DNA of 64,000 bases. Source: Blasia pusilla (lineage: Eukaryota). The notes beneath the pieces are model-generated. The model did no database searches. It was given only the letters and a program-made list of their open reading frames with translations, and was not told where the DNA came from. Every line of letters begins with the position of its first letter. The stretch's first letter is position 1. The position numbers and the translations under genes are program-made. Of the stretch, positions 1-64,000 are shown piece after piece. Location: positions 30,690,001 to 30,754,000 of the forward strand of contig CM114271.1 of assembly GCA_050084515.1 (NCBI GenBank), in the 5' to 3' direction.

Positions 1-2116
1 ACCGTGTTCTTCAACGTGCTAAGAGGTATCGATTGGAGGGAACACATATTCTCCGTGTGTGGGAGGATGGTAGAGTACGAGTAGTGCCACATTTGGCTTA
101 GAGAGAGCGCATTGTGGGACATGCCCATGAGGAGTTGGGACATTTTGGGGTAAAGCGTATGTTTAGCTTACTCCTTGGTCAGTATTGGTGGCGTGGCATG
201 TATACTCAGGTACAGCAGTTGGTGTCATATTGTATGGTTTGTGACTGGGTGAGGGCATCATTCAATGCCCCTACACCATAGTTACACCCCTTGCCTATCA
301 TGGGGTTGGGTTACTATTGGAGTGTGGACTTTGCGGAACCTTTACCGTTGACTGTACGACATCATCAATATGTGTTGGTGATGGTGGAGCACTTCTCCAA
401 GTGGATTGAGTTGGTGACATTACTTGACAAGGCAAGTGAGGGAAAGGCATATGCGTTTCTTGATAGAGTGCTTAGTCATTTTTGTGCACTAGCTGAAGTG
501 CTGACCGACCAGGGTACAGAGTTTCAGGGTGAGTTTCAGGTCTTGTGTGACAAGGCGTTGATTGATCATCGGACCACGTCTCGAGATCATCCAGAGGTGG
601 ATGGTTTGGCTGAGCGTGTGGTTTAGACGATGAAGAGGGCATTGCGCAAGTATGGCCTCTGAAGGGCATCTTGGCGATAGGATATTCAGTTGCCATGGTT
701 AGCCATGGGGTATAGGTTCAGTCGCCAAGCATCCTTGGCTTCCTTCTCACCTTATTTTCTGTTATACAGCCGAGATCCAGACTTGCCAGCATAAATTTGT
801 CAGGAGTCTAGTGAGGTGGTGAACCTTGATGACCCAAAGATGTGGATGAGAGTGTGTTCTCAGCGGGCAGAGCTCTTTCGGAGAGTTATGCCAATAGCCT
901 TTGAGAATCTTGCCATTGCTCAACACAGGGATACGTTGCGGTATGCAACCATTCGGGGTGGAGGTTATTGACCATCAATTTGTAGGTTCCATGTGGGGGA
1001 CTATGTCTATTTGCAGCAGATTGCACCGACAACGTTGGATGTGACGGCAGGCCGCACTATTTTACGAGTGCGCGAGGTGTTAGCTTCTGGAGTTGTCATG
1101 TTGGAGGGTCGTGATGGAGTTGTTTGGAAGGACCATGTGCATAATTGTGCGCCATGTTATCTTCCAAATGTGGATGGTACTGTTGACCCAAGCTTAGCCA
1201 TGATACGTGCTAGCTTGAGGTGCATGTTGTGTGGGTCTGCTGGTAACGCAGCCTGTATGTTGGTGTGTGATTGGTGTTCTAGGGATTGGCACATGATGTG
1301 TTTGACTCCACGTATGGATGTTGTTCCTACTGGAAGGTGGGTTTGTCCTCGATGTACTTAGAAGAGGTAGATGACTTGATCTTTGCATGATATGGATTAC
1401 AGATGTGCGACGAACGATGGGGCAATCTAGTACCCGGCCTTCTGATTCGTGCACCCACGAAGGTGTATAGCATGTAGTAGATGTATAGGGCTACTTGGGA
1501 GTTAGAGGGACCTAACCGCCAGTTATGGGGGCGAGTTGTGGTACAGTTGTGTTTGTGTATGCTCTCGTCTATGTTATGTATGTATGTGAGTATGGTATGT
1601 CAGCGATGTATGTTGTATGACGATGTGGATTCACACGACAACTGTCATGACCATACATATTATGTCGTAGAGTATAGTGTGCTAGTAGAGGCCATACCTT
1701 ATGTAGAGCGGTAGTGTTTAGGTAGAGATGCAGTTTCATACATAGGGTTGGGGGTTACTCACTTGAGGGTGACTTTTTCAGTAGGGCCCGCTCTTAGGTT
1801 AGAGGATATAGTGTGGAGTGCACTCAAAGAACAGTTAGTTCTTTGAGTTGAGCCTGTTGCGTTGGGAGTTAACCTTGATAGTGAGTAGAGCTCTTGGCTA
1901 TGGTGGTTTCCGCAAGCTTCGACCTGGATTCTCCCATCGTGGAGTGGGTTTGGCTCGATTGTATGTGATTCTATGCGTGTTTTATGACAGTATGTCTTTC
2001 AAAGATTTCAATTGTGGTACACTTATGTTTGTGTATGCTCTCGTCTATGTTATGTATGTATGTGAGTATGGTATGTTAGCGATGTATGTTGTATGACGAT
2101 GTGGATTTGCACAACA
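1..2116 (+). mobile_element. Decayed Ty3/Gypsy LTR retrotransposon copy 1, 3' part: integrase, C-terminal PHD finger, PPT and repeated terminus
   Basis: Integrase Zn-binding region (HEELGHFG...C..C) and core (WSVDFAEPL...VLTDQGTEF...DGLAERVV, ORF 291-626) with stops and frameshifts. PHD finger C4HC3 CMLC...VCDWCSRDWHMMC...WVCPRC in ORF 993-1361. G-rich PPT at ~1525-1535. A ~104-bp repeat occurs at 1537-1640 and 2013-2116. Confidence 0.9.
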
Positions 2117-2146
2117 AAGGCATTACTTTCTTCCTTAATTAAACAT

Positions 2147-5100
2147 TGTTGTGCGCATACACATCGCTACACAATTCACATTGCTGGTCACATCTACACA
2201 CCACACAACGCCAATCTTCCCCAACATACGGGTAGATCCACACATAACCAAAAAAACTCACGCATATAAATTGGGACCCCACAACTAAAATCAAGAGTAG
2301 TAAAAATGGCTCACCCGGCCTAAAACTCTACTCGATCATGAATCTACATCAGCATACCGAACCACATCCACCCTCTACTATCAGGGAATCCGAACACTAA
2401 CACCCTAACTCCTACACAACCACACACGTCTATGCAAGAGAGGCGCTCCTAAGGCTCAACATGAGAAAGAGGGATTGAGAAAGCCATCTCTCTCATCCTT
2501 ATACCCTTGGAAAGAGCCAAAAAACTTTTCCCCCAAAAATAGCTCTCCCAACGGTAACGTGCATGCATAGGTTATCGGGTGACCGTTGACTCGGTCAGCA
2601 GGTCACTTGATGGACTAAGACCAAAATAGGGAAATTGCCTAAACGACGTTCTCAACACAACAAACGTGTCTCCAACCTCATGCGACATCTTGGGACAAAG
2701 TTACACCCAAACAGTCCGCTAACTCACTATGCCGTCGACGCGATAAAACTCTACCAACGATAAAATAAGATATGACAGTTGTCATGCGCATACACATTGC
2801 TACACAACCCACATCGTTGGTCATATCTACATACCACAGAACATTGATCTTCCCCAACATACGGGTAGATCCACACATAACCAAACAAACTCACGCATAT
2901 ACACTGGGACCTCACAACCGCCCCCCTAGCTGGCAGTTGGGTCCCTCTAACTCCAGATAGCATACACATATGTACCCGACAAGATCTCCTATCCTTCACA
3001 CATCTAGCACCATCGGTGCAATCATCCCCGCAACACTGCCACACTGCAGCAATCTGTAGTGTTGATCCCTCCGAAGAGATCTAAAACTCTCATACCCTGC
3101 TCCAACATTGGCACGGCTCCATACCTGCCTCACGAGCTCATCTGCACTCCACGCATCTCAACGCTCGTCCCCAACAACGATAAAGAAACTGTGCACCATG
3201 GGAAGAGACACCCATCCTGGTATGTCTCTCCATGAGACTATCCGCTACAGGAATGTCCTCTGCATGTGTGCTCCTCTCCCCAAACCCTCCTGATCAACGA
3301 ACACCACCTGCAAATGCTGCCAACATGGTCACCGTATCCTCACGTAGTCGACCACCACTACTCCTTGCAAACAACATCGGTAGATGCCTCACCCTTCCAT
3401 CACCTGATCGCCACCCTGGCCGACAAGAAACTGTCTCCTCCCAAAAGTCCAGAATGAAACCTAGAGGGTACAACACTGTACTCCCTACCAACATATCATA
3501 CGACTCTGCCGGTGTCGTAATCGCCTAAGTTCACACCATCGCACCATCCGACTCATGCTCTGGCTAGAGTCTAACTACCAACTCTTGTCGAGTCATGAAT
3601 TGCGTGGGTGATATGCCCCTAATAGAGGTCTGTATCTGAAAGGGACAACTCTCGATGTCGCCTTTCCGTAATCCCAATACCAAACACGCCGCCTTCCCTA
3701 ACATCAAGGGCTGCGCTCCCGAATCAAGTAGGGCGCGCTACTGGTGGTACACCGTACTTGTGGGACTAACCGAGCAAAACACTCCTCCTCGATTATCCAA
3801 CAATATCGCACCTGGTGTGATCATGGCTTGCTCTATCACTCGCCTAGTTGGCATATCTACCAACTTCGCCACCGCCGTATGTCATGACTCAGGGGGGGAC
3901 GTCTTGAGCTCGTGCTCCAAGGGCAAGTCCACCACCTCCTCAACTACCTCTAAACGAGAGGTAGTCACCTCTCCACACTCAAACAACGTGGCGGCCAGCC
4001 GAAACACCTCCGCTAGTCCAACTCCCAATGTCGCCAACTCCATGGTGGAAAACAACGGAGCGTGGCTCACCCTAGTGGCCACCTCCAACAATGTGGTCAA
4101 CACTGGCTCCTCTCGAGTTGGCATAGGAGTCGTCTCTCCAACTCCTCGTGACGTCAATGCACCTATCCTACCCGTGGACACTACGGGTTGTCAAGGCACC
4201 ATCGACGGTGTATCTAGTGCCTCCAAAAATGTAAACAATTGGGGAACCCTGGCCTCCCGCCCATCGGTCCCCTCCTGTGGGTCAATCTCAACACCACCTC
4301 TCCATGGCTTGGTTACTCTCACAGCACCCCAAGTCACCACCGTAGCAGCCTCAACCTGAGCCACACTCCATATAAATTGCACTCTCGTAGAATCCTCACC
4401 AGCATCGTGGTATGATGGGAAGGTTGGTGCCACACTAGCTACTCTCAACTGTGGGCCTGCTTGAAGCTGCATCATTGTCATGGCAGCAATCCTCTCCTCC
4501 AACTGATCAATGCGCTTAAGGAGCGCTGCATTGGGTGCACGTCCTCCATCTTCCGTGATTGGTGATGGCACTCTACCACCACAATCATCTTTCATTCAAT
4601 CTCCACTAACTCTCTTGCCCTCAAGTCCTCTGCCTACCTCAGGACGTACCTCCCGGCAAAGATCATAACACCTATCCCTAATGTGACCATAACGGTGATA
4701 ATGATCACACTGTAATTGTGGTGGGGCCATCCTCTATGGCTCTTGAGCAATTGGAGGCGCTTGTGGTCCTCTCCCATGGTGTGGGCAGTCCCTCTGTCTA
4801 TGCGACCCAACACACGTCCAACAAGCCAACCCTGGACCATGCTGGGAAACATATGTCGGTACGGGTCATTGCCTTATCAGCTCACGACAGCCGTCCTCCA
4901 CTCTGGGCCCACCGGCCCGCTCCCATGGTACTGGTGCATGATGGGGTACATGTGGATCTACTCCTACTTGTTGACCTGTCGTATCCCACGAAAATCCCGT
5001 GGTCACCACTTGCTCCTCACTCATGTTGAGTTATATTCGCTCAGACAACTCCAAGACCACCTTTCAATGTGGGCTTTGCCGTGTGAAGCAAAATCGCATC

Positions 5101-5780
5101 TCGAACTCTCTTCCGTAGCTCCTCATCCAGCACCCCGTACCAATACTACACTAATTGCGCCTCATTCACCCCATATGTGGCAACAATCAACCGTTGCATG
5201 TGCACGAACGCCTCCCTCATACTCTCACCTGATCCCCGCTAAAAATCTTGTAGACTCTTCAGCTTGTCGGTCCGCATGCCATGGTAGGTCCTCCGCAACA
5301 GTCGAAAGAATTCCACTGGAGGACTGAAACTTGATGGTCCTCTTCTATGAGAGGTCTCTGCCACCTCACCCCTCTCACTGCCATCCTCTCCATATAGTCC
5401 CCGCACTAATGGTGTAGGCCTCTCCGCCCTCACTATCCCATCATACGCCTTGCGGCCACTTGTGGACACATACCCTGGAGCCCAATACACCCTCCAAGGA
5501 TTGATCTCTATAGAGTATAAAGATCGAAACTCCATGTAATCATCCATCGGCACACACTCCAAGTGTTGGAACAACCCCTTCTATGCCATAAAAGGGTTGA
5601 ACTGTGTAGGGGTCCGTATCTCCTGGAAGTCGTACCATGTGTCAAACTCATGGATGAAGTCATCTAAATCTATGGTGCCTACTACACCCGAGAAACAACG
5701 CATGCCCCGATGGCCCATGTCGTCCATCTCTCCCTGTGTATCACTGTCCCCATCCGCAATCTCGTCACCAGATCCATTGT
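2147..5780 (-). mobile_element. Decayed Gypsy-family copy 2 (gag and aspartic protease; no RT or integrase seen), cut at its 5' side by a CACTA insertion
   Basis: Minus-strand zinc-knuckle remnant CDHYHRYGHIRDRC (~4670-4715) and protease motif LLDSGAQPLMLG (~3695-3730). The pre-PPT/PPT sequence gagttagagggacccaactgccagctaggggggcggt matches copy 1. A ~137-bp repeat occurs at 2780-2916 and 2147-2283. Confidence 0.8.
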
Positions 5781-10760
<4,980 letters not shown>

Positions 10761-10769
10761 CTAGTTAAG

Positions 10770-12272
10770 TAGTTACATAGTCCCATGCCTTTTATCAGGG
10801 AGGACTAGGCATGATTTGGGATGAGGAGACCCAATCATTAGAGAAGCCTACTGCTGATGAGCGTGAGAGAGCCATAGGGTTTGCTACGGGTTACTACGAC
10901 GGTACTAGATGTGATGGAGGCATCACGGAGAGAGGTGTTGGGGCAGGTGATGGACCTTAAGTGTCTCACATGGATAGTCAGTCTATATATGGCTTAGCAA
11001 AGTGATATGCGAGTGTCATCCATGCCGTCACGTCCACGAGTTAGGGCACTGCCTATAGGGTCTGTACATGCATTGGCTAGGGTCTATAGAGGAGAGATAG
11101 GCACCCATGGACTTCCTGGCACGTCATTCGAGCAGAGAGTGTGGTGGCGGCCAAAGTAACACATGTTCATTCTTTAGATATGGAGCATGAAGTGGTAGGT
11201 TAGAGTAGGATGATTGTAGCAGAGGTGGCTAGGGTTGCTACATAGCAACCAAAGTTGGAGGTTGCGTCCTCTTTGAGGCGGATGGGTTGGCGGAGAGAGT
11301 AGTACATACAGTGAAGAGAGGGTTATGCAAGTATGGCTTGCAGCGAGGACATTTGAGGAAGTGGGACCTATAGTTGCCATGGTTGGCTGTGGGATATTGC
11401 TTCAGTCGGCAAGCATCCCATGTGTCATTTTCACCATATTTTTTGTTCTATGGGAGAGAGCCAAATTTACCTATAGCTATTCAATATGACATGGCGGAGG
11501 TCTCAGATCTTGATGACATAGATTTTTGGGTACAACCATGTTCTAAGAGGGCGGAGATTTTTAGTAGAGTTATGCCCACAACATTTGAGAACTTAGCTAT
11601 TTCCTTGCATAGGGATACATTGAGGTATGTGAGCATTCATTGAGGAGGTTATTGTTCAGGGATTAGGAGGTTTCATCCTAGAGATTATGTGTATTTACAG
11701 TAGGCGGCACCCACAACATTAGGTGTCATCACATGGCGCACAATTTTGCGTATTTATGAGGTGATACCGACCGGAGTCCTCATATTGGAGGGATGAGATG
11801 GTGTGGTTTGGAGGGATCATGTGGAAAATTTTGCGCCATGCTATCTCCGGAATGTGGATGGGATAGTGGATGCGAGCTTGGCAGTGATACCTGCAATCTT
11901 GAGGTGTATGTTCTGTGGATCTACGATAGGTGCTGCCACCATGTTGGTGTGTGATGGTTGTTATTGAGGGTGGCATATGTCGTGTCTAACACCCCCTCTA
12001 GATGCACTTCCCACAAGATAATGGTTATGTCCTAGATGTGTAAGGGGTAGTAGATCATGTCAGGTAGATATGATGTGTGCTATTTAGAGTTAGGGGGACC
12101 CAATTGCTAGCTAGGGGGACGGTTTTGTATTCTTGGTGTACATGCATAAGTTCATGTTTTTTATGTGTGTGGATCTACCGGCCCATATGTTGGGAAGCTC
12201 GGTGTTGAGTGGCGTGGATCTGACCAATGATGAGTATTGTATACTAGTATAGAGATGTGTATGCGCATGACA
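10770..12272 (+). mobile_element. Decayed Gypsy copy 3: C5-methyltransferase C-terminal fragment, integrase C-terminal half, PHD finger, PPT and terminal repeat
   Basis: 10781-10995 translates (one frameshift) to SHAFYQGGLGMIWDEETQSLEKPTADERERAIGFATG/TTTVLDVMEASRREVLGQVMDLKCLTWIV. 11280-12040 is colinear with copy 1 (DGLAERVV..., PWLAVGY..., PHD CMFC...VCDGC...WHMSC...WLCPRC). PPT at ~12113-12123; ends GCGCATGACA at 12272. Confidence 0.85.
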
Positions 12273-12542
12273 CACATCTAATATGTTACTATTAGATCCA
12301 AATGTATATAAATTTCAAGAAATTTTGGATTTCATCAAATTTGATCTTTCTATAGAGAAAGCTACTTTGTGATTTCTTAGTGTTGTCTACTTTGGTGCCA
12401 AAAAATAGAAATCTATGAAATTTTAACAGAAGATAAATTTTCCAAAATTAAATAATGTTGGAACAACTTGAAAAACTATCAGAGACCTTGTAATTTTTTC
12501 CTAAATAAACATTTCCATTACTCAAAAATTTTCCATCCATAA

Positions 12543-14448
12543 TATCATGCGCATACACATAGCTACATAATCCACATTGTTGGTCACATCCATACCAGAC
12601 AACACCGATCTTCCCAACAAACGGGTAGATCCACACACATACAAAATTGAACATATGCATATACATCAAGATTGGACAACTACCCCCTAGATGGCAATTG
12701 GGTCTCCCTAGCTCCAGATAGCACATTTACATGACCCACTATCCTATACACATCTAGGATATAATCATCGTCATGTGGAAACTACATAATTTAAAGGGTG
12801 GTCAAACACAACATATGCCACACCTCTAGAACAACCATCACACACCAACATGGTGGCTGCATCCCTTGCAGATCCACACAACATACACCTCAAGTCAGCT
12901 AGTATCAGTGAAGAGCTTGGATCTACTGTTTCATTCACTGTCGGAAGATGATATTGCACACATTACTCAAGTGTCCTCGCTTCAATCCATACTTGCATAA
13001 CCCTCTCGTATCGTCTATACTACTCTCTCCGCCAACCCATCTGTCGCTTCAAAATGATCTCTAGACATGGTACAATGATCTATCAGTGCCTAATCAGACA
13101 AATCCTAAAACTCTCCCTTGAACTCGGTACATTGGTTAGTCAATACCTCTGCCGATTATACCAAAATACCAAAATGACTAAGCATACGATGTAGAAATTT
13201 ATTAGCCGCTCCCTTGCTTGCCTTTTTTGGTAGTGTTACCAACTCTATCCACTTGGAGAAATGCTCTACCGTGACCAACATGTAGCTATGATGACACCCA
13301 GTCAATCTAGATCTACCATAAGGTCTCGTGAAATCTAGACTCCACCGATAACCTAATCCCATAATTGGCAAAGGATGCAACTATGGAGTGCAAGCATTAA
13401 AGGATGTTTGCACTTGATCACACACCATAAACCAAGCTATAAACTTCTGAACTTCATTATGCATGCCACACCACCATTGGCAATATTAAATCTGGAGTAA
13501 GGTGTGAGTATTCTTTACTCCAAAATGCTCCAACTCCTCATGGGCATGTCACACTATACGTGCTCGCTGGGAAGGATGAGGCACCAATCGTACCCTACTA
13601 TCTCCCTATACCTGTAAAATGTGTGTCCCCTCCCACTTGAACCTCCTAGCTCTCTATTGGATCCGATCTCGCTCCGTAGCACTCACTTTGCTCGCTATGA
13701 CCTTAATATGTAGGAACTCCACAATCTCAAAGCTGTCATGGATATCACAACTACCCGAAAACACACTCTATGATGCATCCTCTCTTGCTACATTCCTACA
13801 GCCCTACCCTAGTCCGCTACCAGAAAAAATGAGTGAAAAATAAGCAACACTTCAACATGGAAAAACAACTCAAATGCCAATCAACATCTCCATGGGCTCC
13901 CCACGGAGGCAATCCAATTTCCTTCCTACATACAAAAAATTTCCCCTTGCCCCATCATATCTTTCTCGTGTAAAATCAAAGTAAAAATAGCTCACACGAA
14001 TAACTCCACTAGTCTCTCGAATCAACATCAGCATATCGAGCAATATCCACCCTCCACTATGAGGGAATCCGAACGCCAACACCCTTGTTCCTACAACACA
14101 TAAAGCAAGAGAGGTGCTCCTAGGGCCCAACATGAGCAAGATGGCTAGAGAAAGCCATCTCTTCCTCTCTTATAGTGTTGGGAAGAGCCAAAGTTCTCTT
14201 CCCCCAAAAATAGCCTCTCCAACAATAACCTACGAGCACAGATTATCATGTGACCGATAACTAGATCGACGGATCACTTGGCCAAAAATAGAAAAGAATG
14301 GAAATGGTAGAAACGACGCTCTCGATGCAACGGACTTATCATCAACCTCATCTGACACCTCAAGACAAAGTTACACCCAAATTTCCCGTTGCCCCTTTAT
14401 GTTGTTGACGCAGTAGAACTCTACTTGTGGACTAACTAAGATGTGACA
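12543..14448 (-). mobile_element. Internally deleted Gypsy copy 4 (5' segment B, integrase and PHD fragments, PPT, terminal repeat R)
   Basis: Begins TGTCACATC at 14448 (minus), homologous to 2777-2290. Integrase fragments (HPLPIMGLGYRWSLDF...EHFSKWIELV, 13156-13380) and PHD (CMLCGSARDAATMLVCDGC, 12771-12959). Ends GCGCATGATA at 12543. Confidence 0.85.
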
Positions 14449-14819
14449 TAAATTATTCACATGATCTCTTCCTCACTTTCTATCAAGGGATATATGACTA
14501 AAGGGTACAATCGTTGAATTGTATTAAGATCCTCTTAAAGAAGCTACTAATTCAATTTCTACCGTGGGCAGTGGGGGATCGTCTTGACCTCGAGGTAGTG
14601 GCATCTCTACATATGCATGGATGATCCATGTTTGAGAGAGAGAATATCTTGTGTATCTTTCATATTCTATGAATTACCTATGCTCTCTTAGAGCTTGTGC
14701 TTGGCTTTCTATTTTAGATTTATGGTGGGTTGCAATTGCTAAGATGACAGAGATGCCTACTAGACCCACCATGGTTGCACAAAAACAAACAAGGCCATCC
14801 CTAGGATGGAAAATTTTGG

Positions 14820-15090
14820 ACATTGATTGCAAGAGGTGGGATTCACACTTATAGTTGATGATGGAAGAAAGGGAAAGGGCAAGGGCAAGGGCAAGTGGGG
14901 TAATAAGGGGGGAGGGAGTAGAGGTGGAGGGAGGAAGAAACGTGAGAGTATGGAACACAAAGGAAAGTGGAGGGAACGAAAAAGAATGGGAAGGTAGGAC
15001 CCACATGGACAAGTCCTTCCATAAGATGGATGTAAGTCCACAGACATGGACATGTCCATGGATATAGACCTTTTCCACATACAACCTTGA
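14820..15090 (+). repeat. Dispersed purine-rich repeat unit of unknown class
   Basis: gattgcaagaggtggga..cacacttatag...gtaagtccac.gacatggacatgtcc recurs at ~56058-56532, continuing at 57332-57415. Confidence 0.7.
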
Positions 15091-16887
15091 GGCTCACGAT
15101 ACAACATGTCATGATGTCTCCACATATCGATTTTTTGGATAACCATGAAGAGATCTTTCGTTTGGTTAGTCGAAGAGGTAGATTCTATGGTCTACGACAT
15201 GTCTTATTGGATTCCAGAGCGAAACCCCTGATGTTGGAGAGAGCGAGATTTAAAAGTTTGGGCCTCACTTGGGCTTATATTCAATGTTGTCTATTCAAGA
15301 TATAAGAATTGGGGGGAAAATCCATACTTAATTTATTTTTTTAAATTGCTATGTGGGAGCCCTTAACTTGAATGTTTGAAATCTAAATGTGAAGGTTTAT
15401 GTTAGATGCAATATCACCAATATCCATGTGGAAGGGATTTCATATTCCACTAGGATTCCCATGGACTAGAAATCAAACTCAACTCTCTTCATAAAAAGAT
15501 TGGGACAAGAATTTCTTGCCATAGAATCTATATAATAGGCTTCTCATATCATCTTAGATTGTGGCATGTGCAAACACGTCATCTAAATCAACTTAAGGCA
15601 TTTTTTGATTTATCAAGCTAAAAGTTATTTCATAGTACTATGAGGGTTACCTTGAGCTTAGGTATACTAGGTCAATTCACGAGCCCTTAGATTCTTATCT
15701 ACATGAACATATATAATCTAACCTATATTAGTGTATATATCATAAGGATGCCTTTATGGTGAACAAGCTTTGAATCTACAAAATAGCACAAATAAAATTT
15801 TAAAGATTGGGAACTTTTTTATAGTCACATGTTCGTATGAGGAGAAAAACATGCAAGATGCTATATGATATTTCCTTATGGAGACATATTTTACTTTTTT
15901 TTGACAAATCTATCCCAAAAAATAGTTCACACTTTCTCTAATTGTAATATAGATTACATTCATCCATGAATAAAAGTTGAAGGCAAGAGAGATAGTCAAA
16001 CCTAGAGGCTCAACTACTATAAAGCTACGTGATCCACTCACAAAACAATTACACCATCCCCATCACTCTTATAAAGAAATCAAAACTTCTATTATCTATT
16101 CAAAATTTACATTGTACAAGTTGCATACTTGTGCTCCATGTCAAAAAAGTAATTTCATCCCACTATCCTAATTTTTTATTTGTATTTTCCCTATCTCCTA
16201 GTTCTAAATCTATTTCCCAGTCTATTATTCAAATCCAAACTTTAAACCTCGACGTAAAGGGAATTGCTAAGAGAGAAATCATGCATCCTTAAATATTACT
16301 AGTGGATATATGTGAGATGCACGTGTTAACTAATGATGGATGATTTAATTTACCCATCATTATTGCAATCCCATACTTGTTCGAGCCCTACCGCATATTT
16401 GAAATATCCTCAAAGTCAACCCTAACTTGACTAATCTCTAAAGTGGACCATGTATCCTGAAAGCGACCCCAAATTAAAGACCTATATCAAGACATGATCG
16501 GTTGAAATTGTAAGATGTCAATAGGAAAAATATTCGAAAATGGAAGGGCACTCGAAACTAATAATACAGATTAATTTGTCTTGTGATATGGATTCATTAT
16601 AATATACATTACTTAACATGCCCGTGCTACACACGAAAAGAAGGTTTTTAAGAAAATATTAGAAATAAAAATCATATTCCGATTATCACTATTGACTTTA
16701 AAGAGTAGTGGTTATGTGGAGATTCTTCTTAAACATCCACTCCTCCCATCCATTAATTCTCCTCTTCTCAATAATATCACTACTTCCTCTAATAATACCA
16801 CGTCTCTTCCCCAAAGGTTTCACTTCCTTCACCCCTACTAAAATCAATATTCATGGAAAAAATTAATGCCATGTTGCTATTTTATCT

Positions 16888-17088
16888 TTAGCATAAACCC
16901 ATGTGATGCACGGATTTATATAACCTCCCATAATTAACTCACAAGAATTTCTCACAATTTTTAAATGTCATTTTAAATCAATTTTGAACGATCCTATTGG
17001 TTCAAAAGACAAGGGATCTCATTAGATGAAAATGCCAAATGTCGAGGAGTTAGAAAATTAAAAGGGCACTCTCCAATAATGATATAGA
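16888..17088 (-). mobile_element. Short non-autonomous Helitron
   Basis: Minus strand: 5' TCTATATCATTATTGGAGAGTGCCC ... subterminal hairpin CCGTGCATCACATGG then CTAA. Same family as 49938-50115 and 54274-54461. Confidence 0.7.
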
Positions 17089-17140
17089 CTATGTCACTAT
17101 TTTGTCTTATTGTGCATATAGGATTTGCCATTACAATATA

Positions 17141-18023
17141 CTAGTAACTTTTTGCCTATGCGATGCATTTAATCGGATGAATCAGAATGAAAATAGTTCA
17201 CAAATGGAGAATATCATGAAGCATTACATTATGCACACGTTGAAAATTTGAAATTATCGAGTTCATGAGTAAATAGAAAAGATAAATTTCTTCTTAAATA
17301 TATGAACACTCATATTTTTTATTACAAAATTTTAATTTTTAATTTTAATTTATAAATAAATTATTTATCCTCAATTTTCAACCCCTATCTCTCAATTCAT
17401 AAAATAAAATCATTCATTTTGATCCAAAATTTATTTCAAAATATTCTATAGAAATCCTTCACAATGAAAGCTTTAAAAGGAAAATCAAACTTGTATATTA
17501 TTTTCATCATTTTGAAGAATGATAATAATTCACTATGCTATTTAGTATATTTTCCCATTAAAAAAACAATATATAGTTTTATTTTCAAATATTACTGTAA
17601 TAAATTTTTTAAATATTGAAGTAATAAATTTAGTTTTTTTAATTCAAAAAAATCAAAAAAATAGATATCAATTTCTTCAGAAGATTTTTTTAATTATTTT
17701 ATTTAGAAAAATTTAATGTAATCATCTAAATTATTTTTCATTCAAATTTTGATTAAATAGAGACAAAAATTAAAGAGTTGAAAATCTTCTACCGGCGTGG
17801 TTTATTGGAAACCTCTAAGCCAAAACTAAGGCTCTTAGTAGTATGATGAATGCATGAAAGAATTAATCACTTATACTCTTCTTAGAGTTTTTTACAAAAC
17901 ATGCTAGCCAATGCTCGTTAATTTTCTTTATTAATTTTCTTAAGATGATATGTGTCCTTAGAAGATAGATATCAACATCCGAGGATAGTGTCCTCAAATC
18001 CAATACTCTTTTAATTATACAGA
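17141..18023 (-). mobile_element. Longer AT-rich non-autonomous Helitron-like element
   Basis: CTAG end with decayed hairpin (ctagtaactttttgcctatgcgatgca) and a TC start near 18023. A related copy lies at ~57755-59085 and shares the end and an internal cgtgg...ctcttagtagt block. Confidence 0.55.
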
Positions 18024-18801
18024 TGGGATGTGAATCTATTTATATAATTATGGGAGAGTGTCTTCTTGATTTGCAGACACCTATATGTTGACACGTGACA
18101 ATTAGACGAAAAAAATGTTTCACATACTACGAATCATAAAAAATTTGAATTTGTGTACACTTTAGGAGCTATACATTTTTTACTTCCGTTCATCGCAAAG
18201 ACATCTTACTAGTATGTTTAAAAACAAATTAGAGAATTCTGATTTGATTTCAGGTGGATGGAGATGTTAAAAAAATGTGTTTGAGAGTGGGAAAACATTT
18301 ACGCAGTGGGGGACTCTACTCTCGAACTAGATCGAAGGTCTCAACCATTACTAAGAACCAATTATAACCAACTTCATTTGCATCCTACACAATATGAGAT
18401 TAAGTGAAGATTACGTGATGCTTTCTTGAGGCGAGCGTGCAATCTGTTCATGAACTCGTGATTCGTTTTGATTCGTGGTAGGGTTTGCAGACCTAGTCGT
18501 AAACGGTATATATGTTCTTTCCTGCAGCTCCAGTTTCCATTATTTCACCTATATCTCATTTCTTCTCTAACCGACATCATTTCGTTATTGTTCTCTTGGT
18601 GGCAGTTGGTAAGATTAATCTATAGAAACAGAAACATGCCGTTTCTTCCCAACCGGACCTTCGTCAATAATAACCCTTGTCCCTTGTAGATGCTTGTGCC
18701 ATCTGCCGTAGGTAAGTAAGATTCCTTTTCTCTCTTGGATTCCTTCGCATTGTCGCAATACACCACCAATAACCAACCTAACACTGGCGATGGATGGATT
18801 G

Positions 18802-19788
18802 TCAAGATGCGGCGTCTACTCGATCGCCTGCCTCTTCCTCCTGGGATGGAGCATGCTGCAAGCTCAAACCGACCAAGGCAGACGCCACCTGGTCGATGTT
18901 GGGTCGACTGTAGAGATCCAAGCTGCAACACTGAGCGGCAATCTGCAACATCGATTTCATCAGCTCTAGGCCTCCGGCAGCTTTTCCCGGCTGAATGAGG
19001 TTTTCCGCTTTCCCCGTCCTGAGGCGATCAAGGACAAGGTTCACGAGCAACGTGACGGGCCGCTTGATATCCCAGGCAGTCAAGAAAGTCGCCAACTCCA
19101 TGAGGAGCACTCCAAAGCTGTAGATGTCTGATTTATCGTCCAAGTGACATGTCTGCTCGTAGACGGGACACTTGTAACCAAATGCGCCCAGGGGTACCGG
19201 GGTGTACGAATCGGACTCGGTCTTCACAACCACGGCAATCCCCAGATCTGCAAGCTTCGCACGGTGGTTTTCGTCCAGAAGAACGTTGGAGGATTTGACA
19301 TCTCTGTGGAAGATGGGAAATCGGGCGTTGTAGTGGAGCTCACAGAGTGCGTTCGCCACGTCTATGGCCACCGATAATCTGTTGAACGCGTTGTTGTGGA
19401 GGTGGTTGCCTTTTCTTCCTTGAATATGCTGCCTCAAACTGCCTTTGGCCATGAATTCATAGACAATGAGGGGATCTTTGGGATCGAAGGAGACACCCAG
19501 GAGATGGCGGACGTGTGGGTGCGTTCTTAAGGAGAGGAGACGCTGGACTTTCATTTCTGCGACAATTCCCGCCTGTGGATCAGCAATGTTGGGCTTGAAT
19601 CGCTTAACGGCGACAGAGCTTCCGTCGAGCAAGCGACCATGGTACACTCTTCCATTTTGCCCTTCCCCCACACAATTCTTTAGTCCGAAGTTGCCCGTTG
19701 CTCTTTGGAGTACCCTGAACGTGAACCAGTCGATAGGGTCATCCTGCTGCACACCTCCTCTCTTCACAGGAGCCACCATCCTTGGCAT
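18802..19788 (-). CDS. RLK/Pelle-family cytoplasmic Ser/Thr kinase (WAK/LRK10L-like kinase domain, no ectodomain or TM in this exon); may have upstream exons
   Basis: Uninterrupted ORF from ATG 19788: FTFRVLQRATGNF, GEGQNGRVY, VAVK, LIVYEFM, HRDVKSSNVLL, DLG, GAFGYKCPVY, KSDIYSFGVLLMEL, RP. Confidence 0.9.
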   Translation of the reverse strand: MPRMVAPVKRGGVQQDDPIDWFTFRVLQRATGNFGLKNCVGEGQNGRVYHGRLLDGSSVAVKRFKPNIADPQAGIVAEMKVQRLLSLRTHPHVRHLLGVSFDPKDPLIVYEFMAKGSLRQHIQGRKGNHLHNNAFNRLSVAIDVANALCELHYNARFPIFHRDVKSSNVLLDENHRAKLADLGIAVVVKTESDSYTPVPLGAFGYKCPVYEQTCHLDDKSDIYSFGVLLMELATFLTAWDIKRPVTLLVNLVLDRLRTGKAENLIQPGKAAGGLELMKSMLQIAAQCCSLDLYSRPNIDQVASALVGLSLQHAPSQEEEAGDRVDAAS

Positions 19789-20280
19789 TATTGCGGTACG
19801 CGCACTGAACTCAACGGCGCACCACAAATGATCAAAATATGCCCTCCAGTCGCTTGGTACCCGTGTGATTCTCGATCATCAATTAGCTAACCGGGGAATA
19901 AAATGTCTACCCTAGCATTGACTTCTCTTTTGCTTGTCCACACTAACAAGCGGACTGACTTACTGGATAAATCTGCTGCCTTCAGCACTTCGATCCTCCT
20001 CAATCCACCATCGGCGAGCATCAACAGTTTCACGAAAGACGCCTGCGGTGGCATACATCGCAAAGTTGAAGATAAGGTCATTAGGTCATTCCTAGCACCT
20101 ACAGCGTGTGTCCTTCAGCGTTTGTGTCGGCATTGACAGAGTGGTGTGCGAAGTAACCGTTTCGCACGAACGCAGGGCGATCAAAGCTTTGGGCTCCATC
20201 CGCTCCGAATCAAATAGCTGGCAAATTATAGGTGTGTTTCTACTTCAGTGACAAAGCTGCTGTGGCTTTCTCTCATGCTC

Positions 20281-20338
20281 CAGTTGAGGATTTCCACATC
20301 CTGGTCTCTCAGACCAGGATGTGGAAAATCCTCAACTG
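20281..20338. repeat. Near-perfect inverted repeat (27-bp stem, one bulge, 3-nt loop)
   Basis: cagttgaggatttccacatcctggtct-ctc-agaccaggatgtggaaa(a)tcctcaactg. Confidence 0.95.
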
Positions 20339-20756
20339 CTCTTCTCGCTCCAGAAACAAAGACTTACCAATTTCTCGCGAAAACCTCGTGCTCCAACGCG
20401 GTCATTGTTTTTCACACCGCTCCCAGCATTCGTCTCGAATTCATTCTCCGTAACGGCGCCCCTTTCTCCATCGAGCAGCAAGTGTACTGATGCATCTAAT
20501 ATCGTACCGAACTGAAATTCACGGTGCATGAAAAGTGAAAGTATTGATACGAACCATGGGTATCATCGCGTAATTCTAACACTACTATTGCGTGCTACAG
20601 ACGTAGAGGTTAGGTTACAGTAAATGGGGAGAGAGCCATCGTGCCATCTGTCGGCCGTGTCCATTCATCATCTAATTAGCCATCTTATCCACGGATGCGA
20701 AGTCCTCATATTTTGACAAGGGTAAACCAACACACTTACGGGCACAATCTAAACCC

Positions 20757-20827
20757 CGCCCGCACGTCGCTCTTTCCAGATCCCCCGGGCAAATCCCGGG
20801 GGATCTGGAAAGAGCGACGTGCGGGCG
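20757..20827. repeat. Perfect inverted repeat (33-bp stem, 5-nt loop)
   Basis: cgcccgcacgtcgctctttccagatcccccggg-caaat-cccgggggatctggaaagagcgacgtgcgggcg. Confidence 0.97.
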
Positions 20828-23189
20828 CCCTCACCAAACTGTTTGTTGAAATCGCGAAATCATCCAGTTTTGGGCCAAATCGTACTTTCTGCCTAGTCTA
20901 CGTGATGGAACCTGTTCAATGAACCTTTCTTGAAGTATACGATGACTTACCTTTGTTGCACATGCTGATCCAGCGCGAACCACATGTACGAATGTGCGGG
21001 GCAAGCGGCGATTCGCTCGACAGCAGAGTGGCAGGTGTGTGGCGTGGCTTCCGTCTCTGGGCAGATAGCATACTTCTGCTCATAGCAGCGGTAGTGTACC
21101 AAACGGGCGAGCTCCGATAACCCAATGTCTTCCATTGCATTCGTGCGAAACTGGAGCATTGAGGGGATAGCTTGGGAACAGGGGTGGGCATGGCATGGGC
21201 ACAGCCGACTACCAACTGTTCGCTAGCATCCTTTCACGCGATTTCACGCGATTCATGCCAATCCCCCAACGGACATCCGATTTAGGGTTACCTTCCACAG
21301 AACACGTATCCATTGGACAGGCTCTTGAATTCGAAGGTAACGAGAACGCCACAATCCCCGACCATCTTGGGATGCCGCTTTGTGAAGTCGAGTGGCCTGT
21401 CTCGTGAAGACTCTTCCAGTCTACCAATTTCGTAACCACCAGGGTTCTCAATTAGGTAGCAAATCTGCAGGCAATTTTCTAAAATACCGCAGAGTTTGTG
21501 AGCCGGCGCATCCCGCACATGTTCTGAGGTTGAGGTGAGAATTGACTCGTGATTAATTTGGTCTAATTTCGTTTCCAAATACAAGTACCGAGCAAAAAAA
21601 ATCTGTCTGTCTTTACATTTGAGTAGTTGGGGAGAAAACTGATTGAAATGAAGGGTTCCTTGCATTTTGCAATCAAATAACGGACAGGAATTCAGTAAAT
21701 TTTATAAACTATCATATAATGTACTCTATCTAGGATGGAGAAATGTTCCACCTTTCTTTTCAATTTTTTTGGGTTAATATGTGTAAGATTTAAGAGAATA
21801 ATTAAATTAACAGGTCAAAGATTTAATGAAAGATTTAATTAAGGAGATAAGTTATGCGCATGTGATGCTCGTGCTATGGACATCACATGTGATACCCTTG
21901 ATTCATGTTGTGGCATCGATCATGGACCCTTAAGTATGTGCATCCCGATACACCAAGTTAGAACCTATGGGATCATCAACCATCACATCAATGTCATCAC
22001 CCAATAGATGAAAGCCACCTAAAAACATAACGAGATCATCTCTTCAAGAAGAGGTTGCTTATGTAGTAGAAGGTAGGATACGTAGCTACTCTTGCCCAAG
22101 TTTATACTCTGCATTACAAGCCATTACAAGTGTAACATCCTTTCTAATCACATCATGGATCGTCATTTGTTCTCCACCAGATGCACATCAAAGATTTTGG
22201 ATATCCTTTCCATCAATGGGATCCGATCCCTCCATACACAATTTGGCGTACAAGAGACGAATCGAGAATATACCCAAAGGAAGATGAAATGGAAGAACAA
22301 GAGGACTTATAATAAGCCATGCCCTTGCTCGTGTACCTACACTTAAATGAAAGCAGACAAGCTTGATGAGTGTCAAAGGATACCTTAGAGAGAATGTTGG
22401 AAAAGCTGATTTGGAGCAAATTCTCAAAGGTCTTGAAGTGGATCAAGCCCTTCTATAATCAATTGATTGAAAGGAAGTATGATTATCTTTGTTGTGAGTG
22501 GAGGAAGAGCCCAAGCAGTTTGTCAATTGTATGCCCCTCCTCTACGTGGGCTACTACATGATCCATCATGATAATGGTTGCCCTCCTCTGCGTGGACTAC
22601 ATTATCCATCATGATAATCACACCTACTTAGGAAAACCTTGAAGTCATAATCAGGGATTGTTGGTGCAGATGCAAATATAGAGGAAAGTAATACATCTTC
22701 ATAAAATATAGGCAAGACAACTTGTCATGAAGCAAAGATACCATCATCTCCCTAACATGTATTTGGATGAAGAAGTTGACCAAACTTCATAGAATTGTTA
22801 TTTAAAGAATCTCATAATCCACTTGAGGATCCCCTAAATGAGGTAACAAATGAAGCCATTCTACATCTTTCAAAATGGCTTCATCGAAGAACTTGGAGAT
22901 ATAATCTATGAAGCCAATTGAGTCCCAAAAAATCCAAACCCCTTCAACGCAAATAGTAAAATCAAGAGTTAGTAGAATGAATGTTGAGGGAAGCCATGAA
23001 GGAGGCTATATGCAACATTTACTAAGCTAGACTACAAGGTTTAAGATATTCTAAGAGAGTTTCTCCACAAAATAGGTATACGTAGGAATCACTTCAGAAA
23101 GTGGACTTATAATATGGGTATCATCAATAGTAGAAGGGAAGAGACAAGATGGAAATTCTTGGGCTAATAATCAAAGGGCACAAAATGGT

Positions 23190-23388
23190 ACGAAGGCAAA
23201 GAGTAGGCCATCCATGGGATCCCCTAAACACATGCCACATGCGGATTGGAGAATACTCAACCTTACGTAACAGACCTATCCTCAACCTTATCTCACACCT
23301 CGGGACGAAGTTACACTCAAGACAGTCTGCTGGCTCTGTATGCCGTCGCCACGATAGATCTCTACCTATTGGCTACTAACATGTGACA
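23190..23388 (-). mobile_element. Fragment of the Gypsy-PHD family 5' terminus (segment B)
   Basis: Minus strand TGTCACATGTTAG...GTAGAG...GCGACGGCATA...GTGTAACTT matches 2777-2680 and 14448-14340. Confidence 0.7.
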
Positions 23389-25460
23389 GTGGCCTCATTG
23401 ACTTGACTTGCTACCCACTCTAGATAAATATCAAGATTGGAGCATATCTCATGAACTACAATCTCACAGTCACCAAGGATGGCCATTCCAAATTAATGAG
23501 GAAATAAGTGGGGAATAAGTCCCCCAAAGCCTAGAGATAGAGTATGGAAGACAACCTCCTACAATATGTGCACACAACTTATCTAGAGAGATAAAGCCAC
23601 TTCCCAGATAAAGAAATTTTGGAGATGCTCAAAAACCATACTTGATAGCCCGCTTGTTGATAAGCGAGGAGTATGAGGAGAAGTACTCTTGAAAACCTCC
23701 AAGTCAAGGTAAGTCAAGATCTAGTATATAGGCTTCCAAAAAATATGGTGCATCATCACTTCAAGCTTTTGCCTTAGGAGGATGAAAAGCTTCTAAGAGT
23801 GCCATTATATCCACACTTAGAATAGTTGAGTCTGTGCGAAATCCTTGCAATTTTACTACAACCAACAAAAGTCATTGACTTAAAAAACTCATTCCTATGG
23901 ATACTAAGTGAGTCTCAAAATCAAAGAGCCAAGCGAGTCTCAAACGCATATAAATTTAAGCTTAAAACTAAATTAGTGACACAATCATGGAATGAATATC
24001 ATTCATGGATAAGAGATGGATGGAAATCAACCCTTGCGAATCAATGACGAGCCAAACCTTTTGGACATGTACCTCAATTTCCTTGAAATCACCTTCACAA
24101 CACCAACGTCAAGGTTAGTGGCAATTCTGCCAATATTTATTTCCCCCTTCTCGCTCTTAGTCTTAATCGTGATAACCAAGTCATGAGTAAAGCTTGGTAT
24201 GCTCTTCATCCTACCGACTCCTCCTAGTTTGGTCTTTCCCCACACTCTATTGTAGCTTCTCATAGGTTACCTCCTATGATACCCCATACCCCACTTTCAA
24301 ACCTCATGGCGTAAGTTGTCCGATGATTAGAATTTATACAAGCTTGGTATTTAGAGTATAAAACCAAGGAACAATATGGACTTAACTGTTTATTTAACCC
24401 AAAGTTCGCTTGTGGTTGGAAAGCCTTCATCTAGTAGTTGATGGGTAATTCGAATGATAACCCCTAAGGGAATCCAAATACATCCCTAACTTATCCAATG
24501 GTTAACCCCCAACTCAATTTTCCTCAAACGAGACTCTAAATTTTTCACGGACATATATAAAGTTGTGATTGGCTAAAAATTCCAAGTTTCAACCAAAGAG
24601 GAGTTTGAAAATCGAAGAGGCACTTTGCATTAATAATATGGATATTACGGGAGAGGGGGTTTAGGGTCCCTAAGTCAATTTACCTCAAAAGGGACTCTAA
24701 ATTATTCATAGATATATGTCAAGACTCGATTGGCTAAAAATGCCAAGTTTTAGCTGTTGAGGAGTTTGAAAATCAAAGAGGCACTCCGCAATAATAATAT
24801 GAATACTACAAGAGAGGGGTTTTGGTATTTCTACTCCCCCAAGAAGTGAAATCCTTCTTGGAAAGCAAGGATCCTTAAAAAATAAGAGGTTCATATTTGT
24901 TAAGATTAGAGTGAATTTTGGACATAGACGTTTGTTTCTACAAGAATGGACCTCCTCTACGATCTATGATTTTTTTCATTAATATGGGAGATTCAATCCC
25001 AACATAATGTAGAGTTTATAGATGTTATAGCCCTCAAGAAATATGGCAGAGTTGTTGTAGGAATAGTTGCATGGATTAACGTAGGAGTTTCGATCTTTAA
25101 CATTCAAAAATGGGAATTTGAACTATTGCGGGCCAAATGAGTGATGTATTCATCAACAAGGGATCACTCCATTGATACATGGGATGAGGACTTGGGTTCC
25201 CACATTTTCAATCTTAAGATGTTTGAAGGGTTCCTCCTTTTTCTTTGTGCTAGATGTGGCCTCAATGTTCTTCACTCTTTGATTCCCCCTCTTTGTAATG
25301 GGTTCCCCTGTTTCCTTTCATTTAGGTATTGTTATATAGAGATTTTCAATCTATGGTTGAAATCCATCATAACTCATACAGCATGTCCTTGGTTGCCAAC
25401 AACCATCCTTGCATTAGATATACTAACCATATATGGGATTAAATTGTCCTAGAATCCCTT

Positions 25461-28400
25461 TTTCGTGCGCCTGCTCTCCTCGAACATCAATCTCACTGTT
25501 GCGGAAGCATACGTTTAGTAGGACACGCTCTCATCGCCAACTTGCATCCAAACGCACTCAAGTTAGTCTAGGTTTGGGTCAAGCAGCCTTCCATCCCACC
25601 GAGTCCTCGCCTTGGCACCTCATCAAGCTCAACCTTCCCTCATTCCTAGGTTCCCAACACGGGCAAGTCTTCCGAGACTTGGGACAGACTTTTTGGTTAG
25701 TCCAGGCACCTAAAATGGCATTTGCACGCCTAGCGGTCCCAACTATCTAACAGAACTCGCATGAGTCCCCAACCAAGCCTCAAAAATATGAGTCGCGAGT
25801 TGGAATCCAATAGGGACCTCCAAAATCCACTCTATTGGACTTGGTTTGGGTTTCTCGAATCCCAACGCCAAACTCCTGATCCGTTCCGTGCCCTTGGGTC
25901 GCCCCGCGGCGCCCAAAGTGGGATTTGAGTCCCAAGCACCCTTGGAGACCTTCCCCTTTACTAGTACTTCTGGGGATCTCGGGGGTCCCCATACCTTTGG
26001 GAAAGAGCACCCGGGCCCCTCTTTCTGGCCCTTTCTGGCCCTCAACCTGACTCCCCATACAGTTTCTTTTGGCTCATATTTTGTCTTTTTCTTAAGCGTT
26101 TGCCAAAAGCTTTGTTGCGTAGGAACCAACTCTATCTAAGCTTTCCAACGCTTTCTTATTTTCTCCAAAAGCATCTTGGGACTAAAAGTTATGGTCAAAA
26201 GTACAGTCAAAAAATCCAAACGCTAGCCGCGTCCCAAGTCTTGTTCTCATCCCTTGGCCACGTCTCCGTCCGAGACTCGACTTTTCTTATGTCTAGGTTT
26301 TGCGTTTGGTTCCGGTCTCTCAATCGCAACCACAAACCCATGAAACACTTGGAACGCTCGTTGCGCCTGCGTCTCGCACTAATGTTTCTCTAACTCCAAA
26401 GCGCAAACCATCCTAGCGTGAGCTCGCTAGAGATTTGATGTTCCGCTTGGTGCTTGTTTGGTCATGAGGGTCGCGACACTCACCTCTCTTTAGAGGTTGA
26501 TGCCCTCATCAATGCAAACCTTTTGACTGTCAAGTCGTATTGGGAAAGCGGACCCCTTGACATCGAATTGCGTTCTGGTAGCTAACCAGAAATTCCTCTT
26601 TTGGCTTAAATCTTAGGTTGTCGCTTGCAACACTTAGCATCATTTAGCATCTCCTCTTCGATGAGCCTAGACCAATTCTCAACCAATCTAACCTATCATA
26701 TACGCTAACTAAGGTTGCTACCTAAAACTTCTCTCGCTCATAACTTGCAAACATCTCACTTGTTTACACGGTACATGATTTGTACTACTTTTGGGTTGCT
26801 CTCCTATTCGACTTAGGAACATCACTAAGTTCACTCATGCACTCACAAGTAAGATCACTCCAAGTCCCAAGATAGAGTGATCTGCCCCGTCGATGCTAGG
26901 GTGAGCCCAAGTGTAAGGTACCCAACACTTGGTCCTGTTCTAGGTACTTATCCAAATACAAGCTCTCGCCTCAAATACTCCTTGTCTATCCTCTTGATTT
27001 ACATCCTAAGCATATGAGGAACCACTCATTTCCATGCACTACCAAGACCAATTGCAAATAACACAAGCATCAAATCTCCAAATTCATGCGTTCCTTTATT
27101 GCAACACTAGCCTGCTCTAGTTACAACAGCGTTTGGCCCAAGCTTCCTATTGTCACAAGTCATGTCCCTTGCTACTCTGTGTACTAACGCATGTGCTTCC
27201 CTTACAACCGTTTGAAGTCTTGCAACACCTCTTGCGCGTGTTCCAGGTTTGCCTCCGCAATCCAAGTCACCTCTTTCACATGGCAGCCCTTCCACTTGAC
27301 AAAGTTCACATACTTGTTGGCCCTATGCCTCAAACGCAAGAGGGTCTCCACCTCGAACTCCAGTTCTTTGCTCGCGATTACCGACTACGGTCTCAACGCA
27401 CGTCTTTGCTCGGGATCCTCATTATCCTGAAGATACTTCTTCAACAATACCACATGGAAAGTGGGATGTATCTTGAACTCTTCTGGAAATTCGAATGTAT
27501 ACACGTCCTCAAACGGGTTTGCCTTAATCACATATGGTCCAACATACTTGGCAAATAGCTTCGCGGACAACTCCTTCGGAAAAGTGAGATTCTTCACACT
27601 CAACCACACTTGTTCCCCAACTCGGAATCTCACTTGGCGCTTGCTCTTGTTAGCATGCTTCACGTACCTCAGTTCAGCCCTTTCAAAGTTTCTCCTGGCT
27701 CGCTCCTACCGATCTCGCATCTCCGCTAACAAACCTTCTGCCGTCGCTTGTTGGGTTTGTAACGGTGTAGTACCCTTTGAAAGGACCAGGTCAAGAGGCC
27801 CTTTTGGCTCACGTCCTTAAGCCAAGAGAAACGGAGATTCTCCAATGCTTGGTGGAGTTGTAGCAGAACTCCGCCATACTTAGCCACTTTGCCCAATCTC
27901 ACTGGTCTGCGCTCATGTAATTCCTTAAGTACTGGTTCACGAGGGAGTTTACCTTTTCTGTTTGCCCATCCATCTACGTATGGAAGGCCACGCTAAAACT
28001 CATCTTGGTCTTGAACCTCCAAAAACAGTATTTCCAAAAGGCACTAGTAAAATTTGGATCTTGATCTGAAACAATACTCCTTGGCAACCCGTGCGCATGC
28101 CACCAACTATCTGGAAGAGTCGAGAAGTTGTATAGGCCGTCGCTGAATCCACCGTCGGCACGAATCTCCCCAACTTACTAAACCGATCAAAAATCACAAG
28201 TATAGCATTGTATCCCTCATACTCTGGAAGTCCATACTCACACTCTACAAGGGTCGATCCGGAATCGGCAAAGGATGCAACAAGCCTTGTTTCTTCGCAT
28301 AAGAAACTTTGTTCACCTGACAGTTCACAGAGGTCTTCACATATTGAGCAACATCCTCTTTCATGTTGGGCCAGAAGAACCTCTTAGCCAGAACATCCAA

Positions 28401-29462
28401 CGTGGATTTCTCCCCTTTGTGTCATGCCAAGGGTCCGTCATGACATTCCACTAACACCTTGGTTCGTAGTCTACCTTCCCCCACATAGATCCTACTCTAC
28501 TTGAACCTTAGCAAACCATACCTCAAACTTATGTTGGCCACCTTCTCGCCCTGCTTCAACTTCCTTAGGTACTCGCTCGCCCGAGTGTCTTTCATGTATC
28601 CCTCACAAATCCTTCTTTCCAGATCAATTTCCTTAGGGTACATTGCTCTCAAGAGCTGTGTTGTCGATGGTATGTCCTCATCCCTATGACTCAAGACATC
28701 TGGAATGACATTATCCTTCCCAGGCTTGTGGATCAGTTCCACATTCATCAATGCCAAGGTATCATGCCATCATAGTTGTTTTGGTGTCTGTCCAACAGAA
28801 CTCGCATGAGTCCCCAACCAAGACTCAACAAGATGAGTAATAAGTTGGAATCCAATAGGGACCTCCGAAATCCACTCTATTGGACTTGGTTCAGGTTTCT
28901 CGAATCCCAACGCCAAACTCCTGATCCGTTCCGTGCCCTTGAGTCGCCCACGATGCCCAAAGAGGGATTCGAGTCCCAAGCACCCTTGGAGACCTTCCCC
29001 CTTACTAGTATTTCTCGGGATCTCCAAGGTCCCCATAGCTTTGGGAAAGAGCACCCGAGCCCCTCTTTTTGGCCCTCAACCCGACTCCCTGTACACTCAG
29101 TTTTGGCTCATATCTCGGCTTTTTCTTTTCAACGCTTGCTTACTTTCCCCAAACGCATCTTGGGACTAAAAGTTATGGTCAAAAATACAGTCGGAAACTC
29201 CAAACGCTAGCCACGTCCCAAGTCCGGTTCTCACCCCTTGGCCACGTCTCCGTCCGAGATTCGACTTCGCTTAAGTCTGGATTCCGATTTTGGTTCTGGT
29301 TTCTTAGTCGCGACCATAAACGCATGAAGCACTTGAAACTCTGAACTCGCTTACGCCTCGCACTTGTGTTTCTCTAACTCCAAAGTGAAAATTATCTTAG
29401 TATGAGCTCGCTTGAGTTCGCATGTTCCGCTTGGTGCTTGTTTGGTCATGAGGGTCGCCACA
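25461..29462 (-). mobile_element. Chromovirus-type Ty3/Gypsy element, internally deleted (gag and RT lost), with 5-bp TSD CCCTT
   Basis: 3' LTR 25461-26478 (TGTCGCGACC...) preceded by PPT aagagaggtgag; truncated 5' LTR 28771-29462. RNase H end (HKPGKDNVIPDVLS), integrase (IFDRFSK; KYVGPY...IHPTFHV) and chromodomain FEVETLL...FVKWKG...VTWIAEANL (~27230-27365). CCCTT at 25456-25460 and 29463-29467. Confidence 0.92.
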
Positions 29463-32400
29463 CCCTTAGGAAAACTTGTTGGTTTTAGGAATATGTATGA
29501 ACTTGTGTGGAAAAAAATATCCATGATGGTATTAAGTTATTAATAGTCTTGAGTGAAGTTTCCCATGTGAAAGTGGGAATAAGCATTATATAACTATCTA
29601 CATTCATGAAATTATATTATTTCATATCATTACTTACTCTAGCACTTTAAATCTTATACACTTTACACACTCCATAATTAGTAATTTGGGATGCTGAAGT
29701 AATTTGCAATGCTCCAATTTTTGTTGAAGAAAAATCGTCACAATTTCTTTGCAAATCATAAATATTTTATTTTCAAATGGATCAAAGAGTTTTATTCACC
29801 CTAAAGAGGATATCTTTTCCCGAGATCTACAAGTAGTGTATCATTCGAGAAGTAGCTACAAAACAAAATAACGAACTCTTGATCATAAACTGCTTTTAAT
29901 ATGTAGCAGTGTTCAGAAAAAAAATATACGAGTCATGAGTCTTAGACATAAAGAGAGGAATTTTCTCAAATGGGAATTAAGCAAAGGAGTGAAAATGCAT
30001 ATGGCTACACTAACATTTCCAAGTTTGTCCCAAAAGTGGACTTGTGTAGACAAGTGCATGGGACTTCCAATCCCACCTCAACCCTGCCTTGCCTCACTTC
30101 AAGATGATAAGGGAAAGGTGGAGTGGGGAAGGGGCTATTTTGTATCTTGAGAAGGAGGTAGAGGCACGAGAATATGATTTTTAAATGATTGTGAAAATTC
30201 CGTAAGTAGAGAGGAGTTTGTTGATTTCAAAAGTCAACACATACATACATTTCTTGAGTGAAGAAATTAATTTTTTTATAATTTTCCAAAAGGCAGGGTG
30301 AAGTAAGGGGAGGGTTTTCCCAAAAAAGGAAGAAAGGCAAGGGATTTACCCCCAAATGAAGGGGCAATTTTTTTTCTCAAATTGGGATGGCATATAGGCA
30401 TTGTCATCATAAGATGTGGCATAGAATTCCTAGATGAAGAGGGCATGTAGTAAAGGGGAACAAGAAAAGGGGGTGGTAGTTTTCTTAAGTAATATTTATG
30501 AGATTTTATGTGTTCGTACTTATACATTGCATAGCAAGGGCATGAGGACCAATCTAATTTGTTAATCTAGCTTAAATCCTTGACAAGAAAATCATTTTTA
30601 CTTGTTAATGGTGAATGAATTTTCCTAAATTAAATAATCTTAAAATTTTGAAATTTTCATTTTATTCAATTAGTTAGATTAGCTGAATTATAGCAATAAT
30701 TTAAAGTTGTGTCTATATAAAATTTTCAAAAAATTAAATTTTAAGTGTAGAAGCATTATTCTCAAATTCTCAATAAATATGTCAATTCTCAAGCATCCAA
30801 AATTCAGTCTTGCACCCACTCTTATGAGGCAATTACTAGACACGCGAGAGAAGAGAAAATTTTTCCGAATAAATTTTTTTGTTCAAAGAGACTATTTAAA
30901 ATTTAACCAGAAAAATTAATTTTAAAAATAATGAAAAAATTTAATCCATATTGAAAAATGAGATATTATTCCACATTTCTCTAAAATATCCTACGATAAT
31001 TAAATGCAGGAAAATTGGAAATTTCCCCTTCATCTTTGCTAGAAGAAGTAAAATATTCTTCTCAACAAATATTTATAAGAAATATCTGGTAAATTATAAG
31101 AAAATTCACATTCACCTAAAATGTTAATCAATATTTTATTAAGATATTTATTATTCATTTAATATTTATTTTTGTTGCAAAATACTTATCCTCTTCATTT
31201 AGAAAATATCTTAAAATAAAATATATTATCTACGAAAGTAGCATATGGAATGAGATATCATTCCATATTCACTTATAATATGACTTAATAATTTATTAAG
31301 ATATCTCCAAGTAATATATTTATGTGGGAGAATGTACCAACTTTGTGAGATGAAACTTTTAGTAACATTGAAGACTCCTTGTATGATGTTATTTTCACAA
31401 GGATCAATACTTTCATGTTGCACACTTTCTCCAACCACAAACATCTTCTTTTGGATATATCTCTTCATTTTGTATTGAGGTTCATTTCATGAATCTAAAT
31501 GGTGTATTTAGTCCCTTATAATGGCCCTTTCTTGCTCTCATTCACTGTGGATGGTTGCATCATGTGTTGCACACAAGTAAGTCCTCGAAACTTAAAACTT
31601 CTAGCCCATCAAAAGGCTATTTAAATCTTCACTTCCGAATTGCATTCAATCTAGAAATTATACCATGGTGAATCAATCTTCCTATTTCCTTAACATTTCT
31701 TATAACTTGAGTAATTCAATTGAATGAATATATTCTTCACTTGTCGACTTTATAATTCTAGTAAATTATCTCATGTTCAAAAAAACTCCTTAAAATGTAG
31801 TTCCTCTCAATTTTTTTATTGCATACTAGAAACACTAAGCTTTTGTGTGAGAATTTTCTAATGTAATTCCATGTTTCCCATTTCCCCAATCATTTTTTTC
31901 TACAAAGAACATATCTATCACTTTTGTAATCAAACATTTGAAGCAATCACATTTTATGAATCATGGCATTTGTCTAGAGCAATTTCAATTTTTCATATTT
32001 TTGTTAGTTGATGTATGGGAAATGTGACCTCGATAAGCAATGTTGGCGAGTGGCCAGGATGGTGATTGATGGCTAGTGCAAGCTTGTGTTATTCATGATG
32101 CTAAGAGTCAGGTGGCCCAAGAATTGCTTTAGTGGTTGTGCTATTGAAACATTTTATCGTTGCTCCAATGTCATTGTCAACAAAACATGCTCTTGCAAAT
32201 CAAGAAGCTATCCTCCCTTTAATGTAGATTGCTGTTGATTTTGCTTGGAGCTTCTCTTGTAGATTCTAGGAAGCCAAAAAAATTCCCTTTTGTTTAATTA
32301 TGCTATTATGGGGTTGACCTAAGGTGAAATAATAATATCAATCAACCATGTCTTTTGTCAAGAGAAAAAGAAAATTCACTTGGATGGAACAATCTTTATG

Positions 32401-33161
32401 CATAACCCCATCGCATAAAGATTTCTTTCACATAAAATGAAAATAGTTTGATGTTTCTATTGTAACCCCGTGGGATGCAAGTGTCTAAACTACCTCCCAA
32501 AATTAATTCTCTGGATTCTCAAATATTATTTTAAATCAAATTTTGAGAAATCCCATCCGTTCATGAAATGAAAGATCTTACTAACCAAAAATGTCAATTA
32601 TAAGGAGAAAAAATTTACAAGATAAAAAACACTCTCCAAAATAAAATAAATTTTGACTATCATATAAAAATAATAATTATAAAAACTCTTGTGAATTGTA
32701 AGAGTGAATGACTTCCTTAGCAAAAAGAGTAAGTAGTGGTCTACAACATACCACACTACAAAGGCATGTAGTTGTCTTAGAGTATCTCGTAACTATCTGA
32801 AAAACTACTTTGAGTTTAAAAGACCCTTCATTAACTACATATTAGTGGTATCAAGCCAGGAAGGTATATGTTAAGGAGATGTGAGGGAAGGTCCAAGAAA
32901 AAATCTCCAGATGAGGAGGCAAGGATTTTTCCTTTTTAAGGAAAGGGAAGATGTTTCTTTTTCAAAACGAGGGTAATAGAGCTTTAATTCGGCGAGAGAG
33001 AGGGATTTTCAAAATGAAGTGAGTTCAAGAATAGGAGAGCTCCGAAAGGGAACTAATTTTTCTTTGTGAATGAGTGGAGAATGTGATCTATTAAAATTGA
33101 CATAATCGATTCCGGTTGAAAAAAATAACCAATCTTACCCCCGTGTTTAAGAATGTAAGAC

Positions 33162-36100
33162 TGTTGAGAGTATTAGTGTCAGTGCCCATTTTGACGGACA
33201 AATGTAGATTGCCACATGTGTACTTACTATCTTAAGAAAGAGGAAGTGGAATAAGGAAGCATGCTCATTCCCCCCTTTGAGTAGGAAAACTAGGATTCTA
33301 AATCTTCTCTAAAAGAGGTGCTAGTTTGTGGCTTAGCAAGTCATTAGGAGAAGCTACTATATGAGACATGTTGGAGAGGAGCTTACAACGACGGTAGAAG
33401 GAGCTTCAAGACTTTTGAGTTTGCAACTCTCAATCTTGCATGTTGTCTTTTCCATTATGGTATCAGAGAGAGTTTTTGCTTAAATCCAATTATTCCGTCT
33501 TGTGTTGTTCATATCTTTTCCATGCATCTATAGAGAGGAGAGTTTCTAGAATTCATTATTCCCCAATAGTCAATACGCAGTATTGTAGTAGTAGTTCTTG
33601 ATTGATCTTTATTGTGGGCATGGCCTCGTCGTCTAGAAGGGACCAACATATTGATCGGTTGGATGACAAAAACTATGGCACATGGGCTTTTGTCATGGAG
33701 TATCTCTTGAGACTGCGGAATCTCTTTAAGCACATTGAGAATCCAGATGGTGGGGAAGATTTGAACGATGAAGCTCGTAAGAAGTGGGACTTTGAGGAGA
33801 TGGAGGCATGTTCGCATATCGTGCTTAACATCAAGGCATCACAGCATATACACATCAAGAAGTGCAAGTCGGCATTTGAGATGTGGTCTTAGCTTGAGGA
33901 TAAACACCGCAAGAAAGGTGTTGCTTCCCAAATCTACTTGAGGCGCAAATTATATGGGCTTCGGTATGTAGATGGATCTTCCATGAATGATTTCTTGCGA
34001 GAAATTTTTGAGTTATGTGATGAGCTTGTTGAGTCTGGAGGAGAGGTGAGTGATACGGAAATGCCTTTCATCGTCCTCTCTGCATTACCAGATTCATGGG
34101 AATCATTGATCTAAGCTCTTGGATCAACAAATAAGGAGGATATTACCGAGGACTTTGTAAAGTCCATCCTTTTGCAAGAGGAGGAACGAAGGAAGGAGAA
34201 AGTTACATCTTCTTCTGAAGCAACTCTCGCCATTCAATCTAAGGGGAAAGTTGTCTCAAAATCTGAAAATAAAGAGAAAGGCAAGATCGAAAAATCAAAG
34301 AGTACTTGTAGAGCATGCGGAGAGAAGGGTCATTGGAAGGGTGATAAGGAATGTTTGAAGGCAAAAGATGGGCATACGATAGCAACTACAAGCGTGGTGG
34401 TTGTACTCGAAACCCATGAGGTCCTTTCATCAAATTCACTTACTCTACATCATTCTGTCTGTGTTGATAGTGCTGCAGATGTACGTATTCAACAAGATCG
34501 GTCAAAGATCCTTAACTTTGATAAGGATGCCTTTGTGCATCTACAAGGATACAATGGTATAGGAGGACGATCACGTGGTTCTGGAGAGATGCACATTGTT
34601 GTGCATAATCTAAAGGGAGAACAAGTTAAAGTCATCATAAAAAATGTCCATTGAGTTCCTGAGGCACGAGAAACCTTATTGTCCGCAACTACTCTATGAG
34701 GCGTGGTTGTCGGTTTAACTTAGATGGGAAGGGCGTAGAGTGAATTCTTCCAACCGGGGAAATTTTGTCCCATGGCAAGTTGGAAGGCAAGGCATATCTC
34801 ATTCCATGTGAGGTTGAGGAGGAACATCGAAACCTTATTGCAAGTGTTTCTATGGGCCAAACTTTGCAAGACTGGCACCATACACTCGCGCATGCATCTG
34901 TAAAGAAAATTTGAGAAGCAGACGATCTGGAGTTGTGGAGGGACTCCATAATAAGGGAGACAAGAAATTCATTCCAAGATGTGAGTCATGCATTGTTGGG
35001 AAGGCTCACTGTTTATCTTTCCCAAACACACACAAGCATGCCAAATCAATTTTGGAAGTTGTCATCTCTGATCTTGGCTTTTCTGATACACCGAGTATTA
35101 GCGGAGCTCGATGGCTTGCAGTTTGGATCGATGAGTTTTCTTGATATGTTGGCTTGGCTTTCTTACAAAGGAAAGATCAAACTCATGCCGCTTACAAGAT
35201 GTGGGAGGCAGAAGCACAGCGTTGAACAGGTAAGAAGGTTAAGACCTTCCACACAGATCAAGGATCTTAATTCCTCAACAAGGAGCTTGGCTCACATTTC
35301 AAGGTTGAAGGTGTGCACCACATGACTATCCCTTCATATACGCATGAGATTTTTGGCATGGTGGAGCGGATGATGCGCACCATATTTGAAGGAGTTCGCA
35401 CACTCCTTGAAGATGCAAAGCTTGATCGTAGATATTGGGCTTATGCGGCAAAGCATGTAGTGTGGACGCGGAACCGGCTACCACATCTACAGTTGGAAGA
35501 TAAGACTCCCTATATGGTGTTTTATGGTGTGAAACCTAATCTAGATTTTGCCCGCCCATTCAGATGCTATGTATGGTACCATATTCTGAAGGAGAAACGA
35601 AAAAAGCTCGATGCAAAGGCAAAGAAGGGTATCTTTGTTGGCTACTCCAAAACCTCCAAAGCGTATGAAGTTTTTCTCCTTGATAGCCTAAATGTGGTTC
35701 TTAGTAGGGATGTAATCTTCATGGAGGAAAAGAAATGGGACAATGTGGCAGTTCCACTTGTCACGCCTTCCAGCAGCAAGCCACCAAAGCTAGAGAGAAG
35801 AGCCAAGTGAAGGCATTGTCATCCCAACTATAAATGTTGAAAAGCAAGAGCATGGATCACATGCAAGCACAGGTCCTTAGGAGGATATCCATGCAACACC
35901 TCAACCGGAATATAACGTTGCTGATGCGCATCCGATTTTGGATCATGAGGGCAAGCTTGATCAAGAAGTACCTTTGCCACGTCCATCTCAACGCCAAAGA
36001 GGTGGAATTGGAAGAAGTCATCCCCTTCCTTCCATGGAGCACGACATTGGCGTGGGCCCCTAACGATGTTGTTAGGGGCCCACGCCACGAGCCTTCTCAC

Positions 36101-36470
36101 CAGCGGACTGAGACTAAATGCCAACTGCAGCAAACAGTGACCGAGTCTTGGTCTAGCATGTAAGCATGCTACAACCTTTCTCAGAGATACCGCTGGGCCT
36201 ATACAGACAGAGACCACAATCCAAGCGCCGCACTCCAACAAGAGTACAGAACAGAAGCCTACCCACCTCAGTACTAAACCAGGTCATTGACATAAGGCAA
36301 CCAATGATGCTAACCTTGAACGAGATTGCCCAAAGGACATTGTATTCCATGGGATACACAGATCTTATAGAGGGAGAGGTAAGGAGGGTACGAGAGTCTT
36401 CGTGTCGTTGTTGTCCCTTGAGGAAGACATCCAAGCCAATGTTCGGAGTAATGTCGAGGAAGGGGGATCG
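33162..36470 (+). mobile_element. Truncated/decayed Ty1/Copia retrotransposon (5' LTR, PBS, gag, protease, integrase; no RT/RNase H or matching 3' LTR seen)
   Basis: LTR TGTTGAG...CA at 33162-33454; PBS TGGTATCAGAG (tRNA-iMet) at 33458-33468. Gag from ATG 33620 (LDDKNYGTW), zinc knuckle CRACGEKGHWKGDKEC, protease VCVDSAA, integrase (WHHTLAH...CESC; GMVERMMRTI; KLDAKAKKGIFVGY). Many stops; the right end is approximate. Confidence 0.9.
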
Positions 36471-37840
36471 ATGAATGAGATTTTCTTGCTCCAGTCGCGA
36501 TGCTCTTGTTATGCACGAAAGGTAATTTCTCTCAAAGTTACCGATTATTTCTTCCCCTCCCAAAGTATAACATGTCCATTTTTCATTCTTCAATGAGGAG
36601 TGATATCCCAAGTCCTCCTTGAACTAACTCCCACTTCTATATTAAAGGGTTAAATAATGTCCCACTCCTCATTTATCCCCTCTCTGCATTATTAATAAAA
36701 CCACTTCCCCTCTTCCAATATTCTAATTCATTCTCTTATCCCAAATGTGTAGAGGGCACTAACGGGACAAAAAATACCCTTGTTATAGTGTTAGAATCTT
36801 AGAGACACTTGTGCACATGTTAGATTTGCTTCAAAAATTGTAGGGAGAACTTGTTAAATTTTTCTTGGCTTTTTATTCATTTTCTTTTTTTGTGATTTCA
36901 ATGGGGTTTGAAAAAATCGAAAGTTATTCCTTTGGGTTAAGGTCGACCTCCTAAACTCATGGGGAAGTCCCATATAAATGGATCGAGGCTATCATAGGAG
37001 GATTATCTTATCTCCCCATCTATATTATATTGTCTCTTTGTTTTGCAACCTCCTTTTCAGTCAATAAGATTGTTCATTTTCTTAACTTATAAATAAGATG
37101 GTTCGATATTAATTTAAAAGATAATCAAAAAATTTAAAAACTAATAAATATTTTAAAAACTGATTTAAACTCTAACATGACACATGCTTATACATTATAA
37201 ATAATAAATCAAAATTATTTTTTTAATCCGACACCCATTTCAGATGGATTAGTCAACTTTGTGAGCAGGATTATACGATGCTGCATGGGACTGGTAAAAG
37301 AATCGCCGAAGTGCGTGGCTACATTTACTTCCAGTGCGAAGCGTTGCCGAACTGCACAGAGTTCCTGCAGTGGAACTTCCAGGTGATCGATCGAGCTGGA
37401 TTTCATGGACGACCTGCAACTTGAGTAATTGAGAGTTCCTACAGACTGGAGAGTTTTGACTCGCACACCACGCTATTCCAAGGTCTAAGGTTTTTGGAGG
37501 TATTCAACAAGACGTACAATAAGCCTTAAAGAGCGGTCCTCTATTCTCGTATTCCATCGCTCGATCCTTCGTCCGAAAGAAAGACTTCTATTTTGTGTTA
37601 CTCTTCTGCGAATAGATCCAAACTATTTCGACTCTCACTGCAAGTCCGAATTTGAATTCGCACATTTGCAAATGCTATTGGGGGGCCGACGGGTATCAAA
37701 CTTCGGAGAAACCGCGTTTCCAGATCATGAAAATGTGCGCCAAGCTGGAAACCAGATTCTGTTCCCGAGTTTGACCTTGCATCGCGATTCGAGGTACATC
37801 CTCATGAGCCAGAGCATTTCTTCCAGATCCAAGACTCGAG

Positions 37841-37847
37841 TATAAAG
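37841..37847 (+). promoter_or_regulatory. Probable TATA box of the LTP-extensin gene
   Basis: TATAAAG ~100 bp upstream of ATG 37944. Confidence 0.45.
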
Positions 37848-37943
37848 CTCCCTTACTTCTGCAAGGAAGCGATCGGTTCTTGAGATCTGATTTTGTACAC
37901 CTGAGGCTCGAGATCGAAAAAAGTGACCAGAGTCGGTCGCATC

Positions 37944-38906
37944 ATGGGGAAGATTGAGATGGCGTCGAAGATGGGGGTTTGGACCATATGCTTGCTCGCT
38001 GTTGTGGGGATGACCTCAGCCCGTAACATGCACAGTCCATCGCAGTACTGCTCTTCCGAAAGAGAGTTCGCAAAGTGCGGGAACTTCGTGAGAACGGACT
38101 CCAACTCGACACGGGATTCTTGTCCGAAGTTCAACTCCCCGTGTTGCAAATTCGTGAGAAAGGAGCCTCTGGAGTGCTTCTGCAGTGCTGCGAACCATTT
38201 GACGTTCAAGTCCTTCACTGTGAACATCACCAAGGCCCTGGCATTGCCTCACAAGTGCAATAAGGTCAACAGCAAGGGCATCGGGTTGGAGTGCGAAGGT
38301 GAGGACCGACAGTTCTCCTCTATCAAATCGTTCCATAACTTCACTCTGGTTCCCTTCTTTGTGCATATGTTGACAGCAATTTATAAGTCTCGAAGCTGTA
38401 ATTTATGTATTGAATCGAGTCAGTTCCATTTCATTCACTCTTCAACTCAGAATCTGAGTCTTCCGAGAATCTGAAGCGTACATCATCTGTAACTTATCTC
38501 TGCTCTTGGTGTATGTACATTTGCAGCCCGGGCACCGCCTCCACCACCAGCGTACATTTCCGAGTCTCCACCTCCGCCTTCTCCCCTAGGCTCCCCACCT
38601 CCTTCCCCACTAAGCTCCCCACCTCCTTCCCCACTAAGCTCCCCACCTCCTTCCCCCCTAAGCTCCCCACCTCCTCCACCTCTAATCTTTCGCTCTCCAC
38701 CTCCTCCTCTCTTTACATCTCCACCTCCTCCACCTCTAATCTTTCGCTCTCCACCTCTAATCTTTCGCTCTCCACCTCCTCCTCTCTTTACATCTCCACC
38801 TCCTCCACCTCTAATCTTTCGCTCTCCACCTCCTCCTCTCTTTACATCTCCACCTCCTCCTCCTTCTCCTATAAGTCCTCCACCGATGGAGGGAGAAATG
38901 GAGTGA
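37944..38906 (+). CDS. Secreted nsLTP/8-Cys-motif protein fused to a C-terminal Ser-Pro3-5 extensin-like tail; join(37944..38298,38527..38906)
   Basis: Signal-peptide-like N-terminus (MGVWTICLLAVVGMTSA) and Cys pattern C-C-(C)-CC-CxC-C-C. GT-AG phase-1 intron 4 nt after the last Cys codon. Exon 2 in frame gives ARAPPPPP...(SPPPSPLS)n(SPPPPPLIFRSPPPPLFT)n...MEGEME*, with TGA at 38904-38906. Confidence 0.85.
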
Positions 38907-40369
38907 TAGACCCACAACCGACAGTCTTTATTGCTTGCTCTGAATGAAGGCTGTCCTCACTTGAGGTTGGTAAAATTCCTCGCCTGAGCCGGGACTGTTC
39001 CCAAACTCTGCAGTCCTTCCTCCTCTTATTCATGTTGTTTAGCTCTCCACTCCTCGGTCTCTGACATTGAGCCCTCCACCTCCAGCTTTCATCTTGAGCT
39101 CCTGCATACCCTCTCGTATCGACTTCTCCAACTCCTCCGCCGACCTTTGCTAGTGGGGATTCCCGTAATTCCCCTCGTGTGCCGTTTGCACCACAAGCCA
39201 GCGCTGGGCAAAGCGACCCATGAGATTGGTCGATATGGCGGGCCGGGCATTTAGGGTTTTGGGCAAGGCAGCAGATTTGAGCTTTGAGCGGTCCTATGAA
39301 TGAGCTGAGAATGGGCAGCGATTCTCAACGGGGACTCGTAGCCGAAAACCGTGATCTAGTGTCCCAACTCCTGAAAGCACGCTATCTTGATTCACCATCA
39401 TCTCCACCACCTCCTTGACTCCGATCGAGCTCCTGTCCCATGCTTGATCTCGCAGTGGAAACTGCGCTTAAATGAACTTCTCTGGGTGAGAGATGTACAT
39501 TCATCCGACTACCAGAGACAACTCTTTCTCTTCTGGCTCTCTTCAGGGTTTCGCGCACTTCAATCCGATTCTTCTCCAGTACCAAACACCACTGCTCGTG
39601 AGGCACGGACCGAGTATGGTTTAATTGGTATGCGGGAGGGCTCTGGACGGCGATCCACGAATGCATCATTTTCGGTTCTATATTTTTGGCTCTTAGAAAA
39701 AACAATAACAAGTTTGAAGTCGAAAAGGTGTCCATGGTTTTGGCTCGACCGAGGACTATGGCAACGAAGATGTTCGCGACCGCTGAAACTGTTTGAAACA
39801 TATAGGAAAAATACAAGATTTATATGCATTATACATATTAAACTTCCGATCACGTCTCGTAGTCCTAACGTGTAATTGAGATCGTGGACCCGAATAAATG
39901 GACGGATGAATAAGAACCACAGGACGACGGGCCCTGCCCCGCCCCACCCCATCCCACCCCACTGGCGTTTGTCTCTTTTCTACTCGAACACAAAAGGAAA
40001 TTAAGGAAGTAATTTTAGGTAGACAAGGGTAATAATTTAATTAAACCCCTAACTTTTAATTGACCTTGAAGATCATATTGGCTTATCAAAGGATTTCTTT
40101 AAGGATTTTTTTTCATTGGAAGACAGATGGAATTATCCTATGCCCCCAAGTGTCCAAGCGAAGTGCTGGAAAATAAAAGACACACTCTCTCGTGCATGAC
40201 ACAAGCAGCCCGTATCATGCACGGGAAGGAAAGGATTAATCATATTCACAAAAAAAAACATTTTTTCTGTCCGTAGAAGGGGAAAATATTTTCTTGTTGT
40301 CCTGTTGCCACATGTCAAATAAAGAGGTGTTTGCAAAAATCAAGAAGGCATTCTCAATAATAATACAAA

Positions 40370-40376
<7 letters not shown>

Positions 40377-40408
<32 letters not shown>
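40377..40408. repeat. (TA)n microsatellite
   Basis: TA run seen directly. Confidence 0.95.
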
Positions 40409-40414
<6 letters not shown>

Positions 40415-41733
40415 CACACCCATAATAACATAGAAATAATTTTTACTATTATTGTCAACATAATAATCACAATAGGATAAAAGAACAAGTAACAAGGAAG
40501 AAATGATAAGACTTTTATTATTTGGCTTTTAAAATGCTTTTATGCGTATAGAATTTAAGGGAAGAAAAGAAATCACTTTACATTTTAAAGGAGAAGTGAA
40601 ATAACTACTATGGATCTTTTTGTGATGCACAAATAATGATGGATAATTTAAATTATCCATCATTAACGTAAAAATTTGATTAATAATTTAACCAACCCCT
40701 AGAATTGTAAAGTGATTTCTTACATCAATTTTGAATGATCCTATTGTTTGAGAGATCAAATGACATATGGATTGAAAAGGTCATTTGTCAAAAGGAGAAG
40801 TGTTTGAGAATCAAGAGGGCATTCTCCAATAATAATTCACTACTCCCCAAAAAATAGAAGAGTGAGGTATTTATTATGGGATTAGTGGAGAAGTGGAATA
40901 TTTACAAACGCTAAAGCTAGTTTATATAATTAACATATCAAGAATTAAAATGATGAAATATGAGGATTTCTTATTTCAATGAAAGTCTCCTAAGGATTTT
41001 TAAAAATTATTTTCTTAGAATAAATAAATTTTGGGCATGCCATTGATGGTGATTTCAAACACACTTCTACAAAAGGAAATTACATTGTTTGAGTGGGCAT
41101 ATTTCCTCCAAAAAGAAAAAAAAATCCTTTATTTTTAAAATTGTACCTCTTCTTTCACCTTCATTATTTAGGAAAAATAAATTCAGCTCCTTCCCTTCTA
41201 AACCTTTTAGACCACTAATATGTGAATATCCTCATAATTATAAAAAAACAAATTTTATCTTCCAGATTTCTTTATTTCAGGAAAACTTATATCAGCATTC
41301 TCCATTAGAAAAACCCTTCCATCTTCCTTCTTTTGACATCTTACCTGTAAAACATTTATGAAATTCAAATTTTTAAAATAAAAAATGCACATGGGTCCAA
41401 TCCACACATATGAGCCTCAAATGGTAATATTAATAATTTTCTAAATAAAACTAAGAAAAAGCTGGTATCTTCCCAAAGAATACTTCAATGTTAAATAACC
41501 GATTCAAAGACAAGGAGGTAACCGTTTGTGAGACACACATCCCCGTTGATGATCATACATCCATCATTCGATCTATGAAGGGGTAACTCCCAGCCACTTT
41601 GTTGCTTATGATATTTGGGCGGGTCATTCCTAATATTAAAAACGTGAGGTCAAACACATCCTCCACATCGGCATTACGAACGTCCTAGAAAATTTATATA
41701 TACAAATATTTTACACTATAGGCCAGACGTGAT

Positions 41734-41818
41734 CCGACCTTAGCTCAGTTGGTAGAGCGGGAGACTGTAGTGAGTAGCAGCTATCTCTAGGTCGCTGGTT
41801 CGAATCCGGCAGGTCGGA
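41734..41818 (+). tRNA. trnY-GUA: tRNA-Tyr(GUA) with a 12-nt intron (41771-41782)
   Basis: CCGACCTTAGCTCAGTTGGTAGAGCG-GGAGA-CTGTAG-[tgagtagcagct]-A-TCTCT-AGGTCGCTGGTTCGAATCCGGCAGGTCGGA. All stems pair, and the intron lies after position 37 as in plant nuclear tRNA-Tyr. Confidence 0.96.
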
Positions 41819-42883
41819 CGAAAGTCTTCCGTGACAGAGTTTCGTCGGTGGGGCACGAATGAACTCGTGTACGACTGCGTGGTTTATTCGTCCTATACTA
41901 TCTTTGACACGTATCTTTTTTAGCCAGAATAATACATCTATTAATTGGCTAGTACTGCTTAATGGTTAGGTCCGCGTGGTCCCACGGGAGGTCTGGTTAA
42001 ATCTTCTCTCAAAATGAAAGGGTATATAGAGCTTCAGTTCACAAACTCGTGGGAGTACGTACAAATGGTGAGTCTACATTCAAAGCAACTGAAAGGTAAA
42101 CGTGTGCTCGACAGATCTTGCTTTTATGGCCCAACACTTTTTTCATGTGCTCCATTTGCTCTCTTTTGAAGTCCTTGTGACTACTTCATACCTCGTGCTC
42201 TCCAGATCAAGACGCAAGAAATGCATTTGCTCTCTCCATCGATACGGGCATTCAGATCCGGGTAGCAATCTGCGGAGGTATCATCTACAGGTAGAAATAC
42301 TGTCTTAAAACAGGTAACCCATCCGTGCGAGGAACGATTGTCAGGTTACTTTCCAATCTCTATGATTCATTCAAGTAGGCCAGCCATTCCGATTGCTTGG
42401 ATCGCCTTTAGCAGGGTCCGGGAAGTTTTCACGTGAGAATTGTAAAGTCTTTTTAGAAGGAGAGTCTATATATTCCGTCGGATTTTGGATTGAAAAACTG
42501 AGTCGGTCATTTTAAAATTTTATAGCTTAACTCGTAACCCCTTGAGATGAAGGTCTACGGAACTCGGAACGGGAGTGGTGGACTGAATCTTTTTGCACAG
42601 CCGTCAGGACGAAAGTTAAGTTTCAGGACAATAGGGTGCGGGGTGCCGAAAGAGGTAGACTTTTGCCTCTTACGGCCAGACGTAAAGGCCTGTTCCCAGT
42701 CTATTTACCACATATCACGCGATAAATATGGGACCTGAAGAGATGAGGACACAGAGCACCGTCCTTCTCTAACGGCCGGAGACGCCCGACGACTTACGTC
42801 CTGCCATTTGAGACGCAGTGATGTAGTTGCCCATGCAGCTGCAGCGAGACTCATGCGGGTTGGTTTTACTTTGGTTCTCCAGA

Positions 42884-43094
42884 GGAGGGTTGCGCCGGCG
42901 AAGGATTTAGTGCAATACCAATGCGACGCTGGGAGGGCCTTAGCAGCGAGCTGCTAAGTGGGGCCCTCACCCAGAAAGAAATAAGATTAATAAGATTAAT
43001 ATCTGATACGAGGGTCGATGACACTCGTATCAGATATTAAACTGATAAGAACAGATACAACACTTGACTTAAGCTAAAAGGCAGAGAAAGGTTA
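42884..43094 (-). ncRNA. U2: U2 spliceosomal snRNA, divergent variant (or recent pseudogene)
   Basis: Minus strand TAACCTTTCTCTGCCTTTTAGCTTAAGTCAAGTGTTGTATCTGTTCTTATCAGTTTAATATCTGATA... aligns without indels to the plant U2 5' end. Stems IIa, IIb and III and the loop IV motif ATTGCACTA are present. Confidence 0.92.
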
Positions 43095-43119
43095 CCATCT
43101 CCGCCAGAAGTCTGGGGAC

Positions 43120-43164
43120 TATATACTTCAATAAATTCTCTGAGATATACTTATCTTATGGGTT
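43120..43164 (-). promoter_or_regulatory. snRNA-type promoter candidate: TATA at about -30 and USE-like AACCCATAAG at about -61 to -70
   Basis: TATATA at 43120-43125 and AACCCATAAG at 43155-43164 on the minus strand, in the positions where plant snRNA TATA and USE elements lie. The match to the angiosperm USE (RTCCCACATCG) is only partial. Confidence 0.55.
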
Positions 43165-44778
43165 ATATGTAGGCAATCTAGTGTCCGGATTCCAGAAGCG
43201 TTTCTCGGAATTAGGAGAGAGAGGACGGAAGGAGCGGCGTCTTCGACAATATCGAAAAAATGCCGAACTGATCGGGCATCATCTCTTTGAGTGTAAGGCG
43301 AGGAATAATTCAACACTTTCTCTACGGAGGAAGTATTGAGTCATGGTAAGCTGGGTGATCGTACGAGAACGCAATGGACGGGTCCGTCCGGGATCCGCTC
43401 CGTCCATCGGATCATGGTCATCTACAGATCCTGTTGAAGAGTTTCTCGATGGCAAATGCTCCTCCGGGAAAACATGAATTCTTGCTCCCGTGAATTTTCA
43501 AGTGCGTCTTGACACTGCATGTGCAGTTGATGGTTGAAGGACATCTCTACAACCGGAGCACTGGAGGCGCTTTGTTATTGAGAATCCACGACTTTCAGCA
43601 CGACAAACAATCTACACGAACTTTCTTGTCCACCGACAATGTTTGATGATAAATTGTCTTGGACGCTTGGTGTAAAAGAGGAAGCTAAAATTCGCTGCGT
43701 CTGATTTCCATGTAATGAACAGTGGATCCACCGAAGAGGTGGTCGATTTGCTCCGGAGGTCTCTCATAAGTTTTCACGACGGTGGAGTCCTTATTCGGTG
43801 TGAAGATTAGCTTCTGATCTCTTCAGTTGACTTAAATTCGTATGAACAACGCCGGTCTACCATCCTTCAAGTTCATCGCTTACACTTCAACCTTATAACT
43901 TTCTCTTCATACTCTCAGGCAAATTTGGTGAGAAAATTCTAAATTCTTAAAATTTGCCAACGAGTAAATGTCCTCCAGGACTCAAATAAACTTTTTATTC
44001 CATCAGCTTACTATCTTCTCTGCCGTTCGACGAGGTTCATCCGCAGCAAGTACAGATGTTTACAAGCTCCGAGCCATTCCATGGACCGCTGAACTCTCTC
44101 TAGGTCCAGGCACAGCTTTTGGCTCAGCCATTGCAGGCACAGGAACACACTTATCAAAATGTTAGTGGCAAGCTTGTGACCACACACCTTGATGGGAAAA
44201 AGGTAAAGTCGTTGGGGAACAAAAGACGGCTCTCCATCCGATTTTCAACAGCTCTCCAGAAGATTTCTTATGGTTCCTTCTTGTTGTATTATCTTACTTC
44301 TGATTAATGTTATTCTTGAGAAGATACTAAAACTCCTGACATTCCATTGTTCCTCGACCAGGAGGTCAGATTCGTGCATTGCACTGCTATTGATTTCGGC
44401 TTTTATCCTTCTTTCCACTTAGCTTGTCCTTTGTAAACAGCAACCAAGTTTAGATTTCTGCTGTCTTCAGCATGCATTGGGCATTCCAACCCTCAGGCCC
44501 AGATATTAGCCTGAATACACTGATCACTCTTTGCTTACTCCAAGTTCATCAGTATCATGTGTACTACTAATGAAGTCTGAAGAGGCAGATGCACTACCAT
44601 ATGCACAGAGGCCCTCCTCAATCCAGACACGAGGAGGTCAAGAGGCAAAGAATTAATTCGCCTTGAGCACAGGTATTGAAAGGAATGTAGAGTCTCTCTG
44701 CCGGTGGAGTAGTAACCCTCCCATACAGACACTGGAGAGCTCTATTGACCTACAGTGAGTGAATTCGATGCTGATGTA

Positions 44779-47700
44779 TCACAGAGGCACATCTATGGGA
44801 AAGTCCTGAGGACACTTCTGGGCAGCCTTGCGAGCAAGGTCTTCTTGCTCCAACAAATTCTTGGGAACAGAGTCATATACGTCACTGAAGAGGTCTCGGA
44901 GTGGTGGCTTTGGCTTTGCGTCTGCAGCAGCTAAGCATGCTATCACCTGGACACACAAGGGAATCATGAGTAGCCTTACACTCTTACATACATGCAGATG
45001 TACATGACATCCTTCAAATTACTCAAACGACAATTTGAGCTTAAGACAAAGCTGGTTCATTCAGAGGCTTGTTTCTTTTATTACTGATTCGGGCAGCCTG
45101 TTGTGCAAGTGTCCCTTTGATCAGTAAGTGGACATGCTTTACTAGTTGACCAGAATGCAACAGTCAGTGAACTCTTGAGCTTCTCAATACTGCCTTCAAC
45201 GGCACATCCGTTCAGATAAACTTACCTCATTCCTGAGTTCTCTTCTTAGTTGATCATCAACAGCACTGTTCCACCAGCCCTTCGTTTCCATCCACTTCTT
45301 AAAGCGTTGCACACCATCACGTCTTTCACTCCAAAATCGTATTTCAGCAATTTCACGATACTTGGCAGAATCATCGCTAGTAGAATGGTGGCCTACACGG
45401 TATGTCATGAGCTGCACACAAACCTTCATTTTTAAATAAAAGGTTACCGAATTCTGATCAAAAGAATTTCATGACTTTCAATAGGTACTACGTCAAACTC
45501 ATTCAGAGGATACCTCAATGAGGATGGGTTCATTGTTGTTGACAGCAAGCTGCCGAGCAGCTTTCACAGCAGAGTAAATTGCTAGGGTGTCATTTCCATC
45601 CACGCGAATACTCTTCACTCCATATGCCTGGCCTCTACCAGCAATGCCATCTCCTGAAGTACGAGAGCAGGAAATGTCAGCAAGTGCATAACTACCCAGT
45701 ATAACTACCCAGTTGAACTCAGAAGATTAAGAATCAAGTGGACTGGATATTCCATGATTTGAGGCTCTCAAGACTATGATGCCCCATCTAGATTTTGGAA
45801 TATTGCTGATCTAGATTTTGGAATATTGCTGATAGGGTTGTTTAGTTCTTCGTAAACTTTTGTCCACAATCATTTCCATGCTTTGAGTAATAGTGCAACT
45901 TGATCACGTGGCATATCGTCTATGTATCCTAGACTCGATGCGGAGACCAGTTGGACAAAATTCAGCACTCAAGCAAATCAAAACATGGATGGAGACAATC
46001 CAAGAAGTTATGTGACACTCTGAGTGCCACACATGATTCTCTGGCATGGCAAGTGGAAGTAAGGTTTATGCCTGGAAAGCCCCAATGCGTACACTCACTT
46101 TCGACCTGGGATACGAGCAGGTCACTACACATATGAGTAACTCTCATGAGTAACTCCAGCAAGTACTGTGTGATGTAGTATTTAAATGCCTTTTATTTAC
46201 TCAGGTAAACCTTGCTGTTCGTACTTTGGAGTAGAAAATATGCTGGCACGCCCCACTAAGAAACTTTGAAAAACAATTGCATACCATCCTACGAAGGATC
46301 CCACAGTGAAACGCCTCACCTCTATACTGCTCAGCAGGAGGTGTGCTGATTGCCCAGCCATTATTGCGGCAAATGAAGAGAACCGGCACCTCCAACACTG
46401 CTGCAAAGTTGACAGCTGCATGAAAGTCTCCCTGTGCACAAATTGAGTTTACTAGGCGTTCTAAAACTCTTGCTCAAGTAGGTCAGGTCAGAAAGAAACA
46501 GAAAATTATAGACCTGGTGTGTTGGGAAAAATGGAGTTTTTTCCAACACACCAGTGAAAGCAGATGTCCTCGGGCAATAAACAAAATCAATTTAACAGGG
46601 GTTCTGGGGCGCAAAGTAAATTTCAACTCAGTTAGAAAGTACCTCACTAGCTGCACCCTCTCCAAAAAAAGCAACACTACATCGTTGCTCCTTGTCCATT
46701 TTCAAGCTATATGCTGCTCCGACTGCATGTGGAATTTGCGTTCTGCCAATTAAGGCCATTCTATGAAACAAAGTCCCAAAAGGCAAAGCCTTACGGAATC
46801 TGACACTTTGAACCCCATAGGACGAGAAGGAAATAGCGAGTTCTTGAAGATCGTGGCATGGATGAAGACAAGATGTAGATGTGTTATACATACCCTAGCA
46901 CAGATGACACAGTGAAATAGTGGAGTTTGTCTGACCCGTAATGAATAGGCATCTGTCGACCTTTGCCATGACCTTGATAGTTACCAACACACTGGTCAGC
47001 AAACTCTTCCAGCCTGAAGCCTCGCCATAACAAGACACCAGGTTCACGATACTGCCATGAACCAGCTGGTGTTTCAATATTTTGATGAATAGCGAGGATC
47101 GAACTGTCCATTGATAAAGCTTTTGCACAGGTTACTCCCAAGGCTAAATTCAATTACTGACAAAAGAATATGCACACTTCACCCAGAGGTTCTGGAACAG
47201 ATATTCTTCGTTCTTGCAGGTGTACTGATTCTTGAGTGGGCTATATCAACCAATCTACTTCCTCAGCATAAGACAAAAAGGATTTTTTCATGGCAATCAT
47301 CAGTGTGAGATAAAATGGCGAACTCCCCCACTCATAAACTTCTAGTCTTTGTGATCTGATCAAGGAGGCACGTTCACCAACTGCTTACCTGAGGGAACAC
47401 AGCATCTGTATCAATCAAAGCTGCAGCACAGGCAATATTGAGTGCCTCCTCACCCGTGCACGTAGCGTAGAAACCAAATCTCCCTTGTCTTTGTGCATTG
47501 TAGAAGATTTCGTCGAGTACTTGCAAGGTGACCATATCTTTGTACATTTTTTGAGCCAATGGCTTGTCCAACTACATAGATGGAGTCCAATATTACAAGT
47601 ATTACAAGCGTCTATTCAGAATCAACATAACATTCCATGAAAAAGTGCTCCAACAAAATGGGTTGCCGGAGAAACAAGAATCGCAACCCACCCCTGAACC

Positions 47701-49111
47701 CAACTCCCTTTTGGAGTGAAGGCCACTTTTTAGGAGCATTTTGGAAGTAACAGACATGAGTTGACGTCAGATCCATTAGAACTACGGCATCTGGTTCAGT
47801 GGAAGCGAGCTTTGAGGAAGTCCGCCAGCTTACATTTGCACAATCAGGTGCCCATTGTTCTCCATTATCAGAGAGGATCCGGAAGCAGGGAACTGTGGGG
47901 TTTGCCGTCCCCGAGATAAACTGCAAGGCCCCAGTGTACTTTCCTTCTTCTGTCCGTGAGAAGCCTGCGAGCTGTAACATGGCACTTTCACATGTTAGGA
48001 ACATCGTTCATTCTAACTCGAGCGCACAACGCGGGTGAAACCCCGGGGTAAACATGGCAGATGTCTTCAAGCTTGTGCTCATGCTTAACAATTCCATCAG
48101 TGTTGAGCATCTCCACCAATTATCAACTTTGCTAGCACGCGCGTGCGAGTACAGGCACTGACAGACACTATGAGCTCTCTTCGAAGCTGTAAAATCTCAA
48201 GGTACATTTTTCTACATCATCAGTTGAATTCGACGCCTGTTCAGCCCATACGAATACACTAGACGTTCGGGACCAATAAAGGAGAGCAATCATTGATTCA
48301 GTAGAAACGCGGACATAGCTCTGCAAATGCAGATTCTCTCCCGCCTGACATTAGAGATGATCGGAGTTTCAGGAGGTGATGTGTGCCTGGACGGTACTCT
48401 CCAAAGAGAATAAAAGACATGCATTGAAGCATAGTCGACCAGAGCCGTACCATGTGACCCTACCCCAATCGTGCAATTTAGTCCAGTAACACGAACTTTG
48501 GAAGCCCTCACGATGAAATGCCCATCACAATCTCTCGGCCATACAATCTCTCCACTGGAGAGGAAGTGCCAGGGAAGACGATTCCAGACTGCCTCGGATA
48601 GTTTAAAGCCTTGTCGTGAACACAATTGGGGCGAATCCTCCAGGTTTCCTCTAGTCCGTTCACCAGTAGGTTGTAAACTTCCCCGGAAACCCAGTCCATG
48701 GAAACATTCCAATCACCTAACCGCAGCGGGAGTTGAATTCAACCTATCCGACAAGGGGAACCACTCGGCCTCGGCTGCTAACGAATCAATTGCTGCTGCA
48801 ACCTCCCACACATGCATCCAGCTACAGAAACAAGCTCCGCATCGCACAGTCACGAAATGAGGGAAAAACAGGAGTCCGGTCCCCAACCTACCAACCTCGG
48901 TCACCGAGAGATCGTTGCCACTCTCCAGCGCCACGGAAGAGCCCCTGAAAGCAGAGAAGAACCTTGACAACACTCCAGGACCCTCCACACTAATGCCATG
49001 GCTCCGTGGACCATTACTGCCAAGCCCACACGGCAGCAGCCCGCATCGAGAGCTCCAACTGAACCTGATGCACGATCCGACCCACCTACGGGTTCCCGCT
49101 GCGAAAGCCAT
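44779..49111 (-). CDS. BCKDHA: Mitochondrial branched-chain alpha-keto acid (2-oxoisovalerate) dehydrogenase E1 alpha subunit, ~9 exons
   Basis: Phase-consistent GT-AG exons: 49111-48892 (transit-peptide-like; junction uncertain), 47964-47834, 47571-47389, 47051-46894, 46742-46643, 46431-46320, 45653-45514, 45411-45226, 44946-44779. Motifs [34 protein letters not shown], the ThDP motif [12 protein letters not shown]...RNNGWAIS, and [11 protein letters not shown]. Confidence 0.95.
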
Positions 49112-49937
49112 CAGTTGGGATGACTGTCTAAAGGCGAGAACCTTTGAAGTCCCGCATGTCATACGCGATTCTCACCCACTCACTCACTCGACCATCCGTT
49201 CTCCGCCACCGAACACTCCGCTCCCTGCTATCATTCCTCCTCGTACCCGTTCCGAATCGGTTTCTGGGCTTCCGAAATCATGTGACTTTGTGCAATCATT
49301 TCCCAATCGGTTTACTTTACTGGGCTTCCTACATCACGTGACTTTTCTACGATCATTCCTCGTACCCTTTCCAAACAGGATCCGCATAGTCTTTCCGAGA
49401 GAACCGGTACATTCCCGGTGTAAAGTTTTACTAATTTGGCTATTTTCATATGAATACAAAGCGGACCCATATATTCAGTCGGTTTTTGGCCGGTGCTTGA
49501 GAAAATGAATGGAGATTCAACGACTAGGTCAACACGTAACCCCGGGCTCCCCGGACTTTGTTTCCAAATTGGTTTATTGCGGTCGCGTGACCTTTCTACA
49601 ATCATTCCTCGTGTCCTAGTTCCCTCCGCAATTTTCAAACAAAACTATTAACTATTAGCCTTTCCGATCTAAACAACCTTCGATTAAGCCTCCAAATGCG
49701 AGTGAAACCGTCTCACTTTTTGGACTAAGTTCACGTTTTGGACAAGAAATTGTGTTGCATTACTAGGTTAGGGCTATTTGAGGTGTGCATAGGGTAGTGG
49801 ATTCCCCGGTAACGATGAGTAATTCAAACTTGTAATTACACCCTAATGGACCCATTTGGATCCCAAATCTTCCCTTGCGCCTATCAAAAATGATTCCAAA
49901 TTAGCTAGAGATATGTCGAGACCCCATGGGTTAAAAA

Positions 49938-50115
49938 TCTATATTATATTACTATTATTGGAGAGTGCTCTTTAATTTTGCAGACCACTTGGAATAGTAT
50001 CGTTCATCTTCTTAACCAATACGATAGCTCGAAATTGATTTCAAATCACAATAGAAAATTTTTAAGTAATTATGGGAGGTGGTTTAAACTCGTGCATAGC
50101 ACAAGTTTATACTAG
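49938..50115 (+). mobile_element. Short non-autonomous Helitron
   Basis: A|TCTATATT...ATTGGAGAGTGCTC ... CGTGCATAGCACAAG hairpin, then CTAG|T (AT target, no TSD). Confidence 0.75.
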
Positions 50116-53100
50116 TGTTAACATGAAAGGAGTTTTAAAATGAAAGGGGCATCTCATCATTATCTGGATTACCCATCATTATCATTATTATAAAATGTGA
50201 ACCAATATCTTGACCAACCTCCAAATCTTACGCTTGAGAGATCCTAAGAGGGATAGGTATGACAGGTGGCAAGGTTGCATTGATCAAGATGTCCGTTGAC
50301 ATTTCAATCAAGCACTTTGAGACAAGGTTCTACAATAATAGTATAGATATGGGGACTCTACTTAGTCTACTTAGATCACTTCATTTTTTATTTCTTATTC
50401 CTTGAATTTTATTCTTCTTCCTCTTGTTCATGGCGCCTACTTTTTTTTCTTTTTCTTGTTTACAATGCCTTAGTTTATTCTTTGAAGTCATTCCTAATAA
50501 ATATTTTTGGGTTCCATGGTGTGGCAAAAGAACTATTTTTAAATTGATGAGAATTATTTCTTAATCTTTTCTTAATTGAGATATAGGGGTTGGAAAAGGA
50601 AAAGATAACCCTTTTTTTCCAAATCCATAAGGAAAAAAGATAGAGAATTTTTTTTTGGAGGGAAGTAAGAATTCTAATATTATTAATATTCAACCAAAAA
50701 TCTATCTTTACTATTTTTACATCATCTTTTTACATGTCAAACTCTAGCAGTTCAATGTGTATTATCAAATGGTTACACATTTTAGTTTACATTCTAATTC
50801 TCCATTTATTGGACTTGCCAAAAATTTCCCACCATTATATATTTTTAAGTCAGATTTCCATTATCAAAGAGATCTTGCCTCATGATCATGATTGCCCTAC
50901 ATTTATATACCTCGAGAATCCTACTAAAGGGATTTTTTAATTCTTAAGATTGGAATATTGGAATTAAAAATAGATTTATAAGGGGGAGAAAATTTGTTGG
51001 CTCTCATTATAATATAGGTTCCTAAGTATTTATTGATTTGTATTTGTAATTGAAAATCTATTAAAGGGTTTAATAGGAGGTTACATATATGTGAAAACAT
51101 CATCGGTAAGTATATGTTAATATTATGATTTTCAAAAAAAAAACCAATAATATGAATGAAATGTGAAGGGGATAGTTAAGATAGAGTTGGCATCTTTGTT
51201 TTCCCCAACCCCTCTTCTAAAATTCCCTAAAAGCATGACCGAACATTACTGAGAAGCATTTATAGTTCCTTGAACTCAACATAATCATCAATAAATTAGT
51301 AGATAGCGAAAAGAAAATTCAAGAATAAAGGATAAACCCACCTTGAATGAAAATTGTGTATAATATAATACACACTTAAGATGATTTTCCTATCTTGAAT
51401 GAAATTTTTTTTATCCAAACCCTAATTTTATGAATAATTTATTTCCATGCATAACTTCCAAATTCCATACAATGGTTGAGAAAATGGAATGATTTAAACT
51501 TATATATGAAACCTTTCTTTGCATATAATAAGTTATTTGCCATGCATTTGGACTCTTATTTCTGTTCACATCATGACTTAACATTCCCTCCAAGCGTCCC
51601 TAAATCCTAGAACTAAGCCTTATCATGCATAAATGAGTAGGGAGTAAGTGGATACTCTTTCAAGACCAATAGATAAAAACACGCATTTAATGTAAAATGT
51701 GTATAATATTTTACTCGTTTAAATTATTTTTAATATTTCTAGATATAAAGTGTCCAATTTATCTATAATTTATTTTAATAAATATCCTGAAAATTTTAGG
51801 TGAATCTAATGGTTAAAAAGTAGATCAAATTAAACCTACACAAGAAAACTTTGTTGATATTTGGTTATTTATAACCCTTACAAGTTCTCTTGTTTCTTTT
51901 CCTTGCCATCTAGCCCATCCATGTGTCCTATACGCATTTGATAATTACTTTCTCATGAAAGTATTGGACTTTTTTTTTAAGGAGAATAAATCCTCTGAAT
52001 AAAAGATTGAAAATGTTTCTTACCGAGAAAATCAATGTGTTGATTTAAAAAGACTTCAAGTTAACTTCAAAGATTTTTTATCTATATAATCAATAAATGT
52101 TTTTACTTATTAGAATATATGATTATTGTAATAGTGGGAAATCCGTTAAAATTTATCCCAAAAAAGCTAAATAGGTCCCACTTAGTAATTAAAAAAATAA
52201 GTTTATAGGGTCTTATAAAAGGGCCATGCCTGCAGATGATGTATGAGATAGTGTACGTGACATCCCGAGTACTTTGCCAACAATATGTGATTCTTCTATT
52301 GATTCTGTTCATTTCCATCTTTCTAAGCGAGTGTATTGCATGCGCAAAAAATTACAAGTGAGTTATTTTAAGCTAAGACATGCATCAAAAGTCCCTCTCA
52401 AGAAAACTTGTAATCTTCTTCCTTGGAATTTAGCTAGCTAAAAATTAGGCTTCCTTATCTCCCTAATTTTTGTGGTTACTCATCTTTGGCATATCATACA
52501 AAATTTCACTCATTCTTGAGGAAAACCTCAAAATTCTATATTATACTCAGTTACTTACCAAAAAATTGACTCCTTCCTAATTTTTCTTGAGCAAAGCCAT
52601 CAATTTTATTATTTAGAATCTATTATTTTGGGAAAAAAATATCTAACACTATGAAATTTCTTCATCTACATGTCTTTCATCATAAAAAAATCCAACCCAA
52701 AAAAACCTTGAGACTTAGCTCCAATACGGAAAGAAACTAGTCACAAAGTGAAGAGAAGAGCCTTGGAAAGTTTGGAGGAAGAGAAAAATAGAACATTTTG
52801 GAGGCAAAAGGGAAATTTATGGCAAAGGTTTCAGTTTTGGGACTTGCAAGTTGCAAATTTGAAGACATGCTAATGAGTTATAAGTTCCAAGTCTCTTACA
52901 AATCCAATGTGAGCCCCATAGTGGCAAATTACACATCCTATAACCTAACTCGGTGTGGTTGGGAGCTTAGTACAAATCCGAATGGCAAAATGACTATCAA
53001 GACTTGCAAACCAAGGAAGACTTGTGAAGTTACATGAAGTTGTAATGGAGTCACACAAATAAGATCTAAAAAGTATCTACTCTTCGCAAAGAAGGACTAG

Positions 53101-54273
53101 CAATGAAGCCACGTCAATCCTTGATCCCTAGAAGTGTAGATTTCTCTTGGGAATGTTTTTTCCCCTTGAAAATTTCCAAAGTATCATTTCCTTTCTCATT
53201 TCACTATTTTTCAAATTTACTTTTGTCACTTAAATATTTTTACGTCCTTGTTCTTCACTTTTATTACCCTTTTTATTTTAGCAAATTCAAAATTTAGTGG
53301 GTTAGAGGATACTTTGTACAATGTTGGAAAATTATGCTAATCATCATAAACAAACTAAATATATTTTACCATTGAAAGAGAATAATAACACTTGCATTCC
53401 ACAAATATATTGTATATCTAATTTGTACTATTATTTTCAATATAATGCACAATAAGACCAAATAGGAGACAACTGGATAAAATAGTAAGATTTGGATTGC
53501 GATAATCTTGCTCTTGAAATGCTCCTATACTATGATGGATGTGTAAAATTTGAGGGCGAAAAAAAGGTTGCATTGAACTTTAAAGGACATGGGAAGTGAT
53601 CCTAAATATCTATTTAGTACTCCCTAAGAAATGGAGGTGTTGGGTATTTATTGTAGGGTTAGTGGAAAAGTGGAATAACTATTATGAATAGAACCCTTGT
53701 TGCATGCCCCTTTCCTTTGAACCATAAGCATGCAACTTGTAATATATATTACTATGTGGGGAAGAGGTTACTAGATAGGGAAACTTTTGTTCTTACTAGA
53801 AACAAAAATTTTCTCACAAGAAAATATGAAGTATATGTTGTCTTTGATTGAAAGGACCTAGAGTGAGTCACAAAGATACCTATGGTTTCATTTTGATTGT
53901 AATTGAAAAAAAAATCATTACTTATTATAAAAATATATAATAGAAAATTATCTTTTAGAGAATGATGTTTTTTTTCCTTTCAAGGAGTTAAAATATTTTT
54001 GAATGAAGAATAATAATATTAAAATAGAAAATACACACTATTAAGAAAACATAGCAATTTCTACCACACTAAAAACATAACAAGTGTCAATCAGATGCTA
54101 GTGCAAATCATAGGTATTTTCATTCATAATTATATAATCAATTGAAATATAGATAGGTGTGTATATCATAATATAGAAACCTATCTACATTATTATACGA
54201 TCACAAAAGAATTACCGTGTGAGGACAAAAAGTTAAATGGAAAAAAATGCAAAAATAATGAAATATGTCGTAA

Positions 54274-54461
54274 TCTATATTATTATTGGAGAGTACCTCT
54301 TCATTTTGCAAACATTTGTCCTTTCGACACTTGGAATTTTGAGCCAATAGGATAATTCACCTTATAAACCAATAAGATCTTTCAAAATTGATTTCAAATT
54401 GAACTTGATAATTCATTATGGGGGGCACTTCAAACCCGTGCATCGCACAGGCTTAGGCTGG
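54274..54461 (+). mobile_element. Short non-autonomous Helitron
   Basis: A|TCTATATTATTATTGGAGAG ... CCCGTGCATCGCACAGG hairpin, then CTGG|T. More decayed copies lie near 16300-16570, 24460-24800, 32460-32640 and 40600-40835. Confidence 0.8.
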
Positions 54462-56532
54462 TACCCCTTATGGAAAAACCTACAATGAATCCCTCTATTG
54501 CATATGAGTGAATAGAATCTTATCAATTTCATTTATGGTCATATAGAAAGAATGGAGAAGATATGTAATTAAAAGAGGAAGGGATTTGAGGAAACCCTCC
54601 TTATGTTTTGACACCGGTTCTCTAAGGGTCCTTTCAATGTTGACACCCGTCACTTTAAGAAAATGAGTTTAATTAATAAGAGAAAATTAAATGGAGAAGG
54701 GAAAGGAGGAATGGAGGCTTTTTAAATTTTGAAGATCACCCGTACATGGCATGGGCAACCCTCTAGTAGTTAACATTTGGGAAAATAATTATTCTATTGA
54801 AAAGAATGATAGATTCTTGCTTATCTTTCATGGCGATTGTTCAAAATTTTAAGAATATCTTATACATGCAATTAAAAAAATCTGCAAATTTTTTAACACT
54901 AAAATATATCTAATACAAAAAATTCCAATATGTCAAAAATAAATTCTAAGGATATTTAAGTGATATCAAAAGATATAATTTCTTTGCTTTAATAGAAGTA
55001 TAAAGTTAATTTATTGTGCATTTGGAATTATGGTTTATTTCCTTTTTCATTTAAATATTACAAATATTTGTATGAGAGTATCCAAGATTCCAAACCCTAT
55101 GGAGCAAGGTTATTCTTATTCATATCAAACTATTTTTTTAAAAAAATCTTATGAGGCCACTGAAAGAAGTAATAAGGGCACTGAATTAACCAATCGAAGA
55201 AACATTATGGGGAAACGATCACATATGAATTTCCTTTCAATTTTCAAATATACTTGTGAATTTGAAAATCAAAATTTATTTGGTTTGAAAGAGGAAGAAG
55301 TCATTTTTTGAATGATTACATCGAATGATAGTAATCATGAAGAGGTCCATATGTAATACATTCAAGCTTATGGAAAACAACTGTAGCTTCCAATTATAAA
55401 ACTAGCTTTAGGCAGGCTTTGAGCCATCCCAATAGTCCCCATTTCAATTTCATTAGTTCCCCAAATGATCTTGTAATTAGCTTTCTAGTAGTATGTTTCA
55501 AATATTGAAATAAGGAAATATCTATACTATTATTAACACTAGTATCATTAGCATTTAAGGAAAATAAAAGATATATGAGCTTAATATCTATAAATTGAAG
55601 AAAAAAGAACTTAGATCCATCTTGAATTTATATCTTTTAACTCAATAAACTCTATTTTATCTTTTTTTTCAACTAACCTTAGATTGAATTTTTCTATTTA
55701 TATTTTCCAAAAATGAAAATAGAAGGGTGGAGGTGGTGTACATAAGATGTTGGAAGAAGAAAGTAAAATGAATAAAGTATTAAAGGAAGAAAAGGAGATG
55801 CATGAATAAAATGAGGAAACAAAATTAGAGTGTTTTTTCAAAATGAGGGAAAAAAAACAAATTTATTGTGCATCACATTAACGTAATAACAAGTAAAAGA
55901 TGATATCCTTTAATAACTAGTATAGCATCCCTAAAGTCTTCATAGTTGGATATGGTTACGAACGATATTCGTAACTTTTTCTTACTTAAGATTATGGTTG
56001 CAAAAAAATTGGAAAAGTCGAACATGGACATACAAGTGTGTACATATTCACTGACATGGATTGCAAGAGGTGGGACCCATACTTATAGCTCGTGGCGGAA
56101 GGCAAGGCAGTGGTAGGCGGAGCAATAGGAGGGGAGGGAGCAGAGGTGGGCAAAGGAAGAAATGAGAAAGTGTGGAACATGGAGGCAAATGGGGGGGATG
56201 AGAAAGAAGGGGGAGGTGGGGCCTACATGGATATGGTTGCAGAAAAAAGGACATGGACGGAAAAGTTTGGACATGTCCACGAACATGGGTTATAAAAGTT
56301 GGGGCCCACATTTATAGTTTATGGTGGAAGGCAAGGCAAGAGTGGGCCGAGCCATAAGGGAGGAGGGAGTGGAGGTGGAAGAAAGAAGAAACGAGAAAGT
56401 GCGGATCATGAAGGCAAGTGGAGAGGATGAGAAAGAAGGGGGAGATGGAGCCCACATGGAAAAGTCCATCTATAGGACAGACGTAAGTCCACGAACATGG
56501 ACATGTCCTCCGACACGGACTTTGTCCATACG

Positions 56533-57331
56533 TTTCGCGACCCTCATGACCAAACGAGTGCCAAAGCGGAACATCGGAACATTAGCGGGCTCACGCTAAG
56601 ATGGTTTGCGCGTTGGAGTGGTCTCGAAGAAGAGACAAGAGACAAGACGCAAGCGAGGCTTCGCGTTTCAGATGTCATGGTCGCGATTGAGAAACCTGGA
56701 CCAAACGCAGAACAAGACTTGAAAGGAGTTGAGTCTAGGAAGTGGGTTGCCAAAGGAAGAATCCGGATTTGGAACGGCACTAGCGTTTGAGAGTTTCCGA
56801 CTGTATTGATGGCCATAACTTTTAGCGCCAAGATACGTTTGGATCGAACAAGGATGCGTTGGAAGACTTATGGAAAGACGCTTTAAACACACTAAAGATC
56901 TCTGCAAATGCATAAGCATCGGCTGAGAAAAAACCCGGAAACGACTGTAAGTAGAGTCGGGTTGAGGGCCACAACGAAGGGCCCGACCCTCCTTTTCCAA
57001 CGAGGGGGATTATTGGAGAACCCCATAAGTACTAGTAAGGGGGAAGGTCTCCGAGAGTGCTTGGAACTCGAACCCCACTTTGGGCACCGCGGGGCGGCTC
57101 AAGGGCATGGAACAGATCGAGAGTTTGGGGTTGGGTTGAATAACCTGAACCAAGTCTATGGAGGCGAGTTTAGACATCCCTCTTGGATTTCACCCCGCAA
57201 CTCAATTACTTGGTGACGCGACTAACTAAAGTGCGTGTTTGGATGCAAATCGGCGATGAGATCCTGTCCTACTGAACGTACGCTTTCCGCAACAATAAAG
57301 ATTGACGTTCAAGGAGAGTAAGGGAGCGACA
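56533..57331 (+). mobile_element. Solo LTR of the chromovirus family at 25461-29462, TSD ATACG
   Basis: Reverse-complement homolog of 25461-26478 (TtTCGCGACCCTCATGACC...GCGACA). ATACG at 56528-56532 and 57332-57336. Confidence 0.9.
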
Positions 57332-59862
57332 ATACGCAACCTTGCACATGGAGAAGTTTTTCCATACGACGGTCATAAGTCTATGGATATAGACTTTGCC
57401 TGCATGCAACCTTGCTTAAGATACAACTACAATATTTGATTTGGAATTAGAAAAAAATATTCAACATACATATGCTTTAGAACTATGGAGGTTACATGTC
57501 TTGTTATAAACAATTGTCTAATTAATAGATATATTTTTATAAGAAATCATATATGCACGATAAGACAAAATAGTGAGATAAGAAGACAAAATATTAACAA
57601 GAGTACATTTTTTCCTTTAATACACACTTGATATTTGGAAAGGGAAATTGAATTGGGATGGAAGAGGGAAATTATTCCATTAATTAAGATTAACTAATGA
57701 TTTAGTAAGTTGGTATTATTTTGGCGGGAGGAGTGGAATGGGAAGAGTATATACTAGTAATTTTTTGCCCATGCGATGCACTGGGTGACTCATGGTGTGA
57801 TGATTGAGAATGGAAAAACTCACATATGGAGCATGATAATGTGAAATTAGAGGACAGAAGACGAATAAAGTTTAATTTTTAAAAATATGACCAAAAACAA
57901 AAGATCAATTTTTTATAACACATTTAAGTTGACTCAAGAAAATTTTTCATATGTTTTCCTTTCTTAAATTTTGGAAAAATAATTTATCCCTTTTCCAATC
58001 CCCGTCTTTCAATAAATTAAAGAATATCACTTATTTTGATGAATTTTTTTCCCCAAAGAGGGATTAAAATTCTCCCCCAATCTAACTAGAAAGTCCTTTT
58101 TATTTCTTCCCAAAAGAGAAATTAACTTCCCTTCAAAACTAAACTTTAAACTTCATTTGCATGAACCTTGAAAAAATGATTTTAAATTTTCAAATGAGGA
58201 AAGATTGAAAAAATGAAAGAGACTCTAGAAGATTTGAAGGGGAAGATTTTTGAATTTGATTTAATTATAAATAAATAAAACCTTACCCATTCTTGTTTTT
58301 GTAGGGTAAAATGAAAAAATTCATGAATTTATGGACAAATTTGATAGGGGTCTTCAAAGTTTCTCAATTAGTAAAAAAATTCACTCATTTTGGTCCAAAG
58401 TTTTTCTCAAAATATTCTTAAAAAATATTTCATAATTAAATCTTGAAAAGGACATTAAATGACATATTTCTAAAGTAATATGTAATTTTTCCTCTAAACT
58501 TAACTCTAAATTTAAAAATCTAGTTTTTTTCCTAAATTTTGAAATAATAACTTTAATTTAGAAAATGAAAAAATAAACTGATAAGGAAAAAAATTGAAAA
58601 AAATTGGGATTAGATTTTTTAATTTTAGTATATCTTAAAAAAATTAAGAATCATTAAAAAACCTCTTTTCCGTTCAAATCTTAGCTTAGTATAGGGAAAA
58701 TTAAACAATACTTGAATATTTGACATGCTTCACACGTGGCGTTCACCGGGAGCTTCTTAGCGAGGGCTGACGCCCTTAATAATGTGATTATTTAAACTTT
58801 TATGGAGGGACGGAATTCCTTAAGAGATAGGTTATTACTTTAAATTTTAAGAAAATGGAAATTATATTTGAATTTTGATAGGAAAAAACCATTCCTAGAG
58901 AGCACAAAAAAATTTATTTTCATGCGTAAGGACGGCTATGCAAACTTGTATATATATATACATAAATATATTTATTTGCAGTGATTGTATCCTTATTAAA
59001 TCATGAGTAGTATGAATATGTAATTACACTATCATATTTAAGTCGATAGAGGTGGGAAGTTGAATCCTTCACAATAATATTTAGATTTTATATAAGACAA
59101 TAAATTTGATGGCAAGGAAATTTCTTGCCCAAAAAAGGTAGGAAATATTGCATTCAGAAGAAAATTGAATTTGGATGATTCATAAGAATATTCACAATGA
59201 GGAGATGCTTAAGGAGGGGAATGGAATATCCGTGAGACTTAAAAGAATATTGTGTTGCAAATTAGAGTTGCTCTATCATATTAATTGAATAAATATTCCA
59301 TAAAAAACTTTGTGACTATTTTGATGATCTCATGTGGTGATAACAATTAGTCACCAATAACATAAAGTTTGAACTACTATATTTTTGGTCTTACCTCTTG
59401 GAAGAAAAAACTACTCCAAATGAAGACGCAAGCGAAGAAAGCTTCTAAATATAAGTACTCTTCTATACTATATTATTAATTGCGTGAGTAAAGAATGGAT
59501 GAATTAGGATAAATAAGAATGAAATGTTTAAAATATGGGTAGATTATCTTCTATATATACTAATCCATAATCTTATGATATACATATGAGTGATGTATTA
59601 AATATTGTCAAGTTTACATAAGACGCATAACAGGAAGAGAATTGATAGAAGGATATAGTTCATAAATTTTAGACATAAAAGAATACTATCATGAAAAATT
59701 ATAATACTTTTAGAAAGCTATTTTATGAAGAAATAGAATACTCTTAAAACTTATCACATATATGTGTGGGAACTCTATAATTTCCATTTTCTTGTTATGG
59801 CATAAACTTCGCCACATGCCCTAGCTAGTTTTGGTTGGGAAAACCCTCTTCAACAATGTAGG

Positions 59863-61163
59863 TGTAATGTACAATGAGTAACAGAATTGATCTTTTTACA
59901 ATAATTTAATGAGTTCGATCCCCAAGAGGATCATTGTTTGGTGGAAAGAGAGATCAAAATTACAATTCTCTGGTAATAGTTGTATTCAAGTGGAATAATT
60001 TCGATTCAATGTTTTATCAATATCTTCGCATCTTTCTTAGTACCAAGGTTTCTTTTCTCAATTCTCTCTAGTGGAGTTGATAGCACATTCAGGTATATTT
60101 CCTCTCGATATCAAGAAACCTCACAGAGATCTCAACAAGGAAGTTGGCTTCTCCTACTATCGAAACTCAACCCGTCTCAGCAGGCTACTCTCTGTCAAAC
60201 AGATTTCCTAAAACTCCATGTTGATTATTCCATTGATGAGAAAGGTTCACCTGATTCACTCTTCACTCTGCAGACCCAAAAAAATACTCAGACATAAGCA
60301 TCGCACATCAGAATGAAGGAATGAGTGCTTTACTACTCCAACAAGAATGAGAAAGCTTCAAAGTGTTATACAAGCTCGAGAGGGTACTACTCCCTTGCTC
60401 GGACCATTCCTACAGCATGAGGATTTCGTAAGAGAATGATGATGATAGCTACTTGCATGTTTCTTAAATACTCTTTGAAGTAGGAGTGATCCAAAGATTT
60501 GAATCGTTCTTGATGAAGCTGGTGTCTCTTCAAAATTTGTAACTACCTAGATCTATGGTGCTCTCTTTTCCTAAGATTCCTATGAATGCGTAGAACAAAA
60601 CTGTCTAAACTACTTATCTGATACAAAGAGTTGCGCCTTTTCCTATTCTAACTGTTCTAATTGTGTGCCGTTTGAAATCATGGTCGATCTTAGCTTCGCT
60701 TTGCTGCTAAGTCTGGACCTCTTTTGCTTTGCTTGAGGACAAAGCTCTTACTCCTGATTTGAAGACGAAGCGCTTCATTCTTTGTTCTTGTTCTAGGGGC
60801 TTCGTTATTCGTGCTTCGTTCAAGAGCGTAGTACTTCTTTCTCTTCTTCTTCTTCTTCTTCATGCTTCGTTCAGGAGCGAAGCACTTCATACGCAAGTTC
60901 TTAACAGAGCTTCATTGTCTTTTCGAAGCTTCTTGCTGGGTCTTTAGACTTTGTTATTGTATTCTCCTCTCCTCTCAGGCAAATCCTTGATTTTCTATCT
61001 CTCTGCCTTGTCCTTGGAGCTTCGTGATTCACTTTAGTCTTACTCATTCTTCTCCATAATAATATATAATAATAATAATAATATCAAAATCATAGTGTAT
61101 ATACAAGTCTTCTTTGAATAAAAGGATGTAATTCTTCAAAAATACAAAATTATGGGTATCACA
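59863..61163. mobile_element. Probable solo LTR (~1.3 kb), TSD GTAGG
   Basis: TGTAAT...ATCACA termini with GTAGG directly on both sides (59858-59862 and 61164-61168); no convincing coding content. Confidence 0.7.
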
Positions 61164-62509
61164 GTAGGACATAGGGTCAACTTAGGGAGCCTCGACTCTA
61201 TTATGAATTTCAGGATTTAGCATGAGCTTTTGTGCTATGAGCACTCATGCTTTGTACGTGTTGACATGCTAGAATTTCAATGTTTCTAGATGACTAACAT
61301 TATAATTTAAAATAGAGACCTCCAACCACGGAATGTCTTAACTTCTACTCTACCAACTCATTTTCTAACTAAAATTTCAAAACGTTACTTACAAGCCCAC
61401 AAAAGTCAATTACAACAATATGGACTAGGTGGTGAGACCTAGAGAGGTTCCGAATTGAACTATGAATAGAATAAGTAATCCATACTCCCTCTTGCTAGTG
61501 CTCTTGAGTAGAACACTCAAAATTAACTTCTAAGATTCTTAGGAAACCTAGGAGTTTCTATTCTAATGTAGGCAATCTTATTGAAAGATTCAAAATCAAT
61601 CGAATCATTTTAAATATGAGGAGCTTCATATTTTAGGTATCAAGATTGAATGATTTGGTATAAATTCCCAAGATCTAGAAGTATTTATTGTTACACCATG
61701 TTGCATTGTAAGTATTTGAAAATGTTAAAATAAAATTTCATCATTAACCAGTATACGGCCCTCATTTTGGGGGTTTTTAATTAAATTGAACACAAAACTA
61801 GAATAAAGATACGAACAGAGTGGAGAAAGTAAAAAAATACTAGCACGGCATAAAGAGCAAAAGAAAATGAATTGGAATAGAGAGAGTAAACTAAAAAGAA
61901 TGACCAATTCCACATCAAGAATGGAGCAAGAAAACCGTACGGAGGGAGTGGATAGAGTAGACAAATAATAACATTGACTGGAGTGAATCCAAATATCTTT
62001 ATTAATTGTTCACGTCTCCATTCGCATCCTATCGTTGAGAAGTACCTACATAATAACTTGCATTCTAAAGCCTCTGGAGTATGAATCGCCTTAGCACCTA
62101 GATGTTACAAGAATATATGATAGTAGGAGAGAGAAAACTGATTAATTTGGACTAGCCGGGTAGGAAACAACAATTACAATAAGATTCTAGGGGTCGCCTT
62201 TATCCCTAGGAGTTCAGAGGTCCCATATTACCCGACCTAGTAGTAGGGGACGTAATTAGCATTTAATCTATGACTTAGGCTTAATCTCTCCATACAAAAA
62301 TTTTAATACTTATGAAGATATTTCCATTACTTATCTCTACCTACTCGTGGAATGAAGCTCACAAATATATAGTAAGATTGAAGACTATCATAGCTAGCTA
62401 GCATTAGAACCCTTGGAGGCATCTATGAAGAAACTACAATTCCTACAAGAACCACATTCTCACACATACACAACGCCTAAATGCAATCTAAAGAAATCAA
62501 ACTTATCTA

Positions 62510-62640
62510 TGATAGTTAGTGGCTTGGTGAAGATGTTAATCAATTACTGACACGTGTTCACATATGGAAATTCTCTTTCACCTACTAAAACCTTGTCTTC
62601 AATGAAATGATAATGTGTATTTTGATCCTTAAATGAATAC
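62510..62640 (-). pseudogene. Highly decayed Copia RNase H fragment
   Basis: Minus strand ...HYHFIEDKV...YVNTCQ*LINIFTKPL resembles the Copia RNase H C-terminus (HFIRE...Q.ADIFTKPL). Confidence 0.6.
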
Positions 62641-63079
62641 TAAAATTGGTTTCAAAATGAAAACTATGGATGTGATCTACAAATAGGGGAAAAAGAACTA
62701 CATATTATAAGCTTATATCTATTCAAAAGAATACTCAATCAAACTCATAATGATGTTGATATTGTTGCTCATGTGTATTTATTTTCTATTGATGATATTG
62801 CAATAGTCAATTATTTCTCCAAAGCCCTACCTTACCACATTACTTCCGATTCCAAACAAAAATTTGAAACTAGATCTTTAAGCAAGAGTGCTCCCTACCT
62901 AATGTAACTATTAAGAGCTGGATTCTAAATAATAAATATAAATTGAAATTTTAACTTCATATGTCATAGAATTCTTCTCATCGTATTAAGATTATTGATA
63001 TATTCAATAGCTAGAGATTTATCATGTAGATAATTACAATTATATTTAGACTTAGAGGTAAAAAAGTGATATGTAAAAG

Positions 63080-63480
63080 TTCAAGTACCTATGAGCACAT
63101 GGATCTCATAGCCTAGGAATTGAGGAAGGACGATGGTTTCATATTGATAGAAGTGAACGAATTTGTAGGTTATGTGACGGAGAAAATATTGAAGATGAAG
63201 AGCATGTGTTTGTTACATGTCCAAGGTATGAAGAAATTAGACTAGCTCATAAAATAGATGTGGAAAATTTCTATTCTTTAGTATAGCTAGTGCCTTATGA
63301 TTTAGGTTGTTATATTAGAGATGTCATTATTCATCGCTCAAGTGCTCTAGGCTGTAGTTAGGAGAAGATCTTTAGGATCTTTTTCTGGGTAAGTGAATGA
63401 ATGACTTGTAATGTGTTTTTCACCCTTTTGACCCTTTAGGTCCCACAGGCTTGATCTATTTACCATTTACCATATTATCA
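63080..63480 (+). mobile_element. 3' fragment of a LINE (non-LTR retrotransposon) ORF2 with C-terminal CCHC zinc finger
   Basis: ERICRLCDGENIEDEEHVFVTCPRYEEIR at ~63155-63241. Boundaries are approximate. Confidence 0.7.
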
Positions 63481-64000
63481 TCTAGGATAAGACAATAGGT
63501 CTTTGTATAGATTGTAGAGTCATGAGTGCTCTCTCATTCTCTTTGTGCAAATCCTTACTCTTATTTTTTATCCAAACCATCTCTCTACTTTGCATGAGAG
63601 TATAAGTCTTGGAGGGTTTGTAATGCCTGCATGATATCAAACCTTTAAAGAGTGTGAAGAATCCTTTGAATAGTGCTAGATTTCCAAGGATAGCAAGGGA
63701 AGGTTTTTGGAGAGGAGAATTTGACTCATTGAAGAAAATTATGCTTATGAAGCCAAAGCATTGTTTGAAGGCCAAGACTATCTTAAAAGACCAAAAACTT
63801 TGTGATCCATCAAAAATGTTCTCATTCATATATTCTATCTACTATGAAGATCTCATAGTTATTTTTATAAATTTTGGTGCCAAAATACACAACATCTAGG
63901 AATCAATAAGTTCTTTTTAAAAGAAAATTTTCATTTCAAAAAATTTGAAAGAATTTTCAAATTTTTGTAATATTTTGATATAAAAATAATTCAATAAAAT

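Follow-up and report, generated by a model that had tools for sequence, protein, structure and literature searches.

Is a short, broken reading frame in the genome of Blasia pusilla what remains of a retrotransposon that encoded its own DNA methyltransferase? The question is raised by a segment of the window, the window being the whole stretch of 64,000 nucleotides that was analysed (contig CM114271.1 of assembly GCA_050084515.1, positions 30,690,001 to 30,754,000 of the forward strand). A transposable element with its own de novo DNA methyltransferase inverts the usual view of methylation as a weapon that the host turns against transposons. Precedents exist, and an earlier note on this DNA had named them correctly: the text of de Mendoza et al. 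(2018, Nat Commun 9:1341, PMC5890265) describes KnitGypsy-Dnmt3 of the charophyte Klebsormidium nitens, acquired 'in the K. nitens lineage', and, in dinoflagellates, SymbioDIRS-Dnmt3, which occurs in two structures with differing domain orders within Pol. The analysis reported here indicates that window positions 10781-11152 are very probably a dead pol relic of a bryophyte Ty3/gypsy family with a DNMT3-like cytosine-5 DNA methyltransferase (DNMT) of its own. The relic would comprise the last ~70 residues of the domain and the linker that leads to the reverse transcriptase (RT), and it adjoins the final third of an integrase together with a PHD finger.

The relic and its decay

Translation of the plus strand yields SHAFYQGGLGMIWDEETQSLEKPTADERERAIGFATGY from 10781-10894 and, in the next frame from 10890/10896, (V)TTTVLDVMEASRREVLGQVMDLKCLTWIVSLYMA up to a TAG at 10995-10997; the remaining frames across the relic are closed. 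The frameshift that had been placed at about 10891 is thus present, at 10892-10895. The two frames joined with an X at the break make up the 71-residue peptide P0003. The stop codon had been taken as the end of the relic. Homology to the family nevertheless passes through it as far as about 11078. A second frameshift follows between about 11078 and 11102, beyond which the match continues in another frame to at least 11152 (residues 352-368 of P0007 correspond to 11102-11152) before it fades by about 11152-11210. Some 70 residues of the domain do survive, as had been proposed, but they are followed by about 70 decayed linker residues that also belong to the relic. All features are collected in Table 1.

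Table 1. Relic, family fragments and other features of the 64-kb window
Feature	Position	Strand	Remarks
Copy 1, integrase-PHD	3-1358	+	PHD 972-1358 matches PF00628, E 1.3e-7
Segment similar to the post-PHD region 12029-12194	3010-2853	-	
Gag(CCHC)-protease-linker fragment	5727-3228	-	Corresponds to P0030 residues 1-717; ends ~80 residues before methyltransferase motif I
(GA)n/(TC)n microsatellite	6919-7160		~240 bp
AT-rich unrelated DNA	10500..10780	.	GC about 0.30; stands in for the upstream ~250 methyltransferase codons; 5' truncation point
Relic, first frame	10781..10894	+	Block S(H/Y)AF..GG.G..WD..EP.A and motif IX ERERAIGF (10859-10882)
1-nt frameshift splitting the relic peptide	10892..10895	+	Alignment to P0041 ungapped after X read-through
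Relic, second frame SRREVLGQVMDLKCLTWIVSL	10896..10994	+	Holds motif X-like LGQVMD (10938-10955)
TAG stop, in frame	10995..10997	+	Relatives have E/A there (..SLGMAEQRR..)
Decayed post-methyltransferase linker of family polyproteins	10998..11152	+	tblastn: P0036 to 11078, P0049 to 11081, P0007 to 11152
Copy 3, integrase-PHD	11275..12054	+	P0020 residues 824-1081; integrase from EADGLAER (DDE glutamate) and degenerate PHD
Copy 2, integrase-PHD	13752-13000 and 12950-12783	-	Tail-to-tail with copy 3
Isolated family protease-region fragment	15045-15368	+	P0035 272-362, 36% identity
Protein-kinase ORF	18805-19875	-	357 aa
Tf2-1-like SH3 piece	27388-27705	-	
Copia-type gag and SH3_retrovirus pieces	33602-35807	+	
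Lipid-transfer-protein-like ORF	37905-38471	+	

The 5' end of the relic is equally sharp. Homology begins abruptly at about 10781, where the GC content steps from 0.31 to 0.50. Upstream of this position on the plus strand no match was obtained in tblastn searches with family polyproteins, and a repeat search around the break returned short, unconvincing repeats and no recognisable inserted element. Being truncated at ~10781, the window copy lacks motifs I (F.G.G, SAM binding), IV (catalytic Cys) and VI (ENV). The motifs IX and X that are left, ERERAIGF and LGQVMD, align to columns conserved in 30/30 family domains. No sequencing runs containing 10600-12100 were matched, RNA runs included. The window copy is dead, and it is unable to make an enzyme because of the 5' truncation, the two frameshifts and the in-frame stop.

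The same lesions bear on the idea that a functional or domesticated short ORF is expressed here, for example a DNMT3L-like regulatory remnant. Marchantia annotations do hold gene models on such pieces (P0011 and P0007, discussed below), yet what is left at this locus is confined to motifs IX-X and is interrupted three times, and the family fragments in the window are old, as they are only 68-75% identical to each other. Domestication is therefore very improbable, and the locus itself has no function.

Identity of the peptide

Taken by itself, the peptide is silent in profile searches. Neither of the relic halves nor P0003 matched any Pfam family at E<=10, the cytosine methylase family PF00145 included, or any PDB sequence at the same threshold; the 59-aa relic ORF retrieved nothing from 5.8 billion proteins in a word-based search, and a second copy of the segment was found in the 64-kb window at neither the DNA nor the protein level. 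The earlier note had looked to PF00145 and the frameshift-corrected peptide for confirmation. Since the peptide fails this profile, the assignment rests on the intact relatives, 17/25 of which pass it.

Missing Pfam and PDB matches and the missing second copy speak for a chance resemblance, that is, for decayed non-coding or unrelated coding DNA that happens to read ER..GF...LG. This explanation is refuted by the comparison of P0003 with residues 295-364 of P0041, in which 44/70 residues (63%) are identical over an ungapped alignment with a BLASTP E-value of 2e-31, a match beyond chance. Other family members agree. The methyltransferase C-terminal segment of six family polyproteins lands on window 10781-11078 in tblastn searches (for example P0036 563-661, E 6e-22), residues 299-356 of P0011 on 10781-10954 (E 1.7e-8) and residues 293-368 of P0007 on 10926-11152. 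Additional members bring the number of consistent matches to over 30, the distant ones being ~40-50% identical, and the homology carries on into the family-specific linker. The probability left to coincidence is negligible.

Across the first frame of the relic, identity to the corresponding segment of P0035, P0036, P0031, P0042, P0058, P0049 and P0037 amounts to 51-66%, and when the C-terminal segment is aligned over 36 rows, no family-wide conserved position is lost in the window. From the P0041 match, the tblastn results and this alignment it follows that the peptide represents the motif IX-X end of the family domain. Its identification as the end of a putative DNMT3-like C5-methyltransferase domain, from a bryophyte Ty3/gypsy family with an integrase-PHD, is thus supported at the level of sequence comparison.

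A DNMT3-like domain in the family

What kind of methyltransferase the family encodes was deduced from the relatives. Residues 60-352 of P0011 as query retrieved 38 proteins, 25 of which were scanned against Pfam; PF00145 (C-5 cytosine DNA methylase) was recorded above the 22-bit cut-off in 17/25, below it in 2/25 and not at all in 6/25. Five members (P0031, P0035, P0036, P0041 and P0042) display six motifs with constant spacing and in the unpermuted order I to X, namely DLFGGISTG (I), GWPCQ (IV), ILENV (VI), RAHRPR (VIII), ERERAMGF (IX) and LGQAMD (X). Across 30 family domains, motif I, the catalytic Cys, the Glu-Asn of motif VI and the motif X pattern G..(M/I)D are each present in 30/30; a stricter regular expression applied to the same domains finds PC in 16/30 and EN[VI] in 15/30. 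In motif IV, 18/30 family domains have Glu (ECQ), Asp or Ser in place of the proline before the invariant Cys.

Searched against PDB with phmmer, P0041 matched DNMT3A best (E 6e-12), followed by DNMT3B (1.4e-9) and DNMT3C (6e-9), and then by tobacco DRM (1e-8), AtDRM2 (1.6e-4), M.HaeIII (3.5e-4), M.HhaI and DNMT2. DNMT1 was absent from these matches at E<=1. A profile of 21 relatives gave the same ranking as P0041 alone. HMMER aligns P0041 320-353 (DERERAMGFATGVTAVPSISEASRRQVLGQAMDL) to DNMT3A 235-268, in the very register that had been drawn by eye for motifs IX-X; this stretch scores 3.4-4.0 bits alone and is collinear with the strong N-terminal match (E 6e-12). When an AlphaFold model of P0041 was submitted to Foldseek, the top matches were all DNMT3A/B/C, with a best E-value of 2e-8. 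The model has a mean pLDDT of 53, with values of mostly ~70-84 in the N-terminal half and <60 in the TRD and the C-terminus. The fold match is carried by the N-terminal half because the C-terminal third is poorly modelled (below 50 to 60), too weakly to display the motif IX-X fold. A search of the ESM Atlas returned generic DNA_methylase clusters only. The top matches in phmmer, profile and Foldseek searches, together with the unpermuted motif order, place the domain among the predicted DNMT3-like enzymes.

The relic could then also be a piece of a host gene (DNMT3 or DRM) with a retrotransposon as its chance neighbour. It is indeed isolated, and the adjacent retroelement sequence begins about 120-280 bp downstream. 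Yet its closest counterparts, at the 51-66% identity given above, are domains borne by polyproteins, and the family domain is only ~20% identical to DNMT3A in Foldseek alignments; DNMT3A reaches E 6e-12 in the phmmer search, against <=1e-44 for the best 150 family representatives. The sequence after motif X is moreover the polyprotein linker (AEQRRLR...HPWSTW) and no gene terminus, and in relatives gag, protease (PR) and RT share an ORF with the domain. A host origin is accordingly given very little credence, and the derivation from a retroelement polyprotein is preferred.

Architecture, size and spread of the family

The element behind these domains was pieced together from both of its ends. 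The PHD-bearing ORF of copy 1 as query retrieved 26 proteins from species including Marchantia polymorpha, Calypogeia fissa and Sphagnum fallax, among them RT-RNaseH-integrase-PHD polyproteins of ~1080 aa. The bryophyte members P0030, P0031, P0035, P0055 and P0053 cover the other part, with a gag with CCHC, a protease (..LLDSGAQPLMLGK.., which we take to be of the D-S-G type), the methyltransferase, RVT_1 and RNase H. In P0055 Pfam places the DNMT before RVT_1 and RNase H (RH), and its C-terminus overlaps, with near identity, the beginning of P0008, an integrase-PHD protein. From this overlap the element is reconstructed as gag(CCHC)-PR(DSG)-DNMT-RT-RH-IN-PHD, IN being the integrase. A land-plant Gypsy pol that joins a DNA-methylation writer to a PHD finger, as the earlier note had suggested, is therefore borne out by this bryophyte family. 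The Ty3/gypsy domain order and Pfam families (Integrase_H2C2, rve) are present in the relatives, and in P0055, P0053 and P0080 the DNMT lies in one ORF with gypsy-type RT and RNase H/integrase domains.

An exhaustive phmmer search with P0041 of 1.84 billion representatives unveiled a much larger group, with 4268 relatives at E<=1e-3, 965 at <=1e-10 and 269 at <=1e-30, many of which have a length of 1000-3400 aa and align along the entire domain. Twenty-five long distant polyproteins were scanned against Pfam, the position of the DNMT being taken from the P0041 phmmer search. The DNMT follows RH in 20/25, and 18 of those 20 continue into Integrase_H2C2/rve; it precedes RT in 2/25 (P0080, with the order CCHC, DNMT, RT, RH, IN, and P0090) and is the only domain recognised in 3/25. 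DNMT and PHD finger occur together in 13/25. A chlorophyte sister form is found in a 'pol' of Scenedesmus sp. PABB004 (KAF8056149.1).

The DNMT3-like module hence occupies two positions in pol, either PR-DNMT-RT in a bryophyte-type branch (P0055, P0080, P0090) or RH-DNMT-IN in an algal-type branch (P0073, P0093, P0117 etc.). In P0083, the PHD finger of the integrase is followed by a PTM/DIR17-like Tudor domain, forming a PHD-Tudor reader pair.

A maximum-likelihood tree of 30 DNMT domains, built by a quick search and midpoint-rooted without outgroup, separates two groups with an SH-aLRT of 99. One holds the 5 bryophyte-type rows, P0080, P0090 and three rows of unknown order, and the other the 20 RH-DNMT rows. 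Such a picture might reflect an ancient, green-lineage-wide gypsy clade, represented in chlorophytes, in bryophytes and among numerous environmental contigs, whose members carry both a DNMT3-like writer and a PHD reader on the integrase, and in which the module has moved within pol, the two orders lying on opposite sides of one split in the DNMT tree. This broader reading is put forward tentatively, with the balance of probability tilted slightly against it. If it were true, the Klebsormidium case would be one tip of the clade and no lineage-specific acquisition, and the family would have entered land plants vertically and been active in liverworts and mosses.

Neighbouring fragments and Marchantia gene models

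Family homology resumes downstream of the relic at 11272-11275, at about integrase residue 824 of P0020, so that about 60-120 bp of unassignable sequence separate the relic from the integrase-PHD of copy 3. Absent between the two are RT, RNase H and the N-terminal part of the integrase. Relic and copy 3 may be parts of one insertion that has lost the ~820 residues which separate the DNMT linker from integrase residue ~824. The relic had been described as lying just upstream of copy 3 on the same strand. This proximity is real, but the adjacency is secondary, for the two pieces would not adjoin if RT, RNase H and the greater part of the integrase were still present. Writer and reader thus stand close together here as an artefact of deletion, even though both belong to the family polyprotein. 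Flanking LTRs of the window copy were not identified, the repeats in the window being only the 68-75% identical fragments.

Further pieces of the family and of other elements are scattered over the window (Table 1). Copy 2 carries an internal deletion of ~175 residues, which extends from integrase residue ~839 to the PHD finger. The Pfam scan of window ORFs covers the first 147 of 213, up to about 40 kb; the 213 consist of 211 ORFs of >=70 aa and two shorter PHD ORFs.

Pieces of the same kind have entered the gene annotation of Marchantia. The Marchantia gene models P0011, P0007 and P0030 are chimeras made up of decayed pieces of the element. P0011 (Mp_7g09570) contains ..SHAYRDGGPRLLWDSTLHQLVEPNADERERAMRF.. 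and, further upstream, DLFGGISTGLAAV; in it, DNMT motif IX is directly joined to the end of the integrase core and the PHD. In P0007 (MARPO_0060s0038) an integrase-PHD runs into scraps of the DNMT region. That P0011 and the window copy are one shared deletion derivative was considered and found unsupported, as the integrase of P0011 starts ~18 residues earlier (..VLCDKTLNDHRTTSRDHP|EADG) and that of the window from EADGLAER. Splicing in the gene model may be all that lies behind P0011. Marchantia also has members on record whose DNMT domain is complete and free of stops, for example P0031 (MARPO_0008s0049).

Possible role of the methyltransferase

For intact members of the family, a mode of action can be sketched from the domain order. 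The DNMT domain would be made within Gag-Pol and released by the protease, and the freed enzyme would methylate cytosines de novo. Its most plausible target would be the newly made or newly integrated cDNA of the element itself, in analogy to the cDNA methylation that de Mendoza et al. (2018, PMC5890265) propose as the role of DIRS-Dnmt3. The PHD finger of the integrase could tether integration to the state of histone tails.

The window documents that elements of the Gypsy-DNMT3 kind left relics in a land-plant genome. The family to which the relic belongs amounts to hundreds of clusters at 50% identity; its catalytic residues are conserved, and its integrase bears a finger of the histone-reader type. 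As Marchantia is genetically tractable and holds complete DNMT domains, the use of its own DNMT by a transposon becomes testable.

Comparison with known systems

As far as can be told from searches of full texts, Gypsy-DNMT3 elements in print are those of Klebsormidium only, cited as 'streptophytes (Gypsy-DNMT3)'. In the passages concerned, a 2025 article (Mol Biol Evol, msaf176) and a 2026 preprint refer to TE-borne DNMT3 in 'streptophytes' as something already reported. Openly searchable main texts yielded no account of Gypsy-DNMT3 elements in bryophytes or with a PHD link, and the words 'Marchantia', 'Physcomitrella' and 'PHD' have 0 occurrences in the main text of de Mendoza et al. (PMC5890265). 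Compared by its published description, KnitGypsy-Dnmt3 resembles the present family in carrying an unpermuted DNMT3-related domain with conserved key catalytic residues in a streptophyte Gypsy Pol. In contrast to it, the present family occurs in land plants (Marchantia, Calypogeia, Sphagnum), with a sister form in the chlorophyte Scenedesmus, and has a PHD finger at the end of its integrase, whereas that paper does not use the term PHD in its main text.

SymbioDIRS-Dnmt3 of Symbiodinium, as described there, is likewise a retroelement-borne DNMT3, and its two coexisting Pol orders parallel the two orders of the family. It differs in belonging to another eukaryotic lineage and in the use of a tyrosine recombinase, not a DDE integrase, by DIRS elements.

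Among host enzymes, the DRM proteins (NtDRM, 4onj; AtDRM2, 7l4c) are plant DNMT3-derived de novo methyltransferases and provide the second-best PDB matches of the family domain. Their E-values are weaker than those of DNMT3A/B, and motifs I-VI of the family (query 44-170) match the C-terminal part of DRM, residues 225-350 of about 357, whereas the family motifs run from I to X. The C-terminal position of this match fits the motif rearrangement of DRM as it is described by de Mendoza et al. (2018, PMC5890265).

DNMT3A, 3B and 3C (PDB 6w89, 5yx2, 2qrv, 6u8p, 8tci) are the best matches of the family domain in both sequence and fold. They share with it the order I, IV, VI, VIII, IX, X and the C-terminal signature ER..GF....T....R..LG. 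Unlike them, the family domain, at ~20% identity, lies inside a retroelement polyprotein without an adjacent PWWP or ADD; its TRD is longer and poorly modelled, and its motif IV is often ECQ, not PCQ/PCN, in the algal-type subfamily.

Chromoviruses are Ty3/gypsy elements whose integrase carries a C-terminal chromodomain. As in the present family, a histone-reader module is fused to the C-terminus of a gypsy integrase, but in the present family the reader is a PHD finger and the element encodes a DNA methyltransferase as well. The relic in Blasia pusilla therefore belongs to a known kind of element, which is extended here by its presence in land plants, by the link to a PHD finger and by a second domain order, that is, a second position of the DNMT in pol.
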